IMG/VR virus record: IMGVR_UViG_3300045391_000045
Coordinates: 1 to 64,000 of that record
DNA: 64,000 nt
Reading direction: 5' to 3' (one strand)
From: a virus
In this document: positions 1 to 64,000 of the stretch, piece by piece
Position numbering within the stretch: position 1 is the stretch's first letter
Layout of the letters: each line of letters begins with the position of its first letter
Translations under genes and position numbers: made by a program
The notes under the pieces: model-generated
Seen by the model: only the letters and a program-made list of their open reading frames with translations
Databases searched by the model: none
What the model was told of the DNA's origin: nothing

Positions 1-4
1 ATAC

Positions 5-445
5 GTGCAGCAGGTTCCACACGGTGGGCAGAAGGTTCTATTTGGGTCTTCTCAAATTGTGAAGTTGACCTCAAGCAATACAGATGCAAAGCAGATTAAG
101 GGTATGGTTCAGCAGGGTGATAGGCTAGTGGAAAAGCCTATTGGTCGTAGAGTTGACCTAATTGTTGAAAAGAACAAGTTGGGTCCTCAGCATCGTCGTT
201 GTGCATACGATATGTATTACGATGGTCCCCAGGTCGGTGTAGACCTTGCTGGTGAGGTATTTGACCTTGCCGTTGATTTTGGTATCGTAAACAAGTCAGG
301 CGCATGGTTCAATTACAATGACAAGACTGTTTATACACAGGGTCGTCCAGCCTTCCTTGAGGAGATTAAGCGAGATGATGAATTGTACTCACAGTTGAAG
401 AAGGAGGTCAACATCGCCCTGAATGGTGGTGTGATTGACGAGTGA
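5..445 (+). CDS. RecA/UvsX-family recombinase, C-terminal fragment (5' end cut by window edge)
   Basis: ORF track; C-terminal motif GIVNKSGAWFNYNDKTVYTQGRPAFLEE resembles the RecA C-terminal domain. Confidence 0.55.
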   Translation: MQQVPHGGQKVLFGSSQIVKLTSSNTDAKQIKGMVQQGDRLVEKPIGRRVDLIVEKNKLGPQHRRCAYDMYYDGPQVGVDLAGEVFDLAVDFGIVNKSGAWFNYNDKTVYTQGRPAFLEEIKRDDELYSQLKKEVNIALNGGVIDE

Positions 446-633
446 AATTCGGAGACTTTGTTGCTCAAAGTCAAGAGGCTGACAAGCCAGAAGGAATGCC
501 TGTAGAAGGCGGATTCAGTTGCCAGACTTGCTATGAGCAGGTTGACGTTGCGGAGTATTTCCGCATTGAGAAAATTTTGAAGTGGAAGTGTTCGGAGGGA
601 CACATTTCCTATGTTGAGGAATTTGTTCTCTGA
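442..633 (+). CDS. hypothetical small Cys-containing protein
   Basis: ORF start overlaps upstream stop (ATGA), co-directional operon context. Confidence 0.4.
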   Translation: MKFGDFVAQSQEADKPEGMPVEGGFSCQTCYEQVDVAEYFRIEKILKWKCSEGHISYVEEFVL

Positions 634-745
634 GATTGTAGAGAACGTAAGTCTATTTCTCGGCGGTATGCTTTTGGGGGTGGCTTTGGGAATCATTGCC
701 ACCCTCATTGGCGTTACGGCTTATATGAATAAGGATAAAAATTAA

Positions 746-973
746 ATGTGGTGGTCATGGATTTTGACCGCTGTCGGTGTGACAGGTCTGTATTTTGCAG
801 GCAAGAACAATAAGATTGGTTGGGCCATCGGCATCTTTGCTCAGACCTTGTGGACAGCCTACGCTCTGACGACAGAGCAGTATGGATTCCTGGTCTCAGC
901 TTTTGCCTACGGCTGGGTTTATGTGAAGAACTACCTTGCATGGAGGAAAATTGAGCGAAGCGGAAGAGATTAA
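746..973 (+). CDS. small membrane protein (2 TM)
   Basis: hydrophobic 75 aa ORF, RBS-like AAGGATAAAAAT upstream. Confidence 0.4.
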   Translation: MWWSWILTAVGVTGLYFAGKNNKIGWAIGIFAQTLWTAYALTTEQYGFLVSAFAYGWVYVKNYLAWRKIERSGRD

Positions 974-1259
974 GCGAGACGGTGCCACGCCAGTTAAGAA
1001 TTCTGGGCGGGGTATGCACAAGGGTGATGCAATTCTTGAGCCGTTTCTGGTAGACTATAAGGAATACAGCAAGTCCTTTGGCGTGACTCAGGAGATGTGG
1101 GCAAAGATTTCTACAGATTCCATTAAGAATGGACGTAGGCAGCCTGCACTAAAGTTGGTCATCGGTAAGGAAGGCGAGGTTCGTACCCGTCTTTGGGTTA
1201 TCGGTGACAAGATGTTCCATGAGATGCTAGAGGCATGGAAGGAAAAGTATGACGTGTGA
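936..1259 (+). CDS. hypothetical protein
   Basis: 107 aa ORF in operon; true start may be the internal ATG near 1014. Confidence 0.4.
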   Translation: MHGGKLSEAEEIKRDGATPVKNSGRGMHKGDAILEPFLVDYKEYSKSFGVTQEMWAKISTDSIKNGRRQPALKLVIGKEGEVRTRLWVIGDKMFHEMLEAWKEKYDV

Positions 1260-1452
1260 ATATGAAGATGGCTGCTGTGACACATGCGACGGAAAGGGAA
1301 CATCGAATGATGCCCAAACGAGTGGCAAGTGTTGGGATTGCAGAGGGACAGGTCACGTTCATGTAATCGTGGAGGTCAGAGGAGTAATTACAGCAGACCA
1401 AATCAATCGTGAGATTGGTAGAATGATTCAACAGAGTTCGAGGTTTAGGTGA
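1249..1452 (+). CDS. DnaJ-type CxxCxGxG zinc-finger protein
   Basis: repeated CxxC-GxG motifs (CDTCDGKG, CWDCRGTG). Confidence 0.5.
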   Translation: MTCEYEDGCCDTCDGKGTSNDAQTSGKCWDCRGTGHVHVIVEVRGVITADQINREIGRMIQQSSRFR

Positions 1453-1778
1453 CAGACGAGAATCCACTAGAGACTGTCTCTGTTCTAACAGAGTTCAATG
1501 ATTTGACTGAGTTCATGCAGGACGAGCAACTAGACCGTGCTCTTGAACTTGCCATCAAATGTATCGCGCAACCAGATATTGCTGCGGTAAAGGCTCCACG
1601 ACTAATTGTTGAGCTTCAGGCAATTTCGTTCAAGTTCGCTGTGAAGGCTGTTGAGTACGCGACCATTAAGAAGGACCGGGCGGGTACAGATAACAACCAT
1701 CGCAAGAACGTTTATTACTCAACCAAGGAAGCACTAGACCGCTTGGTAGATGCATTGAAGTATGCCGCTAGGGCATAA
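1449..1778 (+). CDS. hypothetical protein
   Basis: 109 aa ORF, overlapping start/stop coupling. Confidence 0.45.
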   Translation: MTDENPLETVSVLTEFNDLTEFMQDEQLDRALELAIKCIAQPDIAAVKAPRLIVELQAISFKFAVKAVEYATIKKDRAGTDNNHRKNVYYSTKEALDRLVDALKYAARA

Positions 1779-1839
1779 ACTAGTCAACCAAGATTTCATG
1801 TGTTACAATGGTTACATAATAAACAATGATTGGAATTAA

Positions 1840-2622
1840 ATGAAGCGAGAGATTATTCAGGGTCTCAAGTTTCGTAAGCAGCCCGAGGGTTTCGATGCTA
1901 ATGAGCTTTCCGAAATCCTTGAGGCTGCTTATCTGAAGCAGCGACGCCCTAACAAGCATACACAGAAGAAGACATTTTCACCTAGCACTATCGGATATGG
2001 GCATGGCACATGCCCACGATATTGGTTCCTTGCCTTTACGGGCGGGATGTTTATTGACCAGGTAGATGCTCTAGGAATTGCCAACATGTCCAATGGTACT
2101 CAGGCTCACGAACGTATTGAGAAGTTGTTTGATGACTCTGGGATTCGCCTAGGAAATGAGATTGAAATTACGATGGACAGCCCGCCTATTCGCGGGTTTG
2201 CTGACGTAGAAATCAATTGGAAGGGTGAAGAGGTAATTGGTGAAATCAAGACAACACGTCAGGAATCGTTCCTTGTACGTCAGTCTACGATGAAGCCTAC
2301 AGCCAATCACCTATTCCAAATTCTCATTTATATGAAGGCTAGGAATCGAAAGATGGGCTTTCTGTTGTATGAGAATAAGAATTCACAGGAATTCCTCATT
2401 CTTCCTATTGAGATGAATGAACAGAACGAGAAGATTGTCAATAATGCACTTGAGTGGATGAGAGAGACATACAAGGCATATACAGAAGGCAATGTTCCAA
2501 ACAGACCACTACAGAAGCGCAGCAAGATTTGTAAGGGCTGCCCATTCTATGATTGGTGCTGGAGTGACGATTCTCCTGAGGGAAAGATTGATATTCCTGT
2601 AATGGAGGTTCCAAAGATTTGA
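1840..2622 (+). CDS. PD-(D/E)xK nuclease, Cas4/RecB-like exonuclease
   Basis: D...EIK nuclease motifs (GFADVE, GEIKTT), QxxxY motif, C-terminal Cys cluster CKGCPFYDWC typical of Cas4-like Fe-S nucleases. Confidence 0.7.
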   Translation: MKREIIQGLKFRKQPEGFDANELSEILEAAYLKQRRPNKHTQKKTFSPSTIGYGHGTCPRYWFLAFTGGMFIDQVDALGIANMSNGTQAHERIEKLFDDSGIRLGNEIEITMDSPPIRGFADVEINWKGEEVIGEIKTTRQESFLVRQSTMKPTANHLFQILIYMKARNRKMGFLLYENKNSQEFLILPIEMNEQNEKIVNNALEWMRETYKAYTEGNVPNRPLQKRSKICKGCPFYDWCWSDDSPEGKIDIPVMEVPKI

Positions 2623-2900
2623 TTACGTGTGCATACGCTGAGTGTGGTCGTTTGTTTGAGGCAAAGACGCATAATCAGCGTTATTGTTCAGACGAATGTT
2701 GCCGAAAGGCGACCAACGCTCGTTTGATGGAGCAATACTACGAAAAGAAGGCTCGTAGACAGGGCCACATTCGTGTATGCAAGAATGCTGACTGTAATAC
2801 AAGACTGTCCAGATACAATGACAGTAATGAATGTCAGCGTTGTGCTTCGGCCAAGGAAACTGAGCGCCGTAAGCAGTTGCTTAATCTAGTAGGAATTTAA
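2619..2900 (+). CDS. Cys-rich zinc-finger protein
   Basis: multiple CxxC pairs, basic. Confidence 0.45.
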   Translation: MITCAYAECGRLFEAKTHNQRYCSDECCRKATNARLMEQYYEKKARRQGHIRVCKNADCNTRLSRYNDSNECQRCASAKETERRKQLLNLVGI

Positions 2901-3487
2901 TGTCACTTGTAGACCTAAAGAAAACTAAGGCGAGTAGGGTCATGGGCATTGACTGCTCGACTCACTCGCTTGCTTTTACCATCTTCTTCAATAGACGTCC
3001 CATCAAGTGGGGCAAGATTAATTTCGAAGGCGCTGACGTTTTTGACAGGCTGGAGGATGCAGCAAATAAGCTGCGGGCAGTCAAGGACGAGTTTGATGTT
3101 GACTACATCGCTTTTGAGAGTGCCATCTTGGCTAGGACCAAGAACGCAGACGTGACAATCAAGTTGGCTATGGTGTATGGTGCTTGTATCGCAGAGCTTA
3201 TGCGTAAGGGTGTCAAGGTCGTAACAGTCAAGCCCTTGACATGGCAGTCGTACATCGGTAATCCTAACTTCAAGCCAGCAGAGAAGCTAGCTCTGAAGAA
3301 GGAGTTCCCAGACAAGTCAGCTTCGTGGTACTCTACAAAAATCAGAGAGCTTCGAAAGCAGAAGACGATGGACTACTTCAATAAGAAGTGGCCGCACATG
3401 GAGCTAACAGATAATGATGTTGGTGACAGCGCGGGAATTGCCTATTACGCCTACTACAGTCTAACGACTCGTGGTAAGGTGGACTAA
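2900..3487 (+). CDS. RuvC-like Holliday junction resolvase
   Basis: GIDCS, DYIAFES and DSAGIA motifs matching the RuvC catalytic D/E/D triad layout. Confidence 0.7.
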   Translation: MSLVDLKKTKASRVMGIDCSTHSLAFTIFFNRRPIKWGKINFEGADVFDRLEDAANKLRAVKDEFDVDYIAFESAILARTKNADVTIKLAMVYGACIAELMRKGVKVVTVKPLTWQSYIGNPNFKPAEKLALKKEFPDKSASWYSTKIRELRKQKTMDYFNKKWPHMELTDNDVGDSAGIAYYAYYSLTTRGKVD

Positions 3488-3731
3488 GGCGCAGGGCTTC
3501 GGCCCAAGCTTAGGAGGAGAAATGTCAGAATACATGGATTGTGATGCATGTGATTGGGTTGACATTGGGGTAGGAATGCAAATGGTTCGTCCTGACCATT
3601 TCTGCCGGGTTAAGAGTCATCGAATCGATGCTTATGCATACTATGATGAACTACGTGGTCAAGAACTTGTTGATGCAGTTGAGGAAAATTGGCCACCATT
3701 TTGGGACCCTGAGGCGGTGAGTGTAGATTGA
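3471..3731 (+). CDS. hypothetical protein
   Basis: 86 aa ORF preceded by hairpin-AAGCTT-AGGAGG. Confidence 0.45.
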   Translation: MVRWTKAQGFGPSLGGEMSEYMDCDACDWVDIGVGMQMVRPDHFCRVKSHRIDAYAYYDELRGQELVDAVEENWPPFWDPEAVSVD

Positions 3732-4216
3732 AGGTAGGAATTACTGGACATAGACCAGAGCGTCTTGAGGACCATGAAGATGCTGTTAAAGAGCTTATAT
3801 CAGAAGCACTTCAGCAATTGAATGCCACCCGTCTTTATCAGGGAATGGCTGCTGGTGTTGACCTTTGGTCTGCTAAAGAAGCATGGAAGCTAAAGATTCC
3901 TTATGCTGCCGTGAAGCCTTGGGCTGGACATAAGCCAAGAGTAGCAGACCGTATTGAGTATGCTAAGGTTCTTAAGCACGCTACCGCAATTATTGATGTT
4001 GACCCATCAATCGAATACCCAGGAGCTTGGGTATACAACAAGCGAAATGAATTTATTGTTGATGAGGTGGGCACGATGATTGCCGTTTGGGATGGAAAGC
4101 CATACGGAGGTACATACAACTGCATCGAATACGCGTGGAAGAAGGCAATCCCAGTTTTGAGGATTGACCCTGAAGAAAGGGTTATTGAATATGTCAGCGA
4201 AGAAGTACCTTTCTAA
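3728..4216 (+). CDS. SLOG/DUF1273-DUF2493-like protein (VGITGHRP motif)
   Basis: N-terminal KVGITGHRP motif typical of YpsA/SLOG-type phage proteins. Confidence 0.4.
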   Translation: MKVGITGHRPERLEDHEDAVKELISEALQQLNATRLYQGMAAGVDLWSAKEAWKLKIPYAAVKPWAGHKPRVADRIEYAKVLKHATAIIDVDPSIEYPGAWVYNKRNEFIVDEVGTMIAVWDGKPYGGTYNCIEYAWKKAIPVLRIDPEERVIEYVSEEVPF

Positions 4217-4276
4217 GGCTTGGCTTTATAGGCAATTTGTAGTCTTGAAAAGAGATGCTGATGCAATCGCAGAGGA

Positions 4277-4981
4277 ATGCGGGGTAAATCGAAGAACGAT
4301 TTATCGAAAACTAGAAGATTTTGGAATCGTAAAGAAAAGATGATTGACAGATACAAGTATACAATCTTTAGCGTAGATGATTCTAGAGCGCACTATATTG
4401 AAAAGATGCGCCCTGTGCTTTCAAGTTTTATGGATGAAGTAGAAACATATTGTGTTGATGGCAGAATTCCAGAAGAGCTAAAGAAAGCACAAGAAAAGCA
4501 TCCATATGAAGTGAAATATGATGCGAAGGTTGGACAGCTAGGAATCTGGTACACTGTGCTCAATGCGCTGGAGAATGCGCCAATCCTGACTCTAGAAGAT
4601 GATGCGCTGCTGCATGAAAACTTCCCAGATAGGTTCGGATGGAATATCAGAGAGTGGCAGCACGATACCGACTTCTTCTCTTTGTTCCTTCCACGAGATA
4701 GTGACCATCTTTATGACGAAAATAGAGATAGGATAGGCCACTACACTTGTCGAACGTATCAGAGATACGGCGGGGTATCTATGTATTACACAAAGCAGGG
4801 TGCTGAAAAGATTAAGGCTTTGCTTGAAAGAGATGGAATTACAGGACAGTACGATGATACATTGTACGCATACTCTAAGGCTGGTGAGCTTAACGGTTAT
4901 TGCTCAATCCCATCACTACCTGACCTAGTTTATATCACAGGTCTAGAAGACAGTATCGTTCAGGAGACGGAATACGCATGA
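4277..4981 (+). CDS. putative glycosyltransferase (GT25-like), start uncertain (possibly 4338)
   Basis: ORF track; weak resemblance to LPS glycosyltransferase family; adjacent to GT2-like gene. Confidence 0.4.
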   Translation: MRGKSKNDLSKTRRFWNRKEKMIDRYKYTIFSVDDSRAHYIEKMRPVLSSFMDEVETYCVDGRIPEELKKAQEKHPYEVKYDAKVGQLGIWYTVLNALENAPILTLEDDALLHENFPDRFGWNIREWQHDTDFFSLFLPRDSDHLYDENRDRIGHYTCRTYQRYGGVSMYYTKQGAEKIKALLERDGITGQYDDTLYAYSKAGELNGYCSIPSLPDLVYITGLEDSIVQETEYA

Positions 4982-5634
4982 GAATTTTGGTTATTGTGCC
5001 TACTCGCGGTAGGCCAGACAATATCGTTCGACTCGACAGGGCGATGCTTGACACACAGGTTGATGTTGAGGTAATGTACTGTGTTGACGAGGACGACCCA
5101 AGTCTTGCAGATTATGTGAGAACTGGAATCCCGCTGGTTATTGGAACACGAAAGAGGCTTGTTGGAACACTGAATGATGTTGCCAAAAGATTTGCTGACG
5201 ATTATGATATCATCGGTTTCCTTGGTGACGATGTTGTTCCTCGTACAATGAGGTGGGACAATGCTATCCGTGACAACTTCAAGCCAAATATGGTAGCCTA
5301 TGGAAATGATGGCCACCAGCGCGAGGGACTTCCAACCGGGGTGTTCCTTGACGCACGAATCGTAAGTGTGCTAGGGTACATGGTAGTTCCAACGCTGATT
5401 CACCTCTTCGCAGATAATTATTGGAAGACTCTTGGTGAAGCACTTGGTACGCTTACATACTTGCCAGATATTGACTTGGAGCACATGCATCCGTATGCTG
5501 GTAAGGCAGACCACGACCAAACTTATGCCGAAGCAAATTCAGGTCCCGTATGGGAACATGATGAAAAGGCATTCAGGTGGTACGTGGAAAACGAACTAGC
5601 ATTTGATGTGGAGATTCTAAGTCTAAATGAGTAA
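4978..5634 (+). CDS. glycosyltransferase family 2-like
   Basis: N-terminal RILVIVPTRGRPDN motif typical of GT-A fold glycosyltransferases; DDD acidic motif. Confidence 0.55.
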   Translation: MRILVIVPTRGRPDNIVRLDRAMLDTQVDVEVMYCVDEDDPSLADYVRTGIPLVIGTRKRLVGTLNDVAKRFADDYDIIGFLGDDVVPRTMRWDNAIRDNFKPNMVAYGNDGHQREGLPTGVFLDARIVSVLGYMVVPTLIHLFADNYWKTLGEALGTLTYLPDIDLEHMHPYAGKADHDQTYAEANSGPVWEHDEKAFRWYVENELAFDVEILSLNE

Positions 5635-6079
5635 TGTAGTTTATACTGGTGGAACATTTGATTTGTTCCATGAAGGTCACGTTGAATTGCTCCGGTCCTG
5701 CAAGAGAATTGCGGGGCCGGATGGTCTTGTCGTGGTATCACTGAACACTGATGAGTTCATTAAGCGATTCAAGATTAATCCTCCGGTTCAGACGTACCGA
5801 GAGCGTGAGGTGGTGTTGACTTCCTGCCGATACGTTGATATGGTAGTGCCGAACGTTGGAGAAGAAAATTCAAAGTTGACTATCGAGAAGTTCATGATTG
5901 ATAACAAGCGTGGCGTAGATATTGTTGCGATTGGCTCTGATTGGGCCGGACGTGACTACTATGGCCAAATGGGATTCACCAAGGCTTGGCTTGATAGTCT
6001 AGATATCACGCTTATCTATGTTGATAGGCGTACTGGAATGTCAACTACAAAGATTAAGGATAAGTTGAGAAATGGCTGA
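5627..6079 (+). CDS. cytidylyltransferase (glycerol-3-phosphate cytidylyltransferase-like)
   Basis: GGTFDLFHEGH (HxGH nucleotidyltransferase motif). Confidence 0.65.
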   Translation: MSNVVYTGGTFDLFHEGHVELLRSCKRIAGPDGLVVVSLNTDEFIKRFKINPPVQTYREREVVLTSCRYVDMVVPNVGEENSKLTIEKFMIDNKRGVDIVAIGSDWAGRDYYGQMGFTKAWLDSLDITLIYVDRRTGMSTTKIKDKLRNG

Positions 6080-6266
6080 TGGACAGCACTACTCCGCCTG
6101 GCCCGATGATGGTATGTATCGTGGAGTGAAGATTCCAGCACGTATCAAGGCTAATTGGAATAACGTTTCCGGCCGGTGGTGGAAGCAGGGTGTAGATGAT
6201 ACACTTGATGCTGTAGCAGAGACAGAGGTATCAGATATGCCTCAGTTTGGAAGGTTTTTCGGATGA
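6072..6266 (+). CDS. hypothetical protein
   Basis: 64 aa ORF, start overlaps upstream stop. Confidence 0.4.
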   Translation: MADGQHYSAWPDDGMYRGVKIPARIKANWNNVSGRWWKQGVDDTLDAVAETEVSDMPQFGRFFG

Positions 6267-6751
6267 AAGAACTTGTATTTGTTGATACTGAAACTACGGG
6301 CCTTGATGCATCGTCTGATTACCTAGTTGAGCTTTCATACGCTCGACTTGATGGCGATATCAAGACGCTGTATTTTGGTGTCAAGGAGGTTCCTGATTTC
6401 ATTGACAACCTCACGAAGTTTTACGAGCGGGGTGTCGATAAGATGCCAGAGGCGACAATGGATGAAATCAGAGAATTCCTGAATGTAATGGAAGGCAACA
6501 CAATGGTTGCTGCTAATCCTGCATTCGATAAGGCGTTTCTTGAAGCAGAGGCTCTTTGGAGCGCTCACTACAGGATGCTTGACATTGAGTCATACGCTAT
6601 GGCAAGGTTGGGTCTTGATGAGGTTCCTTCCATGTTCCAGATTGTAAAGGAACTTGAGAAGCGAGGCTATGTCTTGACACAGCCCGACCACTCGTCATAC
6701 AATGACGTAAAGGCCCTTCGAGAGGCATACAAGATTTTGAGGTATATGTAA
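6263..6751 (+). CDS. DEDD-family 3'-5' exonuclease
   Basis: FVDTETTGLD motif (Exo I) plus YNDVKAL (Exo III-like). Confidence 0.65.
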   Translation: MKELVFVDTETTGLDASSDYLVELSYARLDGDIKTLYFGVKEVPDFIDNLTKFYERGVDKMPEATMDEIREFLNVMEGNTMVAANPAFDKAFLEAEALWSAHYRMLDIESYAMARLGLDEVPSMFQIVKELEKRGYVLTQPDHSSYNDVKALREAYKILRYM

Positions 6752-7315
6752 ATGCAAATTGTCGGTTTGAGCGGTTACGCAAGAGTCGGCAAGGATACGG
6801 CAGCCGAGGCTCTTTCGAGCCTCGGCTTTGTCCGTATTTCCTTCGCTGATAAGTTGCGAGACTTCCTGTATGAATTCAATCCAATTATCGATGTTGAATA
6901 CGAAATTGGCGGGGGTGCTGGAGTAAGGCTCCGTAGCATCATTGATTCATATGGATGGGATGGGTATAAGGAAACAATCTATTACAATGAGATTAGAAGG
7001 AATCTTCAGGTTCTTGGAACAGAATGCGGTCGAAAGATTGTTAGCGACAACATTTGGGTAGATGCTTTGCTAGATGGTCTAAGTGATGGCAAGTACGTCA
7101 TTGCAGATGTTAGATTCCCAAATGAGGCTAATGGCATTCGTGACCGTGGTGGTAAGATTTACCGCATTGAACGTGATGGAATTGGCGCATTTAATGACCA
7201 TCCATCAGAGGTGTCACTTGACCATTATGAATTCGACGGGTTTATCCATAACGATGGAACCCCAGCAGAATTTAAGCATAGTGTAAGGAGAAAGATTCTT
7301 GAGGGTAGGATTTGA
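6752..7315 (+). CDS. deoxynucleoside monophosphate kinase
   Basis: GLSGYARVGKDT P-loop typical of phage dNMP kinases. Confidence 0.65.
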   Translation: MQIVGLSGYARVGKDTAAEALSSLGFVRISFADKLRDFLYEFNPIIDVEYEIGGGAGVRLRSIIDSYGWDGYKETIYYNEIRRNLQVLGTECGRKIVSDNIWVDALLDGLSDGKYVIADVRFPNEANGIRDRGGKIYRIERDGIGAFNDHPSEVSLDHYEFDGFIHNDGTPAEFKHSVRRKILEGRI

Positions 7316-7868
7316 TATCGATGGCGTAATGTACGATTTCGCTGAATCGCTTCGCCAATACATGAGGTACTTTGGTTATGACAAGAAGTATAAGATGTGT
7401 GAGGGTGAAGTCAGCGAATGGTACTTTTACCGTCATTGGGGCATGACAGACAGTGAGTTCGTAAACCACTGTCACAAGGGTGTGGACGCAGGGTTCGTCT
7501 TTGCCCACGGAGGCACCCGTGACAATTCTTCTGACGCTGTGAGATTTGTGAAGGACCTAGGTCACTCGGTTCATATCATCACGGACAGAAGTTTTGGTAG
7601 CACCCCTGAACGGTCCCACTTTGCCACTAGGCAGTGGCTCTATCTGAACGACATTCCGTATGATACGATTGACTTCTCTGCTGACAAGACGTGTCGAGAG
7701 ACTGACATGTTCATTGAGGACAAGTTGGAGAACTATGATGCACTTGTAGCGGCGGGTGTAGACTGCTACCTTGTAAACAGGCCATGGAACATGGTTCCTG
7801 GAGATGACAGGAAGCGTATCAAGAGTATCCAAGAGTATGCTACAATTATTGGAAATCTTAGTGTTTGA
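7299..7868 (+). CDS. HAD-family 5'(3')-deoxyribonucleotidase
   Basis: N-terminal GFDIDGV (DxDxV HAD motif I). Confidence 0.6.
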   Translation: MRVGFDIDGVMYDFAESLRQYMRYFGYDKKYKMCEGEVSEWYFYRHWGMTDSEFVNHCHKGVDAGFVFAHGGTRDNSSDAVRFVKDLGHSVHIITDRSFGSTPERSHFATRQWLYLNDIPYDTIDFSADKTCRETDMFIEDKLENYDALVAAGVDCYLVNRPWNMVPGDDRKRIKSIQEYATIIGNLSV

Positions 7869-7911
7869 CTTTTTGGTTGACTAAGATTACAATTGTTTTA
7901 GAAAGGATAAA

Positions 7912-8088
7912 ATGCCAATTTATACATACTGGTGTCAGTGTTGCGATAACGACCAGGAGAAGATGGCGAAGATTGATGAAAGAGACAATCAGCGCTGTGA
8001 CACATGTGGCAACCGACTTGTTCGAGCCATTGATAAGCCTGGTGCAGTTTGGGCACCAACGAGCACTAGTGGAGGTTTGAGGGTATAA
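7912..8088 (+). CDS. FmdB-family zinc-ribbon protein
   Basis: 58 aa MPIYTYWCQCCDN...CDTCGNRL, classic FmdB CxxC...CxxC; RBS AAAGGATAAA. Confidence 0.5.
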   Translation: MPIYTYWCQCCDNDQEKMAKIDERDNQRCDTCGNRLVRAIDKPGAVWAPTSTSGGLRV

Positions 8089-8396
8089 TGGCACCAAGAA
8101 CAAAGCAGGCGGCCAATCCAAATTCATGGTGGGAACATGCTTATGCAACTCACCCTGATATTGAGGCCACATACGAGTACGAGCACAATGGAGATATCAT
8201 GGTGCCCGGTACGAAGTTCAAGGTAAAATACAGTAGAGGTGAATTTAAGTTCCGTTGTCTAGCGACTAATAAGCGTACTGGTAAGGTATGGATTGACTGC
8301 ATTGAGGTTGGTTCTGCTTTTCGGTCGTTCTACCCAGAAGCAATTAAGGGTGTCGTAAAGCCTAAGATTCGCAGGCGACGAACAAAGAAAGCATGA
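8088..8396 (+). CDS. hypothetical protein
   Basis: 102 aa ORF, ATG overlaps upstream stop. Confidence 0.5.
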   Translation: MAPRTKQAANPNSWWEHAYATHPDIEATYEYEHNGDIMVPGTKFKVKYSRGEFKFRCLATNKRTGKVWIDCIEVGSAFRSFYPEAIKGVVKPKIRRRRTKKA

Positions 8397-8611
8397 GAAG
8401 ATTTAATCTTGTAAGGAATGAAGACGAGTCCGGTGTCTCTGGCACCGGTACCGTCGCACAGGGAATCCAGTTTGATGATGGAACTTGTGCGATGCGATGG
8501 CTTACGGCTAAGGCTAGTGTAGCATTCTATGACTCCATTGGAGACCTAGAGGAAATTCACGGCCATGGTGGTAAGACAGTTATTGAATGGATTGATACGG
8601 TAAATGTCTAA
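8393..8611 (+). CDS. hypothetical protein
   Basis: 72 aa ORF, coupled. Confidence 0.45.
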   Translation: MRRFNLVRNEDESGVSGTGTVAQGIQFDDGTCAMRWLTAKASVAFYDSIGDLEEIHGHGGKTVIEWIDTVNV

Positions 8612-9146
8612 CGAAGTTGAATTGCTCGACAGATATGAGCAAATCAATAAGGTTGCCCAACTATACATTAAGGGCACAACGAACCCAACTACTATTGCTA
8701 AGGAGTTGGGTATTAAGCGTGCCGAAGCAGTTGACCTCATTCAGGAGTGGCGAGAAATCGCACGGGGTAATGATGACATTAAGGAACAGGCTGCCGAAGC
8801 ATTGCAGGCTGGTATTCAGCATTACTCTTTGATTGTGGAACGCTTTTGGGAAACCGTCGAACAGGCAGATACCAACCAGGATTATAAGACAAAGAATGCC
8901 GTCCTAAAGAATATCGCTGATGTTGAAGCAAAGAAGATTGATATGCTTCAAAAGGCGGGTCTTTATGACGATGCTGCAATTGGTGACGAGCTTGCTGAAA
9001 TGGAAGAGAAGCAAGCTATCCTCATTAACATTCTGAAGGAAGTTACCAGTGATTGTGAACATTGTAAGTATGAAGTTGCACGTCGCCTAGCAAAGGTGAC
9101 AGGCAAGACCGAACCAGTTACTATTCCTGGGGAGGTGACAAGCTAA
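8604..9146 (+). CDS. putative terminase small subunit (HTH DNA-binding)
   Basis: HTH-like TTIAKELGIKRAEAVDLIQEW; lies immediately upstream of terminase large subunit. Confidence 0.5.
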   Translation: MSNEVELLDRYEQINKVAQLYIKGTTNPTTIAKELGIKRAEAVDLIQEWREIARGNDDIKEQAAEALQAGIQHYSLIVERFWETVEQADTNQDYKTKNAVLKNIADVEAKKIDMLQKAGLYDDAAIGDELAEMEEKQAILINILKEVTSDCEHCKYEVARRLAKVTGKTEPVTIPGEVTS

Positions 9147-9164
9147 TTACCCTGCCACCGAAAG

Positions 9165-11000
9165 GTGGCGGGGCTATTGGCGTTTCTAATGTCATTTGAT
9201 TTTAACGACCTACTAAATATCCTGGACGGTGAAGATTTTGAAGAGCGTCCAGTGACCATTGAAGAATTTGTGCAGTCTGAGGATTACCTGGGGCTACCTC
9301 CCCTGTCCAAGTATCAGTACACCCTTATCAAAGCATCCACGCAGATTTACAAGCGTGAGACGTTGCATAACCTGTACGGGTTTGAGGAGGGTGAGAAGCG
9401 TTGGGCGCAGACCTGTAACGAAGTCATCTTCCAGCTTGGCAAGGGAAGTGGTAAGGACTACACTTCCACCATTGCCTGTGCTTACATCGTGTACTTGCTG
9501 CTGTGTCTAAAGGACCCGGCCAAGTATTATGGCAAGCCACCAGGAGACACAATCGATATTCTGAACATCGCTATTAACGCACAGCAGGCTACGAACGTCT
9601 TCTTCAAGGGCTTCAAGAACCGCATCGAGCGTTCGCCATGGTTCACAGGAAAGTATGATATCAAGAATGGTCAGGTAACCTTTGACAAGAATGTGAACGT
9701 TTATTCAGGTCACTCCGAGCGTGAGGCTTGGGAGGGATATAACGTTCTTTATGTTGTTCTTGACGAGATTTCCGGATTTGCTCTTGAATCTACTTCAGGA
9801 AATGAGCAGGCAAAGACTGCTGAGGCTGTCTATAAGATGTATAGAGCTTCAGTTTCATCACGATTCCCAGACTTTGGTAAGCTTGTGTTGCTTTCGTTCC
9901 CACGTTTCCGCGATGACTTTATTCAGCAGCGTTACAAGGCTGTAATTGCGGAGAAGGAAACAATTATTCGCAAGCACACATTTAAGCTGGACCCTGATTT
10001 GCCTGAGGGTACTGAAGGAAATGAGTTCTCAATTGAGTGGGAAGAGGACAACATTATCTCATACAAGACACCTAGAGTCTATGCACTCAAGCGTCCTACA
10101 TGGGAGGTTAATCCAACAAAGTCTATTGATGATTTCACTCGTGATTTCTTTGATGACCCGATTGATAGTTTGTCCAGATTCGCATGTATGCCGCCTGACG
10201 CTATCGACGCGTTCTTCAAGGACAGGCAGAAGATTGAGAAGGCTTTTTCTGCACAGGACACGCTAAATCCAGACAACACGTTCCGCCCCAACTTTATTCC
10301 GAACCCTGAGAAAAGGTACTATGTCCACGTAGACCTTGCTCGTGTTCACGACCATGCGGCAGTTGCTCTTGCTCACGTAGAAAAGTGGGAGCAGCGTAAT
10401 ATTGGTGGTAAGATGACGGAACCGGCACCGGTGGTCATTGTTGACCAGGTTCGTTTCTGGACACCATCCAAGACGAAGAACGTAGATTTTACTGACATTC
10501 GAGAATATATCCTGAGTCTCAAGAGACGTGGGTTCAATATCCGTCTCGTTACATTTGACCGCTGGGAGTCTCACGACACCATGCAGTATCTTAACGAGCG
10601 CGGGTTGAAGTCAGAAAGGCTATCTGTGGCAAAGAAGCACTATGACGACTTTGCTATGGTTATTGCTGAAGAAAGAGTGGTTGGTCCAGTAAATGAACTT
10701 CTAATTGAAGAGCTTTTGCAGCTTCGTATTATGAAGAATGACAAGGTTGACCACCCTCGTAAGGGTTCTAAGGACCTTGCTGACGCGGTTTGTGGAGCAA
10801 TCTTCAACGCTATCGCATATACTCCAAAGGAGGAGAATGAGGTAGTTGAGGTAAAGACTCTTGAATCTGTGAGACAGGAAGTTAGAAGAAACACTATCGA
10901 TGAGTATGAGCAAATGAAGAGTGATGGTGTGATTCGTGCCCCGAAGCGGAAGATGCCGAAGGAGCTTGAGGAATATCTTGCCAGAATCTCTACAATCTAG
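9165..11000 (+). CDS. terL: terminase large subunit
   Basis: Walker A GKGSGKDYTS, Walker B VVLDEISGF, C-terminal RNaseH-like nuclease region; GTG start. Confidence 0.85.
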   Translation: MAGLLAFLMSFDFNDLLNILDGEDFEERPVTIEEFVQSEDYLGLPPLSKYQYTLIKASTQIYKRETLHNLYGFEEGEKRWAQTCNEVIFQLGKGSGKDYTSTIACAYIVYLLLCLKDPAKYYGKPPGDTIDILNIAINAQQATNVFFKGFKNRIERSPWFTGKYDIKNGQVTFDKNVNVYSGHSEREAWEGYNVLYVVLDEISGFALESTSGNEQAKTAEAVYKMYRASVSSRFPDFGKLVLLSFPRFRDDFIQQRYKAVIAEKETIIRKHTFKLDPDLPEGTEGNEFSIEWEEDNIISYKTPRVYALKRPTWEVNPTKSIDDFTRDFFDDPIDSLSRFACMPPDAIDAFFKDRQKIEKAFSAQDTLNPDNTFRPNFIPNPEKRYYVHVDLARVHDHAAVALAHVEKWEQRNIGGKMTEPAPVVIVDQVRFWTPSKTKNVDFTDIREYILSLKRRGFNIRLVTFDRWESHDTMQYLNERGLKSERLSVAKKHYDDFAMVIAEERVVGPVNELLIEELLQLRIMKNDKVDHPRKGSKDLADAVCGAIFNAIAYTPKEENEVVEVKTLESVRQEVRRNTIDEYEQMKSDGVIRAPKRKMPKELEEYLARISTI

Positions 11001-11003
11001 GGG

Positions 11004-11033
11004 TTGACAGGGTACAGACGGGAGGGTTAGACT
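11004..11033 (+). promoter_or_regulatory. promoter TTGACA-N18-TAGACT downstream of terminase
   Basis: GGGTTGACAGGGTACAGACGGGAGGGTTAGACT. Confidence 0.45.
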
Positions 11034-11065
11034 AGAAACTAATTAAAACAATTAGTAGCAAAGAG

Positions 11066-11305
11066 ATGAAGATTACTCTAGTTAATACTAATGAAGAATG
11101 TGCGTGCGTAGGGAAGCATATCCCAAAGCCTCACAAGCTCTATCAGGTTGACTATGACGGTGGGACAGTGTACGTTTGTCCTACTGCCTACTCCAACTTG
11201 GTAGCTCTTGAGGAAGAGTATGCAAAGTACGGCGGGCTTCCGCCCGGCTCTGTACGCAAGCACTATTCAGAGTTTACACATAACCTCTACCGCCTCTTGA
11301 CATGA
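11066..11305 (+). CDS. hypothetical protein
   Basis: 79 aa ORF downstream of promoter at 11004. Confidence 0.45.
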   Translation: MKITLVNTNEECACVGKHIPKPHKLYQVDYDGGTVYVCPTAYSNLVALEEEYAKYGGLPPGSVRKHYSEFTHNLYRLLT

Positions 11306-11355
11306 CGGCGGGTGAGGGCTTAAGCTTCTAACACATCGAACGAAGGGAAACGAAA

Positions 11356-11643
11356 GTGTCCACTGTTGAAGAGCGTTTTGAGCTTGCCAAGGGTGCTGTT
11401 GAGGCAGTCTCTCAGGTGACTAAGGACATGCACGCAATTGGTGTGTATGACGAGCCTGAGTACAAGGCTGCTGCGGTATTGCTTATCACCCTGACTCGTG
11501 CTATGGTTGTTCTTGACCCTGAGGCGACGAGGCAGTACAGTAAGGAGTCTCTTGAGGCTGCTAAGACGGACATTCTTGCGAATCGTCCTGACCTTGCAAG
11601 TCTTTTTGAGAGTTCTAACAAGGTTGCTGGTCCTTACCTCTGA
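11356..11643 (+). CDS. hypothetical protein
   Basis: 95 aa ORF. Confidence 0.45.
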   Translation: MSTVEERFELAKGAVEAVSQVTKDMHAIGVYDEPEYKAAAVLLITLTRAMVVLDPEATRQYSKESLEAAKTDILANRPDLASLFESSNKVAGPYL

Positions 11644-11741
11644 TTGCACAAATCGGCTGGTTATGGTAGACTGAAATTGCAGGTTGAGGCTAAGGCGTAT
11701 AGACTTGCTATCGAGTGAGGCCGCTCGTAACAACGGCCAAT

Positions 11742-11812
11742 GTGGATATAGTGAAGTGGTATAACGGGTGTTTTGGGAACATCTGACGTCGGTTCGATTC
11801 CGGCTATCCGCA
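11742..11812 (+). tRNA. tRNA-Pro (anticodon TGG)
   Basis: manual cloverleaf: acceptor GTGGATA/TATCCGC, anticodon stem GGTGT/ACATC, loop TTTGGGA, T-arm GTCGG-TTCGATT-CCGGC. Confidence 0.55.
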
Positions 11813-11997
11813 CGATGGGGAATGTGGAATCTCTCCAGGAGTATCAATCACCCCTATATTAATGGGGAGCGCATGAGAGGATACGAAAACGATACCTAGG
11901 GGACGCCCGGCGTAGTATTGTGTCGATTCCACAAGCTCATTCAATGTGCATTGAAGAACCTCGGTATAGGCACACCGGGCGAAAGAAGTGCCTGCTT

Positions 11998-12071
11998 CGG
12001 GATATGGCGCAGTTTGGTAGCGCGGCGCGTTTGGGGCGCGATGGACGGGGGTTCAAATCCCTCTATCCCGA
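11998..12071 (+). tRNA. tRNA-Pro (anticodon TGG), second copy
   Basis: acceptor CGGGATA/TATCCCG perfect, D-stem GCGC/GCGC, loop TTTGGGG, T-arm GGGGG-TTCAAAT-CCCTC. Confidence 0.6.
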
Positions 12072-12119
12072 CAACTGTTCAAGTCTGCAACATATATTTG
12101 AATGTGGTACAATTCTTAT

Positions 12120-12458
12120 ATGCAAACTGAAGCACAGAAGGCTGCCAAGGCAGCACATTATCAGGCAAATAAGGAAGCGTACAAAGCAAGATTTACAGCT
12201 CGTAAGCGATTGTTTTCTAGAATTGCGGTAGAGCTGAAAACGTTTAACCCGTGTATGGATTGTAAGAACTACTTCCATCCATGCGCAATGCAGTTTGACC
12301 ATCGTCCAGGAACAAATAAGCTTTTCCATGTCTCTGATTATGGAAAATTTAGTTCAGTAGTAAAGTTTCTGGAAGAGATTGATAAGTGTGACCTAGTATG
12401 TGCAAACTGTCATGCAGTTAGAACATATACTCGGCGGGTTGAAGAAGACTCTCAATAA
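12120..12458 (+). CDS. HNH endonuclease
   Basis: HNH motif FDHRPGTNKLFHV...CANCHAV. Confidence 0.6.
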   Translation: MQTEAQKAAKAAHYQANKEAYKARFTARKRLFSRIAVELKTFNPCMDCKNYFHPCAMQFDHRPGTNKLFHVSDYGKFSSVVKFLEEIDKCDLVCANCHAVRTYTRRVEEDSQ

Positions 12459-12480
12459 ATTGCCATGCGAGGAAAGAGAT

Positions 12481-13002
12481 ATGAATGACATAATGACACG
12501 CGAGGAGCTTATCCTTGCGATTGAGGCTAGAGACGGTTTAGACTGTTTCTTGTGTAAGAAGCCATTTTCTAAGGATGTAAATAGTGAATGGCATGAGGTA
12601 ACCATTGACCACTGGTACCCACAGTCTGTAGCATATGCAGAGGGATGGACCTATGAGCAGGTCAATGACCTTTCAAACCTTAGAAAGGCTCACAGACCTT
12701 GTAATACTCAAAAGAGTGACATTGTTCCTAATCCAGATGGTACGCTTCCTGAGCGTCCAAAGAAGGATAGAACAATTCGGGTCCCTCGTCCAGTGTCATG
12801 TGATACTTGCATGAATGGTAGAATTCTTCTTCTTGGAGAGCTTTGCCCAGATTGTAATTCTGGACCACAACCGGCTGCATTTCCTAAGACGCTTCAGAAG
12901 CGACCAAAGGAATGTGACCACAGTAAGTTTCACTGTTGGATGTGTGTCATCGGACACATACCACGTAAGAGCGCTATCCAAGCGATAATAATTGGAGATT
13001 AA
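12481..13002 (+). CDS. HNH endonuclease
   Basis: CFLCKK...HEVTIDHWYPQS...NLRKAHRPCN; RBS GAGGAAAGAGAT. Confidence 0.6.
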   Translation: MNDIMTREELILAIEARDGLDCFLCKKPFSKDVNSEWHEVTIDHWYPQSVAYAEGWTYEQVNDLSNLRKAHRPCNTQKSDIVPNPDGTLPERPKKDRTIRVPRPVSCDTCMNGRILLLGELCPDCNSGPQPAAFPKTLQKRPKECDHSKFHCWMCVIGHIPRKSAIQAIIIGD

Positions 13003-13361
13003 TGTCTGAGTGGGATTGGCCACTGGAGTCATTTAAGGATGAGCCTGACAAGATTGAGAAGCACTATGCTGAACGTTCGAAGTCAGGCTTTTCCACATTT
13101 GACTGGTGGAATTTTGATACATACATTGCTGGAGTTATCGGCCGGGCTGTGAGAGAATTTGCATACGGTCATGGTTACCACAGTGACTTCACCAATATGG
13201 AAGATTTTGCGGCTTTTTGCAAGACAATCTACGAACCCCTTGAGTTTTACGCAAGCAAGGAGTACGGTAGACTTAAGTTCGATGAACAGGCAGTCAAGTA
13301 TGAAGAGGCTGTTGAGGCAATGAAGAAGTTTTCCGAGCGTCTTGGCGCTTGGTGGGACTGA
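13002..13361 (+). CDS. hypothetical protein
   Basis: 119 aa ORF. Confidence 0.45.
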   Translation: MSEWDWPLESFKDEPDKIEKHYAERSKSGFSTFDWWNFDTYIAGVIGRAVREFAYGHGYHSDFTNMEDFAAFCKTIYEPLEFYASKEYGRLKFDEQAVKYEEAVEAMKKFSERLGAWWD

Positions 13362-13363
13362 CT

Positions 13364-13393
13364 TGACAACCCCAGTCGTCAAGTGGTAAGGTA
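13364..13393 (+). promoter_or_regulatory. sigma70-like promoter TTGACA-N18-TAAGGT upstream of tRNA cluster
   Basis: TTGACA at 13364, TAAGGT at 13388. Confidence 0.45.
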
Positions 13394-13464
13394 GTAACAC
13401 GTCCACAGGAACCGACGAATTTGTTCCTCGCAGTTACATCTCTGCGATAGCAAAAGATGGCAAT

Positions 13465-13536
13465 GCTCATTGGTGTAATCGGCAGCACACGGGTCTCTGG
13501 AACCTTTAGTCCGAGTTCGAATCTTGGGTGAGCAGC
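13465..13536 (+). tRNA. tRNA-Gln (anticodon CTG)
   Basis: U1-A72 acceptor TGCTCAT/GTGAGCA (typical of bacterial tRNA-Gln), loop CTCTGGA, T-arm CCGAG-TTCGAAT-CTTGG. Confidence 0.55.
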
Positions 13537-13549
13537 TTTGCAAAACATA

Positions 13550-13620
13550 TCTCAGAGCGTAGGTTGTGTCGGTCGGTCTCCAAAACCGACTCGTGAGAGT
13601 TCGAATCTCTCCTGGGGTGC
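13550..13620 (+). tRNA. tRNA-Trp (anticodon CCA), degenerate D-arm
   Basis: anticodon arm TCGGT-CTCCAAA-ACCGA matches tRNA-Trp, T-arm GAGAG-TTCGAAT-CTCTC, acceptor ATCTCAG/CTGGGGT. Confidence 0.5.
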
Positions 13621-13749
13621 TTGACTTCCAAGTCTTGGAGGTGCTAAGATGGTATATAGATTGAAGGCGCTGTTCTTCAAGTTCCGCCCGGTGGTTGACA
13701 AGCTACTGAGCAGATGGTACGTTAGAAGAACAAAGTAAGCAACAAGCTT

Positions 13750-13868
13750 TCGGGTCGGCTGGATGAGGGTTATCTAACCTAAACAATTATACAGTCAATG
13801 GTAATTCCTGGTGGATTCCAGGGAGTGTGGTGACTATAACACCTCTCCCTCGCCAATAACATATCCGA
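13750..13868 (+). ncRNA. Y RNA-like / YrlA-related repeat unit a (GGGTCGG...TTATCTAAC...ACATATCCG), precedes tRNA-Ile
   Basis: shares 5' GGGTCGG, internal GGTTATCTAAC and 3' ACATATCCG motifs with six other units; multiple hairpins; Ro60 gene nearby. Confidence 0.45.
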
Positions 13869-13874
13869 AAACAA

Positions 13875-13949
13875 TGGGGTATAGCTCGGTCTGGTTAGAG
13901 CATTCCGCTGATAACGGAACGGTCGTCGGTTCAAATCCGACTGCCCCAA
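13875..13949 (+). tRNA. tRNA-Ile (anticodon GAT)
   Basis: D-stem GCTC/GAGC, anticodon arm TTCCG-CTGATAA-CGGAA, T-arm GTCGG-TTCAAAT-CCGAC, acceptor TGGGGTA/TGCCCCA. Confidence 0.6.
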
Positions 13950-13953
13950 CTTT

Positions 13954-14089
13954 ATGGGTCGGATTCAGTAGTTTAACTTAAATCCAAACCGCGTGTCCTA
14001 GGTTCGAATCCTAGTCCCGGCTTTCTTGTCGGGGTAGCTCAGTGGCAGAGCAGTGGTCCTTAAAAAACACTATTGAAACAACATATCCA
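13954..14089 (+). ncRNA. Y RNA-like (YrlA-like) unit b with permuted tRNA-like module (T-arm + 3' acceptor, 5-nt loop, 5' acceptor + D-arm)
   Basis: 13988-14022 ACCGC-GTGTC-CTAGG-TTCGAAT-CCTAG-TCCCGGC followed at 14028 by GTCGGGG-TA-GCTC-AGTGGCA-GAGC-A-GTGGT; acceptor halves pair 7/7, GTGGT pairs ACCGC 5/5. Confidence 0.55.
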
Positions 14090-14107
14090 TTAAATAACTT
14101 AAAATTT

Positions 14108-14249
14108 GCGGGTCGGAAGAATTCAGTTATCTTTCTACCACAAACAATCAGAAAACCGCAGGTTCGACTCCTCGGAGGGATGAATGTGAGAGGTCACAGC
14201 TAGGCATGAAGCTTAGTGAATCCAGCTTCTGAATTCTATAATATATCCG
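14108..14249 (+). ncRNA. Y RNA-like repeat unit c (degenerate T-arm-like element GGTTCGACTCC)
   Basis: 5' GGGTCGG, 3' ATATATCCG, internal ACCGC-AGGTTCGACTCC. Confidence 0.35.
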
Positions 14250-14257
14250 CAAAAGCT

Positions 14258-14355
14258 TTGGGTCGGATGAAGACGTTTATCGTAAGTTCAACTCTTATCA
14301 TCCCCCCTCATGGGGATGGGGCGTGGTGCCCACTCGTTTTCTACAACATACCCAT
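14258..14355 (+). ncRNA. Y RNA-like repeat unit d, precedes tRNA-Ser
   Basis: 5' GGGTCGGATG, hairpins ATCCCC-CCTCAT-GGGGAT and GGGC-GTGGT-GCCC, 3' ACATACCC. Confidence 0.35.
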
Positions 14356-14358
14356 TAT

Positions 14359-14445
14359 GGAAGGTCAATCCGATTGGCGACGGAACTTGTCTTGAAAACA
14401 AGCGAGGTGTGAAAGCCCTTAGGAGTTCGACTCTCCTACCTTCCG
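14359..14445 (+). tRNA. tRNA-Ser (anticodon TGA)
   Basis: acceptor GGAAGGT/ACCTTCC perfect, anticodon arm CTTGT-CTTGAAA-ACAAG, long variable arm, T-arm AGGAG-TTCGACT-CTCCT. Confidence 0.6.
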
Positions 14446-14730
14446 CTTTACCCTAAGGAGTAAAATTGACTGAGACAGAGAATGTCGGTCCTACATCGTA
14501 TCAGCTAGCAATCATCCTTGCACTTCAGAGCAAGCATGTATACGCTAACACAGTTAGTTACGATGAGATTGCACGACGACGTAAGGCAAGCAAGCGAGCG
14601 CGGCTACAGCGCAGAACAAACAGAAGGCTTGACACGACACGTCGCTCGTGATAAGGTTTTATTAGATGGTCGGCAAGCAGGGAAGAGAAGGCTACAGGAG
14701 CTTGAGCAACAACACCTTCCACCATCACAT

Positions 14731-14803
14731 GCGTCGTTAGTTCAGCGGTCAGAGCACTGCCCTGTCAAGGCAGAAGTCGCGGGTTCGAATCCCGTACGGC
14801 GCG
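14731..14803 (+). tRNA. tRNA-Asp (anticodon GTC)
   Basis: acceptor GCGTCGT/ACGGCGC, anticodon arm CTGCC-CTGTCAA-GGCAG, T-arm GCGGG-TTCGAAT-CCCGT. Confidence 0.6.
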
Positions 14804-14833
14804 CTTTCGTAAAGGAATAAAGAGGGAGTTCTA

Positions 14834-15034
14834 ATGGCACGAGTTAAGAAGTTTGACCTTGTTGAGCTTGACAAGGAAGGCTGGTTCTCTGCTAAGGTAA
14901 GTGGAAAGTTCCGGGGTTTGGTCGAGAAGACTGGACGAAGCAACTACACTCTTCACCTTGGCAAGAACGATGTAACTAACTTCAAGACTAAGAAGGCTCT
15001 TGAGACTTGGCTCACCGAGAAGTGGGCATCATAA
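14834..15034 (+). CDS. hypothetical protein
   Basis: 66 aa ORF with RBS AAAGAGGGAG. Confidence 0.45.
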   Translation: MARVKKFDLVELDKEGWFSAKVSGKFRGLVEKTGRSNYTLHLGKNDVTNFKTKKALETWLTEKWAS

Positions 15035-15052
15035 TTAAATATTGATAAACGT

Positions 15053-15114
15053 TCGGGTCGGATGTAATTGCTTATCTATTATGGGAATAAAACGCGATTA
15101 CTCTAACATATCCG
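15053..15114 (+). ncRNA. Y RNA-like repeat unit e (short)
   Basis: GGGTCGGATG...TTATCTATT...ACATATCCG. Confidence 0.3.
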
Positions 15115-15139
15115 TTCTAAACTTCTAGCCCTAACAATT

Positions 15140-15263
15140 TCGGGTCGGAGTTTCTTGGTTACCTTACTATGCATGAGAAGTTGTCGGTTCGAATCCGGCC
15201 GGGTCCATTCATGGGCCTGTAGTTTAATTGGCAAAACTTACACCGAGGAACGTTTCATATCCG
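15140..15263 (+). ncRNA. Y RNA-like (YrlA-like) unit f with permuted tRNA-like module
   Basis: 15183-15207 GTCGG-TTCGAAT-CCGGC-CGGGTCC-A, loop TTCAT, then 15213 GGGCCTG-TA-GTTT-AATTGGCA-AAAC; acceptor halves pair 7/7 with wobbles; bounded by GGGTCGG and CATATCCG. Confidence 0.5.
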
Positions 15264-15306
15264 TCTTAATTGTTAGGGCTAAGCTTTTGTCTAGAAAAGG
15301 AGAGAC

Positions 15307-15493
15307 AATGCCTCGCTACGAGAAGAAGGTCAAGATTAACGCAAACCTCGTAAAGAAGTATGACGAGGAATACTACCGAGTCCTTGACGATGTGCAGATG
15401 CGTGAGCTAAAGTTCAAGGGACATGTCCGGCCGGAAGGTAAGGTTGTTGAAACCAGGACACACATCATCAGCTATTACATTGAGGTGGATTGA
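15307..15493 (+). CDS. hypothetical protein
   Basis: 62 aa, RBS AAAAGGAGAGACA. Confidence 0.45.
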
Positions 15494-15494
15494 T

Positions 15495-15860
15495 ATGCTT
15501 AACTGGCTTGGCCAGGACGTAAAGGTAGGCTCTGTGGTTTTTCGCGGGGCTCGGCAAGGTAACTCTTCCAGTCACAAGATTGGTGTGGTAGAGTCTCTTA
15601 ACGAGAAGACGCGAAAGGCACGGGTGGCCTGGAAGTACGAGCTTGGTGTAGAGTGGATTCGTCCAGTCCAAGGACAGTCTTACTACCTTGAGTGCCCACA
15701 CAAGTTGAGTGAACGTGCAAAGGGGAGTCCTGACGTTGGTCCGCTTGTAGTTGTGCCCCATGGTCTGCTAACCTCAGCAGAGAACATGATTAAGGGTGCA
15801 GAGATGGCTAAGGCACAGAATGTACCATCACATGAGGTTGACAACTTCATTCAGATTTGA
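15495..15860 (+). CDS. hypothetical protein
   Basis: 121 aa, ATG overlaps upstream stop (TGATATG). Confidence 0.45.
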   Translation: MLNWLGQDVKVGSVVFRGARQGNSSSHKIGVVESLNEKTRKARVAWKYELGVEWIRPVQGQSYYLECPHKLSERAKGSPDVGPLVVVPHGLLTSAENMIKGAEMAKAQNVPSHEVDNFIQI

Positions 15861-15933
15861 TAATTTCATAGCCGGTAATACCGGCAAGCTTCCATAAACA
15901 ATATGCCCAAAATGGGCCGAAAGGATTAGAAAA

Positions 15934-17550
15934 ATGTCTAATGCACTTGGTAAGTTTGCTGCTTCTCAGAAGCAGGAGCGCGTTGCTACGCCTCAGACAA
16001 AGCGTACCCCTGGTCGTACGGATGAGGTCAAGAACAACGCGGGCGGGTTTGTGTTCAAGGTAGACGACAAGTCTCGTCTTGAGCGCTTCCTGGTGTTGGG
16101 TACTGACAAGGGTACCTATTACGTTGGTGAGCAGAAGTTGACGGCTCAGAACATTTCCTTCCTGAAGGAGATGGTCCGTAAGGATGAGCGTCTGGTCGTG
16201 GACACTGCTGTTGACGTCTCTGTAAACGCTCGTGCGCTTAAGAATTCTCCTGCGCTGTTCGCTATGGCTCTGGTCATGACGGAGGGCAAGGACAAGGCTT
16301 ACGCTCGTGAGGCCGTACAGAAGGTTGCTCGTACGTCTACCCACCTTTTCGAGTACGCACAGTACATCGATGACCTGGGTGGTTGGGGTCGAGCAAAGCG
16401 TCGTTCTGTCGCTGAGTGGTACGAGAACAAGTCTATCGATGCGCTTGCGTATCAGGCTGTGAAGTACCGTCAGAGGAACGGTTGGACGCACCGTGACCTT
16501 TTCCGTCTTGCTCACCCTCAGGGTGTAGACCAGGGTGTTGGTAACTTCATCCTTGGCAAGGACGTTGAGGCTGAGGTGGAAATTCTTAAGGGCTTCGCTG
16601 CAATGCAGTCTGCGACTTCGGTCAAGGATGTTATTCGCACGCTGGAGACTTTCAAGAACCTTCCTTGGGAGACCATCCCTACTCAGTTCCTCAAGGATGT
16701 GAAGGTCTGGAAGACTCTGTTCTACAACGGTCAGCTTCGTGGCCAGGCTCTCATTCGCAACATTACTCGACTCGCTCGAATTGGTGCGTTTGATGACATG
16801 GTTTTCGCAACTGACTACGCGAACGCAATTGCTAACCAGGAAATGATTCAGAAGACTCGTCTTCACCCAATCAACTTCCTGAATGCGGTTGTTGTTCACG
16901 AGAGTGGACAGATTGACCGTAACGGTTACAGCATGTGGAGTGCCGGACGTAAGAAGGATTGGAAGTCTAACGGAAAGATTGTGGATGCTCTCAATGAGGG
17001 ATTCCACATGGCATTCAAGACTGTCGAGCCTTCTGGCAAGAGGACTCTGGTTGCGACTGACGTGTCTGGCTCAATGAGTCAGGCTGCCATCGGACTTGAC
17101 CTCTCTTGTGCTCAGGTTTCTGCGGCTGTTGCTATGACGGTTGCGCGTTCCGAGCCTTACAGTGACATTGTTGGCTTCTCTAGCAGCATTGTTGACTTGG
17201 GCATTACCGCTAAGAGTTCTTTTGCCGACGCAATGCGTAAGGTGAGTAACAGGAACTTTGGTGGTACGGATGCGGCTGCTGCAATTAAGTACGCTAACCA
17301 GAAGGGAATTCAGGTTGACACCTTCGTAGTTATCACTGATAACGAGACGTGGGGCGGAAGCCAGAAGCCTTTCCAGGCACTTAAGCAGTACCGTCAGAAG
17401 ACCGGAATTGATGCGCGTCTTGCGGTTCTCGGTGTGGCGTCTACGGACTTCACCATCGCTGACCCTACGGACCGTGGAATGATGGACTTCGTTGGTTTCG
17501 ATGCAAATGCGCCTAAGGCCCTCGCGGACTTCAGCGCTGGTCGTATCTGA
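15934..17550 (+). CDS. rsr: Ro60-like ribonucleoprotein (TROVE domain + C-terminal vWA/MIDAS)
   Basis: 538 aa; TROVE-like N-terminal region; MIDAS motif VATDVSGSM...TD; RBS AAAGGATTAGAAAAATG. Confidence 0.8.
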   Translation: MSNALGKFAASQKQERVATPQTKRTPGRTDEVKNNAGGFVFKVDDKSRLERFLVLGTDKGTYYVGEQKLTAQNISFLKEMVRKDERLVVDTAVDVSVNARALKNSPALFAMALVMTEGKDKAYAREAVQKVARTSTHLFEYAQYIDDLGGWGRAKRRSVAEWYENKSIDALAYQAVKYRQRNGWTHRDLFRLAHPQGVDQGVGNFILGKDVEAEVEILKGFAAMQSATSVKDVIRTLETFKNLPWETIPTQFLKDVKVWKTLFYNGQLRGQALIRNITRLARIGAFDDMVFATDYANAIANQEMIQKTRLHPINFLNAVVVHESGQIDRNGYSMWSAGRKKDWKSNGKIVDALNEGFHMAFKTVEPSGKRTLVATDVSGSMSQAAIGLDLSCAQVSAAVAMTVARSEPYSDIVGFSSSIVDLGITAKSSFADAMRKVSNRNFGGTDAAAAIKYANQKGIQVDTFVVITDNETWGGSQKPFQALKQYRQKTGIDARLAVLGVASTDFTIADPTDRGMMDFVGFDANAPKALADFSAGRI

Positions 17551-17602
17551 AACACTGCCCCCTCTTCGGAGGGGGCAAGCTTGTTAAAGGAGAACAGTTT
17601 GA

Positions 17603-18550
17603 ATGTTCATGTATAATGATGCGTATGTAACATACGAGCAAAGAGTAAATCACGAATATAAGGATGTTTATGCTGATGCATTTTCGCCACCATATCAGAT
17701 GCTTGGTAGCGCTAGCATTGTCCACATCCTGAACGTTCGTAGTCTGGATGTTGAAGTTACAGTGACCGCTGAGACTGGCTACGGTTTTTCTCAGGCTGTC
17801 GTAATGTCGTGCCTAGCTGCTGCCGTCAAAAATATTGACGATGGCTACCTTTACACTCTGGTCCGCAAGAGGATTGAGAATCAGATGGGGTTCGAGCTTG
17901 ACGATTTTATTCCGGCCGGGGTTGCTAATCCAACCGACGTAGACCATTCTATTGATGGAACACATTGGAGATTCAACGTAATTGCAAGTCTGAATCACAA
18001 GTATGTTCGGAGACCAAAGTTCGAGCTTATCAAGAATGAGCATCAGTTCGGAATGGTCGAGATGAGGTTGAATTACTATTCTGGAGTACATCCCGGTCAC
18101 ATTAGTCTTCTGATTGAAGAGGGTGTTATCGCAGAAAGCGATTGGAATTCAGTTGAACATGCTCAGATGATGCTTTGGTATAAGGCTTATGAAGAGATGC
18201 CAATGCTTGCACCAGACCTATCCTACATGAGGTATACAGAAGGATTGCTAAACGGAAGTAAGTATCACACGGGCGGGTATTATGTTGATGCCCCCAATAA
18301 GGCACCAAACTTCTCAGGACCACTTGCCAAGCCTGCTGTTTCAGGGTATGGTAAGGATAGTAGGGTCAATGAGTTGCCGGGTGTGAAGGAAATGGTTACA
18401 CATCCGCTAAGTAAGCAAAAGATGACTCTTGAACGTGCTATCATTAGTCTTAATGACCAGCACAAGTGGACAAGGGAACAAATCGCGGATTGGCTTGAAA
18501 CCCTTGACATTGACATTACATTTAAGGTGAATACAGATGAACAAGATTGA
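17603..18550 (+). CDS. hypothetical protein adjacent to Ro60
   Basis: 315 aa ORF after hairpin-CAAGCTT-AAAGGAG; no recognisable motif. Confidence 0.5.
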   Translation: MFMYNDAYVTYEQRVNHEYKDVYADAFSPPYQMLGSASIVHILNVRSLDVEVTVTAETGYGFSQAVVMSCLAAAVKNIDDGYLYTLVRKRIENQMGFELDDFIPAGVANPTDVDHSIDGTHWRFNVIASLNHKYVRRPKFELIKNEHQFGMVEMRLNYYSGVHPGHISLLIEEGVIAESDWNSVEHAQMMLWYKAYEEMPMLAPDLSYMRYTEGLLNGSKYHTGGYYVDAPNKAPNFSGPLAKPAVSGYGKDSRVNELPGVKEMVTHPLSKQKMTLERAIISLNDQHKWTREQIADWLETLDIDITFKVNTDEQD

Positions 18551-18743
18551 TGAGAAGGCAAAGGAACTTCAGGACACCATCAACGAGATTGGCATGAGCG
18601 TGCTTACGGGTTACACTCTTGCTGATGCAATTCGTGAGGGTTCCATGGTATCAAAGCAGGAGTATGGTTGGGGCGATGGGGCTACTGCATGTGCTCTTAC
18701 TGCTGCTGTGATTGGTGCCAAGTCTCGTGGCTACGTCGATTGA
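18537..18743 (+). CDS. hypothetical protein
   Basis: 68 aa. Confidence 0.4.
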   Translation: MNKIDEKAKELQDTINEIGMSVLTGYTLADAIREGSMVSKQEYGWGDGATACALTAAVIGAKSRGYVD

Positions 18744-18767
18744 CATTGCCCGAACTAAGTGTTAAGA
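18739..18767 (+). promoter_or_regulatory. promoter TTGACA-N17-TAAGAT
   Basis: exact -35 and 17-nt spacer ahead of tRNA pair. Confidence 0.5.
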
Positions 18768-18835
18768 TGTAATAAGTCAGGTAGCAGTGGTTACTGCTCA
18801 TAAGGAAGCGACGGTTGCTCGCCCGCCTGATTTAT

Positions 18836-18908
18836 GGTCCCGTAGCTCAGTGGATAGAGCAACGGCTTGCGGAGCCGTGTGTCGGAGGTTCGAATCCTCT
18901 CGGGACTA
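18836..18908 (+). tRNA. tRNA-Arg (anticodon read as GCG; unusual)
   Basis: acceptor GGTCCCG/CGGGACT, D-stem GCTC/GAGC, anticodon arm ACGGC-TTGCGGA-GCCGT, T-arm GGAGG-TTCGAAT-CCTCT. Confidence 0.5.
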
Positions 18909-18912
18909 CTTT

Positions 18913-18990
18913 GCCCCAGTATCGCCACTGGCTTCTAACCAGTCGTTAACAGCGTAATGGAGTATGCAGGTTCGAATCCTGTCTGGGGTA
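18913..18990 (+). tRNA. atypical tRNA-like gene (anticodon TCT, Arg) with 5-nt D region and 22-nt variable arm
   Basis: acceptor GCCCCAG/CTGGGGT, anticodon arm ACTGG-CTTCTAA-CCAGT, T-arm GCAGG-TTCGAAT-CCTGT; no D-arm can be folded. Confidence 0.4.
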
Positions 18991-19162
18991 CGTGAGTCGT
19001 AGAGAACTAATTGTGATGTATGATGGTCTGAGCAATGAGGAAGAAGATGCTCTATTTGAAGCCATCGAAAACGTAATTTGTCCCGACATTGAGGAGGAAG
19101 ACCATTCCGAATCGTGTCGGCTTTTCTGTATGTCAATCAAAACAGTAGAAGAAAGTAATTAA

Positions 19163-19327
19163 ATGGATTGGTTGAGAAAAGATGAGAGGGTAGAAGTCAT
19201 CGCAGGAGAATACGACGGTAAGCGAGGGAAGGTTACCAAAGTAATCTCAAATGACAGATATCTAGTCTCACTTAACGGAGGTTTTACAGTTGAACTTCCG
19301 CGTAGGTCATTGAAGCGACTGGACTAA
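19163..19327 (+). CDS. small KOW/SH3-like protein (paralog family)
   Basis: 54 aa MDWLRKDERVEVIAGEYDGKRGKVTKV; KOW-like GxxGKVxxV. Confidence 0.4.
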   Translation: MDWLRKDERVEVIAGEYDGKRGKVTKVISNDRYLVSLNGGFTVELPRRSLKRLD

Positions 19328-19370
19328 GAATAATATGGATGGTAGGATACTCCTAAGAAGGTTTAGGAGG

Positions 19371-19937
19371 ATGAAAATGCCTAAGAGAAAGTTTTTCTAT
19401 GATACCGAGTTTCACGAAGATGGTAAAACTATTGATTTGATTTCAATTGCTATGGTTCGTGGAGACGGTAAGGAATATTATGCTGTATCATCTGATGCGG
19501 ATTACAAGCGGGTTTTTGAGAACAGTTGGTTGATGAATCATGTTATGAATACAATCGACCATGTTGTTGTTGAAGACCATCACGGTGGCGGATATACAAT
19601 TATCCCAAAGGGTCCTTTCGTAAGAACCAGAGAACAAATCCGTGATGAAATCCTTGAATTCGTAATGGAAAGTCAGGATGAATTTAACGACCCTCATGGT
19701 GAGGCAAAGGCTGAGTTGTGGGCATGGTATGCTGACTATGACCACGTAGCACTTTGTCAACTGTTTGGTAAGATGATTGACCTTCCAACAGGTTTCCCTA
19801 TGTTTACTAGAGATTTGAGGCAGCATTGGGAGTATAAGGGATATCCTGAGCTTCCAAGACAAGACGATGGTGAACACAACGCACTTGACGATGCACGTCA
19901 CAACCTGGTAATGTATAACTACATGGAAGGTCTGTGA
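19371..19937 (+). CDS. DEDDh 3'-5' exonuclease (RNase T / oligoribonuclease-like)
   Basis: FFYDTEF (Exo I), HNALDDARHN (Exo III with His); RBS AGGAGG. Confidence 0.6.
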   Translation: MKMPKRKFFYDTEFHEDGKTIDLISIAMVRGDGKEYYAVSSDADYKRVFENSWLMNHVMNTIDHVVVEDHHGGGYTIIPKGPFVRTREQIRDEILEFVMESQDEFNDPHGEAKAELWAWYADYDHVALCQLFGKMIDLPTGFPMFTRDLRQHWEYKGYPELPRQDDGEHNALDDARHNLVMYNYMEGL

Positions 19938-19942
19938 GAAGC

Positions 19943-20101
19943 ATGGAAGAGTATACTCTGACTTTGCAGTTGACTGTGAAGATTGAGGCACCAGACGCAG
20001 GTGACGCATTGGACGTAGCACTCGACACTTTTGGCAAGGGTTGCGCTGGTGGCGTGGATGTGGTAGAGTATGAGGTGTTGAAGATTGCTGAACCTAAGTG
20101 A
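19943..20101 (+). CDS. hypothetical small protein
   Basis: 52 aa ORF, coupled to upstream gene. Confidence 0.3.
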   Translation: MEEYTLTLQLTVKIEAPDAGDALDVALDTFGKGCAGGVDVVEYEVLKIAEPK

Positions 20102-20288
20102 ACTTGAAAAGGCCGGGGTTACGGTCAAGAAGTTCTGTGGCCTAGATATGAATGATATGGGTTGCACAGGAGAGGCAGTTGGTGATATCATCGCAGAGAT
20201 GGAAGACGGAGTACAGATTCCAATTCCTGTATGCCAGCAACACCTTGACGTAATTCAGTCACAATATGATGTTGAAAGTCTAGGTTGA
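20085..20288 (+). CDS. hypothetical protein
   Basis: 67 aa. Confidence 0.4.
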   Translation: MLNLSELEKAGVTVKKFCGLDMNDMGCTGEAVGDIIAEMEDGVQIPIPVCQQHLDVIQSQYDVESLG

Positions 20289-20313
20289 CACACACACGGA
20301 CTCTTGCTATGAT
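20285..20313 (+). promoter_or_regulatory. promoter TTGACA-N17-TATGAT
   Basis: precedes tRNA-Ala. Confidence 0.5.
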
Positions 20314-20325
20314 AGAAGAGTCAAT

Positions 20326-20398
20326 GGGGGCTTAGCTCATCTGGTAGAGCATCTGCCTTGCAAGCAGAAGGTGACCGGTTCAAGTCCGGTAGTCTCCA
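20326..20398 (+). tRNA. tRNA-Ala (anticodon TGC)
   Basis: acceptor GGGGGCT/AGTCTCC, D GCTC/GAGC, loop CTTGCAA, T-arm ACCGG-TTCAAGT-CCGGT. Confidence 0.6.
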
Positions 20399-20660
20399 CT
20401 GGTCATATTTGACCTACAAGGAGGTATGCACTATGTTGTATACACTACTAGTAATCTTGGTAATCGTCATTATCTTGATGCTGATTTTCTAAGGAGGTTA
20501 GCATGAGAGGTAGCGACGTAGTATGGACCATCGCAGGAGTTCTTATCTGTATTGCTCTCATCGTATGGCTTGCAGATAACGTAAGCTTCTGATAGAGTAA
20601 AGCTCACGAACCTAGGTCGCCTCTGATGCAAGCTGCCTATCAAGTTGTAGTGCACTGCGC

Positions 20661-20690
20661 TTGACACCCCAGTCCTGGGTCGGGTAATAT
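20661..20690 (+). promoter_or_regulatory. promoter TTGACA-N18-TAATAT
   Basis: precedes tRNA-Lys. Confidence 0.45.
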
Positions 20691-20698
20691 GGACACAT

Positions 20699-20771
20699 GC
20701 TCCGGTAGCTCAGTTGGCAGAGCAGGCGGCTCTTAACCGTCGTGTCGGGAGTTCAAGTCTCCCTCGGAGTA
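20699..20771 (+). tRNA. tRNA-Lys (anticodon CTT)
   Basis: acceptor GCTCCGG/TCGGAGT, loop CTCTTAA, T-arm GGGAG-TTCAAGT-CTCCC. Confidence 0.6.
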
Positions 20772-20796
20772 CGTAATATTGTAAAGTAAATTAAAT

Positions 20797-20825
20797 CCCC
20801 GTTAGAATAATCTGGCGGGGATTTC
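20797..20825 (+). terminator. hairpin ATCCCCG-N14-CGGGGAT + TTCC after tRNA-Lys
   Basis: 7-bp GC stem; near-identical hairpin recurs at 43686 after tRNA-Gly. Confidence 0.4.
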
Positions 20826-20850
20826 CTATTAAACAAACAAGGAGAAAACA

Positions 20851-21654
20851 ATGTTCGGTCGTCGTAAGGCTGCTTTCGTTCCCGATACCACCAAGCGTGT
20901 TCTTAAGACTGTCAAGGTTGTTAAGCGAGACCCTTCTACGGCTGCTGCGCCTGTTGACCTGATTAAGAAGGTTGGTGTTTCTTTCGAAAAGAAGGTTGAG
21001 TCTGCTGTTAATCTGAACAAGAATGTCAGTGGCCCTTCTCGCGGTGTTGTCTGGAATGTTATCGGTCTGCTTGATGAGTCGTACTCTATGGCTCCGTTCT
21101 TCAGTGATGGCACTGTTCAGGAGATTGTTGACCGTGTGCTTGCTTGGTCTGCCTCGGTTGATGCTGATGGCCTGGTGCCTTTCGGCGGATTTGCTGACAG
21201 CCACGTTTGGCACGGTGACGTTGACCTGACTAACGTTAATAACGTCGTTGCTACAAACGGCTGGTCGCCTTGGGGTGGTACCAACCTTGCTGACTCTCTT
21301 CAGGCTATCCTTGACATGGTTCGGGACATGGGAGATGCTTGGCAGGAGAACCCCATCCTTCTGTTCATTGTGACAGACGGTATGCCGTTCAATCGGGACC
21401 TTGTAAAGCAGCTTATTCAGGAACTTTCTCAGTACCCTGTCTTTATCAAGATTCTGCGGGTTGGCAATGACCCTGGTGCTAAGGCTTTCGTTGAGGACCT
21501 TGACAACATGGTTGGTGGTCGTCTGGTGGATAATGTTGAGGCTCCGGATGATGGTCTCCGTAAGGGAATGTCTGACGACAAGTTCAATGCAGCGATGATT
21601 CACGACATGGACAAGTATGTCAACGATGCAACTGCGGTTGGCCTGCTTAGTTGA
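20851..21654 (+). CDS. vWA (von Willebrand factor A) domain protein
   Basis: MIDAS-like DESYSM, TNLADSL and FIVTDG motifs. Confidence 0.6.
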   Translation: MFGRRKAAFVPDTTKRVLKTVKVVKRDPSTAAAPVDLIKKVGVSFEKKVESAVNLNKNVSGPSRGVVWNVIGLLDESYSMAPFFSDGTVQEIVDRVLAWSASVDADGLVPFGGFADSHVWHGDVDLTNVNNVVATNGWSPWGGTNLADSLQAILDMVRDMGDAWQENPILLFIVTDGMPFNRDLVKQLIQELSQYPVFIKILRVGNDPGAKAFVEDLDNMVGGRLVDNVEAPDDGLRKGMSDDKFNAAMIHDMDKYVNDATAVGLLS

Positions 21655-21679
21655 CAAGCCCTTGCTAGTCATGTAAGAT
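21651..21679 (+). promoter_or_regulatory. promoter TTGACA-N17-TAAGAT
   Basis: precedes three-tRNA cluster. Confidence 0.5.
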
Positions 21680-21707
21680 ATAAGAACAAGGCGTCGAAAG
21701 ACGCTAT

Positions 21708-21781
21708 GGCGGTATAGCTCAGTTGGTTAGAGCGTTCCCCTCATAAGGGAAAGGCCACTGGTTCGAGTCCAGTTGCCGCTA
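21708..21781 (+). tRNA. tRNA-Met (anticodon CAT), elongator-like
   Basis: acceptor GGCGGTA/TGCCGCT, anticodon arm TTCCC-CTCATAA-GGGAA, T-arm ACTGG-TTCGAGT-CCAGT. Confidence 0.6.
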
Positions 21782-21782
21782 C

Positions 21783-21855
21783 TGCGCGGTAGTGAAGGTA
21801 GGTATCACGCGGGGCTCATAATCCCGAATCAGGAGTTCAAATCTCCTCTGCGCCA
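21783..21855 (+). tRNA. tRNA with CAT anticodon and unpaired 1-72 (initiator-like or Ile2)
   Basis: acceptor TGCGCGG/CTGCGCC with 1-72 mismatch, anticodon stem CGGGG/TCCCG (three G-C pairs), loop CTCATAA, T-arm AGGAG-TTCAAAT-CTCCT. Confidence 0.5.
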
Positions 21856-21856
21856 C

Positions 21857-21932
21857 GGTCCTTTAGCTGAGATGGATTAGCGCGTGTCTGAAGAACACGA
21901 GAGGTATTAGGGTTCGATTCCCACAGGGACCA
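21857..21932 (+). tRNA. tRNA-Phe (anticodon GAA)
   Basis: acceptor GGTCCTT/AGGGACC, anticodon arm CGTGT-CTGAAGA-ACACG, weak 3-bp T-stem. Confidence 0.5.
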
Positions 21933-21933
21933 C

Positions 21934-22083
21934 ATGGTTAATATCAAGAAGAAGCCATTGTATAAGGCTCAGTCCAAGATGGAAGCTGATTCTTGGATTG
22001 ACAGCACCGGCAAGCGTATGTATCCTGGTCAAAAGCTAATCGTTCACCGGCAGGGTGACGAGTGGCACGTCTATAAGGGGTAA
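21934..22083 (+). CDS. small KOW/SH3-like protein starting 2 nt after tRNA-Phe 3' end
   Basis: 49 aa ...GKRMYPGQKLIVHRQGDEWHVYKG; junction ACCACATGG. Confidence 0.4.
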   Translation: MVNIKKKPLYKAQSKMEADSWIDSTGKRMYPGQKLIVHRQGDEWHVYKG

Positions 22084-22085
22084 AA

Positions 22086-22238
22086 ATGGCACTATTTAAG
22101 AAGGATTCTAAGCCTGCAAAGACAGGCGATGATTCTACACCGGAAGAGAAGGCAGAGCAAGCCTTGAAGTTCCACACTGCATCTGCTAGGTTTGGTAAGG
22201 TCGGAAAGAGAGACAAGACATGGGAGCAGAGCAAGTAA
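22086..22238 (+). CDS. hypothetical small protein
   Basis: 50 aa ORF. Confidence 0.35.
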   Translation: MALFKKDSKPAKTGDDSTPEEKAEQALKFHTASARFGKVGKRDKTWEQSK

Positions 22239-22411
22239 CAGTCTACGATGAAACAATCGCTCGAATGGCAGTCCGGTTGGGCTTGACAGTCGAAGAGGTT
22301 GATGCCATCATGGATATGTATACAGAAGAGTCCAAGCAAGTTCACATTGAGCGAGGCCACTTTAGGCCAAAGCCAAGGGTTGCATCAACTAACCGCACTG
22401 TGCTAGACTAA
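22220..22411 (+). CDS. hypothetical protein
   Basis: 63 aa. Confidence 0.4.
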   Translation: MGAEQVTVYDETIARMAVRLGLTVEEVDAIMDMYTEESKQVHIERGHFRPKPRVASTNRTVLD

Positions 22412-22421
22412 GGAGAACAAA

Positions 22422-22610
22422 ATGGGATGCTGGGATATCGAGCCTAAGACTGAAGAGGAAATTCAGGAACAGGCAAAGAAGATGCTCAATCACCCACTTT
22501 ACATCAAGTTTTTCAAGATTCCACAGGACGAAAGTTTTCAGGAAATCTCTGAAAAGATGATGGAAAATCCATCAACACGAGTTGATTATCTCAGATTGAT
22601 GGGAAAGTAA
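22422..22610 (+). CDS. hypothetical protein
   Basis: 62 aa, RBS AAGGAGAACAAAATG. Confidence 0.45.
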   Translation: MGCWDIEPKTEEEIQEQAKKMLNHPLYIKFFKIPQDESFQEISEKMMENPSTRVDYLRLMGK

Positions 22611-22632
22611 GTAAGACGCCCGAAAGGGCAAT

Positions 22633-22718
22633 GGATGTGTAACACGTAATTGGTAGCGTCGCGGCCTGTAAAGCCGTTGTCCGAAAGGGCTCTGGGGGTT
22701 CAAGTCCCTCCGCATCCA
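22633..22718 (+). tRNA. tRNA-Tyr (anticodon GTA)
   Basis: acceptor GGATGTG/CGCATCC, loop CTGTAAA, long variable arm, T-arm GGGGG-TTCAAGT-CCCTC. Confidence 0.6.
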
Positions 22719-22720
22719 CT

Positions 22721-22792
22721 GTGTCGGTAGCTTAATGGTAGAGCGTTGCGTTGTGGTCGCAATGGTTGCGGGTTCAAATCCCGTCCGACACC
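22721..22792 (+). tRNA. tRNA-His (anticodon GTG)
   Basis: acceptor GTGTCGG/CCGACAC perfect, discriminator C, loop TTGTGGT. Confidence 0.6.
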
Positions 22793-22794
22793 CC

Positions 22795-22866
22795 GGTCCT
22801 TTGTTGCGAGTGGCTAGCAATCGGTCTGCAAAACCGAATACGTGGGTTCGAATCCCACAAGGGCCT
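22795..22866 (+). tRNA. tRNA-Cys (anticodon GCA)
   Basis: acceptor GGTCCTT/AAGGGCC, anticodon arm TCGGT-CTGCAAA-ACCGA, T-arm GTGGG-TTCGAAT-CCCAC. Confidence 0.55.
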
Positions 22867-23230
22867 CTATACATTCTCCGCCTGAATGTAGAAGGTAACC
22901 GCAAGTGTAAAACGCCTTGAAAGCGTGCCTGTGAAAGCGGAACGGGACTCCTCTAGCAGGGAGATTGAAACCATAGGGAATAGCCCGTATAGACCTATGG
23001 CACCACGGACTACGATGTGCTAGCATTGGTGGTGGTTCCGGAGAAGAGGCTAGTCACCTCCAACTGGGTATTATGGTAAGATGAGTTTCGGATGTTGGCT
23101 CTTGAAATACTAAGCATTCAGCGGGTAATGTGAGTTAGGCGGGGGAGCCTGCAAACCTCACAGAATGGCCAGGACTGATACATCCTCCCGTGAAACGTAT
23201 TCAGAGCGTAAGCTGCTACTTACGCATCAT

Positions 23231-23306
23231 TCCCCTATAGCATAATCGGCAGTGCACCGGACTGTTAATCCGCAAAGTTCTGGTTCGAATCCAGATGGGG
23301 GAGCCA
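23231..23306 (+). tRNA. tRNA-Asn (anticodon GTT), CCA encoded
   Basis: acceptor TCCCCTA/TGGGGGA, D GCAT/GTGC, loop CTGTTAA, T-arm TCTGG-TTCGAAT-CCAGA, followed by GCCA. Confidence 0.55.
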
Positions 23307-23557
23307 CACGCACAGAATTGGGAAAAGAACGGATTTGGAAACCACGCAATAACCATGGTAAAGGTGGTGAAAGATGAAGGGGAGATACTGAAGAGCGGTG
23401 CGCCAAGACTATTATCTTGGTAAGGCACCCGCGTGGGACCAAGCTTAGTGGCATCGGTCGAGTGCCCATCTAGAACAATTCGTTTATCCTGGTATACGCG
23501 CTTTCGCGGCGGATTGTTTGAAGATAAAGGGGTCACGCCCATTCGGCCTTTTTTAAT

Positions 23558-23630
23558 GCCTCCGTAGTGAAATGGACAATCACGCTAGTCTTCGGAACTA
23601 GAATTACGGGTTCGAATCCTGTCGGGGGTA
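23558..23630 (+). tRNA. tRNA-Arg (anticodon TCG)
   Basis: acceptor GCCTCCG/CGGGGGT, D GTGA/TCAC, anticodon arm CTAGT-CTTCGGA-ACTAG, T-arm ACGGG-TTCGAAT-CCTGT. Confidence 0.6.
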
Positions 23631-23807
23631 CATGGCAAAGGAAGCAAAGGTAGGCTCCATCGTTTTGATTCTTACAGGAGAGGGCGAAGGAGATACTGCA
23701 ACCGTAGATAGAGTTGACAGAAGTGGCAATATTCGGGCCAAGATGAATAGAGGTCCGAAGTCTGGCCAGTCTGTCTTGTCTCGAAAGGGAAATTACAGGG
23801 TGATTTC

Positions 23808-23981
23808 ATGATTAAGAAGAATGATAAGGTACGCATCTTATACGGAAACCGGGCGGGTGTAATGGCCAAGGTGCTCCGTGTGTATGACACCAATAACATC
23901 AAGGCTAGGGTAATTACTGACGGACCCTTCAAGGGCGAAATCCTTGAGGTAGTCAGAGAAGGTCACTACGCCAAGGCTTGA
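23808..23981 (+). CDS. small KOW/SH3-like protein (paralog family)
   Basis: 57 aa MIKKNDKVRILYGNRAGVMAKVLRV. Confidence 0.45.
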   Translation: MIKKNDKVRILYGNRAGVMAKVLRVYDTNNIKARVITDGPFKGEILEVVREGHYAKA

Positions 23982-24006
23982 CAGTACGAAGCACAGACTG
24001 TAAGGT
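23978..24006 (+). promoter_or_regulatory. promoter TTGACA-N17-TAAGGT
   Basis: overlaps end of KOW gene, precedes tRNA-Arg. Confidence 0.45.
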
Positions 24007-24014
24007 CTGTGTAT

Positions 24015-24086
24015 GCCCTTGAAGTTCAAAGGATGAACAACTCCCTCCTAAGGAGCAGGCTGCTGGTTCGAATCCAGTCAGGGGCA
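24015..24086 (+). tRNA. tRNA-Arg (anticodon CCT)
   Basis: acceptor GCCCTTG/CAGGGGC, D GTTC/GAAC, loop CTCCTAA, T-arm GCTGG-TTCGAAT-CCAGT. Confidence 0.6.
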
Positions 24087-24191
24087 CAAGAAAAAATATA
24101 CAAGGCACAGGGGTTTGGCCCGTCCCCGAATCATGAGCCTTGGGTTCTCGTCCATAGAGAATTTAAGTCAACGGGCCTGCCAAGGAGTGAT

Positions 24192-24386
24192 ATGGCTAAG
24201 ACAAGGAAAATGATTGGCGTCTACTTCGGCAATGATAAGAAAAAGAACTGGATTGGTTCTGCTCATAACAAAGCCATGGTAGAGTTGCTTATTGAAGCAC
24301 ATATGGGCGCTACTGGAAGAAAGCGCAATGAGTACAAAACGTTCAACTATACTGATGACCCTGAAAAATTGGGGCCACCAGACTAA
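24192..24386 (+). CDS. hypothetical protein
   Basis: 64 aa; RBS CAAGGAGTGATATG; the longer track ORF 24009-24386 overlaps tRNA-Arg. Confidence 0.45.
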   Translation: MAKTRKMIGVYFGNDKKKNWIGSAHNKAMVELLIEAHMGATGRKRNEYKTFNYTDDPEKLGPPD

Positions 24387-24665
24387 GGGGTAGCTTGGTT
24401 TCGACTTTGCTGGACGGGATATAAACGCAACCCTTCTTGGTCAAAGAAGTAAAACGGGCCAACCAAATAAATGCAAACTCTATGAATGCATCTGCTTTCG
24501 CTCTAGCAGCGTAAAAGCCGGGTTTGTCGGGAACCTAGGAACAGAATCCCGACTAGTACAAAATGTGTAGATAATGTGTAAGACCCTTCAGTGTGATTGA
24601 CAATGGTTGTAGAACGGTTATATGCTAGATAGTAAAGGACGCGGGTTCGACTCCCGCCTACTCCA
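24387..24665 (+). ncRNA. ssrA: tmRNA (ssrA), tag ANSMNASAFALAA
   Basis: 5' GGGGTAGCTTGGTTTCGAC...GGACGGGAT like tmRNA 5' end; in-frame tag GCA AAC TCT ATG AAT GCA TCT GCT TTC GCT CTA GCA GCG TAA (24473-24514); 3' T-arm GCGGG-TTCGACT-CCCGC + acceptor CTACTCC pairing GGGGTAG. Confidence 0.8.
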
Positions 24666-24676
24666 CACAGAAAGAT

Positions 24677-24856
24677 ATGGTAATGAGAGTAACAAATCTC
24701 TACATCTATGGTACTGTCGAGTACCTGCGTAGGCTTGAGGAAGACTACGTGTTCATGGGTAGACAAGTGAGACTTGAAGATGATAGGCTCATCGTGTTCG
24801 CGCTTCCCAGGAAGAAGCGAAAGAAGTCTCCCAGTAAGCAGCGCCGTAGGCGTTGA
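24677..24856 (+). CDS. hypothetical basic small protein
   Basis: 59 aa ORF with Lys/Arg-rich tail. Confidence 0.3.
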   Translation: MVMRVTNLYIYGTVEYLRRLEEDYVFMGRQVRLEDDRLIVFALPRKKRKKSPSKQRRRR

Positions 24857-25447
24857 CAGACAGGGTTGGAACCTGTTAAGGTATAAGTAGAAGGTCAGGC
24901 AGTCGGACAAGGCTTAGGCGAGTGAGAGTAGTTCAAGCGGTGGTAACTTAAATGCCCACTTAATGATGCTCAACAAATCGGTGGGATGCGAGTGGACTAG
25001 TCCTGACCTTTTAAGCTTCAATCTGTGGATAACGAAAGGGGTCCGGCGTTCTGTGAACTGGCAGTCGGGTAGCCTGGCATGATACAATAAACCTCTAGCG
25101 GGGTTAGTCACCCAAGAGTAAAGTTCATTGAGGGTGAGCAGATTGAAAACTAGGTTGCGAGAGGGACAACGGGTGTGCTAAGGTTAGGTACCGAATCAAG
25201 GCACCAAGGTAGATAAGGGGAGAACAGCAAAGGGTCTCCGTGTATCGCAACCAAGCTTTGCAGCAAGCAGGCCAAACGCTATAGACAGGGATACAAGGTT
25301 CTGAAAAGATAACGCCCATTTGGCAGGGTAGAAAGTTATCACCTGATGCTATCCACGCTGCAACTATGGAGATGACCGGAAACTTCTCCATAAGCTTCCT
25401 TCGTACAAAGCTGTAGGAATAAAAACAAACACGAAGGGTATTAAAAT

Positions 25448-26332
25448 ATGTGGTACATTGGTTTCGCCAGTCTCTTTATTCTCGTCGGTCTGGTCGCTTT
25501 CGTAGTCGGTTTCATGACTAAGAATGACCCGAGCGTTCGAAAGGGGGCCTATGGTGTAACTGCCGCAATGGTTCTTCTGCTTGTGGTTGTCACTGCGTTT
25601 AATTCTGTGACTAAGGTTGATGCTCGTAACGTCGGTATTCAGACTGCTTTTGGTCGGTACCAGGGACAGCTTGACAATGGTCTTCAGATTATCGCACCTT
25701 GGTCTGAGCACGAGGATTTCTCGACGCAGATTCAGTACCTTGACCTTGATGGCGACAAGTGGGCTGATGGCGCTCCGGTCACGTTTTCTGGTGGTGGTCG
25801 TGGTGTTGTTTACGCTACTCCGCGTTGGTACATCAACAAGGAGGATGCTGGTCAGCTCTGGAAGAAGTACAAGACTCTTGACAACGTGAGTGACCGTCTT
25901 GTAAGGTCTTCTGTGAAGGACTCGTTCCGAGCCGTCATGACGGAGTACACCCCGAATGACGCTCGTACCAACGTTCGTGAGATTACTCAGAAGGTCGAAG
26001 ATGACCTTGCCCGTACGCTTGGTGATGATGGTATTAAGATTGACTCCATCAGCATCCGTGATATTCAGCTTGACGACCGTACTCAGGCTTCTCTCGACAA
26101 GATTGTTCAGGCGAACAACGACATTGAGCGAGCCAAGGCGGAGCAGCAGCGTGCTAAGATTGACGCTGAGACGCTGAAGATTAAGCAGAAGGGCGGTAAC
26201 CTTACCGAGGGTGGTCTTACTGACAAGTGTCTCACGGTGATGGACAAGTGGGACGTCAAGAAGAATGGTAACCTTCCTGCGGGATTCTCCTGCAATGGTG
26301 TGGGTACTCCGTTCACTGTCACCAACAAGTGA
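25448..26332 (+). CDS. SPFH/band-7 (stomatin/prohibitin-like) membrane protein
   Basis: N-terminal TM then SPFH-like core, C-terminal coiled coil. Confidence 0.65.
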   Translation: MWYIGFASLFILVGLVAFVVGFMTKNDPSVRKGAYGVTAAMVLLLVVVTAFNSVTKVDARNVGIQTAFGRYQGQLDNGLQIIAPWSEHEDFSTQIQYLDLDGDKWADGAPVTFSGGGRGVVYATPRWYINKEDAGQLWKKYKTLDNVSDRLVRSSVKDSFRAVMTEYTPNDARTNVREITQKVEDDLARTLGDDGIKIDSISIRDIQLDDRTQASLDKIVQANNDIERAKAEQQRAKIDAETLKIKQKGGNLTEGGLTDKCLTVMDKWDVKKNGNLPAGFSCNGVGTPFTVTNK

Positions 26333-26388
26333 CAATCGCGGCCCTTCGGGGCCGCAAGCTTACCTGACAATTTACCTAAGGAGTTGAA

Positions 26389-26691
26389 ATGGCTACCGGC
26401 AAGGAGCGCGGCTACAAGGATTGGAAGCTCTCCAAGGAATTCAAGCGCAGTGCTCGAAACTACACTGAGACCGATGTTATGCCCGCTCGTAAGGTTCGAC
26501 CCAAGAACGCCAAGAAGTGGTGCAAGAAGAAGATTGGTCGTGAGCACAAGTTTGAGAAGACCGGAATGACTTTCTTCTGGGCGGGTTACTTTCCTTGGCA
26601 GATTCGTGACGAATGGCGCACTAGCTACAAGTGTACTGACTGTGGTGCTACCAAGACCGAAAGCGTTTTTCGAGACGTTCCGGTTGACTGA
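26389..26691 (+). CDS. hypothetical protein with C-terminal zinc ribbon
   Basis: 100 aa; hairpin-CAAGCTT upstream; CTDCG. Confidence 0.5.
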   Translation: MATGKERGYKDWKLSKEFKRSARNYTETDVMPARKVRPKNAKKWCKKKIGREHKFEKTGMTFFWAGYFPWQIRDEWRTSYKCTDCGATKTESVFRDVPVD

Positions 26692-26725
26692 TTGGACACT
26701 CAATCTCTCACTGGTATAATGGAGA

Positions 26726-27172
26726 ATGAATCCATCAAGTTGGGAGGAAATTATGAGCGATACATTCCTAGAACAAATGGGATTTAAGTTCATTGCCGAC
26801 CTTTTGACGGAAATCCGAAATGGCCAGTTGAGATTGGAGGAAATCATGGCAGACCTACAGACAGAAGTTGCAGAGCTTCGTGATGCAGTTTCAGGCGTAT
26901 CAGCACGTGTTGATGCACTCGTTGGACCACTTACGGATGCCGTACGAGAGGCACAGGATGCTCTAGCAGCAGAGCGTGAGGCAGCGGCTAATCTAGCAGC
27001 AGCAGAAGACGCTGAGGACGTTGAGCAGAATCGTCAGCTAGATGAGGCTAAGGCAGCTACAGACGCAGCCCTAGCAAACGCTCAGCAGGCATCAGATGAA
27101 ATTAGTGCGGAAACAGACCGTCTAAATTCAATTGCACAGCCAACCACAACTCCAGAAGAGCCACAGGCTTGA
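26726..27172 (+). CDS. coiled-coil protein
   Basis: Ala/Glu-rich heptad-like region. Confidence 0.45.
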   Translation: MNPSSWEEIMSDTFLEQMGFKFIADLLTEIRNGQLRLEEIMADLQTEVAELRDAVSGVSARVDALVGPLTDAVREAQDALAAEREAAANLAAAEDAEDVEQNRQLDEAKAATDAALANAQQASDEISAETDRLNSIAQPTTTPEEPQA

Positions 27173-27195
27173 TAATTAAATAACTTTCAGAACCC

Positions 27196-27226
27196 CGCTT
27201 CGGCGGGGTTTCTGTTTTTGGAGGAT
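27196..27226 (+). terminator. rho-independent terminator
   Basis: AACCCCGC-TTCG-GCGGGGTT then TCTGTTTTT. Confidence 0.7.
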
Positions 27227-27228
27227 AA

Positions 27229-27411
27229 ATGAGAAAGTTCTACGCTATTGGATATGATGAAGCATCAGCACTAAAGGCATGTGTGAATGGCTGGTACACA
27301 AACCAACCTTTCTGGCCTGAGTATGATACACTCCTTCCATATCTTGAGCAAGCAAAGAAGATTGTTCCTGAGATTCCATTGAGGATTTACACAATCAAGG
27401 TTGGTGGATAG
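27229..27411 (+). CDS. hypothetical protein
   Basis: 60 aa, RBS GGAGGATAAATG. Confidence 0.45.
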   Translation: MRKFYAIGYDEASALKACVNGWYTNQPFWPEYDTLLPYLEQAKKIVPEIPLRIYTIKVGG

Positions 27412-27673
27412 AATGTCAAAGAGCCGGAAGAAGTTTCTTTGCCTGGACTGTGGAGTTGATACGGGCCGGATTGGCGAACACTACATGCTCATTGATGAGA
27501 CGTGGCACTTGACAGGGCTTCGCAAGTATGGAATGCTCTGTATTGAGCACGTAGAGAAGCGCATCGGTCGTGAGCTTACGGCCAGTGACTTCAACGACTC
27601 GTACCTGAACAACGCTCGTACAGGTATCGTAAGCCAAAGACTTGCAGAGCGTATGGGTCTTATGGTAAGGTAG
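27401..27673 (+). CDS. zinc-finger protein
   Basis: CLDCG...C..H. Confidence 0.45.
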   Translation: MVDRMSKSRKKFLCLDCGVDTGRIGEHYMLIDETWHLTGLRKYGMLCIEHVEKRIGRELTASDFNDSYLNNARTGIVSQRLAERMGLMVR

Positions 27674-27695
27674 ATTTATCGCCCTTCGGGGCAAT

Positions 27696-27778
27696 GCACA
27701 TATGGCGGAATGGCAGACGCGCTAGCTTGAGGTGCTAGTCTCAGAAATGGGGTGGGAGTTCGACTCTCCCTATGTGCA
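27696..27778 (+). tRNA. tRNA-Leu (anticodon GAG)
   Basis: acceptor GCACATA/TATGTGC perfect, anticodon arm CTAGC-TTGAGGT-GCTAG, long variable arm, T-arm GGGAG-TTCGACT-CTCCC. Confidence 0.6.
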
Positions 27779-27784
27779 CGTCCT

Positions 27785-27934
27785 TGTAGCTTAAAAGGAA
27801 GAGCGCCGTAAAAACGGAGACGGGTCATAATAGGAAAGGTTGCGGATGCACCGAATGGCTCTAGTAGGGTCTGTAGGGAAGCGCGTTTTCCAAGCCTATT
27901 TACAGTGGTGTGAGTTCGAATCTCACCAGGGACA
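27785..27934 (+). ncRNA. interrupted tRNA-like gene: tRNA 5' half and 3' half separated by ~95-nt insertion
   Basis: 5' GTCCTTG-TA-GCTT-AAAAGGAA-GAGC pairs with 3' ...GTGAG-TTCGAAT-CTCAC-CAGGGAC-A; no anticodon arm can be folded between them. Confidence 0.4.
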
Positions 27935-27935
27935 C

Positions 27936-28109
27936 ATGGCTTATCTAAGAGTAGGTGCACAGGTTACAATTTGTGAGAACTTCAATAAGAAGGGTCGAAA
28001 TTGGAAGAACGTAACTGGCTATATTCTTATGATGACTCGCAAGGAAGTGACAGTGCAAACAGAGTATGGTCAAATTATCGTACCTAGGAAAAAGGTGGTG
28101 GCTAATTGA
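27936..28109 (+). CDS. small KOW/SH3-like protein starting 2 nt after tRNA-like 3' end
   Basis: 57 aa MAYLRVGAQVTICENF...; junction CAGGGACACATGG. Confidence 0.4.
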   Translation: MAYLRVGAQVTICENFNKKGRNWKNVTGYILMMTRKEVTVQTEYGQIIVPRKKVVAN

Positions 28110-28381
28110 GCTACATTGTCTGGCGCGACCTTCTTGATATGGATGAGAATGACCCACTTTTCGAGCGGGTTAGCGGTCTTGATGACATTATCACTCAGAA
28201 ATACCAGCAGGGTTGGGTAGAAGATGAATTCGGAATTGGCTGGACCATTGAACAGGCTGAGGAATACATGAAGGAAAAGGGTTATCCATGTATCTTTCCA
28301 GAGCCTAGTTGCTACAATACTCTACTTATCCTGGCATACATGATTAAGAATGGAGAAATTGACCTCAATGGGAATCTTTAA
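28106..28381 (+). CDS. hypothetical protein
   Basis: 91 aa. Confidence 0.45.
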   Translation: MSYIVWRDLLDMDENDPLFERVSGLDDIITQKYQQGWVEDEFGIGWTIEQAEEYMKEKGYPCIFPEPSCYNTLLILAYMIKNGEIDLNGNL

Positions 28382-28538
28382 TCGAGACGGATTCAAGAAC
28401 GGTCAGAAGGTTTATATCCCTAAGATGGCTCAGTATGGTACCGTAAAGATGAAGCGTGGTGGTCTCATCAAGGTTAAGCCGTACAAGAGTAGTGATGAAA
28501 TTTGGGTTCACCCTCATGAGATTGAGGATGGACGCTGA
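28350..28538 (+). CDS. small KOW/SH3-like protein (paralog family)
   Basis: GQKVYIPKMAQYGTVKMKRGGLIKV. Confidence 0.45.
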   Translation: MEKLTSMGIFNRDGFKNGQKVYIPKMAQYGTVKMKRGGLIKVKPYKSSDEIWVHPHEIEDGR

Positions 28539-28552
28539 GCCCGAAAGGGCAT

Positions 28553-28642
28553 GGAAGTGTGGCTGAGTCCGGTTTAAGGCGCTTCACTGCTAATGAAGTG
28601 GTTTCGTAAAGAGGCCCGCAGGTTCGAATCCTGTCACTTCCG
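28553..28642 (+). tRNA. tRNA-Ser (anticodon GCT)
   Basis: acceptor GGAAGTG/CACTTCC perfect, anticodon arm TTCAC-TGCTAAT-GAAGT, long variable arm, T-arm GCAGG-TTCGAAT-CCTGT. Confidence 0.6.
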
Positions 28643-28656
28643 CTGGAGTTGATAAC

Positions 28657-28815
28657 ATGAAACTCTTCAAGAGAAAGTTTCCTTTTAAGAAAAAGGATTG
28701 TCCACACATGCATGTTCGTAATATCTACGGTGATGAAATCATTGCTGCTGGATGGCGTAGAAGTCAGTGTATGGACTGTAGTACATTCTTTAAGAGCCTA
28801 AACGGAAAGGCATAG
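28657..28815 (+). CDS. small zinc-ribbon protein
   Basis: 52 aa CPHMH...CMDC. Confidence 0.35.
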   Translation: MKLFKRKFPFKKKDCPHMHVRNIYGDEIIAAGWRRSQCMDCSTFFKSLNGKA

Positions 28816-28817
28816 AA

Positions 28818-29885
28818 ATGGTACACGTTTCGAAGATTTTCTCGCTCGATGCGTTGCAGAAGGATATCGATGCGGGATTGGTACGTTCACAGGTAAATGA
28901 GGATGGGACGCTCCGCATTTACAATTACACCGAAGAGGTTCAGTACAAGCGAATGTGGAATGACGTTACGCTGAATTGTCGTGGCCTTATTCTCGACAAT
29001 TACATGCACGTTGTTGCTCGTCCATGGAAGAAGTTCTTCAATTTCGGTGAGCGTCCTCTTCTATTCAGCACTGACACTCCGGTTGAGGTGACTGACAAGA
29101 AGGATGGTTCATTGGGTATTCTTTATCGTCACCCAATGACCGGGGATTACCGAATTGCAACTCGTGGCTCTTTCTTGTCTGACCAGGCTATTCACGCTAC
29201 AAAGGTCTGGGACAACAAGTACAGCCACATCGCACAGCCTTGGGATGGAGTTACATTCCTGTTTGAGATTGTGTACCCTGACAATCGCATTGTGCTGGAT
29301 TACGGTGAGCTTGATGACCTAATCTTGCTGGGTGCCGTTCACAATCAGTATGGATGGTACTACGGTCCGAACGAGGCTGCTGGGATGCTCAACTGGACTG
29401 GTCCTGTCACTGAGGTCTTTGAGTACCGGACCACGAACGACTGCTTCAAGGTGCACCGTTCAAATGCTGAGGGTCTGGTAATTCGGGCCGGTAGCGAGAT
29501 GGTCAAGTTGAAGCAGGAGGACTACGTGGCTTTGCACAAGCTAGTCACAGGTCTGAACGAGCGTGCTGTATGGGAGCGCTTGAAGGCAGGCGAGACACGT
29601 GATAGTATCTGTGCATCGCTTCCCGATGAGTTCCACGGATTTGTTGACAAGGTTGCGGATGAGCTAGAGACAAAGTTCAACGAGATTTACCACAGTTCCC
29701 ACGTGGATTACTGTAAGGTGTTGAACATAATGCCTGGCAAATCAAGCATGAGTAAGGCAGACTGGCGTAAGATGTTCGCATCGCACGCTGTTAAGATGCC
29801 TAACTACGACTTGATTTTCAACTACCTTGACAACCGTCCGGTACAGGAGTCTATTTGGAAAATGATTCGTCCTAAGGGCGAGTAA
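28818..29885 (+). CDS. ATP-dependent RNA ligase, Rnl1-like
   Basis: nucleotidyltransferase motif I VTDKKDGSLG (KxDG), 355 aa. Confidence 0.65.
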   Translation: MVHVSKIFSLDALQKDIDAGLVRSQVNEDGTLRIYNYTEEVQYKRMWNDVTLNCRGLILDNYMHVVARPWKKFFNFGERPLLFSTDTPVEVTDKKDGSLGILYRHPMTGDYRIATRGSFLSDQAIHATKVWDNKYSHIAQPWDGVTFLFEIVYPDNRIVLDYGELDDLILLGAVHNQYGWYYGPNEAAGMLNWTGPVTEVFEYRTTNDCFKVHRSNAEGLVIRAGSEMVKLKQEDYVALHKLVTGLNERAVWERLKAGETRDSICASLPDEFHGFVDKVADELETKFNEIYHSSHVDYCKVLNIMPGKSSMSKADWRKMFASHAVKMPNYDLIFNYLDNRPVQESIWKMIRPKGE

Positions 29886-29924
29886 TTTTTCGGCGGGGTT
29901 CGCCCCGCCAAGCTTGGAGGAGAA

Positions 29925-30203
29925 ATGAAAAATCTGGATTATGAAAAAGTCATTGATGGATATAACGACCTTCGTGAAACATGCCTTGTAATTGCTAAGC
30001 TTAACGATGAGCTGATGGGTCCTGACAGATGGCTGAAGTTTGCCATCCAAGACTCGGATATCACGTTGATGTTTACAGAGCGAGGCATCGTGTGCTATGG
30101 TAGTGCTTACACGACACAGACGATGGACAACGAACACTTCAGTTTCATGATTCCGTTTGAATATCTAGAGGAGTTTGAGGCAAATGCTAGAACTGGTGAT
30201 TAA
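29925..30203 (+). CDS. hypothetical protein
   Basis: hairpin-CAAGCTT-GGAGGAGAAATG upstream. Confidence 0.5.
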   Translation: MKNLDYEKVIDGYNDLRETCLVIAKLNDELMGPDRWLKFAIQDSDITLMFTERGIVCYGSAYTTQTMDNEHFSFMIPFEYLEEFEANARTGD

Positions 30204-30603
30204 CCGGGGGATTCCTGGTAGTGGAAAGTCAACATATGCTCGTGAGTGGGTATTGAAGCCAGGAACCAGACGTGCTAGGGTTAATCGTGATGACATTCGA
30301 ATGCAGCTCTATGGAGTTGAATTCGGTGTCCCGATTGAGGAGACTGTAGTAACGGCGGTTGAAGACCAGATGATTAACACCTTGCTTTCTGAGGGTGTCT
30401 CAGTCATCATTGATGACTGTAACATCAGTCAGCGATACATCAACAGGTTTACAAAGATGGGCGAGAAGCATGGCGCAGAGGTGAGAGTTAATCTCATCAA
30501 CGTTGACCTTGCGACTGCTCTGGACCGGAATAGCAAGCGTGACCGTTTCGTTCCAACCCATGTAATTCAGGATATGTATAAGAGACTTCAGGAGTCGCTG
30601 TAA
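30175..30603 (+). CDS. polynucleotide 5'-kinase (P-loop, T4 Pnk kinase-domain-like)
   Basis: Walker A GIPGSGKST, RxxxR; adjacent to RNA ligase. Confidence 0.6.
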   Translation: MRQMLELVINRGIPGSGKSTYAREWVLKPGTRRARVNRDDIRMQLYGVEFGVPIEETVVTAVEDQMINTLLSEGVSVIIDDCNISQRYINRFTKMGEKHGAEVRVNLINVDLATALDRNSKRDRFVPTHVIQDMYKRLQESL

Positions 30604-30797
30604 TGTTTCTAGGAATTCTGGGCGGACTGCTAGTGACCTGGTTTCTCGCCGGGTTTTTCCTTGCAGGTGCTTGGGCCGGTATAGGAGGAGATAGATGGTA
30701 TGACAGACTGTTTGGATGGTCTGTCAGCATTGTTTGTTTCCTTCTATGGTATTGGATTGTAGGCACCCACATCAATTGGGGAGGTTTGATTAAGTGA
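30603..30797 (+). CDS. membrane protein
   Basis: two hydrophobic segments. Confidence 0.4.
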   Translation: MFLGILGGLLVTWFLAGFFLAGAWAGIGGDRWYDRLFGWSVSIVCFLLWYWIVGTHINWGGLIK

Positions 30798-31015
30798 ACA
30801 TTCCTGAGGCGGATTACTTTGATAACATTGAGGTAATGCCGCATGAAGAAGACTTCACTATGTGGAAGGTTGTTGGTGTCAGGGTTGACATTGACAATAT
30901 CAAGATGACCACTCTTAAGGAGTACATCGCTAACAAGCCTCTTGCGGAAGCGTTCGTAAGATGGTACACTGATAAGTATTGGTCGGACATGCTCGATGGT
31001 GCACAAGACTGTTGA
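30794..31015 (+). CDS. hypothetical protein
   Basis: 73 aa. Confidence 0.45.
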   Translation: MNIPEADYFDNIEVMPHEEDFTMWKVVGVRVDIDNIKMTTLKEYIANKPLAEAFVRWYTDKYWSDMLDGAQDC

Positions 31016-31039
31016 GCAACTGCGGCTTCGGCCGCAAGC

Positions 31040-31068
31040 TTGACAACCACATCGGTTGTCTGTTAAGA
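31040..31068 (+). promoter_or_regulatory. promoter AAGCTTGACA-N17-TTAAGAT
   Basis: hairpin GCGGCTTCGGCCGC then AAGCTTGACA; precedes tRNA-Leu. Confidence 0.5.
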
Positions 31069-31085
31069 TAGAATACATAACGCAA

Positions 31086-31170
31086 GCGGGTGTGGCGGAA
31101 CTAGGCAGACGCGATAGGTTTAGGTCCTATTGTCCTTGTGGCGTGCAGGTTCGATTCCTGTCACCCGTAC
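31086..31170 (+). tRNA. tRNA-Leu (anticodon TAG)
   Basis: acceptor GCGGGTG/CACCCGT, anticodon arm ATAGG-TTTAGGT-CCTAT, long variable arm, T-arm GCAGG-TTCGATT-CCTGT. Confidence 0.6.
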
Positions 31171-31201
31171 TTCAATCGTTGATACGAGGGAGTTAAATAT
31201 A

Positions 31202-31375
31202 ATGCAGTTTAAGCGTGGAGATAAGGTTATGACTGGTGATGGCCATGAGGGTAAGGTCATTGCTACAGACGCACGTCGTGGCCTGGTTGCTGTGAAGGTC
31301 GAGAAGCCTGGTACAGTTGGTCGTAACAAGGGTGACGAGATTAGTTATCGAGAGTCCGAGTTGCGAAAGCGCTAA
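31202..31375 (+). CDS. small KOW/SH3-like protein
   Basis: KRGDKVMTGDGHEGKVIAT. Confidence 0.45.
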   Translation: MQFKRGDKVMTGDGHEGKVIATDARRGLVAVKVEKPGTVGRNKGDEISYRESELRKR

Positions 31376-31415
31376 AAAACAGGTGGGGTTCGCCCCACCA
31401 AGCTTAGGAGGTAAA

Positions 31416-31616
31416 ATGGCTAGGAAGGTCAAAAACGGTACTCCCGTAAGAGTGCATGACCCAAGAAACTTGAACGCCTCTTATAGGAACCAGCTTGGAA
31501 TTATCAAGGATAGCACGAAACTAATTGGCGGGGTTTGGTCATATAAGGTCAAGCTAAACAGTGGTCGTGAAGCCTGGTTTGATGAGGGAGAGCTAAGAGT
31601 TCTAAAGAATACATGA
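31416..31616 (+). CDS. small KOW/SH3-like protein
   Basis: hairpin-CAAGCTT-AGGAGG upstream. Confidence 0.45.
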   Translation: MARKVKNGTPVRVHDPRNLNASYRNQLGIIKDSTKLIGGVWSYKVKLNSGREAWFDEGELRVLKNT

Positions 31617-31801
31617 AACTACCACATTACATTAGTAGATTGTCATGGCACCAGGGAGACCGGGTTATCGTGGCAGTTGGACAGTTCAAGGGCAAGCATG
31701 GTACAGTAACCATGAGAGCTGAAAAGGGAAACTATCTAGTCCTTCTCGATGGAGAGAAGCGACCAAGGAAGTTCCTCAAGGGAGCACTTGACCCAGAGTA
31801 G
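31613..31801 (+). CDS. small KOW/SH3-like protein
   Basis: GDRVIVAVGQFKGKHGTV. Confidence 0.45.
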   Translation: MKLPHYISRLSWHQGDRVIVAVGQFKGKHGTVTMRAEKGNYLVLLDGEKRPRKFLKGALDPE

Positions 31802-31815
31802 AAAGATGGTATAAG

Positions 31816-31980
31816 ATGCCTAGAGAAGATTTGGCAGCCCCAGGGATGCCACCTAAGGCACTACATCCTGTAGACTGTGAAAAGGGTGGAAAGCATAGGC
31901 CAACCACCAGAGAAATGAAGCAGGAAAACGGACAACACTTGAAGTACAATTACTGTACTAAGTGTCGTAAGATTCCGTGA
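31816..31980 (+). CDS. hypothetical small Cys-containing protein
   Basis: 54 aa. Confidence 0.3.
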   Translation: MPREDLAAPGMPPKALHPVDCEKGGKHRPTTREMKQENGQHLKYNYCTKCRKIP

Positions 31981-32005
31981 AATACCGCCCCGTAAGGGGC
32001 ATCAA

Positions 32006-32077
32006 GCCGGTGTAGCTCAGTGGGAGAGCGTCTGCCTTACAAGCAGAGGGTCGGGAGTTCAATTCTCTTCGCCGGTA
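32006..32077 (+). tRNA. tRNA-Val (anticodon TAC)
   Basis: acceptor GCCGGTG/CGCCGGT, D GCTC/GAGC, loop CTTACAA, T-arm GGGAG-TTCAATT-CTCTT. Confidence 0.55.
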
Positions 32078-32194
32078 CGTTCAGAGGAATGACAGCGCTG
32101 GATTTCCTCAGCTTTGAAATTCTGGATGCATACAGAACGATAGGTGAATCGCAGAGGACGATTGGGGGCTGCGTTAAAAAACATCCCAAGGCTT

Positions 32195-32268
32195 GGCCGC
32201 GTAGCCCAATGGCAGGAGGCGACTCTCTCAAAAAGAGTACAGTGTGGGTTCGAATCCCACCGTGGCTA
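32195..32268 (+). tRNA. tRNA with CAA anticodon (Leu by codon) and short variable arm
   Basis: acceptor GGCCGCG/CGTGGCT, anticodon arm ACTCT-CTCAAAA-AGAGT perfect, T-arm GTGGG-TTCGAAT-CCCAC. Confidence 0.5.
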
Positions 32269-32294
32269 CTTCCCGAAACAAAAAGGAGAAAATA

Positions 32295-32507
32295 ATGCAG
32301 TTTACCCAGGTTGATGAAGACGCTTACAATGTTCTCGTGAATCTTAACACGATTTCTCGAATCGGTGAAGCGTTCGATGCTCTTGTTGCTTCTGGCAATG
32401 CTGACGAGCGGGATGAGGCTCTTCGTAACTCCTTCAATGGTGCTTATGCGAAGTTGTCTGAGCCTGAGACTGATGTGGTTGACGAGTCCGATTCCGGACT
32501 TGAGTGA
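32295..32507 (+). CDS. hypothetical acidic protein
   Basis: RBS AAAAGGAGAAAATAATG. Confidence 0.5.
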   Translation: MQFTQVDEDAYNVLVNLNTISRIGEAFDALVASGNADERDEALRNSFNGAYAKLSEPETDVVDESDSGLE

Positions 32508-32508
32508 C

Positions 32509-32540
32509 CGTGCGGCCCTTCGGGGCCGCTAGCTTTTTGA
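32509..32540 (+). terminator. rho-independent terminator
   Basis: GCGGCCC-TTCG-GGGCCGC then TAGCTTTTT. Confidence 0.65.
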
Positions 32541-32554
32541 GAGAGGGTAGGATA

Positions 32555-32782
32555 ATGTCCAAATGGATTCAGCCTGGTAACAGGATTATGGACAAGGCGT
32601 ATTTGCGCCATGGTCGCGTGACATACACAGGTGAGCAGCTTGTACTTGCATTGCTGCTACACACGAAGGGTAAGACCCGAAGAGGTCAGAATGAGCTAGA
32701 GCAGGTTGCTAAGATGCTTGATGACCCTAATATTAATAGAAATCGAAAGAGAACACCCCGTAGGAAGCCTAAGGCAGCCTGA
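32555..32782 (+). CDS. hypothetical basic protein
   Basis: RBS GAGAGGGTAGGATAATG. Confidence 0.45.
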   Translation: MSKWIQPGNRIMDKAYLRHGRVTYTGEQLVLALLLHTKGKTRRGQNELEQVAKMLDDPNINRNRKRTPRRKPKAA

Positions 32783-32810
32783 CGGGGTTTTCCCGTTTAA
32801 GGAGATAAAC

Positions 32811-33164
32811 GTGGCACAAATCATTATCAATCGCTCTGAATCCCGTTGTGGTAGTTGTGGACAAGGAGCTTTCATGGAAGAAACGGGACATTATACAATT
32901 GCAGGATACAAGAACAATGGCCTACCTGGTTGCGGTGAGGCTTGGGATGGTGTAAGCTCTGACTATCTCAACATCCCCGCGATGCTTGCGGCTGGTAGTG
33001 AAGGCTACTGGTTCGCTGAGAATTTGCGTGGGCTTCCTGTTTATGATGCAGCACATGCAGAGCCGATTGGAGTTTATGGTGGCCCGTCAAGAAAGAATGC
33101 GGAAGTGTCAGCGTTGCGGCGTCAGGCGGATATCTCCGTTTCTCAAGACAACGACGTGCGGTAA
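32811..33164 (+). CDS. hypothetical protein (GTG start)
   Basis: RBS AAGGAGATAAAC then GTG. Confidence 0.4.
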   Translation: MAQIIINRSESRCGSCGQGAFMEETGHYTIAGYKNNGLPGCGEAWDGVSSDYLNIPAMLAAGSEGYWFAENLRGLPVYDAAHAEPIGVYGGPSRKNAEVSALRRQADISVSQDNDVR

Positions 33165-33184
33165 CTGTCAAGCACTAGAAATTA

Positions 33185-33367
33185 TTGAAGGGATTCGTAA
33201 TGGCGGATTGGTACAAGGACCACAATGTGAGTCCGGACGCAGTGAGTGAAGAAGAGTATCGTGATTGGCTTGCTGTGAACGTGGGGGTTGAAGAGGCAGA
33301 CCGTTTCTGGTATGGTATTGACGATGCAGAGTTCCTAGGGGATGATGATTATGGCCGGGCTTCCTAA
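33185..33367 (+). CDS. hypothetical acidic protein
   Basis: 60 aa. Confidence 0.4.
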   Translation: MKGFVMADWYKDHNVSPDAVSEEEYRDWLAVNVGVEEADRFWYGIDDAEFLGDDDYGRAS

Positions 33368-33584
33368 GAAGATGTACTATGTGCTTATCAAGCCTGGTGG
33401 TAAGCCTCTAAGATATGGTAGAAAGGGTGGTGGCTCATACACCCTTGAGAATAACGCTCGTGGTCAGTATGAACACTTGAAGTCTCAGGGTTGCAAGGTT
33501 GAGCTTTACACTACCGAAGTTGAGTGGAACATGCTAGAGTCCAATGTAAACGAACCAATTGAAGGGCAGGAGCCTCTATGGTAA
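33342..33584 (+). CDS. hypothetical protein
   Basis: 80 aa. Confidence 0.4.
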   Translation: MMIMAGLPKKMYYVLIKPGGKPLRYGRKGGGSYTLENNARGQYEHLKSQGCKVELYTTEVEWNMLESNVNEPIEGQEPLW

Positions 33585-34054
33585 CGTATGTCAAGGGTGA
33601 TGCAACTAAGCCTCAGGGTGATGGCAGGAAGATTATCGCCCATGTTTGTAATGACGAAGGTGGTTGGGGCGCGGGATTTGTCCTTGCTGTGGACAAGTTG
33701 TCTTCGCAGCCACGAATCAGTTATCGAATGGCTTATGACCACTGGACTAAGGAAGAGGGGTTGACTTTCATCCCACTTGGATGGACTCAGCTTGATTATG
33801 TTGGCAATAACATTTACGTTGCCAATATGGTTGCTCAGCATCGTACAATCCGTAGTGTTGAGAAGCCAATTTGTTACAAGAGCCTTGAGGTATGCCTGGA
33901 AAAGGTTGCTAAGAGTGCAATTGCTCTTGATGCTACAGTACACATGCCTCGCATCGGATGTGGACTTGCAGGTGGCGACTGGAATGTGGTAGAGTCAATC
34001 ATCAACCGAACCCTAACGCTGAGGGATGTTCATGTCACAGTCTACGACCTTTGA
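33578..34054 (+). CDS. macro domain (ADP-ribose binding/processing) protein
   Basis: IIAHVCNDEGGWGAGFVLAV and GCGLAGGDW resemble macro domain Gly-rich ADP-ribose pocket motifs. Confidence 0.6.
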   Translation: MVTYVKGDATKPQGDGRKIIAHVCNDEGGWGAGFVLAVDKLSSQPRISYRMAYDHWTKEEGLTFIPLGWTQLDYVGNNIYVANMVAQHRTIRSVEKPICYKSLEVCLEKVAKSAIALDATVHMPRIGCGLAGGDWNVVESIINRTLTLRDVHVTVYDL

Positions 34055-34265
34055 GCAGATTCCATTGTTTGACGTTGACGAAATTCCATGGGGATATTGC
34101 TATGACTGCTATCTCAAGGTGGAATTTGACATCAACCACAGACTTCCATGGTGTTCAAATTGCAGCAAGGAAGTTCATTCATATGATTGGACAACGACTG
34201 CAAAGTTCAAGCCAATTCGTATCTCACCATCACAAGTGTTGAAGTCTAACACTGTACCCTGGTAA
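34026..34265 (+). CDS. zinc-binding protein
   Basis: CYDCY...CSNCS. Confidence 0.45.
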   Translation: MFMSQSTTFEQIPLFDVDEIPWGYCYDCYLKVEFDINHRLPWCSNCSKEVHSYDWTTTAKFKPIRISPSQVLKSNTVPW

Positions 34266-34330
34266 TCAGGGCGGGGTTCATAAAGAGCCCCGCAAGCTTC
34301 ATTGGTTCGAAAACAAAGGAGATATAACCA

Positions 34331-36256
34331 ATGCGACCTAATGCAAATGTGGCTGAACGCAAGGGTGACCTTGGTGGCCAGAAGATTGCAATGACGTTCG
34401 ACCAGAATAGTCTTGCACATCTTATGTCGGTTATGACTGACCTGTATTCTGACCCTGAGCTTGCGGTAATTCGTGAGTACAGCACAAATGCGTGGGATTC
34501 CCACAAGGCTGCTGGGGTTACTCGTCCTATTGAGGTTACGCTCCCTAATGGTCTTTCTCCTTACTTCAAGGTCAAGGATTACGGCCTTGGTATGGATATT
34601 GACGACATTGAGAATATCTATTCTCAGTATGGTGCGTCAACGAAGCGTGACACTGATGACCAGGTTGGTATGCTTGGTCTTGGTTGTAAGTCTGCGCTGT
34701 CTTATACTTCCCAATTCACGCTTATTGCTGTGAAGGATGGAATGAAGTATAATGTAGCTATTAGCCGTACAGAGAATGGCTCCGGAGTCATGGAGGTTGT
34801 TCTTGCAACCGAGACTGACGAAGAGAATGGCGTTGAAATTGTCATTCCGGCTAAGCGTGGTAACAACTTTGCACACAAGGCAAATGAATTCTACCAGTTC
34901 TGGGAGAAGGGCAGTGTGCTTATTGATGGTGAAGAGCCTAAGTACATTTCTGGCCGGGAGGTCAAGAATGGAATTATGATGGTCTCTGACCTTTCCAAGG
35001 ATTATCTTATCATGGGTAACGTCGGTTATCCTCTTGATGAGCGTCACCAGATTGGTGAGCGCAATTACTATTCCCGCTATGGCGTAGTGGCGCGGGTTGA
35101 CATTGGAGACGTGAACTTTACGCCTTCTCGTGAATCCCTGCATTACACTAAGCGTACTGAGGACACAATCAATCGAATTCGGACTGAATTCAAGGCGGGT
35201 CTCGATGGTATTGTTGAGCGAGACGTTACGGCATGTGCAACTCAGGAAGAGGCTCTTACGACTTACCTTGAGTGGTACAATCTTCTTGGTGGTGGTTACA
35301 GCCGTTACAAGTTCCCTGAGGTTGAGTACCGGGGTAAGAAGGTTCCGATGAACATTCAGCACCCGTTCCTCTCCTACAAGGTGAACCACACGCGGTATGC
35401 AGTTGATTCACACAACTGGATTGATATTAAGACTGCTCGTGATACCCCCATCATTTATGGGTTCGCTGGTGAAAAGATTAGCGGCCATCAGCGTGAGAAG
35501 ATGCGTACTTGGCGCACGCTCAATGGATTCACTTCTAGCAACATCCTGATTTGTGATGAACTGCCGGATGTTCTTGAAGAGGATTGGATTCCTGAGAGCA
35601 AGGTATATTCTTGGGAGGATGTTAAGACTGCTAAGGTTCCGGGACAGAAGTCTGGTCGTCCTGCTGCTGTTTACGATGTTTACCTTCCTGGTTCTACTCG
35701 TATCAAGCAGGTAAAGGCTGACGAATTCCCTGACGACGTTGAGATTGCCCTTGTGGCTCCGCGAGATGTTCCTAATTTCCGGACCGTTAAGGCTTTCCTT
35801 GAGGAGAAGACGGATGTTATGATTGTTCGACTTCAGCAGTACCGATGGGAAAAGTTCCGCAGGACATATCCTGACGCTAAGGACCTTACGTCATTCTTCA
35901 AGGAGATGTACGAGAGCGCAGTAAAGGGCCTTACCGATGAGGACAAGTTCAACCTTGGCCTTGACTATCGTGTCCGCAATCTGCTACAGTCTCTTAATGA
36001 GACGGAGATTGAAGACCCGGAACTTGTAAAGGCTATCATTGCTGCAAAGCAGGTCAAGCCTAGTGATACTCTCAAGCGATATGAGGAAATGAAGGAAACC
36101 TATGGTACCTTTAACTTCGCTCGATATGGTCAGGCTGAAATTGACCGGGTTAACCCGCTTGAGCAGTACGTTCTTCTGAAGTACCATTACTACGACATGG
36201 ATGTTACGCACGCTACGGTTTATATCAATGCAGCGTACCACGCTTTCGTAAAGTGA
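34331..36256 (+). CDS. GHKL-family ATPase, Hsp90/HtpG-like
   Basis: N-box VIREYSTNAWDS, G1 box VKDYGLGMD, G2 box GMLGLGCKSALSY; 641 aa. Confidence 0.6.
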   Translation: MRPNANVAERKGDLGGQKIAMTFDQNSLAHLMSVMTDLYSDPELAVIREYSTNAWDSHKAAGVTRPIEVTLPNGLSPYFKVKDYGLGMDIDDIENIYSQYGASTKRDTDDQVGMLGLGCKSALSYTSQFTLIAVKDGMKYNVAISRTENGSGVMEVVLATETDEENGVEIVIPAKRGNNFAHKANEFYQFWEKGSVLIDGEEPKYISGREVKNGIMMVSDLSKDYLIMGNVGYPLDERHQIGERNYYSRYGVVARVDIGDVNFTPSRESLHYTKRTEDTINRIRTEFKAGLDGIVERDVTACATQEEALTTYLEWYNLLGGGYSRYKFPEVEYRGKKVPMNIQHPFLSYKVNHTRYAVDSHNWIDIKTARDTPIIYGFAGEKISGHQREKMRTWRTLNGFTSSNILICDELPDVLEEDWIPESKVYSWEDVKTAKVPGQKSGRPAAVYDVYLPGSTRIKQVKADEFPDDVEIALVAPRDVPNFRTVKAFLEEKTDVMIVRLQQYRWEKFRRTYPDAKDLTSFFKEMYESAVKGLTDEDKFNLGLDYRVRNLLQSLNETEIEDPELVKAIIAAKQVKPSDTLKRYEEMKETYGTFNFARYGQAEIDRVNPLEQYVLLKYHYYDMDVTHATVYINAAYHAFVK

Positions 36257-36316
36257 TTGGTCGGCCCCGAAAGGGGCCAAGCTCCGGAAATGTCTAATAT
36301 TAGGAGATAAAACAAA

Positions 36317-37324
36317 ATGAAGTATAATCTCGTTCAGGTTGAAGATGGCGGAGAGGCAAACCTTACCGTTGTCCACGATGGAGAGATGTATGTGGCCACT
36401 GACACTCACCCTAATTTCGAGCGAATTGTCGCGGGTGTTGTCGCCGGAGATGAAAGTGTAGTTGAACTGTTTGATGTTCAGAAGACTGCACAGAAGCGAT
36501 TCGACAGGCTTTCCGAGCGTGTCACTGTTTCAAATGGTAAGGTCTACCTTGATGGTGAAGAGGTTGACAATGCACTTACCCAGCAGGTTATCAACTTTGT
36601 GAATAACGGAGTTGAGGACTTTAAGCCTCTCGTTGCTTTCTTCGAGAAGGTTGAGACTAACCCGAATTCTCACAGCCGAGTTCAGCTTTACGCTTGGCTT
36701 CGTGACCGTAACATTACCCTTACTGAGGATGGAAACTTCATCGCTTACAAGGGTGTGAAGGTCGAGAATGGCGAGTATTTCAGCATTTCCACTGGAAAGG
36801 CAATTTCCAATGGTGTTGAGTACAATGGTGCAATTCCTAACCCGCTCGGTGCGATTGTTGAGATGCCTCGCTCTGAGGTTCAGCACGACCCTAGCGTTGG
36901 GTGCCACACCGGTCTCCATGCTGGTACGTGGAATTACGCCAGTGGTTTTGCGCGGGGTGCGGTTCTGACCGTAGAGATTAATCCGCGTGACGTTGTTTCC
37001 GTTCCTACGGACTGTGATGCGCAGAAGTTGCGTGTCTGTCGCTACGTGGTTAAGGACGTGACTGAGACTGAGCTTGACACTCCGGTCTACAGCACTTACC
37101 CTGACCTTGATGGTTACGAGGATGAGGAGTACGACGACTACGGCTACGATTATGACGAGCCGGATGTTGACACAGACGAGCCTGTTGAGGTAGAGTCTGA
37201 GGACAAGGAAGGAACCGAGTCCACCGGTGTTGTAACTGCGGATGTTTCTAGCGCAATTACGTGGCGTCCTGTGGAGTCCACTTGGGCTCCGGAAGACCCC
37301 GATGCACCTTGGAACCGAGTCTAA
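36317..37324 (+). CDS. hypothetical protein with acidic Tyr/Asp/Glu-rich tail
   Basis: 335 aa. Confidence 0.55.
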   Translation: MKYNLVQVEDGGEANLTVVHDGEMYVATDTHPNFERIVAGVVAGDESVVELFDVQKTAQKRFDRLSERVTVSNGKVYLDGEEVDNALTQQVINFVNNGVEDFKPLVAFFEKVETNPNSHSRVQLYAWLRDRNITLTEDGNFIAYKGVKVENGEYFSISTGKAISNGVEYNGAIPNPLGAIVEMPRSEVQHDPSVGCHTGLHAGTWNYASGFARGAVLTVEINPRDVVSVPTDCDAQKLRVCRYVVKDVTETELDTPVYSTYPDLDGYEDEEYDDYGYDYDEPDVDTDEPVEVESEDKEGTESTGVVTADVSSAITWRPVESTWAPEDPDAPWNRV

Positions 37325-37331
37325 TCGGTTC

Positions 37332-37352
37332 GCCCCTTCGGGGGCAAGCTTA
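37332..37352 (+). promoter_or_regulatory. conserved intergenic element: GC hairpin + CAAGCTT (representative copy)
   Basis: GCCCCTTCGGGGGC then AAGCTT, 13 nt before AAGGAGG RBS. Confidence 0.5.
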
Positions 37353-37365
37353 CTAAGGAGGAACA

Positions 37366-37524
37366 ATGACGGTAGCGGAATTGATTGCGAAGTTGCAGAC
37401 GTATCAGAACCAGGATGCTATGGTTAAGGTCTTGGTTGACGACGGATGTGGTTGTTGTTCGAGTGGGGGAACTTACGAGGACATTGATGTTGATGTAGTT
37501 GATGGAGAAATCCGAATCTCGTGA
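37366..37524 (+). CDS. hypothetical small protein
   Basis: 52 aa, strong RBS TAAGGAGGAACAATG. Confidence 0.45.
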   Translation: MTVAELIAKLQTYQNQDAMVKVLVDDGCGCCSSGGTYEDIDVDVVDGEIRIS

Positions 37525-37571
37525 TACACTAGCCTCTCCGGAGGCAAGCTTCCTAACGAAAGGAGATATTA

Positions 37572-38348
37572 ATGTCCAAGATTATGATTCTGGGCGACGT
37601 TCACGGTGAGACAAAGTGGCTGGTGAACATGATTAACAAGGCCAGTCGAATGGGCGTCAAGAAGATTCTCCAGGTTGGAGATTTCGGAATCTGGACTCAT
37701 GAGGCTGAGGGACACCGGTTCCTTGACCGCGCAAATGAGGAGCTTCGTAAGCATGGCATTAAGCTCTATTTCGTTGGCGGCAATCATGAGAACTGGGACC
37801 ACCTGAATTGGCACGAGAAGAATGGTGCTAAGGACTGGAATGGTCACACATTTATTCGGTCTCACATTCTTTACACTGGTCGGGTGAATCGCTGGACCTG
37901 GGGTGAGAAGGGTGAGGAGAAGGTCTTTCAGGCTGTTGGTGGTGCCTTTTCAATTGACCGGCGTCGGCGGGTTGTTGGAAAGACTCTCTGGCTTGATGAG
38001 GAGATTCCTGACCGGGTTGTTTATGGTCTGGAGAAGGCTGGTCGGAAGTGTGATTACCTTTTCACGCATGATGGTCCTAGCTGTCTTCCATTCGCAAATC
38101 TGAAGCCTGATATCGACTCTGATATGCACCGGCAGAAGATGGACCGAATTGGGCGGGCTACTCGGCCTAATCTTTGGTTCCACGGTCACTATCACAAGTG
38201 GATGGAGTACAGCTTTATGCACCAGGAGGGTTATTCCTTCGTGTATGGGCTTGACCGGGACTATCAGTTCTACTCTTACGCCATTCTTGATACTGCATCT
38301 GGTGACGTTGAGACTGCAACTGGTAAGATTATCGAGCACGGAAACTGA
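37572..38348 (+). CDS. calcineurin-like metallophosphoesterase (Ser/Thr phosphatase-like or 2',3'-phosphoesterase)
   Basis: GDVHG, GDFG, GNHE motifs. Confidence 0.65.
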   Translation: MSKIMILGDVHGETKWLVNMINKASRMGVKKILQVGDFGIWTHEAEGHRFLDRANEELRKHGIKLYFVGGNHENWDHLNWHEKNGAKDWNGHTFIRSHILYTGRVNRWTWGEKGEEKVFQAVGGAFSIDRRRRVVGKTLWLDEEIPDRVVYGLEKAGRKCDYLFTHDGPSCLPFANLKPDIDSDMHRQKMDRIGRATRPNLWFHGHYHKWMEYSFMHQEGYSFVYGLDRDYQFYSYAILDTASGDVETATGKIIEHGN

Positions 38349-38434
38349 GATTTGCCATTTGAATAGTTATCCAATACAATGAAATGTATGGAGGTTAGTC
38401 CTCCGATAGATTTTTGAGGAGGTGTACTATTCAA

Positions 38435-38869
38435 ATGGCAAATGAAGAGAAGAACGAGTCACGCATTCTTTCAGCCGATGAGCGCGCTGCTGCTCTGAAG
38501 GAGTCTGACGCTAAGGCTGCAAAGGCAGACTACAAGCCTGTTACGGCTGTTGACGCTGTTGAGCCACACGGCCCACACGGTGTTGAGGAGGCTGCCGCTA
38601 AGCGTGCGAAGGACGCTGGTGTGACTGACCCTGCATTCGTTAATTACGCAGAGGCTCTAGAAAACTACCAGGCTCGTCCAGACGTTGAGCCACTAGACGA
38701 GCGTCGCGCTCGTGAGGGTGGACGTGATTTCCAGGCTGCATCTTTCCGCCGTGAAATTGGTGGAACGGACAACTCTGGAGTTACGACTTCTGAGGATGTA
38801 TCAACCGATTCAGGTGATGACAAGACAGCTAACAAGACTGCTGCTGTCCGTAAGCCTGCTGGTAAGTAA
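38435..38869 (+). CDS. hypothetical Ala/Glu-rich protein
   Basis: RBS GAGGAGGTG. Confidence 0.5.
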   Translation: MANEEKNESRILSADERAAALKESDAKAAKADYKPVTAVDAVEPHGPHGVEEAAAKRAKDAGVTDPAFVNYAEALENYQARPDVEPLDERRAREGGRDFQAASFRREIGGTDNSGVTTSEDVSTDSGDDKTANKTAAVRKPAGK

Positions 38870-38889
38870 GGTTTATTCTTTGTGGCGAA

Positions 38890-38927
38890 ACCCGGTGTTG
38901 ACAAAGCACCGGGTTTTTGCTTATACT
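38890..38927 (+). terminator. terminator hairpin AACCCGGTG...CACCGGGTTTTT overlapping a TTGACA-N18-TATACT promoter
   Basis: stem 9 bp + T5; TTGACA sits in the loop. Confidence 0.55.
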
Positions 38928-38938
38928 ATAACAACAAC

Positions 38939-39011
38939 GATTCCTTAGCTCAGTTGGTAGAGCAGCGGACTTTTAATCCGAAGCGCGTCAGTTCGAGTCT
39001 GACAGGAATCA
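38939..39011 (+). tRNA. tRNA-Lys (anticodon TTT)
   Basis: acceptor GATTCCT/AGGAATC perfect, D GCTC/GAGC, loop CTTTTAA, T-arm GTCAG-TTCGAGT-CTGAC. Confidence 0.6.
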
Positions 39012-39014
39012 CTA

Positions 39015-39044
39015 TTGACACTCAGTTGTCAATCATGTTAAGAT
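39015..39044 (+). promoter_or_regulatory. promoter TTGACA-N18-TAAGAT
   Basis: palindromic TTGACACTCAGTTGTCAA. Confidence 0.45.
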
Positions 39045-39081
39045 GTTTGTATAATGCAACTTAAGCGAAAGGTAAGGACTA

Positions 39082-39315
39082 ATGCCTAATCTCGATTACA
39101 AGGCAGCGCACCGATTTGTGCGGGAGCAGCGTCGGAATGGAAATGACGTTCGTTGGGAAGGCTGGGATATGGTATTCTGGAAGCCTACTCGACATGGATT
39201 CACCAGCATTAACGGAGCGTTCAAGAACGGCCGTTGGGGTGTTGAGTCTCGAATTTCCGTCAATTCTGACGGGGTGTGGATGGTCCCGAATAAGAATGTC
39301 AAGTCTACTCGATGA
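39082..39315 (+). CDS. hypothetical protein
   Basis: 77 aa. Confidence 0.4.
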   Translation: MPNLDYKAAHRFVREQRRNGNDVRWEGWDMVFWKPTRHGFTSINGAFKNGRWGVESRISVNSDGVWMVPNKNVKSTR

Positions 39316-39604
39316 ACTAGGACTAGACCCCGAAGATTTCCAGTGGCAAGACTTGGCTCTGTGCTCCAATATGCCAACATCTTTCTTCTATGATTCGTAT
39401 GAGTCAGACCAAGAAACGGCAAAGGCAACAGACCAAGTCTGCCTTCATTGTCCAGTAATAAAGCAATGCTTTTTTGCCGGGTCAGATGGAGAACACGGAG
39501 TTTGGGGTGGGGTTTACTGGAATGGTGCAGGTAAGCCCGATAAGAACAGAAATGCACATAAAACTGAACAGGTTTGGGTTGAAATCAGGAGCAAGGTCGA
39601 ATGA
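39296..39604 (+). CDS. whiB: WhiB-like [4Fe-4S] transcription factor
   Basis: four Cys (C..C..HC..C) plus GVWGG turn and basic tail. Confidence 0.6.
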   Translation: MSSLLDELGLDPEDFQWQDLALCSNMPTSFFYDSYESDQETAKATDQVCLHCPVIKQCFFAGSDGEHGVWGGVYWNGAGKPDKNRNAHKTEQVWVEIRSKVE

Positions 39605-39861
39605 GTCTATATACGAATAACGTACAGAAAATCTTTAAGACCATGAAGGCTCCGTATCCAAATTTCGTCGTGGATATTGTAGAATATCATGACTACCTTG
39701 CACTGAGAGTTTACAAGGATAATATCGAATCGTTCAGCGACAATCATAAGATTGCACTCGCTGAATATCTCTATCAACTTAGAGATGCAATTAGGTCCGA
39801 ATGTAAATGCCACATTGAAGGAGTCGAAAATGCACCACCGTCTAGAGGAAGACCGCAATAG
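39601..39861 (+). CDS. hypothetical protein
   Basis: 86 aa. Confidence 0.45.
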   Translation: MSLYTNNVQKIFKTMKAPYPNFVVDIVEYHDYLALRVYKDNIESFSDNHKIALAEYLYQLRDAIRSECKCHIEGVENAPPSRGRPQ

Positions 39862-40027
39862 TTATCCTCTTATTTACATCATTGAAGAGCGAGTGTGGGG
39901 GTTTCTCGTCCAAGAGAATGCCTACTTTTCCGAAGTGAAGTATAGCATTGGCGGTATTGAATATAATACTTGTCTGGAGAATGATGAATTCTTTATTCCA
40001 GACCAGATTGGATATGAGAAGGGTTAA
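39830..40027 (+). CDS. hypothetical protein
   Basis: RBS GAAGGAGTCGAAAATG. Confidence 0.4.
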   Translation: MHHRLEEDRNSYPLIYIIEERVWGFLVQENAYFSEVKYSIGGIEYNTCLENDEFFIPDQIGYEKG

Positions 40028-40266
40028 TGAGCCAAGCGGAATGCAGTTCATGCGGGAAGCAGCACAATGACCTGAGAGCATATAAGTCGAAGTTGCTACT
40101 AGGTACAACTTTTCTTATGTGTCCACATTGCCGAGCCGGAAAGATGGAGCCGAGATTTGCCATCATTCTTGCTGGCAGGGCTCAGGGTGTTGATTCCGTA
40201 GTTGAGTATGTCAAGAATAGACGCTATTGCGGCAATGAGATTCTTGCCAAGGAATTGATGGTTTAA
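40027..40266 (+). CDS. zinc-ribbon protein
   Basis: CSSCG...CPHC. Confidence 0.45.
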   Translation: MSQAECSSCGKQHNDLRAYKSKLLLGTTFLMCPHCRAGKMEPRFAIILAGRAQGVDSVVEYVKNRRYCGNEILAKELMV

Positions 40267-40297
40267 CAACTAAAAACGGGCGGGTTTAGACCCGCTA

Positions 40298-40370
40298 CCC
40301 CTGGTTAGCTAATAGGTAAAGCAGCCGATTTATAGTCGGATATATATGGGTTCGAATCCCGTACCGGGGA
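40298..40370 (+). tRNA. tRNA with TAT anticodon (Ile AUA reader?)
   Basis: acceptor CCCTGGT/ACCGGGG, anticodon arm GCCGA-TTTATAG-TCGGA, T-arm ATGGG-TTCGAAT-CCCGT. Confidence 0.45.
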
Positions 40371-40373
40371 CTT

Positions 40374-40402
40374 TTGACATTTAAGTATACGGAAGTTATA
40401 CT
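40374..40402 (+). promoter_or_regulatory. promoter TTGACA-N17-TATACT
   Basis: directly after tRNA. Confidence 0.45.
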
Positions 40403-40837
40403 TTGATTATGTCCAGACTAGTGAACCTAGCTAAGGCTGTGTCAGAAAAGCCTACAGAGGCAATCGAGTACATCATTTCGATGGCAGTGTTCTTTGTAGG
40501 AATCTGGTTCCTAAGTCCTTTCTATAAGCCGTCTACGTCAGTTCAGTCACAGATTTGGGAAAGTACCCACATTCCTCAATATACTGGTGCTGTTCAGGCA
40601 TTTCTAGCCGCGCTTCTATTCATTGCACTGGTCAGAAAGAATTGGGTGAGGAGGCAAGCGGTCCGTCGGCAGACAACGTTTGCCATTTTTGTTCTTTACC
40701 TGTTTTATGGATTCTCTTCTACAATCATCCTTGGGATGGGGAGGGTTTCTTGGGTATCCACATTCGCAATTGCGCTAATCTCAGGTGTGGTGAACCTAAG
40801 GTTGAAGTGGGAGGAGGGTAATCATGCCGGAAATTAG
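40403..40837 (+). CDS. membrane protein (4 TM)
   Basis: hydrophobic profile. Confidence 0.5.
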   Translation: MIMSRLVNLAKAVSEKPTEAIEYIISMAVFFVGIWFLSPFYKPSTSVQSQIWESTHIPQYTGAVQAFLAALLFIALVRKNWVRRQAVRRQTTFAIFVLYLFYGFSSTIILGMGRVSWVSTFAIALISGVVNLRLKWEEGNHAGN

Positions 40838-41123
40838 CCAGGCGTGGCTTGCCCTTATCGGGGCTGTTCTTGGTGGTTCAGGACTTAAGATTATCGAATA
40901 TTGGCTAAACCGCTCGAAAGTGAGGGAAGATGCTGCTACGCAAATGCGTACTGAGCTTAGAGATGAAATCAAGTCTCTTCGTGAGGAATTGCGTACAGTT
41001 GAAGACGAACTAGACAAGTGGCGTGGCAAGTATTATGAACTAATGGATGAGTTCATGAAGGCCAAGGGCGACCTTGCAGAAGCCTTGCGTAAAGCACAAA
41101 GCAAGCCTAGTGAAGACTCTTGA
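40824..41123 (+). CDS. membrane-anchored coiled-coil protein
   Basis: N-terminal TM + charged coiled coil. Confidence 0.45.
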   Translation: MPEISQAWLALIGAVLGGSGLKIIEYWLNRSKVREDAATQMRTELRDEIKSLREELRTVEDELDKWRGKYYELMDEFMKAKGDLAEALRKAQSKPSEDS

Positions 41124-41206
41124 CCTAAGCTGCGAGCGAGCGGAGCGCTATATCTCCGCATTTTCTTTCTAAACGATTATGTAGTAGAATAGTTACTGAT
41201 AAGGAG

Positions 41207-41497
41207 GTGCTAATTTTGGCATTTTACCAGGTAACATCATTCTATTATGATGAGACGACAGGAAACATTTTCATCCAGCTTGCAAAGGATGTAGACGTTT
41301 CATATACCCACCTACCAGAGGAGCAGCCACAGGACATTTTTGAAGCTCAGATTTTCCTAGATGGCGGAACAACCCTAGTTGGAAAGTATCGTCCATCAAG
41401 TGAAGATGGTACAGTTACAGGTGGTCACTACGGTCGTCAGGCGGGTGCATCACCAGACTCAGCAGTCGTTGCCCCACTTGAAGACGCTCCAGAGTGA
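41207..41497 (+). CDS. hypothetical protein
   Basis: 96 aa. Confidence 0.45.
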   Translation: MLILAFYQVTSFYYDETTGNIFIQLAKDVDVSYTHLPEEQPQDIFEAQIFLDGGTTLVGKYRPSSEDGTVTGGHYGRQAGASPDSAVVAPLEDAPE

Positions 41498-41499
41498 GC

Positions 41500-41529
41500 T
41501 TGACAGACTCCTTGAAGGTCTGATAAGGT
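41500..41529 (+). promoter_or_regulatory. promoter TTGACA-N18-TAAGGT
   Basis: precedes tRNA-Glu. Confidence 0.45.
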
Positions 41530-41571
41530 ATTAAGTACAAGGTAAGGCAACCGCCAAAGAGTTGCCAACAT

Positions 41572-41647
41572 GCTCCGGTGGTCTAGTTCGGTCTAGGATA
41601 CTGCACTCTCAATGCAGAGGTCACGGGTTCAAATCCCGTTCGGAGTA
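41572..41647 (+). tRNA. tRNA-Glu (anticodon CTC)
   Basis: Glu-type D region GTCTAG-TTCGGTC-TAGGAT, anticodon arm CTGCA-CTCTCAA-TGCAG, T-arm ACGGG-TTCAAAT-CCCGT. Confidence 0.55.
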
Positions 41648-41654
41648 CAAGCAT

Positions 41655-41682
41655 TGACAATCTAGTGTACTAGCGCTAGTAT
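41655..41682 (+). promoter_or_regulatory. promoter TTGACA-N16-TAGTAT
   Basis: -35 exact, 16-nt spacer. Confidence 0.35.
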
Positions 41683-41808
41683 ATAAAGAGAATCACGAAG
41701 TTGTCAGTGAATAGGTTGAGTAGCTACCATTACGAACGCTCAATAACCGCAGCGGATTTTCGGCCTTCAAATCCCGAGTTTACCGCTATAGAAAAGAAAC
41801 CGGGACAT

Positions 41809-41883
41809 GCCCCGTTAGTCTAGCGGCCTAGGATTCCGGATTTTCACTCCGCGAGAACATCGGTTCGAATCCGATACGGGGTA
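41809..41883 (+). tRNA. tRNA-Glu (anticodon TTC)
   Basis: acceptor GCCCCGT/ACGGGGT, D region GTCTAGCGGCCTAGGAT, loop TTTTCAC, T-arm ATCGG-TTCGAAT-CCGAT. Confidence 0.55.
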
Positions 41884-41884
41884 C

Positions 41885-42079
41885 ATGGGACAAAAGGGAA
41901 AGACACCAAAGTATCACAGAGGTCAGAGAGTATATTCAAAGACCTGGGGGTGCAATGCTACGGTAGTTGCATCTGATAACACCAGGTCTTTCCAAACTGT
42001 TTTTTACATCATCAGACTTGATGGTGCTAAGCAAGACAGTTACAATATTCCGGAGCACCTACTTGCTCCACCAAGATAA
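41885..42079 (+). CDS. small KOW/SH3-like protein starting 2 nt after tRNA-Glu 3' end
   Basis: junction ACGGGGTACATGG. Confidence 0.45.
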   Translation: MGQKGKTPKYHRGQRVYSKTWGCNATVVASDNTRSFQTVFYIIRLDGAKQDSYNIPEHLLAPPR

Positions 42080-42101
42080 AAACTATGGGCTTCGGCCCTA
42101 T

Positions 42102-42175
42102 TCCGGTGTAGTCCAATGGTAGGACACCACTTTGCCAAAGTGGTAGCGCGAGTTCGATTCTCGTCACCGGGACCA
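42102..42175 (+). tRNA. tRNA-Gly (anticodon GCC), CCA encoded
   Basis: acceptor TCCGGTG/CACCGGG, D GTCC/GGAC, anticodon arm CCACT-TTGCCAA-AGTGG perfect, T-arm GCGAG-TTCGATT-CTCGT, then ACCA. Confidence 0.6.
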
Positions 42176-42179
42176 TGAA

Positions 42180-42218
42180 CAGGCACACCAGGTAATGCTG
42201 CACTGCCTGTCTCTTTTT
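42180..42218 (+). terminator. rho-independent terminator
   Basis: ACAGGCA...TGCCTGT then CTCTTTTT. Confidence 0.6.
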
Positions 42219-42245
42219 GTCCGATTAACATAGTTAGGATTACAA

Positions 42246-42764
42246 ATGATTCAGCCTGGTATTCGTGTTCGAGTCCGTGACAACTACGCTGGCGGACTTG
42301 ACAACGTAGTGGGTCGTACTGGTAAGGTTCTTCGTGTCAGTCAGGATGGTCTTTACCTGCTTGACATTAAGGGTCGTCGTAAGGCTTCTTGGGGTGACTA
42401 CACCTATGACCGTGAGGTTATTGTCAACGAGTCTGAAATTGAGACTGTAGACTTTGACCTGAAGGATGCCAAGGGTCGTAAGATTGAGCTTGGCGATGAG
42501 GTTGCCTATGGTCCTCTCGGTGGTGGTGTTATCATTGGAACGGTCGTTGACATTGACGAGCGTGAGGGTCGGTATGGTCGAAAGACTGTGAAGTTCCGTC
42601 TTGAAACTAAGACGAAGGAGTTTTACACTGATGGTGGTGACCGTACGATTAGTGGTGCTAACGTTACTAGCTATCGCTGGTATGAGCACTCTGGTCGTTG
42701 TGTTGTCATCAGTAAGAATCCGATTAATGACAACGTATTTACAATTAAGGTTCCTACTTTCTGA
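42246..42764 (+). CDS. tandem KOW/SH3-like repeat protein
   Basis: two repeats of the small-protein family. Confidence 0.5.
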   Translation: MIQPGIRVRVRDNYAGGLDNVVGRTGKVLRVSQDGLYLLDIKGRRKASWGDYTYDREVIVNESEIETVDFDLKDAKGRKIELGDEVAYGPLGGGVIIGTVVDIDEREGRYGRKTVKFRLETKTKEFYTDGGDRTISGANVTSYRWYEHSGRCVVISKNPINDNVFTIKVPTF

Positions 42765-42955
42765 TGGCTAAGAAGAAGCCGAAGCCAATTGGCTCAGGCA
42801 ATTACACTGTTTGTAGAAAGTGCAGAGGCACTGGTCAGACATTCGATATCAAGAAGGCAAACAATCCAAAGGGTCAAGCGATTCTGTGGATTCCCTGCCC
42901 TGATTGTAAGGATGGTACCGGCCAGTCTAGAGGTTGGGTTGACGCAGAGCGTTGA
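42764..42955 (+). CDS. zinc-ribbon protein
   Basis: CRKCRGTG...CPDC. Confidence 0.45.
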   Translation: MAKKKPKPIGSGNYTVCRKCRGTGQTFDIKKANNPKGQAILWIPCPDCKDGTGQSRGWVDAER

Positions 42956-42988
42956 CATGTGTTAAGATAGATACATCGGGTCGGACGG

Positions 42989-43017
42989 TTGACAAATAAT
43001 CCGACCTAACATACACT
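42989..43017 (+). promoter_or_regulatory. promoter TTGACA-N17-TACACT
   Basis: within GGGTCGGACGG...TCCGAC hairpin region. Confidence 0.4.
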
Positions 43018-43023
43018 TAGAGT

Positions 43024-43473
43024 ATGAAAACGTGCTCTAAGTGTAAGCTTGAAAAGCCTCTTGAGGATTTTCCAAAGAAGGGTTTCGTAAAGGGTAAGCA
43101 AGTTTATCGTTCGGACTGTAAAGATTGTAAGTCCGAATTGGATAAGAAGGTTTATGCCAATACAGACCTAGAAAGACGAAGAATTCTACAGGCCGAAGCC
43201 ACTAAGCGAAGGCTTGCTAATAACAGGAAATTGGTGTATGACTACCTGAAGAACCATCCATGTGTAGATTGTGGACAGGACAACATCATTGTGCTAGAGT
43301 TTGACCACGTAAGAGGTGAGAAGACGCAAAGCATTTCAACAATGGTTGCTAGACATAGACCAGAGTCAGAAATCCTAGAGGAAATTGAGAAGTGCGATGT
43401 TCGATGTGCAAATTGCCATCGTATCGTAACGGCTCAACGTGGTGGTTGGAATGTACTTGACCACCTAGACTGA
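43024..43473 (+). CDS. HNH endonuclease
   Basis: N-terminal Cys cluster, EFDHV...N...CANCH. Confidence 0.6.
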   Translation: MKTCSKCKLEKPLEDFPKKGFVKGKQVYRSDCKDCKSELDKKVYANTDLERRRILQAEATKRRLANNRKLVYDYLKNHPCVDCGQDNIIVLEFDHVRGEKTQSISTMVARHRPESEILEEIEKCDVRCANCHRIVTAQRGGWNVLDHLD

Positions 43474-43493
43474 ATGTGTTAAACTTGAATATA

Positions 43494-43595
43494 TCGGGTC
43501 GATTGGATAGGGTTATCTAACAATCAATTGGTGATGAGCCTTCGGGCAACCCTGCGGCGGGTATAGCCGCATCTCCCTTCCTCAACATATCCGAT
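43494..43595 (+). ncRNA. Y RNA-like repeat unit g (GGGTCG...GGGTTATCTAACAATCAATTGG...ACATATCCG), precedes tRNA-Gly
   Basis: same terminal motifs as units a-f; internal UUAUCU-AA-UCAAUUG resembles the loop of vertebrate Y RNAs. Confidence 0.4.
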
Positions 43596-43602
43596 GTATT
43601 TG

Positions 43603-43674
43603 CGGGTGTAACTCAATTGGCAGAGTGCTAGCCTTCCAAGCTAGATGTTGCCGGTTCGACCCCGGTCACCCGCT
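43603..43674 (+). tRNA. tRNA-Gly (anticodon TCC)
   Basis: acceptor GCGGGTG/CACCCGC perfect, anticodon arm CTAGC-CTTCCAA-GCTAG perfect, T-arm GCCGG-TTCGACC-CCGGT. Confidence 0.6.
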
Positions 43675-43682
43675 CGAAACAA

Positions 43683-43716
43683 ATGCCCCGCTGGTAAATA
43701 ACTGGCGGGGATTTGT
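43683..43716 (+). terminator. hairpin CCCCG-N14-CGGGGATTTG (copy of 20797 element) after tRNA-Gly
   Basis: GCCCCGCTGGTAAATAACTGGCGGGGATTTGTTGTTTC. Confidence 0.45.
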
Positions 43717-43739
43717 TGTTTCTATGGTAAGATGGAGTC

Positions 43740-43937
43740 ATGGAAGAAATCGTATCCTACAGTTTTGCTGTAGACATTTACAAGAATGAGTCTGGAACGT
43801 ACACTTATGGTGTGTTCCAAGAGATTGAATCTGATGAAGAGGACGAACTACAGTTGCTTGAGTCTGGTGAGACTGATACACTAGCTGAAGCGGCAGAGGT
43901 TGCGGGCCGAAGCATCAAGACACTGTTCACTGTTTGA
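43740..43937 (+). CDS. hypothetical acidic protein
   Basis: 65 aa. Confidence 0.4.
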   Translation: MEEIVSYSFAVDIYKNESGTYTYGVFQEIESDEEDELQLLESGETDTLAEAAEVAGRSIKTLFTV

Positions 43938-43957
43938 CTATGGCCCGAAAGGGTCAA

Positions 43958-44029
43958 TCCCCCTTAGTGTAATTGGCAGCACAACGGATTTTGGTTCCGT
44001 TAGTTCGAGTTCGAGTCTCGCCGGGGGAG
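43958..44029 (+). tRNA. tRNA-Gln (anticodon TTG)
   Basis: U1-A72 acceptor TCCCCCT/CGGGGGA, D GTGT/GCAC, anticodon arm ACGGA-TTTTGGT-TCCGT. Confidence 0.5.
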
Positions 44030-44050
44030 CTTCCATCGTAAAAAGGAGAA

Positions 44051-44290
44051 ATGATGGTTATTGCAGCAACTGTTATTTGGATTGTCGGATTTCTCTTCCT
44101 CCTGATTTTCGGAGGTGTGGTGATTGTTGATTCAGAGATTCATCATGAAGAGCCTTTCGAACAGTATTATGAGTCATGGGGTGGAGTCAGATTCTACTCC
44201 GTTGTATTCCTTGCGCTGCTCATTGCAACGTCTGTCTGGCCTATCACTCTGCTCACTATCTACATCGTAGCTCTTATTAGGAAGTGGTAA
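44051..44290 (+). CDS. membrane protein
   Basis: hydrophobic 79 aa. Confidence 0.45.
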   Translation: MMVIAATVIWIVGFLFLLIFGGVVIVDSEIHHEEPFEQYYESWGGVRFYSVVFLALLIATSVWPITLLTIYIVALIRKW

Positions 44291-44291
44291 G

Positions 44292-44507
44292 ATGATTTTC
44301 CTGTGGATTTATTTGGCCGGGTTGACTGTCTGCATCATTGGTGGTACGGTTACAGCACTGTACGAGAAGCGCAAGTTCGGTGAAGACAAGGTATCAGCTA
44401 CCGCATGGGGTTCTATCGTCCTGTATTCTTTTTGGTGGCCATTCATCATGCTTCTCAATCTTATCTGCCTCCCCTTCGACATTCTTGAGAAGAGGCGGGG
44501 TCAGTAA
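44292..44507 (+). CDS. membrane protein
   Basis: hydrophobic 71 aa. Confidence 0.45.
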   Translation: MIFLWIYLAGLTVCIIGGTVTALYEKRKFGEDKVSATAWGSIVLYSFWWPFIMLLNLICLPFDILEKRRGQ

Positions 44508-44554
44508 GATATCGGGGGTTCGCCCCCAAGCTTCCATTACAAAAGGAGAAGATA

Positions 44555-45010
44555 ATGGATATTCTGTTCTGGATTTGGGTAGTACCGGCCGGATTCTTCA
44601 CTACAATTTTCCTGCTGGTTGCACTATTCGCTTCGTTGATTAACATTCAGACAGGCGCTGTTCTTGGCGGATTGGCAATTGGAATCTTTGGTCCGCCTGT
44701 TGCTGTCGCTCTTGGTGCTCTCTGGCCTGTTACTTGGCCTCTGTTTTCACTTCTTGGTAAGCTGGATGAAAAGCGAACCGAAAAGCGCAATCAGGAATAT
44801 GAGAAGCAGCTTGCTAAGGGAAAGAACTATGGCAAGTTGATGAAGATTACCGAGAGCTATCCTCACCTTCCCGATGAGTACCTTGGTGCTATCGTAAAGG
44901 TCATTCAGTGGCATGAGCCTGGCAAGCACAATGCTTACGTTGAGTTTATTGACCAGAAGATTCGCCCTGGTCGATTCTATTGGCGACACTCCATGATGGA
45001 GGAAGTCTGA
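44555..45010 (+). CDS. membrane protein with soluble C-terminal domain
   Basis: hairpin-CAAGCTT-AAAAGGAG upstream. Confidence 0.5.
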   Translation: MDILFWIWVVPAGFFTTIFLLVALFASLINIQTGAVLGGLAIGIFGPPVAVALGALWPVTWPLFSLLGKLDEKRTEKRNQEYEKQLAKGKNYGKLMKITESYPHLPDEYLGAIVKVIQWHEPGKHNAYVEFIDQKIRPGRFYWRHSMMEEV

Positions 45011-45053
45011 TAGAATGGGACTTCGGTCCCAAGCTTCCCGAAAGGAGATTGTT

Positions 45054-45353
45054 ATGGGATGGGTGTTGGTCGTTGCTATCCTGGCTGCGCTATGGTACCG
45101 TAGCAATTACAAGGGTGCCATGAAGATGTACGAGCATGAGCGTGAACTGAGTAAGCTTGCTAGTGGCGAAAACTACCGTCGTCTGGTAAGGTTCACTCAT
45201 AACAACAGGAAGTACGAGGCTCGTATTCGTAGGTGGGATGTTCCTGAGTCAGACGAGAATGTTGCTGAACTTTGGTGCGTTGAAGGTTCCAATCCTGACG
45301 GATGGACACAGTTCTTTCTTTGGGATAAGGATGAACTGAAGTTCGTTGATTGA
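45054..45353 (+). CDS. hypothetical protein (N-terminal TM)
   Basis: RBS AAAGGAGATTGTTATG. Confidence 0.45.
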   Translation: MGWVLVVAILAALWYRSNYKGAMKMYEHERELSKLASGENYRRLVRFTHNNRKYEARIRRWDVPESDENVAELWCVEGSNPDGWTQFFLWDKDELKFVD

Positions 45354-45403
45354 GAATCCGCCCGGTTTCGTAAACGGGCAAGCTTTAGTAATAAGGAGGA
45401 AGT

Positions 45404-45652
45404 ATGACCGCTTGGATTATGGGAATCTATTTCGTTGGTTTCGGCCTCTGTTTCCTGTTTCTGCTTGTTATGGCGGGAGTTGGCAATAGTCCTGGCCTTG
45501 GCAGTTCACTTGGTTCTGAGGTAGTAACGTTCGTAATGCTCGGTTCCTTTCTGTGGCCTGTGCTTCTTGTAATTTCAATTATGGCTGGTGGCTGGTATGC
45601 CGTCAGGCGACTGCTTGGAAAGGAAAAGAATGGACTTCGTAACACTGCATGA
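45404..45652 (+). CDS. membrane protein
   Basis: RBS AAGGAGGAAGTATG. Confidence 0.45.
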   Translation: MTAWIMGIYFVGFGLCFLFLLVMAGVGNSPGLGSSLGSEVVTFVMLGSFLWPVLLVISIMAGGWYAVRRLLGKEKNGLRNTA

Positions 45653-46244
45653 AATGATTCCTCGGGCAACCGGAGATAAACTTCATGTGATGGAAATGAA
45701 GCCATATCCTAACATTACCCTCGCTATGCCGGGAAGGCATCAGAATGATACCGACCCTGTTGGCGGGGATTTTGTTGTTATGGTAGATGATGTAAATATG
45801 GGTTGGGTAAAGCATCAGTTTACTCATGGCGACCTTTGGGATGACCTTGAGAGCAAGTTGATTGCCGACCCTATGAGTGCTAAGATGCTCATGCGTGATT
45901 ACGCGATGGTCGTTCGTGGTGCTGCGCCTGAAGACACAGCATGGGACTTTGAGAACGGTTTGGTTCCTGAGGACCTAGATGAGCCTTGGGACAATACGCT
46001 GTTGCCTCAAACGTTTCTGTACGCCGTTCAGTGCCTAGCTGTGGCTGAGCATCGACGCTACTGGAAGCACGAACGAGACGGAGGCGGAAGGTACTTGCCA
46101 GCACGCTTCTCCATGGGTATCATAGAAGGCAGATGGAAGGCAGAAGACGCCAAGGCTTATCAGTATCGTGGTCGTCAAGGGCTTGAGAATCTGATTAAGG
46201 AGAAGGGCCGTCCGACTTCTCTGAAGAAGTTTGCTGAACAGTAA
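45630..46244 (+). CDS. hypothetical protein
   Basis: 204 aa. Confidence 0.5.
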   Translation: MDFVTLHEMIPRATGDKLHVMEMKPYPNITLAMPGRHQNDTDPVGGDFVVMVDDVNMGWVKHQFTHGDLWDDLESKLIADPMSAKMLMRDYAMVVRGAAPEDTAWDFENGLVPEDLDEPWDNTLLPQTFLYAVQCLAVAEHRRYWKHERDGGGRYLPARFSMGIIEGRWKAEDAKAYQYRGRQGLENLIKEKGRPTSLKKFAEQ

Positions 46245-46290
46245 ATTTCGTGGGGTTTCGTAAAGAAGCCCCAAGCTGTATACTAGACAC

Positions 46291-46560
46291 ATGGATGAAA
46301 TTTGTGAGGAACTAGCGCACTGGTTTCTAGTGCATGATTACAAGTGGAAGTTTGATTACGGCCATGGCAATCCCGATGAAAAGGATATTGCAGCAGTAAT
46401 CAAAAAGGCAATGCAACTGCTTAGTGTTGAAGAAACAGATACCAGACTTGAGGTTGGTAGGCTAATCTTCATGAAGAATGCTGAGCTTGGTCTAGTAGAC
46501 ATTTATGTTCACGCTGGGACTATTGAGGAGAATTCACTAAATGAGGACAGCAACGTTTGA
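46291..46560 (+). CDS. hypothetical protein
   Basis: 89 aa. Confidence 0.45.
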   Translation: MDEICEELAHWFLVHDYKWKFDYGHGNPDEKDIAAVIKKAMQLLSVEETDTRLEVGRLIFMKNAELGLVDIYVHAGTIEENSLNEDSNV

Positions 46561-46963
46561 CTACACTGAGATGGCCGTAGTTGACAGCAGCTTTATCGAC
46601 GCTGTTTACTACAACGACAAGAGCAGTGAGCTTGCCGTTTCAATGCTGAATGGCGACACGCATTTCTATGCGGATGTGCCTGCACGCGTTTTCTACAGCA
46701 TGGTTGACGGTTCTTCCGCTGGTGCTGCCTATAACCGAGAGGTTAAGGACCAGTACACAAACATTGCGGGCGGACCTGTTCATGAGGTACAGTTTGTTGA
46801 GCACGAGGTTGGTGTAACCAAGCGCTTCAACGTAAAGGCTGTGGTAGTATTTCAGCAGTGGTTTGACGCTGAATCTGCTGCGGACGCTGCCAAGCAGATG
46901 GAGAAGTACATGGCTCCGAACTATGGCAACGTATCAATCACGGAGGTTAAGGAAGTTGGGTGA
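46541..46963 (+). CDS. hypothetical protein
   Basis: 140 aa. Confidence 0.45.
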   Translation: MRTATFDYTEMAVVDSSFIDAVYYNDKSSELAVSMLNGDTHFYADVPARVFYSMVDGSSAGAAYNREVKDQYTNIAGGPVHEVQFVEHEVGVTKRFNVKAVVVFQQWFDAESAADAAKQMEKYMAPNYGNVSITEVKEVG

Positions 46964-47267
46964 GGTTCGTAAGGTCCGTACACTAACGGAACTTCACGAA
47001 ATTATGAACGACAATGATAAGGTCGTTCTTGACTTGGCTGCACCGTCATGGTGTGTTCCTTGTCAGAGGCTTGAGCCTCATTTTAAGAAGGCTGCTGAAA
47101 AGTCGGAGGCTGCGTTCGTTCAGGTAGATATTGAGGATGCCGAACAGGATATTCTCAACACCTATCCGACACAAAGTGTTCCAACGGTTCTTCTCTTGCA
47201 GAAGGGTGAGCCAACTGCTACGCTTAAGGGACGTACTTCGGTAGCACTTCTTAAGGAGATTGGGTAA
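46956..47267 (+). CDS. thioredoxin (TTG start inferred)
   Basis: WCVPC active site ~30 aa from inferred start; GGAGG 8 nt upstream of TTG. Confidence 0.55.
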   Translation: MGEVRKVRTLTELHEIMNDNDKVVLDLAAPSWCVPCQRLEPHFKKAAEKSEAAFVQVDIEDAEQDILNTYPTQSVPTVLLLQKGEPTATLKGRTSVALLKEIG

Positions 47268-47318
47268 ATCTCGCGGGGGTTTCGTAAAGAGACCCCCAAG
47301 CTTCTCAACAAAGGAGAA

Positions 47319-47576
47319 ATGATGCTGAGCGATATTGACCTTCCTGAACTTCCTTCTGGATATCGATGGAAGTTTTATAGGAGCAAGGCAAGTGGGAGCG
47401 ATATCTTGGCTATCCAGAAGCGCTGGCTTGGTGTTTGGTATAGCGAAGAAATCTCATTCCCTAGTATTTATAAGTCATATGGTGATAGTAATGAGAAGGC
47501 TATTAAGAAGGCTGCACAGTCAGCTTTCAGACGATTCAATCAGGACTTCTCTCGATACTATGGTACTAAGCCGTAA
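47319..47576 (+). CDS. hypothetical protein
   Basis: hairpin-CAAGCTT-AAAGGAG upstream. Confidence 0.45.
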   Translation: MMLSDIDLPELPSGYRWKFYRSKASGSDILAIQKRWLGVWYSEEISFPSIYKSYGDSNEKAIKKAAQSAFRRFNQDFSRYYGTKP

Positions 47577-47595
47577 TTCTATAAAGGAGACATAG

Positions 47596-47760
47596 TGGCT
47601 AACATTGGTGGTGCTTCCCCTAAGAATCTGATTATGCGGGCAGAGTTGATGATTGATAGCCTGCCTGACTATAATGCAGACCTTAAGGCTGAAAAGGCTG
47701 AGTTGCTTCTTCGTCTTGCTGAGGCTAAGATGGAGTTCCTGAAGCAACCCGAGGAGTAAC
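47596..47760 (+). CDS. hypothetical small protein (GTG start)
   Basis: RBS ATAAAGGAGACATA then GTG. Confidence 0.35.
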
Positions 47761-47818
47761 ACAATGGGCCGAAAGGCCCAAGCTTTCCTACTAACATACA
47801 CAGAAAAGGAATAGGAAA

Positions 47819-48055
47819 ATGACTAACATTACCCCTGAGCAGGAGCAGCAGAGCCGCGATTTCGTTAAGGTTGCTGCGCTTGCAGCGGTTCACATTCAGG
47901 CAGTGAATGAGGCCGTGAAGTTGGGTGACATGGACCTTCTTCAGGGAAGCCTTGACTTCGGTAACGAGGTTTCCACCACGATTCTTTCTCAGATTCCTGA
48001 GGAGATTCGTATGGAGGTTCTGCTTGAGCTGCTTGGTTCCGCTCTGAGCATCTGA
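47819..48055 (+). CDS. hypothetical protein
   Basis: 78 aa. Confidence 0.45.
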   Translation: MTNITPEQEQQSRDFVKVAALAAVHIQAVNEAVKLGDMDLLQGSLDFGNEVSTTILSQIPEEIRMEVLLELLGSALSI

Positions 48056-48072
48056 TATTGCAGTACAATTGG

Positions 48073-48100
48073 GCTAGGGGAGAAATCCCCTAGCCTTTTT
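48073..48100 (+). terminator. rho-independent terminator
   Basis: CTAGGGG-AGAAA-TCCCCTAG then CCTTTTT. Confidence 0.65.
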
Positions 48101-48118
48101 GTATTGGAGGAAGCTTGT

Positions 48119-48343
48119 ATGTCCATTGAGAGATGGGAAAATGAAGGAGGATTTATCCAGATGACTCATTCATATTTTGACAGAATGGGTTTTGAGGAAA
48201 CACACGAAGGCAGTCAGACAGACTGTCCAACCAAGCAGTGTCGTAAGGAACGCGCCTACTACCGCAGGATTCCAGCGATGGACCCGTGGCCTGATGGTTC
48301 CGGGCCATACGGCACCGACCCATGGATGCAGGAGGGTATCTAA
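48119..48343 (+). CDS. hypothetical protein
   Basis: RBS TGGAGGAAGCTTGTATG. Confidence 0.4.
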   Translation: MSIERWENEGGFIQMTHSYFDRMGFEETHEGSQTDCPTKQCRKERAYYRRIPAMDPWPDGSGPYGTDPWMQEGI

Positions 48344-48347
48344 ACAA

Positions 48348-48842
48348 ATGCACGTCGTACCAAAATTTGAAGGTGACCACTTCTTCCTGTCTAACTTTTA
48401 CGAGGCTCCCATACGTTTTGTGATGGGTGATGAGATGGTGGTCATGGCTACTGGGGAGCACGCTTTCCAGGCTGCCAAGGGCAACGCCATCCTTGACAAG
48501 GCAGAGAAGATGAGATACGTTCTTTCTGTTGCCGATGCCCCAACACCTGCCAAGGCAAAGTACCTTGGTCGTTCAGTCAAGATAGACCTTGACTGGTGGG
48601 AACGCATCAAGGTAGACTGTATGCGCGAAATTGTATTCCAGAAGTTTTTGCAGAACCCTGAGCTGAGAGTTAAGCTCTTGAATACAGGTGATGCTATGCT
48701 TGTGGAAGGAAATACCTGGGATGATAAATTCTGGGGGCGAGTAGATGGCAAGGGCTATAATAAGCTTGGTGTCATTTTGATGGAAGTGCGCGGATACTGG
48801 TATTGGCAGACACGTAGAAACAATCCGGAGATGGGGTCATGA
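48348..48842 (+). CDS. NADAR (DUF1768, YbiA-like) domain protein
   Basis: FLSNFYEAPIRF, GEHAFQAAK, WDDKFWG motifs typical of NADAR N-glycosidase-like domain. Confidence 0.6.
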   Translation: MHVVPKFEGDHFFLSNFYEAPIRFVMGDEMVVMATGEHAFQAAKGNAILDKAEKMRYVLSVADAPTPAKAKYLGRSVKIDLDWWERIKVDCMREIVFQKFLQNPELRVKLLNTGDAMLVEGNTWDDKFWGRVDGKGYNKLGVILMEVRGYWYWQTRRNNPEMGS

Positions 48843-49000
48843 GCGATAGACAGCCCAATTTTGCCGTGCGAGATGAAGTGGTGTATCTAGGAATGCTGGG
48901 TATCGTAAAGCGAGTTCTTCCTGGCAGGGGTATAAGGTATGTCGTGGAATTCGAGCATGGTAGGCAGACAATTCCCGAAGGAAAGTTGAAGAGAGCGTGA
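48839..49000 (+). CDS. small KOW/SH3-like protein
   Basis: VRDEVVYLGMLGIVKRV. Confidence 0.4.
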   Translation: MSDRQPNFAVRDEVVYLGMLGIVKRVLPGRGIRYVVEFEHGRQTIPEGKLKRA

Positions 49001-49164
49001 GTCAAAAGTATCGTAAGGCTCAGCGTCTTATTGCGTCCCGCCGTTATTTTCGGCGGGTTCGTAATAGATGGCGCAAATACGGTTGTTCGTGCGGAAAGCA
49101 CAACATGAGAGGCGACAGATAGTCGCTAGGGTTAGGGAAATAGCCCTGAAAGGAAAATAAAATA

Positions 49165-49329
49165 ATGGAAAAGAAGCCTAAGTACAAGGTTGGACAAAGA
49201 GTGAAGTTCAATGGAGACACTGGTACCATTACGAAGGTCTGGACTACAGACAAGAATATGCCAAAGTACACTGTTGATTTCATCTTCCACACCCATGTAC
49301 TAAGGGAAGACCAGATTAGAAAGGCGTAA
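49165..49329 (+). CDS. small KOW/SH3-like protein
   Basis: KVGQRVKFNGDTGTITKV. Confidence 0.45.
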   Translation: MEKKPKYKVGQRVKFNGDTGTITKVWTTDKNMPKYTVDFIFHTHVLREDQIRKA

Positions 49330-49330
49330 A

Positions 49331-49606
49331 ATGTGTAACTGTCAGTGCCAATGCAATCAGACTAAGAAGGTTTTTGCAGTTGGCGATGTTATTCATGGAT
49401 TCTGTGGTGGACATTTCGGGCGGGATTCCTATTCGTGCAAGAAGGTGGAATACATTGGTCCTGATTACATCGTATTCCGCATCCTAAATGATTGGGGCGC
49501 TGGTGGTGTTACCATTTATTCTGGTACGCAAGAGGCGATTTATAGCGACCTGTCTGAGTATATGGAAAAGCCAGACTCCGAATACTACGAGACTTGCGAC
49601 TGCTAA
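49331..49606 (+). CDS. Cys-rich protein
   Basis: 91 aa. Confidence 0.45.
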   Translation: MCNCQCQCNQTKKVFAVGDVIHGFCGGHFGRDSYSCKKVEYIGPDYIVFRILNDWGAGGVTIYSGTQEAIYSDLSEYMEKPDSEYYETCDC

Positions 49607-49714
49607 AAATCTTGGAGGGTAGCTCTTGACAAGCTACCCTCAAGCTAGTTAAACTAGAAAAAGAATAAAACAAGTTATAGCAAAGAGAAGAATATAGAAT
49701 AGGTTAATATAATT

Positions 49715-49903
49715 ATGACTATTTCAGTTATGTTGGTTCTCGGTGCACTTGTTGCAATGTTCATCATCAAGGATGGACTTAACAAGTTCCAGGCCATTGT
49801 CCTCATTCTCTTTGGTATCTACCTTGGTGATACTGCTTTTGGTGGAAACCTGCATGAATGGACGGACAACTTTTTCCACATGATTTCTCAGATGAATTTC
49901 TGA
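49715..49903 (+). CDS. small membrane protein
   Basis: 62 aa. Confidence 0.4.
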   Translation: MTISVMLVLGALVAMFIIKDGLNKFQAIVLILFGIYLGDTAFGGNLHEWTDNFFHMISQMNF

Positions 49904-49962
49904 GGTATCGTAAAGGGGCTTTCGTAAAGAAGGCCCCTTAAGCTTCCTAAAGGAGAGGTGAT

Positions 49963-50613
49963 ATGAGAGAGTATTCAAAGACCGATAACCTTTACAAGCG
50001 TAACCCTAAGAAGAAGTCTGAGCTTATCGTCGGAGATTACACCCGGCCGGAATTCGCTCATATCGTTTCTTGGTGGGTTACCGAGAAGGTTGATGGTACT
50101 AACGTTCGTCTTTGGTTCGACAAGGACGAGAACAGTGAATATCGTGGGCGTACAGACAATGCACATTTCAGCCCGGTGCAGCATGAATTCATGAACAACC
50201 TTCGTGATTCAATTAAGGAAGATGCAGTAAGCCTTATCCATCGTTTTGGGCTTGATGAGCTGCTTATCTTTGGTGAGCTTTATGGACCGAAGATTCTTTC
50301 TGGTGGCAACTACTCTGACAGTCTGGAGTTCCGAGCGTTTGACATGATGGTTAACGATAAGGTATGGTTGCGACCTGACGCAGTTGAGGAGAACGCAGCA
50401 GACCTTGGGCTGACCATGGTTCCGAACCTTGGCATGATGACTACGGCTCAAATCTTTTTCATGGTAGCTGGCGGATTCAAGTCCACCTTTGCCAAGAACA
50501 AGGATTTCGATGCTGAGGGTGTTATTGCACAGCCTGCGGTAAACCTGTATGACCAGCGTGGAGAGCGTGTTAAGTTCAAGTTGAAGCACAACGATTTGAA
50601 GCATGTAAGTTGA
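49963..50613 (+). CDS. Rnl2-family RNA ligase (minimal adenylyltransferase domain)
   Basis: motif I TEKVDGTN (KxDG), LIFGELYG, KFKLK; 216 aa. Confidence 0.6.
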   Translation: MREYSKTDNLYKRNPKKKSELIVGDYTRPEFAHIVSWWVTEKVDGTNVRLWFDKDENSEYRGRTDNAHFSPVQHEFMNNLRDSIKEDAVSLIHRFGLDELLIFGELYGPKILSGGNYSDSLEFRAFDMMVNDKVWLRPDAVEENAADLGLTMVPNLGMMTTAQIFFMVAGGFKSTFAKNKDFDAEGVIAQPAVNLYDQRGERVKFKLKHNDLKHVS

Positions 50614-50644
50614 AGTGTGTGATATTTCATGCTATGATTAATGC

Positions 50645-51121
50645 ATGATTACATTCACAGATAAGCACTGGAATAAAATTGCGATTACCGGTCCAAATGA
50701 TTGCTGGATTTGGACCGGTTCTTGCGATTCTAGAGGATATGGACAAATTAGAGTATCTAAAAATTACGCACCAAGGGTTACAAGAGTAATGTTGGCATGG
50801 GTTGATGGAATTGAAATTCCAGACAAAAATACGTTCGTTTTGCATTCATGTGATACACCCTCATGCGTCAATCCAATGCATCTGAGATGGGGTTCTCACA
50901 AAGAGAATGTTAAGGATGCAGTAGGAAGAAAAAGATACAAGAATAATTTCAATATGCAGGGCGAGACGCATTGGCGTGCTAAGCTGGCAGAAAATGACGT
51001 TATTGAAATTCGTAATCGTCATGACAATGGAGAAAAGAAGCGGGCTCTGTCTACTGAGTATGGAGTCAGTTTTCAAACAATTAGTCATATTGTAAATAGG
51101 GTCACATGGACCCATATCTAA
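50645..51121 (+). CDS. HNH endonuclease (HNH_3/AP2-like)
   Basis: CWIWTGSCDSRGYGQI...VLHSCDTPSCVNPMHL. Confidence 0.6.
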   Translation: MITFTDKHWNKIAITGPNDCWIWTGSCDSRGYGQIRVSKNYAPRVTRVMLAWVDGIEIPDKNTFVLHSCDTPSCVNPMHLRWGSHKENVKDAVGRKRYKNNFNMQGETHWRAKLAENDVIEIRNRHDNGEKKRALSTEYGVSFQTISHIVNRVTWTHI

Positions 51122-51132
51122 GGAGAAATAAA

Positions 51133-51339
51133 ATGGCTCAGATGCCTGAAGAGATGAAGAACCTTGGTGCCCTTATCGCAGTTTCCAAGATTATTGAGGT
51201 TTTTGGTAACCTCTGTGATGCTGCGGAGAAGGCCACTCCTGAGGTTAAGGCTTTCGTAAAGCCTTTCCAAGATGAGGTTGAGAAGTCAGCAGAGGCTCTT
51301 GAGGCTCTGTTTGGCAAGGGTTTTATGGACACTAAGTGA
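51133..51339 (+). CDS. hypothetical protein
   Basis: RBS CTAAGGAGAAATAAAATG. Confidence 0.45.
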   Translation: MAQMPEEMKNLGALIAVSKIIEVFGNLCDAAEKATPEVKAFVKPFQDEVEKSAEALEALFGKGFMDTK

Positions 51340-51383
51340 AATTGGGCGGGTTGTTCGTTGACCCGCCAAGCTTTGGAGGAAAC

Positions 51384-51581
51384 ATGGCTATTTACAAGTA
51401 TGAGATTACTGTGGTAGAGTCAGAGCGTGGTTGGGGCAGAGACTCATGGACTGAAGAATTTGACACCCCAGAAAAGGCTCAGGAACGAATTAACGAAATC
51501 AATTCAAAGAACAAGCCCGGTCCTGCACCAGACTATTACATGCAGGCGTACGACGAAATCCGTGCCGTTCGTAAGGATTGA
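51384..51581 (+). CDS. hypothetical protein
   Basis: hairpin-CAAGCTT-TGGAGGAAACATG. Confidence 0.45.
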   Translation: MAIYKYEITVVESERGWGRDSWTEEFDTPEKAQERINEINSKNKPGPAPDYYMQAYDEIRAVRKD

Positions 51582-51604
51582 CACAGCCACGACTAGGAGG
51601 TAGG

Positions 51605-51748
51605 ATGGCTGCAAAGTTGCCCGGACACAAGTGGCAAGTCACTGGTTCGGATAAGAAGAAGTCTGCTTTTGTGTATACCTGTCGCAAGTGCAAGTGTGTT
51701 ACACTTAGTGGTGAGCCGCTACCGGCTCCGTATGATAAGACATGCTAG
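51605..51748 (+). CDS. small Cys protein
   Basis: RBS CTAGGAGGTAGGATG. Confidence 0.4.
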   Translation: MAAKLPGHKWQVTGSDKKKSAFVYTCRKCKCVTLSGEPLPAPYDKTC

Positions 51749-51749
51749 C

Positions 51750-51779
51750 TTGACAACCAACAAGGAAGGTTGGTAGTAT
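51750..51779 (+). promoter_or_regulatory. promoter TTGACA-N18-TAGTAT, followed 8 nt later by ATG (leaderless transcript candidate)
   Basis: TAGTAT at 51774, ATG at 51787. Confidence 0.4.
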
Positions 51780-51786
51780 CTGAGAC

Positions 51787-51966
51787 ATGAGATACGAAGT
51801 GAGACCGGAAGAAACCAAAGACGGTCGGAAGGTGATAAAGCAATGGGTTATTTGGGATAACGTCGAGAACAAGGTTTTCGCGCGGTTCAGTAATCCAGAG
51901 CAGCCTACTGACATTGTTAACAAGTATCACGCTGCGCAAATGGCAGCCGAAGCAAGAGCGGAGTAA
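51787..51966 (+). CDS. hypothetical small protein, candidate leaderless mRNA
   Basis: 59 aa, no RBS. Confidence 0.35.
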   Translation: MRYEVRPEETKDGRKVIKQWVIWDNVENKVFARFSNPEQPTDIVNKYHAAQMAAEARAE

Positions 51967-51968
51967 AC

Positions 51969-52349
51969 ATGATTGAGTATAACACCACCTGTATTGTCGG
52001 TGGAAGTGAGATGCTTTGTGACCTTAAGTATGATGTTGATAGTCCTGCTGAGGTCAGCTTTACATTCCATACCCCCGACAAGTCTCCTGAGTGGGTTTTC
52101 TCAAGGGAGCTTCTTAAGGAAGCAATGTCTGACCGTGGAATGTCTGGAGAAGGTGACGTTCTTTTCTATGACCATGGTGATGCAGTCAGTATGCTTCTAA
52201 AGTCTCCGGAGGGAACTGGACTCGCCATTTTCCAGCGGGGTGTTATCAAGGAATTCGTTGAAGAAATCTACCATGAGGTAGAAGAGGACGACGACAAGTA
52301 TTTCCTTCCAGACCAGGAACTTAAGGAATGGCTGGAAGGTTTGGTTTAA
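51969..52349 (+). CDS. SsgA-like protein (SsgB-like)
   Basis: FHTPDKSPEWVFSRELLKEA...GEGDV matches conserved FHT/WVFxRxLL/GDV pattern of SsgA-like proteins. Confidence 0.5.
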   Translation: MIEYNTTCIVGGSEMLCDLKYDVDSPAEVSFTFHTPDKSPEWVFSRELLKEAMSDRGMSGEGDVLFYDHGDAVSMLLKSPEGTGLAIFQRGVIKEFVEEIYHEVEEDDDKYFLPDQELKEWLEGLV

Positions 52350-52367
52350 TAAGCTCTTGGGGGTACA

Positions 52368-52553
52368 ATGGACTCAGGAGGCAATATGAATCTGGATTTC
52401 AGCATGAACCCTGGCTTGGAAGTATGGCTAGGAATTCTTCCACCACAATGGGATGACGATGACTTTGATGATTGGGAAGAGGAAGACATGAGGGTTCAGC
52501 AAAAGAGACGAATCATTAAGATTCGCAAGTCAGATTTCAAGAGGAGTTCGTAA
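52368..52553 (+). CDS. hypothetical protein
   Basis: 61 aa. Confidence 0.4.
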   Translation: MDSGGNMNLDFSMNPGLEVWLGILPPQWDDDDFDDWEEEDMRVQQKRRIIKIRKSDFKRSS

Positions 52554-52590
52554 AGGACTCGCCCCACGAAAGTGGGGCAAGCTTCAGGGG

Positions 52591-52620
52591 TTGACAAGGG
52601 GTCCCCCTCTCATCTAAGGT
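52591..52620 (+). promoter_or_regulatory. promoter TTGACA-N18-TAAGGT
   Basis: after hairpin GCCCCAC-GAAAGT-GGGGC-AAGCTT. Confidence 0.45.
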
Positions 52621-52831
52621 GGTTCACATGCAGGTCGGAGGAATTTACAGGTTCCAGGGTGCATCTACCACGGTTCGTGTGGTAGGCTTTGAGCGTGTCG
52701 GATGGTTTCGCCGGTACGTCAAGTTCGTAACGCTGCATAATGGTCAGGTTTGTGGTCCGACACGTGAAGTTCTCGTAAGCTACGCAAAGAACAACTGGGA
52801 ACCGGTTGACGTAGACCACTCGGTAGTGTAA
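52619..52831 (+). CDS. small KOW/SH3-like protein
   Basis: 70 aa. Confidence 0.45.
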   Translation: MVHMQVGGIYRFQGASTTVRVVGFERVGWFRRYVKFVTLHNGQVCGPTREVLVSYAKNNWEPVDVDHSVV

Positions 52832-52869
52832 GGTAGTCATCATAACGACAAGCCAAGGAGGCTAACACA

Positions 52870-53220
52870 ATGAAGGTTTCGACTCGTGTCTCTCGCAAGG
52901 GCGGTATCTCCATCAAGAAGCTGGGGCGTCAGTCTCAGTCTCACAAGGCTGGCACGGTTGTCATGCGTAAGGTTCGCTTCAACGGCTCCATCCTGGGTGA
53001 CCTGGTTGAGGAGTCTCAGAACCGCTACGTGCCTCGTGTGAAGTCTTCTGTCACCTTCACGTCCGATGGTGAGCTGAACATCGTTCAGGGTATCATGGAC
53101 TGGGGTCAGGCTCGTTACATCAAGTCTCTTGGTGGTTACTACAACATCAAGAACGGTCAGCGTGTTGAGTCTGCGGAGTACGTCTACATCGTTGGTGACA
53201 AGATTTTCTACACCAACTGA
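52870..53220 (+). CDS. hypothetical protein
   Basis: RBS CAAGGAGGCTAACACAATG. Confidence 0.5.
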   Translation: MKVSTRVSRKGGISIKKLGRQSQSHKAGTVVMRKVRFNGSILGDLVEESQNRYVPRVKSSVTFTSDGELNIVQGIMDWGQARYIKSLGGYYNIKNGQRVESAEYVYIVGDKIFYTN

Positions 53221-53279
53221 TTGACACGCACCACCCAAGTCCTGTAAGGTATGACTACCGACAACGAAGGAGAAGGAAA

Positions 53280-53855
53280 ATGGCAACTGAGCGTGAGTAC
53301 CTGGTAACCCTTGGTCTGGCCAAGGCTGGTCGTGGCCGATTTTCGGCGGAAGCTAAGGCGGCCCTGGCAAAGGCTAAGTCTGAGGGAATGACGTTCGACA
53401 TGACTGCTGCTGAGGTTGCGAAGGCAGAGCGTCAGAACAAGCCTCAGAAGGTTCGTAAGACTGTCCAGGCTGTGAAGGAGGTTCGCCCCTCTCAGGATGC
53501 CTACGACGCCAAGTCTGTGCGTTCCTGGGGTGAGCAGGTGGGTATGATTGAGCGTGGCAAGCGTGGTAAGCTTCCTACGGCTCTCATCAACGCTTACCTT
53601 GCAGCGAACAAGACTGAGAAGAAGGTGACCGTTCGTCGGTCCGTTGGTAAGATTGACAAGGTTCGTGACGTTGCAGTAGGCTTCACTTACGCTCGTCGTG
53701 GTCCGAAGGACCCTGCCTTTATCTCTGAGCCGCTGGTGGCTGTTCAGTCTTGCGGTTCCTGCTCTAAGGGTGTAGCGTACTGCAAGTGCCAGAGTGGTCC
53801 CGTCGCCCCGAAGTACCTTGGTGGTGAGGTTCTGCTTCTGACTCGTCCGGAGTAA
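53280..53855 (+). CDS. lsr2: Lsr2-like nucleoid-associated DNA-binding protein
   Basis: C-terminal SVRSWGEQVGMIERGKRGKLPTALINAYLAA resembles Lsr2 DNA-binding domain (RGR AT-hook-like). Confidence 0.55.
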   Translation: MATEREYLVTLGLAKAGRGRFSAEAKAALAKAKSEGMTFDMTAAEVAKAERQNKPQKVRKTVQAVKEVRPSQDAYDAKSVRSWGEQVGMIERGKRGKLPTALINAYLAANKTEKKVTVRRSVGKIDKVRDVAVGFTYARRGPKDPAFISEPLVAVQSCGSCSKGVAYCKCQSGPVAPKYLGGEVLLLTRPE

Positions 53856-53950
53856 AAGTTCCCCGGCTGGGGAGTTGACACAAGACTCCCCAGCCTGATA
53901 GTCTTAGTACATCAAGGCAAGACAAACAAACTCTAAGGAGAATACAGAAA

Positions 53951-54973
53951 ATGCCCGCTGGTATCGAGACCTACAAGGAAATGGCCGCGTTCGCTTCTCT
54001 CCGTCAGCCTGCCTGGCACGACCTGGGAACCGTTTTCGATAAGCCTGTCTCTACCGCTGAGATGCTTGAGCTTGCTCACATGGCCGGATGGAACCTCCGC
54101 TTTGAGGACGCTTCCGACTGGATGCCCGGATTCACTTTCGTGGATGAGACGCTTCACGTGGTCCGCGATAACCCGTTCATTCCTGGTCAGAAGGATGTTC
54201 TCGGAACTGTTGGTGGTCGGTATAACATCTTCTCGAATGAGCAGATTTTCGACTTTGCCGACACTCTGACGGATGGTCGTCGTCGGTGGGAAACGGCCGG
54301 TAGCATTAAGAACGGCCAGAAGGTTTTCGCAACGCTTGTTGCAACCGATGACCTGGTTCTTGACCCGAATGGCTCTGGTGATGTTATTCGCCGGTACATC
54401 ATGCTGGTTTCGTCTCACGACGGTTCCACCACCATGATTGTTAAGATGGTGAATACGCGAGTGGTTTGCCAGAACACGCTCAACATCGCTCTTGGCGAGA
54501 AGGGTGCAGAATTCAAGATTCGCCACACTCAGGGAATGGAAACCAAGATTCAGGATGCAAAGAAGGCTCTTGGACTTGCTACCATCTACGATGAGGTTTT
54601 TGAAAAGGAAATGCAGGCGCTCTTTGAGGCTGAGATGACTCTCACTCAGTTTGAGAAGATTGTCATGGATGTTTTCCCTGAGCCGGAAGAGGACGTTCGC
54701 GGAAGTCAGAAGAAGTGGGATGACAAGATGGACACCATTCTGAACATGTGGCAGAATTCCACTGGTTCGGTTGAGAATCTTCCGAACAACGCTTACAAGG
54801 GCCTTCAGGTCCTTACCGAGCACAACCAGTGGTTCCGTGGAATTCGTAAGGACAAGACTGGTAACCCGAACACTGAGAACTTCCTCGCTGCGGGTGGCGG
54901 TTTCGACCTTAAGACGAATGAGTTCCGGACTGACATGTTCCTTCGAATGAAGGAATTCGCTCTCTCCGCGTAA
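53951..54973 (+). CDS. conserved phage protein (DUF932-like?)
   Basis: 340 aa, RBS CTAAGGAGAATACAGAAAATG. Confidence 0.55.
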   Translation: MPAGIETYKEMAAFASLRQPAWHDLGTVFDKPVSTAEMLELAHMAGWNLRFEDASDWMPGFTFVDETLHVVRDNPFIPGQKDVLGTVGGRYNIFSNEQIFDFADTLTDGRRRWETAGSIKNGQKVFATLVATDDLVLDPNGSGDVIRRYIMLVSSHDGSTTMIVKMVNTRVVCQNTLNIALGEKGAEFKIRHTQGMETKIQDAKKALGLATIYDEVFEKEMQALFEAEMTLTQFEKIVMDVFPEPEEDVRGSQKKWDDKMDTILNMWQNSTGSVENLPNNAYKGLQVLTEHNQWFRGIRKDKTGNPNTENFLAAGGGFDLKTNEFRTDMFLRMKEFALSA

Positions 54974-54979
54974 TACCTA

Positions 54980-55005
54980 GCGGCCCCTTCGGGGGCCGCA
55001 AGCTT
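54980..55005 (+). promoter_or_regulatory. conserved intergenic element: GC hairpin + CAAGCTT (representative copy)
   Basis: GCGGCCCCTTCGGGGGCCGC-AAGCTT. Confidence 0.5.
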
Positions 55006-55026
55006 TTTCCTAGGAAGGGAAAATAA

Positions 55027-55224
55027 ATGAATGAATTCGGCTGGTCGCTTATCGGTTCTGCTGTAGTTGGTGGCGGAATTACTATGGTTGCCAACGGTCA
55101 TTTTGGTCAGCACTGGAATTTTCTGATTGTATCTGCTATAGTATTTGTTATCTACTGGCTGGTGCGTCTTGGTTTCGGTGATGATATAGACTTTGACCTT
55201 AGTGACGTTAACCCGTTTGATTAA
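55027..55224 (+). CDS. small membrane protein
   Basis: 65 aa. Confidence 0.4.
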   Translation: MNEFGWSLIGSAVVGGGITMVANGHFGQHWNFLIVSAIVFVIYWLVRLGFGDDIDFDLSDVNPFD

Positions 55225-55264
55225 GAAAGACCGGGGTTTCGGCCCCAAGCTGCAAGGAGGAAAT

Positions 55265-55603
55265 ATGGAAATGCTAAACGTATCCAAAACATTGGGTACG
55301 AAGGTGGTAGATGGTCGAGTATATTTCGACCTAGAACAATTGCTGTCCATTATGTATGATTCATGTAATGAGATGGCTGTCCTTGCTACCGAAACAAGGG
55401 ACCCTGTACTGGGGACCATGAACCTAGGCGTAGCGAACATGTGCAAGGCTCTGGACGCCGTTCTAAGCCTCAAGAAGGAGGCTCACGGTATCTGGGATGA
55501 CCCTCGCCCCTGTGGCTCGTCTAAGCCTCATACAGAGCATCTACGCTCGGTAGGAAGCAAGATGGTTCGGTGTCCTGGGGTTGCTAAGCCAGAGGAAACC
55601 TGA
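55265..55603 (+). CDS. hypothetical protein
   Basis: hairpin-CAAGCTG-CAAGGAGGAAATATG. Confidence 0.45.
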   Translation: MEMLNVSKTLGTKVVDGRVYFDLEQLLSIMYDSCNEMAVLATETRDPVLGTMNLGVANMCKALDAVLSLKKEAHGIWDDPRPCGSSKPHTEHLRSVGSKMVRCPGVAKPEET

Positions 55604-55883
55604 TAAACTAAATACATGTTCGTTAGGTGATAGGACACCTTTTCTCTCAAAGGATTCCGGTACCTCTATCAGTCTAGTCAGGCGAGAGGCTAAGTAACAA
55701 GTCGGCTGTTATGCCGGAATCCATTCACTTTGGTATATGGTAATGTAAACTACTATGAATGGAGAAGAAAGATGCCCAACGTTTTTGATTACGATGACGA
55801 GTCCAACGACGTTCGCATTGAGGCGGATTCTCCGGAGGACAGCATTTACATTCGTGATGGACTTATCGATTTCTAGGAGTTAA

Positions 55884-56144
55884 TTGATGACCGGACTTGA
55901 GAATACCAGTGATGCCGTAATTATTCAGCTTATTAGTAATCTTAAGTCCGGCATCCTTAAGGTTGCAGAAATGGGAGATGAGGCTTACAAGTCTCGTGGA
56001 CCCAAGGAAAACCCCCCGATTTCAGCAGTTGAAGTTAACATGAGTTTGATTGGCGCGTTTGAGCCTGAGTGCAAGAGGCGTGGAATTGATGTTGATGCAA
56101 TTGAGCCTGATATCCGGGAGATTAGTATTGTATGGACTTACTAA
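55884..56144 (+). CDS. hypothetical protein
   Basis: 86 aa. Confidence 0.45.
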   Translation: MMTGLENTSDAVIIQLISNLKSGILKVAEMGDEAYKSRGPKENPPISAVEVNMSLIGAFEPECKRRGIDVDAIEPDIREISIVWTY

Positions 56145-56159
56145 GAAAAGGAAAAAACA

Positions 56160-56369
56160 TTGGCAATTGTACGTATCAGCACTATTCTGAAGAATGCTCC
56201 GTCTGTTGGTATCCAGTCTTGTATCTATGGTGTCGAGTGTGAAACCATTGAGGCTAATGACCCGGCCGGAATTGTCTTTGAACTAATGGGAAGCCGAGAG
56301 AAGATTGCCAACGTTGTTGGCCGCACTGGTTCCCGCATTCTTAGTGTTGCTGAGCCTGTAGGTAAGTGA
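56160..56369 (+). CDS. hypothetical protein (TTG start)
   Basis: 69 aa. Confidence 0.35.
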   Translation: MAIVRISTILKNAPSVGIQSCIYGVECETIEANDPAGIVFELMGSREKIANVVGRTGSRILSVAEPVGK

Positions 56370-56371
56370 GA

Positions 56372-56402
56372 CTGCCCCGTCAGAAATGGCGGGGTTTTCT
56401 TG
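56372..56402 (+). terminator. rho-independent terminator
   Basis: GCCCCGTCAGAAATGGCGGGG then TTTTCTT. Confidence 0.65.
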
Positions 56403-56415
56403 TCTCACTGGTAGG

Positions 56416-56445
56416 TTGACAGACCTACCAAGCTTGCTGTAGAGT
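56416..56445 (+). promoter_or_regulatory. promoter TTGACA-N18-TAGAGT (contains CAAGCTT)
   Basis: TTGACAGACCTACCAAGCTTGCTGTAGAGT. Confidence 0.45.
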
Positions 56446-56472
56446 TCTTCTCAGAACGAAGGGAGACATAGA

Positions 56473-57153
56473 GTGTCCAAGGCAACGTATCCTCTGGGTA
56501 AGCTGATGAAGCGTGACAAGGGTGTCTGCTGGCTTTGTAGGAAGCTTGTAGACCGTGACCATGCTACGCGTGACCACGTGATTCCGTACTCGCATGGCGG
56601 ACCGAATCATGAGGCCAACCTTAAGCTTGCTCATCGTAAGTGCAACGAGAAGCGTGAGAACAAGGTCTTGATTTCTAAGGCTGAAAAGCTTACAATTCTC
56701 CTGAAGGTACAGAGCCACATGTGCTTTAGGTGTGTAAAGCCTTTGCACAGTGATGATGCAATGATTTCTCAGGACTGCCCGCGTGGCTCTCTTCGTGAAA
56801 TCAAGATTGCAATTTGTAAGTCGGGATGCGAAAAGAACTATGGCATTCCCTTCCAGCAGCGTCGGAAGTTGAATGAGGTTCGCATCGCTAAGCGAATTGA
56901 GTCGAGAAAGAATAGGATTCCAATGGAAATGGTTGTTGCTGATTCTCTTTCTGCTGACCAGCTTGAGTCTGGCGATTACGTCAGGTTTTTCGCTGAGAAT
57001 GCTCTTCGGTTCGGAATTGTCCGGGATGTAGTGGACAATGACGAATTCTTTACCATCACCCTTGAAGATGACGTTGAGGGAGATGTTGAAGAGTACGCGG
57101 TTGACCCTGAAACCGTGTTTTCTCTTCTTGTTCATGAGGCTGTTGCAGTCTAA
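56473..57153 (+). CDS. HNH endonuclease (GTG start)
   Basis: CWLCRK...DHVIPYSHGGPNHEANLKLAHRKCN. Confidence 0.6.
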   Translation: MSKATYPLGKLMKRDKGVCWLCRKLVDRDHATRDHVIPYSHGGPNHEANLKLAHRKCNEKRENKVLISKAEKLTILLKVQSHMCFRCVKPLHSDDAMISQDCPRGSLREIKIAICKSGCEKNYGIPFQQRRKLNEVRIAKRIESRKNRIPMEMVVADSLSADQLESGDYVRFFAENALRFGIVRDVVDNDEFFTITLEDDVEGDVEEYAVDPETVFSLLVHEAVAV

Positions 57154-57166
57154 TTGAACGGGCGGG

Positions 57167-57196
57167 TTGACAAAACTCGCCCAAGCTTGCTAGTCT
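57167..57196 (+). promoter_or_regulatory. promoter TTGACA-N18-TAGTCT (contains CAAGCTT)
   Basis: GGGTTGACAAAACTCGCCCAAGCTTGCTAGTCT. Confidence 0.45.
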
Positions 57197-57239
57197 TCTT
57201 ACATAAGCCCAATGAAGGGAGAATTGTAAGGAGAAGACT

Positions 57240-57626
57240 ATGCGTAAGAATTGGATTATAGGTGGCTCACTAGCCATCCTAACAGCACTAGCCGTGCTGA
57301 TGGTACTATTGCTGAGTGGCGACAGTCACCACAGTAAGTTTGACAATTACGAAAGGTATGCAAAGCAGGTAAACGTTGTTGATTGGTCAATCAGCGAAGA
57401 TACTGCTAAGCAGTTTGCTGAGGCCAATTGCGATAAGCTCGCAGTAGGCGAAATGCCAGCAATTAAGTTTAGAAGCACTGACCATGTAAAGTCTAGTGCT
57501 GCTGTTCTAGCAGCCTATTGCCCAAACTCGCTTGACAATTTTGAGGCGGGTATTATTATGAAGTATCCAGAATACAAGAGTACAGCTCTCTACCTAAACG
57601 AAAGGCTTAAGGTTGATTCTCATTGA
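57240..57626 (+). CDS. secreted/membrane-anchored protein
   Basis: N-terminal signal/TM segment. Confidence 0.45.
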   Translation: MRKNWIIGGSLAILTALAVLMVLLLSGDSHHSKFDNYERYAKQVNVVDWSISEDTAKQFAEANCDKLAVGEMPAIKFRSTDHVKSSAAVLAAYCPNSLDNFEAGIIMKYPEYKSTALYLNERLKVDSH

Positions 57627-57882
57627 GACTCTTGTCAAGGCAGTCTGTTACGGACTTGCGGCGGCTGCTGGTGTTGTGGTAGGGTTCTACCTGTTCATGT
57701 TTATGGCAACTCACGGATGGCTGGGATGAAGAAGAATAAGATAAAGGACCCTTGGGAAGAATTCTTTGAAGAACTAGTAGGTCCATTCGTAATTGGTGGT
57801 GCCCTAGCTGCTCTTGCAATCTTTGTTCTTCCTCTGATAGGAATTGGAATCGGTATTGGCTACTGGATTTGGGGATAAGAGA

Positions 57883-58098
57883 ATGACTGACTATCGTGTT
57901 ACCGAAAGTCGTCACATGACTGCTCGTGTGGTCATTGGCTGCATTACTGCTATGCTCGTTCTGGTTGCGCTGATTGGTGGCATCACGTACACTGCTCATC
58001 AGAACAACGAGAAGGCGCAGAAGTTTGGCGTAGAGTGTATGAAGCATGGCGGAGAGTGGCGAGAGCGCAACAATGGTGAAGCGTACTGCGATAACTGA
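57883..58098 (+). CDS. membrane protein
   Basis: RBS GGGGATAAGAGAATG. Confidence 0.4.
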   Translation: MTDYRVTESRHMTARVVIGCITAMLVLVALIGGITYTAHQNNEKAQKFGVECMKHGGEWRERNNGEAYCDN

Positions 58099-58162
58099 GC
58101 AGTACGAGGGGGGTTGACTCTGACCCCCAAGCTTTGGTAAGGTTGTCCCACAACGAAGGGAG

Positions 58163-58579
58163 ATGGACATGGAGTCCACGGAAGGTTACAAGCTAGCTCT
58201 GTCTAAGCACGCAAGGGAACAGCTCATTAAGAAGACTGGTACCATGGGTATCACGCGTGCTGAGCAGGCATTTGAGACCCCGGATAAGATTTATCCGAAC
58301 AAGAAGTATCAGGGTCAGTTCCGGATTGTTGGTAAGGGTCTTTGCCTTATCGGACGTCCTACTGCAAATGGTCTTTTCAGGGTCTTTACGGTTTATGAGG
58401 ATGGGGTTATGACTCCGCCGCGCCCCGACCAGCTTGGCACTCCTGAGGGAGACGCTTATGCTGAGCTTTATCGTAAGGCTCAGCAGACCGGAAAGGTTGC
58501 GCGAAACAACGAGTATTACCCTCGCGCTAAGAAGCGGCGTCAGGCTCCCCGTGACGTACGTCACACTTACATTCGATAA
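58163..58579 (+). CDS. hypothetical protein
   Basis: RBS GAAGGGAGATGGACATG. Confidence 0.5.
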   Translation: MDMESTEGYKLALSKHAREQLIKKTGTMGITRAEQAFETPDKIYPNKKYQGQFRIVGKGLCLIGRPTANGLFRVFTVYEDGVMTPPRPDQLGTPEGDAYAELYRKAQQTGKVARNNEYYPRAKKRRQAPRDVRHTYIR

Positions 58580-58657
58580 TTGAATATGTGATACCCTAGT
58601 GAAATCCGCCGCCCTCAATTCCGGGGGCGGCGCGTAATAAACTTAGGAGATTTAAAT

Positions 58658-59125
58658 ATGTATAAGAAGACTGCGGTAATCGGAACGCTTCTTGCTTCAT
58701 CTATTGTAATGGCTATTCCGGCAAATGCCGAAGCTGCTACGATTCAGGATAAGGCAGCAAGTGTAGCTAAGGCCCAAATTGGTGACCCTTACAAGTGGGG
58801 AGCCAAGGGACCGAATGCATTCGATTGCTCCGGACTTGCCTGGTACTCATTCTATAAGGCTGGAAAGAATTGGAGTTACAAGCCTACAAATAGCATGAGG
58901 AAGTATCAGACGAATGACATTACGGTAAGTCAGCGAAAGGTTGGAGACCTTATCTTCTTCCGTCGTAAGGGTTCGTCTGATTGGAGCCATGTTGGAATCT
59001 ACGTTGGTAGTGGATACATGGTTAATGCGGTAAATGGTAACACGTACAAGGGTGTTCGCAAGGGTAAGGTAGTTGATGGATACTGGAACAAGTATTACGT
59101 CGCTGACTACCGCCGCGTAAAGTAA
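58658..59125 (+). CDS. NlpC/P60-family cell-wall peptidase with signal peptide
   Basis: signal peptide, catalytic DCSGL...H...H pattern. Confidence 0.6.
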   Translation: MYKKTAVIGTLLASSIVMAIPANAEAATIQDKAASVAKAQIGDPYKWGAKGPNAFDCSGLAWYSFYKAGKNWSYKPTNSMRKYQTNDITVSQRKVGDLIFFRRKGSSDWSHVGIYVGSGYMVNAVNGNTYKGVRKGKVVDGYWNKYYVADYRRVK

Positions 59126-59198
59126 GACCTGAAAATCAGAAATACGCGGGGTGTTTTCCCTTGACACCCCGCAAGCTTGTAACACAAAAAGGAGAAGC

Positions 59199-59348
59199 AT
59201 GACTTTCACTGGTATTGTTTTCTTTGTGCTGGCATTCATCTGTGGTCTCTTCTCTATGGAGACTGAATGGCTAGCTAATGTTGCAGTGTTTTTCTTCGGT
59301 TGGTCTGTCGCGTTCATCATGCTTGGCATGGTACCCAAGAGGGGTTGA
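59199..59348 (+). CDS. small membrane protein
   Basis: RBS AAAAAGGAGAAGCATG. Confidence 0.4.
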   Translation: MTFTGIVFFVLAFICGLFSMETEWLANVAVFFFGWSVAFIMLGMVPKRG

Positions 59349-59373
59349 CACAGACCTCAGAGCAAGGTAAGTT
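59345..59373 (+). promoter_or_regulatory. promoter TTGACA-N17-TAAGTT
   Basis: GGGGTTGACACAGACCTCAGAGCAAGGTAAGTT. Confidence 0.4.
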
Positions 59374-59425
59374 AGTTCCTGTCAGAGCGGGTCACCCGCA
59401 TCGAACATAGAAGGAGAAACAACAA

Positions 59426-59737
59426 ATGCCCAAGCTCCGTGCGAAGAACGACCGTAGCGGTATCGCTGACCTTGGTGCTCACCACTCGTACAAGGCTCCG
59501 CGCATTCCCAACCCTCGCGTTTCCACTGAGGACTTCTGCGCTGACCACCACAGGCTTCAGGTGGCTCTTAGCCACAACCAGGTCACCGTGCGTCTTGCAG
59601 GAAAGGCCCTTGTTCGTCGTCAGAACACTGAGAACATCGAAAAGCTGAAGGCTGCTAAGGCGAACGTGCAGGTAACGAAGGAAATGATTTTCGAGCACAT
59701 CACGAATTGTGGTCAGTGTTCTTCGATTTCCGTCTGA
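59426..59737 (+). CDS. hypothetical protein
   Basis: RBS GAAGGAGAAACAACAAATG. Confidence 0.5.
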   Translation: MPKLRAKNDRSGIADLGAHHSYKAPRIPNPRVSTEDFCADHHRLQVALSHNQVTVRLAGKALVRRQNTENIEKLKAAKANVQVTKEMIFEHITNCGQCSSISV

Positions 59738-59785
59738 GAAACCAGGCCCGAAAGGGCCAAGCTTCCACAACAAAAGGAGATTGCA

Positions 59786-59974
59786 ATGGATGACGACGGC
59801 TTCCTCATTATCTTTTTCACCATGGTTTTTGCCGTGTTCATCATAATAATGGTAGCCTTTGCTGTCCATTCAGATGATAGTGGTGACCAGAAGCGTGAGG
59901 ATAAGCGATACGAAAAGTGTATCGACAAGGGAATGCAGTGGGTTGACGGAAACTGCATTGGTTCTGCAAAGTAA
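59786..59974 (+). CDS. small membrane protein
   Basis: hairpin-CAAGCTT-AAAAGGAG upstream. Confidence 0.4.
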   Translation: MDDDGFLIIFFTMVFAVFIIIMVAFAVHSDDSGDQKREDKRYEKCIDKGMQWVDGNCIGSAK

Positions 59975-60029
59975 TACCGGGCGGGACTTTGGTCCCGCTA
60001 AGCTTCCCATAAATCTAAGGAGAGATAAA

Positions 60030-60320
60030 ATGGGCGTTCGAAAGCAGTTCAGGAATTGGGCGTATGATGGTCGATATGGCCGTGACCCCAATCACAAGGT
60101 TTGGGGTGGATGGTCGAATCTCGTATCTGATGACCAACTCCTTCCTGGTGCTGAAATTCGAGTGGTTGATGAGACAATGTCCGTTGCATTCGAAGATGAG
60201 AATGGCGGCGGGACTTACGGAAACAATCAAGACCGTGAGAGGCTGATTCAAAGCTTTATCCGACACCTTGATTCTGGTCTGGAATTCACAGTAACCGTCA
60301 AGCGATATGAGGAGAGCTAA
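60030..60320 (+). CDS. hypothetical protein
   Basis: hairpin-TAAGCTT-CTAAGGAGAGATAAAATG. Confidence 0.5.
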   Translation: MGVRKQFRNWAYDGRYGRDPNHKVWGGWSNLVSDDQLLPGAEIRVVDETMSVAFEDENGGGTYGNNQDRERLIQSFIRHLDSGLEFTVTVKRYEES

Positions 60321-60598
60321 TGAGCATTCATGGCGGGGTTAGTCGGCAAATGACTCTTCTATCCTTTGAATGGAAGAAGAACATTGATGAATACGATGGA
60401 ACGCTTGATGAGACATGGCACCTTACCATTACGCTTGGATGGTGGGATATCACGATTGAGCGAATTCCAAATCGTAAGCACTTCAGCCTGAAGTATGGTG
60501 TCTGTGGTTTCGGATACTGGCTTAATGTTAATAGGAATTACGAGACAATTGAAAAGCACACATTCGGAGACGCAAGCGAAAGGTTGCTGAAGAAGTGA
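60320..60598 (+). CDS. hypothetical protein
   Basis: 92 aa. Confidence 0.45.
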   Translation: MSIHGGVSRQMTLLSFEWKKNIDEYDGTLDETWHLTITLGWWDITIERIPNRKHFSLKYGVCGFGYWLNVNRNYETIEKHTFGDASERLLKK

Positions 60599-60856
60599 GA
60601 TATACAAGGGTCATTGTTCACTTTACGAATGACAAGTCTGCTGAATTCAATCATGTGATTGAGCAGCAGAGTACAGATGGTGAGTATCGATTTGAAGGAC
60701 AGCATTATCATACTCGATACGCAGTAATGAAGAGGAACGTCAATTACATTGAGAGGATTAAGTAATGGGCGATGACATGCACCCTGCATCATGCCTTCTG
60801 TGGCTGATTGCAATTGGATTGGTTATCTGGCTTATCGTGGATACGGTGAAGAGCTA

Positions 60857-61036
60857 ATGACAAACGGTGAATTGATTGAGTATCTGAAGAAGTTTCCAAG
60901 GGATGCTCAAGTTGATGGACTTCTGGTTACTGAGCATGGTAAGATGTTCCCTGTGCTTGAGAGCAGCACCCTAGATTCTCAGGATGGAGAGATTTCCTGG
61001 GAGCTTTACACTGGTGAGGAATACGACTGTTCGTAA
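60857..61036 (+). CDS. hypothetical protein
   Basis: 59 aa. Confidence 0.4.
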   Translation: MTNGELIEYLKKFPRDAQVDGLLVTEHGKMFPVLESSTLDSQDGEISWELYTGEEYDCS

Positions 61037-61110
61037 TCCAAACCCGCCCGGATTTCCGGGCAAGCTTTCTTCCTATAATATAAATTGATTATGTTCAATA
61101 GGAGGATGAA

Positions 61111-61263
61111 ATGAAGATATGGATTATCAAGACTGAGTGCGCTTGTGGATGGTACTCTGGAGAAGAAATCGCTGGAGCCTACACCACTGAAGAAAAGGCA
61201 GAGGAAGCCTTGGAGGAATTCGACGGAGAGTTCTATTACATCAGTGAGTTGGAGGTAAAGTGA
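61111..61263 (+). CDS. hypothetical small protein (paralog of next ORF)
   Basis: RBS AATAGGAGGATGAAATG. Confidence 0.4.
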   Translation: MKIWIIKTECACGWYSGEEIAGAYTTEEKAEEALEEFDGEFYYISELEVK

Positions 61264-61408
61264 GAGTCTGGTTTGTAAGTGAAGGTAATTGTGATTGCTG
61301 TATGTACGTAGCTGCGGTCTTCTCTACCGAAGAGAAGGCCAATGCTTACAAGACAGATAGCAAGTATGTAGAAATTAATTGGCATATCGTAGACGAAGAG
61401 GATTAAAA

Positions 61409-61978
61409 ATGGCAACGTTTTTCACGAGTGACACGCATTTCGGTCATCAGCGAATTATCGAGCTGTGCGAGCGGCCTTTCGATTCTGTTGATGAAATGAA
61501 TGAGGCAATGATTGAGCGCTGGAATGAGACTGTAAAGCCTGAGGACATTGTTTTTCACCTTGGTGATGTGGCACTCGGTAAGATTGCTGAGTCCCTTCCA
61601 CTTATTGGTCGTCTGAATGGCAGCATTTTCCTTGTTCCTGGTAATCACGACCGCATTTTCTCTGGTGAAAAGGAGAAGCAGCGCGTTCGATTCCTGCCTG
61701 AGTACAAGAAGGTCTTTACTGGCATCATGGCTGAGAGCCTGCGTATGGTCCTAGGAGGCTCTGAGGTTATGGTGAGCCACTTCCCCTACGTTGGGGACTC
61801 CCATGGGGCAGACAGGCACGCTGACAAGCGTCCTAAGGATGAGGGTCTGCCTATCATTCACGGCCACGTGCATGATGAGTGGGCAGAAAACGGCCGGATG
61901 TTCAATGCAGGCGTGGACGTTCGAGACTTTCGGCCCGTTCATGAGGACGTGGTAGTTGACTGGCTCAAGAGCCTGTAG
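61409..61978 (+). CDS. metallophosphoesterase (YfcE/MJ0936-like)
   Basis: SDTHFGH, GDV, GNHD, GH motifs. Confidence 0.6.
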   Translation: MATFFTSDTHFGHQRIIELCERPFDSVDEMNEAMIERWNETVKPEDIVFHLGDVALGKIAESLPLIGRLNGSIFLVPGNHDRIFSGEKEKQRVRFLPEYKKVFTGIMAESLRMVLGGSEVMVSHFPYVGDSHGADRHADKRPKDEGLPIIHGHVHDEWAENGRMFNAGVDVRDFRPVHEDVVVDWLKSL

Positions 61979-62035
61979 TAGAGTGGGGGTTGTTCGAGAG
62001 GGACAGCCCCCAAGCTTCCCGGATAAGGAGATAGT

Positions 62036-62227
62036 ATGTGTGCTAAGTGTGGTATTGATGATACGAAGGTCACTAAGCTGGACTTCGTACTTGAAGTTGC
62101 TTGGATGATTGCAGCTATTTACCTGGGACTCACCACTGAGAGTTATGTGATTGCTTACATTGACGCAATCTTCTTCGTGGTACTTCTTAGCTCTGTTTGC
62201 GACAAGGCCAAGGCCGTTTTTGCATAA
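62036..62227 (+). CDS. small membrane protein
   Basis: hairpin-CAAGCTT-GGATAAGGAG upstream. Confidence 0.4.
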   Translation: MCAKCGIDDTKVTKLDFVLEVAWMIAAIYLGLTTESYVIAYIDAIFFVVLLSSVCDKAKAVFA

Positions 62228-62235
62228 TTCAATAT

Positions 62236-62253
62236 GCCCGAAAGGGCAAGCTT
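62236..62253 (+). promoter_or_regulatory. conserved intergenic element: GC hairpin + CAAGCTT (representative copy)
   Basis: GCCCGAAAGGGC-AAGCTT. Confidence 0.5.
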
Positions 62254-62276
62254 CCTCCCTAACCCTAAGGAGAATC

Positions 62277-62732
62277 ATGGACCTGTTTAACGCAGAACGT
62301 CACGCAAAGCTGCTCATGGCTGCATATGGGCTTACTGAAAAGGGTTGGCGTTTCGAATGGGACAATGCCGCCCGGCGATTTGGTCAGTGTCGCTATTCCA
62401 CAAAGACAATTTCAATGTCTCGTCAGCTCACTAAGCAGCGTTCCGAGGCTTCTGTCAGGAATACGATGCTTCACGAAATTGCTCACGCTCTTACGCCTGG
62501 TGCTGGTCACGGCCCGGTTTGGCGTGCAAAGGCTATCTCTATCGGATGCGATGGAAACCGTTGTTCTGATGACCAGGTTGAGGTAGATTACAAGTACGTT
62601 GCTAAGTGCCCCAATGGACACGTGGCAAAGAAGTACCTTCGTAAGCCTCGTGCAACTGCTAGGTCTCGTTCTTGCGGAAAGTGCAGTCCCGTTTACAATG
62701 CTAAGTACGCAATCAAGGTATACGCACTCTAG
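62277..62732 (+). CDS. SprT-like zinc metalloprotease domain protein
   Basis: HEIAHAL (HExxH) + downstream Cys zinc ribbon. Confidence 0.5.
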   Translation: MDLFNAERHAKLLMAAYGLTEKGWRFEWDNAARRFGQCRYSTKTISMSRQLTKQRSEASVRNTMLHEIAHALTPGAGHGPVWRAKAISIGCDGNRCSDDQVEVDYKYVAKCPNGHVAKKYLRKPRATARSRSCGKCSPVYNAKYAIKVYAL

Positions 62733-62807
62733 AATGGACTGGTTCCCCATTCTGTGAATAGGCGGGGGTTTTAAATAACCCCCGCCAAGCTTGTTTTAGG
62801 AGGTTAC

Positions 62808-62984
62808 ATGAAGGACACAGTTCCATTCAATATATACAAGGAACATGTCAAGATGGGTCACGAATGGAATGACCACACTGATGATTTGGAGAGATTCAAT
62901 ATCGATACGGTAAGTAAGAGAATCTATCGCTGTTCATGTGGCTGGATGGGATGGTTCAGAAGTGAAGATTTGGCTGGACGATGA
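62808..62984 (+). CDS. hypothetical small protein
   Basis: RBS TTTTAGGAGGTTACATG. Confidence 0.35.
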   Translation: MKDTVPFNIYKEHVKMGHEWNDHTDDLERFNIDTVSKRIYRCSCGWMGWFRSEDLAGR

Positions 62985-63273
62985 GCGTAATCCAAATGAT
63001 TGGGTAGAAAACCCAAAGTCTTGGTTTTGGGTTAAGAATAGCTATGATGCTATTGAATTGCTCGATGACATTCGTCGTAAGGGTAACACAGTTGACGTCA
63101 TGTCGTTTGACCATGACCTAGGGGGTAGCGATACCTCACGTCGTGTGGTACTGTGGTGCTGTGAGCAAGAGTGGTGGCCCAATGAGTGTCGAGTCCACTC
63201 TGCGAACCCTGTAGGATATGAGTGGTTGTCTGGTATGATTAACCGATACGCACCCGAAGGGACGTTGAAGTGA
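62938..63273 (+). CDS. hypothetical protein
   Basis: 111 aa. Confidence 0.4.
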   Translation: MAGWDGSEVKIWLDDERNPNDWVENPKSWFWVKNSYDAIELLDDIRRKGNTVDVMSFDHDLGGSDTSRRVVLWCCEQEWWPNECRVHSANPVGYEWLSGMINRYAPEGTLK

Positions 63274-63719
63274 AGGCTTACATGGTGTACCATCGTGACG
63301 CAGACTCATGGAATTCCAGCAACGAGCTTCCCAAGGCAGTGTTTCTTGACAGGGATGCGGCTGAAGGGTATGCTTCTAAGCAGCCTGGTTACGGGCTTAA
63401 TGTAGACTGGTTTGTCAAGGACGTTCCCCTGAATCCGGAGGTTAATATGAGCGAGTGGGCCGATGATGTTGTCAAGGAACTGGATGAGCAGTACAATGTT
63501 CCTGCGAATGTTGAGGGAAACATCGTAAAGAAGGTTGAAATTGACCTTCCTGGCAAGCACTACCTTGACATTACGAATCACAGCCTTTACGGTTTCATTG
63601 TCACACTGACAATTTGTGACGAGACTGGCGGGGTTATCGCTGAGAAGGAACTGCTTATTGGTGTTAAGCGGGAAGACCTTGCTAGTGATGTGGCAGGTAT
63701 TTACAATTCCTACGAATGA
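63270..63719 (+). CDS. hypothetical protein
   Basis: 149 aa. Confidence 0.5.
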   Translation: MKAYMVYHRDADSWNSSNELPKAVFLDRDAAEGYASKQPGYGLNVDWFVKDVPLNPEVNMSEWADDVVKELDEQYNVPANVEGNIVKKVEIDLPGKHYLDITNHSLYGFIVTLTICDETGGVIAEKELLIGVKREDLASDVAGIYNSYE

Positions 63720-63725
63720 GGGGTA

Positions 63726-63917
63726 ATGGGAATTAGAAAGTGGACGGACCTTACTCCATCTGAAAAGATGCAGTGGTTCGATAACTCAATACGAATGCAT
63801 GAAAACCTTCCTATCCAGAAGAAGCGCAAGATTTGGGCGCGGATTGAGAAGGAACGCAAGAAGGCTGAACAGAGAGCCAAAAGGCGTAAGCCTAAGTGGT
63901 GGCAGCGTAAGAAGTAG
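63726..63917 (+). CDS. hypothetical basic protein
   Basis: 63 aa. Confidence 0.4.
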   Translation: MGIRKWTDLTPSEKMQWFDNSIRMHENLPIQKKRKIWARIEKERKKAEQRAKRRKPKWWQRKK

Positions 63918-63931
63918 CCACATGGGAGGGG

Positions 63932-63960
63932 TTGACAGCCTCTCCCAAGCTTGCTAGACT
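63932..63960 (+). promoter_or_regulatory. promoter TTGACA-N17-TAGACT (contains CAAGCTT)
   Basis: GGGTTGACAGCCTCTCCCAAGCTTGCTAGACT. Confidence 0.45.
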
Positions 63961-64000
63961 TCACTCACAACGAAGGGAAGAGCATGAAGCCTAAGCCAAA

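Follow-up and report, generated by a model that had tools for sequence, protein, structure and literature searches.

A probable YrlA-class Y RNA gene, built around a permuted tRNA-like module, upstream of Ro60 in a Streptomyces phage

In the 64,000-nt stretch of viral DNA analyzed here (the window), the 3′ half of a tRNA-like sequence precedes its 5′ half on the plus strand at positions 13988–14057, which raises the question of what kind of RNA is encoded by halves in this order. The source of the window is a Gilsonvirus-like Streptomyces phage. A sequence-only reading had proposed a permuted tRNA-like module with the architecture of the bacterial Y RNA YrlA, and every segment it quoted lies exactly where it had been placed. 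The 3′ half runs from an anticodon-stem strand through variable loop and T arm to an acceptor strand, the 5′ half from an acceptor strand through the D arm to the other anticodon-stem strand. Both belong to a 137-nt RNA, termed unit b, in which the permuted module is closed by two further helices and which comprises the following features.

13954–14090, plus strand: unit b, complete Y RNA-like gene of the YrlA class (MFE fold, Rfam YrlA match, covariance model R1)
13954–13959, plus strand: terminal helix, 5′ strand AUGGGU, pairing with 14085–14090 (6 bp)
13956–13963, plus strand: 5′ motif GGGUCGGA, putative Ro60-contact strand, common to all seven units
13964–13972, plus strand: helix 2, 5′ strand UUCAGUAGU, pairing with 14069–14077 (9 bp)
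13973–13977, plus strand: UUAAC, counterpart of the UUAYC/YUAY that opens the variable region in YrlA
13988–13992, plus strand: anticodon-like stem, 3′-half strand ACCGC, pairing with 14053–14057
13993–13997, plus strand: variable loop GUGUC, its last base being C48, partner of G15
13998–14014, plus strand: T arm CUAGG-UUCGAAU-CCUAG
14015–14034, plus strand: acceptor-like hairpin of 7 bp, UCCCGGC/GUCGGGG (strands 14015–14021 and 14028–14034), closed by UUUCUU (loop 14022–14027), without CCA
14037–14051, plus strand: D arm GCUC-AGUGGCA-GAGC (A14, G15, G18, G19, A21)
14053–14057, plus strand: anticodon-like stem, 5′-half strand GUGGU
14069–14077, plus strand: helix 2, 3′ strand ACUAUUGAA, partner of 13964–13972
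14085–14090, plus strand: terminal helix, 3′ strand AUCCAU, in the common ACAUAUCC end (14081–14088)

Every helix of the module was recovered in the MFE fold of 13952–14092, together with the 9-bp and 6-bp helices; the MFE z-score of unit b is weak on its own (−1.75 to −1.98). The acceptor strands pair at 7/7 positions with two G-U pairs and the anticodon-like strands at 5/5 with one G-U, confirming the proposed pairings, and the segments are joined by TA after GTCGGGG and by A after the D arm. The acceptor stem is loop-closed as suggested, although the pentaloop of the earlier count becomes a loop of 6 nt when the T after GGC is included. Likewise, the anticodon-like stem does continue toward the ends of the RNA, but not as the single helix envisaged between the GGGTCGG and ACATATCC ends: its continuation is made up of three helices with internal loops between them, and one of these loops contains the Ro60-type motif. 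ARAGORN called no tRNA on unit b in its native order, in line with the expectation that a standard tRNA fold fails here, and did call one once the halves had been exchanged and linked through a dummy anticodon loop. The T loop UUCGAAU with its G53-C61 closing pair, the D loop AGUGGCA and U8 are all present.

The genomic setting of unit b is given by the following genes.

13875–13950, plus strand: tRNA-Ile(gat), ending about 5 nt short of unit b
14359–14446, plus strand: tRNA-Ser(tga), the 3′ bound of a run of units b, c and d
15934–17550, plus strand: Ro60/Rsr ortholog of 538 aa with TROVE and vWA domains, presumed protein partner
24387–24668: one-piece tmRNA, standard type
28818–29885: Rnl1-type ligase

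The Ro60 reading frame matches Pfam TROVE (3e-37) and vWA_Ro60 (5e-56), aligns over its full length with Rsr of D. radiodurans (2nvo, 7e-100) and with human and Xenopus Ro60, and is annotated in relatives as “Ro-like RNA binding protein”. Unit b lies about 1.85 kb and a second unit, f, 0.67 kb upstream of it on the same strand. Unit b and Ro60 are not immediately adjacent, since further Y-like units, a pair of tRNAs and small ORFs lie between them; the arrangement of Y-like RNAs upstream of Ro60 is kept in relatives. Plus-strand assignment of the units rests on T and D loop motifs and on co-orientation with Ro60; folding energies favored the plus strand in all seven units, with small margins except for unit f. 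A 315-aa ORF 3′ of Ro60 (17603–18550) found no match in Pfam or PHROG. Scans of the array surroundings for promoters and terminators yielded counts not above those of shuffled sequence, and we therefore make no claim about transcription units.

YrlA (RF02553) was the sole non-tRNA Rfam family matching unit b (13965–14079, 29 bits; marginal on its own, with E = 0.038 for the whole window), so that the fold and Rfam comparisons suggested by the sequence-only reading yielded both the helices and the predicted family, and the T and D elements of unit b align to those of the model. YrlA also matched unit f (28.5 bits, E = 0.051), 1.1 kb from the unit b match on the same strand, and both matches lie upstream of the Ro60 gene. 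Both scores are well below the RF02553 gathering score of 69 bits. RNAs beside Ro60 in Bxz1, BRock and other phages reach just 31–36 bits on RF02553, indicating that the model misses phage members in general. The gathering score itself is a threshold set by the curators and carries no biological definition.

A covariance model, R1, was seeded solely with b and f units of Stanwilliamsviridae, and scored 116 bits on unit b, itself a seed member. Full-length matches outside the seed were found directly upstream of Ro60 in contigs with Ro60 identities of 37–63% (L023, 79.7 bits; L039, 73.9; L011, 64.6; L037, 58.7), as well as in BRock (62.9 and 60.7 bits) and in mycobacteriophage Bxz1 (64.5 bits). 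In the resulting alignment of 37 sequences, which is fitted to R1 and includes the seed sequences, 98.4% of cells are paired compared with 29–48% for slid partners, and changes on both sides occur in 20/22 pairs; the observed values were reached by 0/500 shuffles. Compensatory changes are found in 7/7 pairs of the acceptor-like hairpin (99% paired), 4/5 pairs of the T arm (100%), 4/4 pairs of the D arm (100%) and 5/6 pairs of the terminal helix (95.5%).

The earlier reading had named the lack of compensatory changes and a pair of decayed tandem tRNA pseudogenes as findings that would speak against it. Compensatory changes are abundant, and the pseudogene explanation, in which the 3′ half of a first tRNA would run into the 5′ half of a second, does not fit and can hardly be credited: a dense tRNA array surrounds the locus and YrlA itself may have arisen from a dimeric tRNA (10.1101/312249), but the acceptor strands pair 7/7 with compensation in every pair, no tRNA of the window resembles the halves (best 33/65), and conservation of the module reaches from Streptomyces phages as far as Bxz1. 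Covariation thus refutes decayed pseudogenes as a description of the present state; as an ancient origin they may still apply.

The Levitt pair 15:48 covaries, being G15:C48 in 7/7 sequences from three lineages, unit b among them, and A15:U48 in 22 sequences, with two exceptions among the sequences that have an acceptor hairpin. The 3′ strand of helix 2 is not alignable across lineages by MAFFT, and per-sequence duplex tests against cross-lineage controls were used: helix 2 takes at least six different sequences among orthologs, each fitting its own partner, and in a 6 × 6 matrix of paralogs the diagonal is best for 6/6. In L024 and L021, compensatory changes leave the anticodon-like stem 5/5 paired; in five further orthologs it pairs 4/5, the mismatch being central. 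The proposed YrlA architecture is hence upheld by the Rfam match, the downstream Ro60 on the same strand, the covarying arms, the closing helices and the 15:48 pair.

The same structural details bear on whether unit b could be a permuted tRNA gene like those of Cyanidioschyzon merolae, in which circularization of the transcript and its reopening at the acceptor loop yield a functional tRNA. The shared gene order, the 7-bp acceptor stem, a G at +1 and the tRNA score of the swapped halves favor this reading. We nevertheless regard this as scarcely tenable: unit b has no anticodon loop, because its anticodon-like stem continues into the conserved helices, and no 7-nt loop anywhere; it has neither a bulge-helix-bulge splice motif nor CCA; and BE2-type loci encode related RNAs without any acceptor hairpin, which is incompatible with a tRNA product. 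To our knowledge, the splicing endonuclease pathway is absent from bacteria. Permuted tRNA genes of C. merolae and others resemble unit b, as do two-piece tmRNAs, in placing the 3′ half first and in an initially closed acceptor stem, yet their transcripts are processed to functional RNAs with a free CCA, whereas unit b lacks anticodon loop, CCA and tag reading frame. A two-piece tmRNA was rejected for unit b, which has a full D arm and no permuted-tmRNA match at E up to 10; that model gave 16 bits on unit f. The tmRNA of the window is of the normal one-piece kind, differing from two-piece (permuted) tmRNA genes.

Published YrlA features are GNCGAAN0-1G near the 5′ end and a YUAY motif opening the V region (PMC4201824). 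The 5′ motif of unit b reads GUCGGAUUCAG, one transition from the former, with GUCGGA as a one-base variant of GNCGAA; its GGUCGGA matches vertebrate GGUCCGA at 6/7 positions. In sister genera the orthologs have GGGUCGAAUG, and those in Blueeyedbeauty and Annadreamy read GUCGAAUG, an exact fit to GNCGAA, as do the GUCGAA or GCCGAA of distant matches. GUCGG is present in all six clustered units, and unit g reads GUCGAUUGG. Directly after helix 2, unit b has UUAAC and the other six units have UUAYC, so that the YUAY position reads UUAA(C) in unit b, and UUAU or UUAC in the other six units and in orthologs outside Gilsonvirus.

Unit b is one of seven Y-like RNA paralogs (a–g) in the window, which share a common 5′/3′ scaffold and are interleaved with tRNA genes that they abut at 5–9 nt. 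Besides unit b they are arranged as follows.

13752–13866, plus strand: unit a, Y-like paralog without tRNA-like module, 8 nt before tRNA-Ile (shared ends, fold, alignment with g and orthologs)
14110–14248, plus strand: unit c, Y-like paralog with a T-arm-like hairpin, GGUUCGACUCC, plus a two-hairpin domain of a different kind
14260–14353, plus strand: unit d, three hairpins in T/acceptor/D order with degenerate loops, 5 nt before tRNA-Ser
15055–15113, plus strand: unit e, minimal 59-nt Y-like paralog, scaffold and small loop, YrlB-like in size
15126–15139, plus strand: 5′ arm of a 14-bp stem bracketing unit f, pairing with 15268–15281
15142–15262, plus strand: unit f, second YrlA-like Y RNA (Rfam YrlA, fold, compensatory changes in orthologs)
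15183–15199, plus strand: T arm of unit f
15200–15219, plus strand: 8-bp acceptor hairpin of unit f
15221–15238, plus strand: D arm of unit f
15268–15281, plus strand: matching 3′ arm of this 14-bp bracketing stem, then AAGCUUUUGU
43496–43592, plus strand: unit g, seventh paralog, GGGUCGAUUGG...ACAUAUCC, resembling unit a, 9 nt before tRNA-Gly

By module, the seven units divide into two full tRNA mimics and a degenerate one, one form with a T arm alone, two of another type and one minimal form. R1 scores 31.7 bits (E = 0.0014) on unit d, 26 bits on unit c and 19.2 bits on unit g. Compensatory changes were found in 16/36 predicted pairs of unit c. For unit d, RNAalifold puts a local hairpin in place of helix 2, and a G-C to C-G swap seen by eye preserves its long-range helix, which is weak support given six near-identical sequences. 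The stem bracketing unit f is a perfect inverted repeat, and compensatory changes keep it paired in at least five lineages. The start of unit a, GGGUCGG...CUGGAUGAG, was considered as a hammerhead or HDV-like ribozyme and this was dropped, as up to E = 10 no Rfam ribozyme family matched and the motif belongs to the common Y-RNA scaffold.

Phage records with a Ro60 homolog numbered 358 in the searched collection, 115 of them from Streptomyces phages. BillNye, which belongs to the same subfamily, lacks Ro60 (tblastn E = 2.2) and carries no Y-like RNA across 127 kb, and the corresponding tRNAs (Ile-Ser-Asp) stand there back to back, 3–10 nt apart, without units. Comrade has neither unit b nor unit c, so that unit b is dispensable where f is present. 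In Annadreamy, units b and c persist, while Ro60 is missing from the syntenic site.

These patterns bear on two explanations that assign the units no role with Ro60. One is that they are structured punctuation, recognized by RNase P, RNase Z or RNase III in order to cut a tRNA-rich transcript. Their close spacing to tRNAs, the resemblance of the conserved stem clamping unit f to an RNase III site, the published ability of RNase P to cut YrlA with a 7-bp stem and the persistence of the Annadreamy units without a syntenic Ro60 are compatible with this idea. The BillNye tRNAs, however, are packed without units, which are hence not needed for tRNA processing; moreover, the Ro60-type 5′ motif is kept in 7/7 units, and unrelated phages without a tRNA array there, such as Bxz1, have this type of RNA directly upstream of Ro60. 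Punctuation is accordingly unlikely. A second explanation, a Ro60-independent decoy for host tRNA-binding toxins or defense nucleases that recognize the elbow or acceptor stem, appears very unlikely to us. The elbow nucleotides are complete, and 32 tRNAs, the tmRNA and the Rnl1-type ligase amount to a heavy investment by the phage in supplying tRNAs and repairing RNA, but the lack of an anticodon loop means that the module cannot bait anticodon nucleases, tRNA likeness is confined to some paralogs while the Ro60-type scaffold is found in all, and the presence of units tracks Ro60.

We consider it highly probable that unit b is a YrlA-class Y RNA, serving as noncoding partner to the Ro60 that the phage itself encodes, where binding and effector role are proposed from family resemblance. 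Counting against this reading are the low Rfam score, the weak MFE z-score, the deviating 5′ and YUAY motifs, the genes lying between unit b and Ro60, the patterns in Comrade and Annadreamy, and the derivation of the pair counts from a model-fitted alignment with seed sequences. The RNA is composed of two modules. The scaffold formed by its ends comprises the 6-bp terminal helix, the internal loop with GGGUCGGA and the 9-bp helix and is common to the seven paralogs; its GGGUCGGA strand would putatively be bound by the outer surface of Ro60. The effector module is the circularly permuted tRNA, whose elbow nucleotides and Levitt pair are present and covarying, and which may form an L-shaped mimic recognized by host tRNA enzymes for TruB- and Dus-type modification. 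This mimic could serve as a handle that tethers or gates Ro60 toward an effector, most plausibly the host 3′–5′ exonuclease PNPase, and might thereby retune structured-RNA decay or quality control while the infected host has to express the 32 phage tRNAs of the window and a tmRNA. As the units abut tRNAs so closely, they are probably cut from a polycistronic tRNA/Y-RNA transcript by the enzymes that process tRNA ends.

More than 250 bacteria and phages encode YrlA beside Ro60; TruB and DusA modify it, and RNase P cleaves a YrlA whose acceptor stem is 7 bp (Chen 2014, PMC4201824); a crystal structure led to the description “circularly permuted tRNAs” (Wang 2018, 10.1101/312249; PDB 6cu1). Unit b shares with YrlA of Salmonella Typhimurium and Mycobacterium smegmatis (RF02553) a nearby Ro60 on the same strand, a Ro60-binding stem formed by the ends, the order of V region, T arm, loop-closed acceptor stem and D arm, canonical elbow nucleotides and a covarying 15:48 pair, and its 7-bp acceptor stem is of the M. 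smegmatis type. It differs in its 29-bit Rfam score, in GUCGGA for GNCGAA, in being one of seven paralogs and in its position upstream of Ro60 within a tRNA array, whereas YrlA lies in an rsr-yrlBA-rtcBA operon. The cluster C mycobacteriophage Bxz1 is likewise large and tRNA-rich with a tmRNA, and its full-length R1 match (L049, 2699–2839), 160 nt upstream of the gp220 Ro60, is also sub-threshold on Rfam (32.5 bits) and presumably the published phage YrlA; in contrast, one unit was detected there versus seven here, GC content is 60% versus 45%, and its Ro60 is 40% identical. In Thermus phage phiLo, several Y-like RNAs (Yrl1, Yrl2) similarly lie upstream of phiRo60, and phage Ro60 was shown experimentally to bind them and to form ternary complexes with host PNPase (PMC12135203); the two phiLo RNAs are stem-bulge-stem structures with a CGAA motif and no reported tRNA-like domain (PMC12135203). 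Deinococcus radiodurans Yrn1 and metazoan Y RNAs also combine an effector module with a Ro60-binding stem formed by the ends, including a GGUCCGA-like strand. Unlike unit b, metazoan Y RNAs have no tRNA-like fold, and Yrn1 carries T-like and D-like elements in different order and orientation.

The number and modular variety of the paralogs, seven in 64 kb, are the one aspect that goes beyond the published descriptions consulted. A tentative and rather speculative extension is that they form a modular Y-RNA family woven into the tRNA array, in which one Ro60-binding scaffold carries differing effector modules that would each steer the phage's only Ro60 toward its own partner or substrate. The tRNA-processing machinery would free the members, and unit b, whose acceptor stem has 7 bp, would undergo opening by RNase P and addition of a CCA end, following the M. 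smegmatis example. Together they might turn Ro60 into a programmable RNA-surveillance hub; if so, Ro60 would serve the phage in managing or protecting its own tRNA pool. Lytic Streptomyces phages with natural deletion variants (Comrade, Annadreamy, BillNye) offer a tractable system for the role of a Ro60-Y RNA particle in a virus.

Unit b is a new, unannotated member of a class already known in bacteria and other phages. The main text of PMC4201824 names no Streptomyces phage among YrlA bearers, a BE-cluster genome paper lists the Ro-like protein and leaves Y RNA unmentioned, and a Y RNA is annotated in none of ten GenBank records examined. In at least two relatives, part of the Y RNA is annotated as a tRNA. 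Recognizing phage Y RNA genes corrects such tRNA counts and reveals that a curated Rfam model misses phage members.

All segments of the back-to-front tRNA that the sequence-only reading had described within unit b, one of seven Y-like RNA paralogs (a-g), were found in place:

Segments of the permuted module of unit b, from the sequence
13988-13992, + strand: anticodon-stem 3' strand ACCGC
13993-13997, + strand: variable loop GTGTC
13998-14014, + strand: T arm CTAGG-TTCGAAT-CCTAG
14015-14021, + strand: acceptor 3' strand TCCCGGC
14022-14027, + strand: acceptor-closing loop TTTCTT
14028-14034, + strand: acceptor 5' strand GTCGGGG
14037-14051, + strand: D arm GCTC-AGTGGCA-GAGC, preceded by TA
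14053-14057, + strand: anticodon-like 5'-half strand GTGGT, preceded by A

As the reading had proposed, pairing is complete in both stems, 7/7 between the acceptor strands (two of them G-U) and 5/5 between the anticodon-like strands. Minimum-free-energy folding of 13952-14092 returned exactly its helices plus three more: 13954-13959 pairs with 14085-14090 as a 6-bp terminal helix, 13964-13972 pairs with 14069-14077 over 9 bp, and a further 4 bp form a weak helix. The folding energy of unit b alone is unimpressive (z-score about -2). ARAGORN, run on the whole window, called no tRNA at unit b, with 32 tRNAs and a tmRNA called elsewhere. After the halves were swapped and a dummy anticodon loop was added, a tRNA was called. 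The description as a "permuted tRNA" is therefore accurate.

The window belongs to a Gilsonvirus-like (cluster BE) Streptomyces phage, with 86-91% identity over the unit b region to Gilson, Comrade, Karp, and others. On the same strand as unit b, it encodes a full-length Ro60, the protein partner of Y RNAs (538 aa, 15934-17550, +), with Pfam TROVE and Ro60-vWA domains, which matches the D. radiodurans Rsr structure 2nvo (E 7e-100) and, also strongly, human and Xenopus Ro60. At permissive thresholds, YrlA (RF02553) was the only non-tRNA Rfam family matching unit b, end to end (13965-14079, 29 bits), with T, acceptor, and D elements falling on the arms of the module. Unit f (15142-15262), a second tRNA mimic with the same permuted module, scored 28.5 bits. 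E-values against the whole window (0.038 for b, 0.051 for f) are each marginal alone; both matches lie on the Ro60 strand within 2 kb upstream of Ro60. Units b and f score far below the gathering score of RF02553 (69), and likewise sub-threshold are an RNA of mycobacteriophage Bxz1, positioned 160 nt upstream of its Ro60 (32.5 bits), and RNAs of Streptomyces phage BRock and three metagenomic phages (31-36 bits). As no phage RNA of this kind tested reaches 69, Bxz1 included, we ascribe the threshold failure to the limited reach of the Rfam model and not to the nature of the RNA. YrlA has already been reported from mycobacteriophages (PMC4201824; PMC12135203).

A covariance model (R1) was seeded with 14 units of types b and f from Stanwilliamsviridae phages and run over 47 loci retrieved for their similarity to the unit b region or to Ro60, 38 of them from IMG/VR with Ro60 identities between 36% and 97%. 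Non-seed, full-length matches were found just upstream of Ro60 in many loci, with 79.7 (L023), 73.9 (L039), 70 (L021), 64.6 (L011), 58.7 (L037), and 43.4 bits (L036), about 48 bits on BE2-type loci, 62.9 and 60.7 bits in BRock, which belongs to a different genus, and 64.5 bits in Bxz1. Compensatory changes in related genomes, on which the sequence-only reading had staked its proposal, are abundant: among the 37 best R1 matches, an alignment fitted to R1 and including seed sequences, 20/22 pairs show both-sided changes and 98.4% of cells hold standard pairs, against 29-48% when partners were slid by 1-3 columns, and 0/500 shuffles reached the observed pairing values. The same changes are visible in plain MAFFT alignments, for example in the T stem (CUAGG/CCUAG to AUAGG/CCUAU) and in the acceptor (GUCGGGG/UCCCGGC to GUCCAGG/CCUGGGC). 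Nucleotides of the tRNA elbow follow suit, with G15 accompanied by C48 in 7/7 sequences from three lineages, the window copy included, and A15 by U48 in 22; two of the sequences having the acceptor hairpin depart from the rule. This compensatory Levitt pair (15:48) pattern is the one published for YrlA (PMC4201824). In b orthologs, the anticodon-like stem is fully paired (5/5) in three lineages, with swaps from G-C to C-G, G-C to U-A, and U-A to A-U, and five others show 4/5 pairs, the central one being mismatched. The closing helix (helix 2, 9 bp in unit b) is also kept: its 5' strand comes in six or more versions, and the 3' strand fits its own version in each case. The Rfam match, Ro60 on the same strand, and the covariation agree, and the evidence supports the proposed identity of unit b as a YrlA-class Y RNA.

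Two decayed tandem tRNAs cannot account for the covarying acceptor hairpin, and no tRNA of the window resembles either half of the module. A permuted tRNA gene maturing to a tRNA is excluded by the missing anticodon loop and CCA, as well as by relatives that dispense with the acceptor hairpin. A permuted tmRNA is likewise excluded, given the full D arm, the lack of a tag frame, and a normal tmRNA at 24387-24668. That the mimics are decoys is highly improbable.

The relatives in question, BE2/Karimacvirus-type Y RNAs upstream of Ro60 (L014, L018-L020, L022, and L041, at about 4100-4240), keep scaffold, T arm, and D arm, and their A15 faces G48, marking a distinct acceptor-less variant of the module. 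BRock repeats the design of the window with four tandem unannotated Y-like units upstream of Ro60 (L006 4955-5440), of which the outer two are tRNA mimics. The four share end motifs of their own (CGAUGCG...UUACUUC and CUUUUWCUAG), unlike those of the window. Between two tRNA-Lys genes of BRock (L006 7610-7773) lies a manA RNA match (49.7 bits, gathering score 55.2), and the metagenomic phage contig L039 holds a small SRP RNA-like match (1846-1939, 36.4 bits, gathering score 40).

The seven units share a 5' GGGUCG(G/A) start and a 3' (A)CAUAUCC end:

Y-like units delimited by shared ends
13752-13866, + strand: unit a, inner module of a different type
13956-14088 (13954-14090 with terminal helix), + strand: unit b, full tRNA mimic
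14110-14248, + strand: unit c, T-arm-like hairpin plus another domain, compensatory changes in 16/36 pairs
14260-14353, + strand: unit d, three hairpins in the order of the tRNA mimics, degenerate loops
15055-15113, + strand: unit e, minimal scaffold of 59 nt
15142-15262, + strand: unit f, full tRNA mimic
43496-43592, + strand: unit g, inner module of a different type

In 7/7 units the shared ends are predicted to fold into a terminal helix, and a UUAYC motif (UUAAC in unit b) directly follows the 5' strand of helix 2 in all of them. Helix 2, tested in units a-f, differs in sequence per paralog and is complementary within each, the diagonal of the 6x6 duplex-energy matrix being the best entry of every row and column. 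The units thus follow the modular plan of Y RNAs, in which a stem common to all, predicted to bind Ro60, is combined with an effector module that varies. Unit g resembles unit a, lies 26 kb downstream of Ro60, and has a more canonical GUCGA motif.

From the literature, Ro60 would bind the scaffold 5' strand GGGUCGGA of unit b, which is one base off the bacterial GNCGAA motif and whose GGUCGGA core is 6/7 identical to GGUCCGA, the vertebrate strand contacted by Ro60 (PMC4201824). The tRNA mimic would fold into the L shape seen in the YrlA crystal structure (10.1101/312249) and, by analogy, be recognised by the tRNA enzymes TruB and DusA. The 7-bp acceptor stem, shared with M. smegmatis YrlA, an RNase P and CCA-adding substrate, may make unit b such a substrate as well. 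Y RNAs would tether or gate Ro60 with respect to exonucleases such as PNPase, and a phage Ro60 and its Y-like RNAs bind host PNPase in vitro (PMC12135203).

Gaps of 5-9 nt separate several units from tRNA ends (a before and b after tRNA-Ile, d before tRNA-Ser, g before tRNA-Gly(tcc), with the 3' end of g at 9 nt), and this spacing suggests release by tRNA-end processing. A role as pure processing signals is nevertheless unlikely, since BillNye, of the same subfamily, processes the same tRNAs without such units: its tRNA-Ile, tRNA-Ser, and tRNA-Asp stand back to back, and all units and Ro60 are missing across its 127-kb genome (L045, L051-L053; best Ro60 tblastn E 2.2, no R1 match above 20 bits). 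In Comrade (L010), b and c are absent, and a, d, e, f, and Ro60 are retained. Annadreamy (L047) retains b and c; mid-unit f through Ro60 and the next gene are gone from the syntenic site, in what looks like a recent deletion. The three phages are natural deletion variants. Unit f alone is clamped by a perfect 14-bp inverted repeat (15126-15139/15268-15281), followed by AAGCTTTTGT. Compensatory substitutions preserve the stem in five lineages or more (Gilson, SparkleGoddess, Sham/TunaTartare/Faust, L024, and Blueeyedbeauty). Possible readings of this stem are an RNase III cleavage site, a lengthened lower stem, and a terminator-like clamp.

Directly 3' of Ro60 lies a conserved 315-aa ORF (17603-18550, +) with no Pfam or PHROG match, which is the gene deleted along with Ro60 in Annadreamy. 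The tRNA region also holds RNA-metabolism genes that may act alongside the Ro60 system (28818-29885, 37572-38348, 19335-19937), for a T4 Rnl1-type RNA ligase, a calcineurin-like phosphoesterase, and an Rv2179c-like 3'-5' exoribonuclease, the last called RNase H in relatives' annotation. Right after tRNA-Arg(gcg), a tRNA-like sequence (18913-18990, +), at 34.2 bits, passes the gathering score of the Rfam tRNA model; its acceptor stem and T arm are good, its D/anticodon region is odd, and ARAGORN made no call there.

The literature already describes YrlA RNAs, including the permuted-tRNA architecture and members from phages; new are the unannotated YrlA-class instance in Streptomyces phages and the modular family of seven paralogs set among tRNA genes. 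Ro60 is encoded in 115 Streptomyces phage records of the collection searched, labelled "Ro-like RNA binding protein" in several relatives and merely "RNA-binding protein" in others, and one cluster-BE genome paper lists the Ro-like protein and no Y RNA. The tRNA-Ile to tRNA-Ser interval holding unit b has no annotation in the relatives' GenBank records examined. Part of unit f carries a tRNA label in two phages:

tRNA labels inside unit f orthologs
L003 4971-5032: Sham 'tRNA-Ser(cga)', 62 nt, R1 match L003 4963-5093
L005 4985-5057: Blueeyedbeauty 'tRNA-His(gtg)', R1 match L005 4982-5121

Both appear to be the Y RNA 5' half and T arm miscalled as tRNAs. Other tRNA labels of Sham in this region look shifted relative to those of its relatives.

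Follow-up and report, generated by a model that had tools for sequence, protein, structure and literature searches.

A probable YrlA-class Y RNA gene upstream of the Ro60 orthologue of a Streptomyces phage

Gene neighbourhood and paralogous units

The window analysed here (the whole stretch of 64,000 nucleotides, positions 1 to 64,000 of IMG/VR virus record IMGVR_UViG_3300045391_000045) comes from a Streptomyces phage and carries the gene for a Ro60 orthologue, which related phages annotate as a Ro-like RNA binding protein and which matches the Pfam families vWA_Ro60 (E = 5e-56) and TROVE (E = 3e-37). The element that is the subject of this report, unit f, occupies 15141–15263 of the plus strand (~123 nt), and the Ro60 gene starts 671 nt downstream of it on the same strand. 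This phage has six or seven paralogous Y-like units (a–g) interleaved with tRNA genes. Unit a runs to 13872, with tRNA-Ile beginning at 13875, tRNA-Ser starts at the last position (14359) of unit d (14256–14359), and unit g ends at 43598, with tRNA-Gly starting at 43602. The RNA genes of the phage comprise 31 tRNAs, including a tRNA-His, and a standard tmRNA at 24387–24668, while a Band-7 protein, an Rnl1-type ligase, a kinase and a second RNA ligase are also encoded in the window, a gene set that recalls the Ro60/YrlA/RNA-ligase/Band-7 associations cited in 10.1101/312249. Ro60 is encoded in ~358 phage genomes. Linkage of Y-like units with Ro60 is seen in four phage genera, and phage Annadreamy, which has no Ro60 at this place, is also without the 3' half of unit f. 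The units carry no annotation in the public records examined for this phage group, and we found no paper within the literature searched that brings Streptomyces phages and Y RNA together.

The tRNA-shaped core of unit f (15183–15237, plus strand) runs in the order T arm, 3' acceptor strand, short loop, 5' acceptor strand, UA and D arm, so that a T arm with a tRNA-type T loop stands 5' of the D stem-loop, and the unit is closed by a two-helix stem made of GGGUCGGAG and CAUAUCCG (Table 1). A permuted tRNA-like module had been proposed here in an earlier note on this DNA, and every element that it quoted is present: the T arm GTCGG-TTCGAAT-CCGGC, the acceptor half CGGGTCC with its A, the loop TTCAT, the other half GGGCCTG, TA, and the D arm GTTT-AATTGGCA-AAAC, all placed as in Table 1, between the bounding motifs GGGTCGGAG (15142–15150) and CATATCCG (15256–15263). 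The note was right that all seven acceptor pairs form and counted one wobble too many, since there are two (G3-U70 and U6-G67) and not three.

Table 1. Positions of the parts of unit f and of the neighbouring Ro60 gene in the window
Feature	Coordinates	Strand	Basis or remark
Outer closing helix, 5' strand CGGGU	15141–15145	+	Pairs with 15259–15263; RNAalifold and pair counts
Conserved 5' motif GGGUCGGAG, presumed Ro60 recognition element	15142–15150	+	Invariant in 13 phages; in units a–f
Inner closing helix, 5' strand GUUUCUUGG, at anticodon-stem position	15150–15158	+	Pairs with 15243–15251
UUAC (YUAY motif), start of variable region	15159–15162	+	GGUUAYC conserved across genera
V hairpin CUUA-CUAUGCA-UGAG, 4-bp stem and 7-nt loop, at variable-arm position	15163–15177	+	Whole-unit MFE; tentative
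Linker AAGUU, 5 nt	15178–15182	+	U15182 is tRNA position 48, Levitt partner of A15 (15227)
T arm GUCGG-UUCGAAU-CCGGC	15183–15199	+	100% paired; matches T arm of Rfam YrlA
3' acceptor strand CGGGUCC, with A at discriminator position (73)	15200–15207	+	All 7 pairs form
Loop closing the acceptor stem, UUCAU	15208–15212	+	U15212 (position -1) can pair with A15207
5' acceptor strand GGGCCUG	15213–15219	+	7-bp closed stem with 15200–15206
U8-A9 linker, acceptor to D arm	15220–15221	+	UA or UG in 28/28 modules
D arm GUUU-AAUUGGCA-AAAC, G18 G19 in loop	15222–15237	+	100% paired
Inner closing helix, 3' strand CCGAGGAAC	15243–15251	+	MFE and consensus fold
Asymmetric internal loop, 3' side GUUUCAU, opposite CGGA	15252–15258	+	Unpaired in MFE and consensus fold
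Outer closing helix, 3' strand AUCCG	15259–15263	+	RNAalifold and pair counts
Phage Ro60 orthologue, 538 aa, presumed protein partner	15934–17550	+	TROVE and Ro60-vWA domains

The closing module GGGUCGGA/AUAUCC is common to seven units, while the heads that the units bear are diverse: two are full tRNA-like domains, one is degenerate, one has a T arm only, one has no tRNA-like part and one is minimal. Unit e is the one with no tRNA-like part, and its closing module is present. The earlier note described the module of unit f as the second of its kind; the recurrence is real, although with the degenerate module of unit d there are three, and unit f is not simply the second. There are 37 T-arm-like sites on the plus strand of the window, and a closed 7/7 acceptor follows at only three of them (13998, 14282 and 15183), where about 0.3 would be expected, in agreement with the note's claim that the pattern exceeds chance. 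All three lie inside units that are bounded by GGGTCGGA...ATAYCC upstream of Ro60. GGGTCGGA itself occurs 6 times against 1.4 expected, and five of the copies cluster at 13956–15149.

Fold and covariation

The minimum free energy (MFE) fold of 15138–15268 on the plus strand is a cloverleaf obtained without guidance (-37.1 kcal/mol), as opposed to a poor fold of -19.8 kcal/mol for the minus strand, and for the whole unit the thermodynamic z-score is a modest -1.5. The same helices are recovered in the RNAalifold consensus of 13 related Streptomyces phages. In that alignment 99.5% of the cells are paired, against 32–55% when partners are slid, and double changes are found at 8 pairs, against 0–1; with 23 distinct cores from four phage genera the figures are 98.6% against 33–50%, with double changes at 13/16 pairs and a covariation score of 0.816 against at most 0.18, it being understood that aligned cells are not independent events because the phages compared are related.

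The changes are spread over the whole core. Double changes affect 7/7 pairs of the acceptor stem in the 23-core alignment, compensatory changes affect 3/5 pairs of the T arm, and the D stem, which the earlier note had called perfect and which is fully paired in the alignments, alternates between GUUU/AAAC, GUGU/ACAC and GCUC/GAGC. The -1:73 position also pairs and covaries, as U:A, G:C or U-G. A compatible Levitt 15:48 tertiary pair is present in 26/28 modules, being A:U in all Streptomyces f-type modules and switching between G:C and A:U in b-type modules. The outer closing helix (5 pairs) is 100% paired in the 13 phages, with a C-G to U-A covariation at the terminal pair, and all seven paralogous units likewise form it in their MFE folds. 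The inner closing helix, 9 bp in unit f, is 98% paired across the 13 phages at the 8 pairs counted, and its sequence is different in each of the paralogues a–g, yet it is paired in all. The (A/C)AUAU context of the 3' side of the internal loop is conserved in units a–g. Lack of conservation in homologous phages had been named in the earlier note as what would speak against the module; it is in fact conserved, with covariation, in about 30 phage records.

Assignment to the YrlA family

YrlA RNAs are similar to circularly permuted tRNAs whose acceptor stems are closed (bioRxiv 10.1101/312249), and the class is already known from bacteria and mycobacteriophages (Chen et al. 2014). In a permissive local search, Rfam YrlA (RF02553) matched 15178–15238 at 28.5 bits over model positions 26–82, a match that covers only the tRNA-like core of unit f, and it matched unit b (13965–14079) at 29 bits. 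At the gathering threshold of 69 bits the search of the window gave no YrlA match. However, the published YrlA of mycobacteriophage ET08 scores only 37.4 bits with RF02553, likewise under 69, so this threshold is uninformative for actinophage YrlAs. A covariance model that we built from homologues of unit f only (R1) finds the ET08 YrlA (L016 3697–3842) at full length with 55.7 bits (E ~ 2e-13), and it also finds units in BRock, Trina and Jay2Jay, each upstream of its Ro gene.

The sequence motifs of the family are present as well. For YrlA RNAs, PMC4201824 gives a 5' motif GNCGAAN0-1G and a YUAY motif, and location near a Ro60 orthologue; unit f has the YUAY motif, and it lies on the same strand as, and within about 4 kb of, a Ro60/TROVE orthologue. 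Its GUCGGAG (15144–15150) differs from the 5' motif by one substitution, A to G at position 5, while the ET08 motif GCCGAGAG likewise departs at one position and that of Jay2Jay, GUCGAAAG, is an exact match. The Streptomyces phages, Trina, ET08 and Jay2Jay all keep the longer GGUUAYC. The T loop UUCGAAU, the GG of the D loop and the UA linker, a conserved feature of YrlA (10.1101/312249), are all found in unit f.

The fold of unit f exists and is under selection, it is homologous to a published phage YrlA, and it adjoins Ro60. Taken together, the Rfam match, the R1 match to ET08, the covariation and the nearby Ro60 gene support the earlier suggestion of YrlA, and we put at roughly four in five the probability that 15141–15263 (plus strand) encodes a YrlA-class Y RNA whose ends pair into a presumed phage Ro60-docking stem. 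The conserved 5' motif GGGUCGGAG would be the presumed Ro60 recognition element, by analogy with known YrlA RNAs.

Comparison with known systems

The closest counterparts are the YrlA of ET08 and other actinophage YrlAs (Chen et al. 2014, PMC4201824), which like unit f are encoded by phages upstream of a same-strand Ro60 orthologue. The ET08 RNA shares with unit f the closing stem, with a 5' motif that in each approaches the GNCGA type, as well as GGUUAYC/YUAY and the V region, followed by the T arm, closed acceptor stem, UA linker and D arm. It differs in its acceptor stem, which is longer and interrupted where that of unit f is 7 bp, and in its 5' motif (GCCGAGAG in place of GUCGGAG). One unit was detected at the ET08 locus as opposed to six or seven in this phage, and host genus and phage family differ as well.

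The YrlA of M. smegmatis (PMC4201824) is also actinobacterial and also has a 7-bp acceptor stem of tRNA length. It is a cellular RNA whereas unit f is a phage RNA, and its cleavage by RNase P, CCA addition and Ro60 binding are experimental results, where for unit f cleavage and binding are putative. The M. smegmatis YrlA precursor also includes YrlB, a further Y RNA that has a T arm (PMC4201824), which may be compared with units c and d. The Salmonella Typhimurium YrlA (6CU1; 10.1101/312249) resembles unit f in its permuted T arm, closed acceptor and D arm, its T and D loops, the pyrimidine at position 48, the UA linker and the Levitt pair, and in having a Ro60-binding module, presumed in unit f, beyond the equivalent of the anticodon stem. 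Unlike unit f it has a 6-bp acceptor, a short variable loop and an rsr-yrlBA-rtcBA operon, and the two sequences are too distant for the Rfam gathering score.

Thermus phage phiLo, too, has more than one Y RNA-like gene (Yrl1/Yrl2) immediately upstream of its Ro60 (phiRo60; PMC12135203), as is the case here. Compared by description only, the phiLo Yrls have a stem-bulge-stem with a CGAA motif and, unlike unit f, no reported tRNA-like domain. They bind the phage Ro60 and host PNPase in vitro (PMC12135203), which supports the way of working that we propose for unit f.

A possible role for unit f

The closing stem of unit f is bipartite, with an outer GGGU/AUCC helix, an asymmetric internal loop with a conserved CGGA(U)G, and a 9-bp inner helix, and by analogy with other Y RNAs it could be where the ring protein Ro60 of the phage docks. 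The inner helix would take the place of the tRNA anticodon stem and bear a tRNA-shaped effector domain that is circularly permuted (variable hairpin, T arm, 3' acceptor, loop, 5' acceptor, U8-A9, D arm). The RNA may be transcribed with the neighbouring tRNAs and have its ends cut by tRNA-processing enzymes; its tRNA-length 7-bp acceptor may make it a substrate of RNase P, as is the M. smegmatis YrlA. If it binds phage Ro60, it could gate the ring cavity and/or tether a partner that recognises the tRNA elbow, or PNPase, and the particle could act in RNA quality control or repair during infection, together with the tRNA set, the tmRNA, the RNA ligases, the kinase and the Band-7 protein. We infer the Ro60 binding, the effector partner and the RNA-repair role from analogy and from the gene neighbourhood; on these grounds unit f probably serves in RNA quality control or repair as the partner of phage Ro60.

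Alternative explanations

The V hairpin, with its 7-nt loop, in which position 2 is U, its stem of 4–5 bp and its place 4–5 nt before the T stem, is much like an anticodon arm, and this geometry is seen in the window, in Kenrey, in Gilson-like, Faust-like and Blueeyedbeauty-like phages and in Trina_1, at a chance rate of 0.4–3% each. Unit f could then be a four-armed tRNA permuted at the junction of D arm and anticodon arm, in which, in this phage clade, the V hairpin mimics the anticodon arm. We regard this as improbable. The geometry is confined to some lineages and is absent from Moab, BRock, ET08, Jay2Jay and Trina_5, the criterion was chosen post hoc, and the hairpin is mostly unstable when folded in isolation. 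If the four-armed structure were nevertheless real, the RNA could work as a decoy for host nucleases that target tRNA, or as a sensor of them, or might even be charged; the six or seven paralogous Y RNAs would be interchangeable effector heads for one phage Ro60; and a clade-specific anticodon-like hairpin would be direct sequence support for a dimeric-tRNA origin of Y RNAs.

A second possibility, to which we give a low probability, is that unit f is a genuine tRNA gene, permuted or split, cleaved in the acceptor loop with its halves held together by the closing stem, yielding either a chargeable, decoding tRNA or a decoy. Maturation would then involve RNase P, 3' trimming and CCA addition, and the decoy form would use the V hairpin as its anticodon arm. 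The tRNA-length 7-bp acceptor, the discriminator base and the covarying -1:73 pair are all consistent with this, as is the hairpin geometry; Blueeyedbeauty, moreover, has both G-1:C73 and a GUG loop triplet, and cleavage by RNase P and addition of CCA are known for the M. smegmatis YrlA (PMC4201824). Against this, the V-loop triplet varies (AUG, GUG, UGG, GAU, GCA) and the loop in the window lacks a purine at position 37, CCA is not encoded, the phage already has a tRNA-His, and the hairpin is unstable in isolation. No canonical tRNA (RF00005) was called at 15138–15268 by ARAGORN or Rfam. ARAGORN did call a tRNA in 8/8 re-permuted constructs, but 40–84% of constructs with a shuffled V region were still called, so we rejected this test as evidence for an anticodon arm and take it to support the acceptor/D/T body only.

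Permuted tRNA genes in Cyanidioschyzon merolae and some archaea are processed by a splicing-type endonuclease and a ligase to give decoding tRNAs with conserved anticodons. Unit f, in contrast, shows no conserved anticodon arm; it has a varying candidate anticodon, and at the anticodon-stem position a Y RNA closing stem, which is conserved and bears the Y RNA motif and not a splice-type junction.

The tRNA-like fold might also be no more than processing punctuation, recognised by RNase P and RNase Z in a tRNA/ORF transcript and having no role with Ro60. Units a, d and g do abut tRNA-Ile, tRNA-Ser and tRNA-Gly genes, and tRNA-like structures that are cleaved by RNase P to form RNA ends are known (10.1101/312249). 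Such a signal would, however, leave unexplained the GGGUCGGA/AUAUCC module of seven units, unit e included, the constant Ro60 linkage in four genera and the homology to a published Ro60-associated RNA family, and we consider it very unlikely.

We also considered that turnover of tRNA genes left unit f behind as the functionless remnant of a tandem tRNA-tRNA junction, with the 3' half of one tRNA before the 5' half of the next, and rejected this as highly unlikely. The order T arm, 3' acceptor, spacer, 5' acceptor, D arm is that of a tRNA-tRNA junction, the region is dense in tRNA genes that in part abut, a dimeric-tRNA origin has been put forward for YrlA (10.1101/312249), and R1 weakly matches real tRNA junctions (for example L016 1052–1129, 22 bits). 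However, the acceptor halves of unit f pair 7/7, which none (0) of the real tRNA 3' ends in the window does, compensatory changes keep all helices, closing stem included, across four genera, the D arm has no anticodon arm or T arm after it, and the unit is always near Ro60.

Finally, an intrinsic terminator (the acceptor hairpin followed by TAGTTTAATT scored as terminator-like in a pattern scan, yet shuffles give 2.5 +/- 1.8 such sites against the 6 counted, and what was taken as a 'T run' is the covarying U8-A9 and D stem), a protein-coding segment (ORF 15155–15493 with a TTG start, yet homologues have 1-nt indels within it and relatives start the downstream CDS at an ATG equivalent to 15308) and part of a two-piece tmRNA (permuted tmRNA RF04321 at 16.1 bits, yet with E = 1.2 against a gathering score of 47, and with the standard tmRNA already at 24387–24668) are contradicted by the covariation pattern and were rejected as having almost no chance of being correct. 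The promoter and terminator scan gave counts near the shuffled expectation, with no signal above chance. A YrlA-class Y RNA remains the reading that we prefer.

Significance and annotation

Particles of Ro60 and Y RNA are conserved from bacteria to humans, and human Ro60 is an autoantigen in lupus and Sjogren syndrome; we know of no established job for YrlA's tRNA-like domain. The present result adds a covariation-rich, well-supported set of phage YrlAs from Streptomyces phages. The paralogues, with one common stem presumed to dock Ro60 and different heads, are a natural dissection of the two-module design, and they lie within a compact RNA-maintenance arm of 31 tRNAs, tmRNA, two RNA ligases, a kinase and a Band-7 protein, and so lend themselves to the question of what it is that the tRNA-like domain recruits.

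Current annotation misses these YrlAs or takes them wrongly for tRNAs, and their scores with the Rfam model fall short of its threshold; our alignment could seed a better covariance model of actinophage Y RNAs and help to correct false tRNA annotations. In the records of Blueeyedbeauty and Sham, tRNA-His and tRNA-Ser annotations lie over homologues of unit f and are drawn without a D stem.

Identity and fold of unit f

The fold of unit f, a ~123-nt predicted Y RNA unit (15141-15263, +), is under selection, is homologous to YrlA and is linked to the gene for Ro60, the phage TROVE/vWA protein. All of the sequence elements and bounding motifs quoted in the earlier note were found at their positions in the window sequence (see table), and the acceptor halves pair at 7/7 positions, with two wobbles where three had been counted. 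Folded without constraint, 15138-15268 forms a cloverleaf of -37.1 kcal/mol (z=-1.5). Its outer helix is CGGGU/AUCCG; an internal loop leads to an inner helix of 9 bp, and the arms are a small hairpin at the variable-arm position (the V hairpin), the T arm, a closed acceptor of 8 bp and the D arm. The reverse strand folds to -19.8 kcal/mol at best. The acceptor is as long as that of a tRNA: it has 7 bp and a further pair, -1:73, that covaries. Unit b, a paralogue, folds like unit f without the V hairpin.

The earlier note had reported 7/7 closure twice in this repeat family; units b and f both have it, and unit d is a third case. As a chance control we took every T-arm-like site on the + strand of the window, 37 in number, of which only three have a closed 7/7 stem on their 3' side (about 0.3 expected). 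Each of the three is part of a GGGTCGGA...ATAYCC unit upstream of Ro60, and in the same check none of the genuine tRNA 3' ends in the window has such a stem.

Features of the phage DNA, with scores of the covariance model R1 where available
Feature	Position	Strand	Remark
Unit a	13748-13872	+	R1 23.5 bits
Unit b	13952-14094	+	R1 51.9 bits
Unit c	14106-14254	+	R1 27.3 bits
Unit d	14256-14359	+	R1 29.1 bits
Unit e	15051-15119	+	R1 39.9 bits
Unit f	15138-15268	+	R1 140.3 bits
Unit g	43492-43598	+	Candidate seventh unit; R1 20.2 bits; closing module alike
T-arm-like site, unit b	13998	+	Closed 7/7 stem
T-arm-like site, unit d	14282	+	Closed 7/7 stem
T-arm-like site, unit f	15183	+	Closed 7/7 stem
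Bounding motif GGGTCGGAG	15142	+	Unit f
T arm GTCGG-TTCGAAT-CCGGC	15183-15199	+	Unit f
CGGGTCC	15200-15206	+	Unit f; then A at 15207
Loop TTCAT	15208-15212	+	Unit f
GGGCCTG	15213-15219	+	Unit f
TA	15220-15221	+	Unit f
D arm GTTT-AATTGGCA-AAAC	15222-15237	+	Unit f
Bounding motif CATATCCG	15256	+	Unit f
Ro60 orthologue, 538 aa	15934-17550	+	Pfam TROVE E=3e-37, Ro60-vWA E=5e-56
Band-7/SPFH protein	25448-26332	+	
T4 Rnl1-type RNA ligase	28818-29885	+	
P-loop (AAA_33) kinase	30175-30603	+	
NADAR-domain protein	48177-48842	+	
Second RNA ligase (PF09414)	49963-50613	+	

The Rfam YrlA search that had been suggested matched the unit f core (15178-15238) at 28.5 bits over model positions 26-82 and unit b over the full model at 29 bits, both under the gathering score of 69. 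This threshold is uninformative for actinophage YrlAs, because the published YrlA of mycobacteriophage ET08 (Fig. 1D of PMC4201824) scores only 37.4 bits with the same model, in its core only. R1, built from 13 unit f sequences and no others, matched the ET08 YrlA over its full length at 55.7 bits (E~2e-13). Further matches are at BRock 2965-3094 (66.5 bits), with a Ro-like gene about 95 nt downstream, at five units upstream of the Ro gene in Trina (65.8 bits at most) and at a single unit in Jay2Jay (40.5 bits); every significant match is on the Ro60 strand.

YrlA RNAs are recognized by a Ro60 gene nearby on the same strand, a 5' motif, YUAY, T and D arms in this 5'-to-3' order with a closed, acceptor-like stem in between, a UA linker, and a position-48 pyrimidine with a Levitt pair (PMC4201824; 10.1101/312249). 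Unit f has all of these features except the exact 5' motif, its GUCGGAG being one position off GNCGAAN0-1G, as is the motif of ET08 itself. The permuted tRNA-like reading first made of unit f agrees with this published description.

Conservation and covariation

The earlier note would have abandoned the module had homologous phages lacked it; unit f is instead kept, at 70-99% identity, in about 30 records of Streptomyces phages and is unannotated in all but two, which call a tRNA there. From a MAFFT alignment of the whole unit in 13 phages, RNAalifold recovered the same helices, with compensatory double changes in 8/29 pairs. Since the sequences share descent, cell counts overstate independent events, and the relevant comparison is with slid-partner controls, in which relatedness is preserved: 99.5% of cells are paired versus 32-55% with slid partners, 8 pairs show double changes versus 0-1, and the covariation score is 0.285 versus at most 0.061. 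The Blueeyedbeauty/Limpid acceptor, UAGUCUC/GAGGCUA, is fully paired and shares almost no sequence with the CGGGUCC/GGGCCUG of the window.

A second, model-independent alignment covered 23 distinct tRNA-like cores, of the types of unit f and unit b, from Gilson-, Annadreamy- and Faust-type viruses, BRock and Rhodococcus phage Trina. Here 98.6% are paired (33-50% in the control), with double changes in 13/16 pairs and a covariation score of 0.816 versus at most 0.18. The Levitt tertiary pair also covaries, being A15:U48 in every Streptomyces f-type module and G15:C48 or A15:U48 in b-type modules (26/28 modules compatible), and such covariation was also Chen et al.'s argument for a tRNA-like L-shape (PMC4201824). 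That unit f is an inert relic of a tRNA junction is contradicted by the pairing of its acceptor halves with each other and by the compensatory changes that all helices show. Its reading as a terminator, a coding region or a two-piece tmRNA is contradicted by the Rfam search, the CDS annotation in relatives, the 13-phage alignment with its pair counts, and the terminator scan.

An array of Y-like units

When the window was searched with R1, filters off, six full-length units were found between 13748 and 15268. Folded singly, the units share a closing module: GGGU and AYCC pair as an outer helix, CGG(A/C) is looped out on the 5' side, and the inner helix, different in sequence in every paralogue, always pairs. 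Their heads vary: those of units b and f are full tRNA-like domains, that of unit c is a T-arm-like element only, that of unit a is unrelated, and unit e is a bare stem-loop of 69 nt. The head of unit d is a degenerate permuted tRNA-like module: GUAAG-UUCAACU-CUUAU forms its T-like arm, CAUCCCC/GGGGAUG its closed 7/7 stem and GGGC-GUGGU-GCCC a small hairpin; it lacks a UA linker and was not detected by Rfam YrlA. A separate short hairpin beginning with GGGTCGGA at 42978 (42977-43007) was also seen.

Units a-f are interspersed with tRNA-Ile, tRNA-Ser, tRNA-Asp and two small ORFs, and are unannotated in the related records examined. Y-like units lie 0-3 nt from tRNA genes at a/tRNA-Ile (13872/13875), tRNA-Ile/b (13950/13952), d/tRNA-Ser (14359/14359) and g/tRNA-Gly(tcc) (43598/43602). 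This abutment suggests that the units are co-transcribed with the tRNAs and that their ends are made by RNase P and RNase Z. Were unit f purely a processing signal, both the shared docking stem and the linkage to Ro60 would be left unexplained.

Other phage genera have arrays of their own directly upstream of Ro60. That of BRock (2612-3094 of the extracted locus) is analogous, with four units of which the first and the last bear tRNA-like modules, like b and f in the window, and its 5' motif, GAUGCGNAG, differs from that of unit f. The array in Trina, also directly upstream of Ro60 (2662-3922 of the extracted locus), has the 5' motifs ACCGAAUG or GCCGAC, and part of it is marked in the record as a 209-nt pseudo 'tRNA-OTHER'. 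Annadreamy (NC_048719.1, 67046-67230) has only the 5' half of unit f, up to and including the T arm; the small ORFs and Ro60 are absent from the syntenic position, and tRNA-Arg and RNase H come next. This phage is viable and seems to carry a natural deletion.

The V hairpin

The V hairpin (15163-15177 in unit f) has the geometry of an anticodon arm in several clades: its stem is 4-5 bp long, its 7-nt loop carries U at position 2 and A at position 7, and 4-5 nt separate it from the T stem. The middle triplet of the loop is GUG in Gilson-like and Blueeyedbeauty-like phages, which is probably why tRNA-His(gtg) is annotated over the 5' half of the unit f homologue in Blueeyedbeauty (gene 99, locus 1805-1877); Sham has tRNA-Ser(cga) over the same half (gene 97, locus 1810-1871). 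Because no D stem can form under either annotation, both look like false calls triggered by the V hairpin and T arm. Other tRNAs of Sham (ON645339.1), namely tRNA-Leu(ctg), tRNA-Pro(cca), tRNA-Asp(gat) and tRNA-Val(gtc), stand where relatives have Gln, Trp, Ile and Asp, and these names appear to have been derived by taking the anticodon for the codon.

An explicit anticodon-arm geometry criterion, set post hoc, held in 6/11 sequences, with a chance rate of 0.4-3% each. ARAGORN called all re-permuted unit constructs tRNA, a result that is uninformative on the V hairpin because 40-84% of constructs with a shuffled V were called likewise. The hairpin is unstable when folded in isolation, its loop triplet varies, and YrlAs with long class-II-like variable arms have already been described (10.1101/312249). 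We regard an anticodon arm here as improbable. The Blueeyedbeauty/Limpid homologue has G-1:C73 on its closed acceptor and a V loop CUGUGAA on a perfect 5-bp stem; together these resemble the two bacterial tRNA-His identity elements, possibly by coincidence.

Possible role and genomic setting

The Y RNAs of D. radiodurans and Salmonella dock on Ro60 by their closing stem, gate its ring and tether partners such as PNPase (PMC4201824; 10.1101/312249). Thermus phage phiLo encodes, upstream of its Ro60, two Y-like RNAs that bind this protein and assemble in vitro into ternary complexes that include host PNPase (PMC12135203), and a tRNA-binding factor has been proposed to be recruited by the tRNA elbow of YrlA (10.1101/312249). 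By analogy with the family, unit f may dock on the phage Ro60 via its closing stem, gate the ring and tether Ro60 to partners such as PNPase. The YrlA of M. smegmatis, like unit f, has an acceptor of tRNA length, and it is cleaved by RNase P before CCA is added (PMC4201824); this likeness makes RNase P cleavage of unit f between 15212 and 15213 plausible.

The 64-kb window derives from a siphophage of Streptomyces that belongs to the Gilsonvirus group (Stanwilliamsviridae, cluster BE-type), with at most about 89% identity to Kenrey, Gilson and relatives across the region, and holds 31 tRNA genes and one tmRNA, all on the + strand. The Ro60 homologue is annotated in relatives as 'Ro-like RNA binding protein'; it and the RNA-maintenance genes, of which those for the Band-7 protein, the kinase and both RNA ligases bear on RNA repair, lie in one genome arm, and the Kenrey record has two RNA ligases and a polynucleotide kinase annotated. 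Because this gene set recalls the Ro60/YrlA/RNA-ligase/Band-7 neighbourhoods that Wang et al. discuss (10.1101/312249), the most likely setting for unit f would be RNA quality control or repair during infection.

YrlA near phage Ro60 genes has been known since 2014, from 22 phages (PMC4201824), and Y-RNA phages added later are CcrColossus, Bacillus phage G and phiLo (PMC12135203); the Streptomyces-phage units are unannotated in public records, and our literature search of a limited library found no paper in which Streptomyces phages and Y RNA are both named. Specialists might wish to pursue the array, for its size and modularity, and its RNA-repair context.

Three other RNAs in the window deserve mention. 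Rfam calls a tRNA at 18913-18990 (+, 34.2 bits), directly 3' of tRNA-Arg(gcg), where ARAGORN reports none. The tmRNA (24387-24668, +) has a predicted tag peptide ANSMNASAFALAA, versus ANSNFALAA in the Kenrey record. An unannotated tRNA-like RNA of ~155 nt at 27780-27934 (+; 38.2 bits in a local Rfam tRNA search) starts directly after tRNA-Leu(gag), between the Band-7 gene and the Rnl1-type RNA ligase, and is kept in 23 Streptomyces phage records. Its D and T arms accompany a 7-bp acceptor, and a 4-bp hairpin of 4-nt loop plus a ~88-nt extra arm replaces the normal anticodon arm; the RNA recalls the 'band-7-associated tRNA' of 10.1101/312249.
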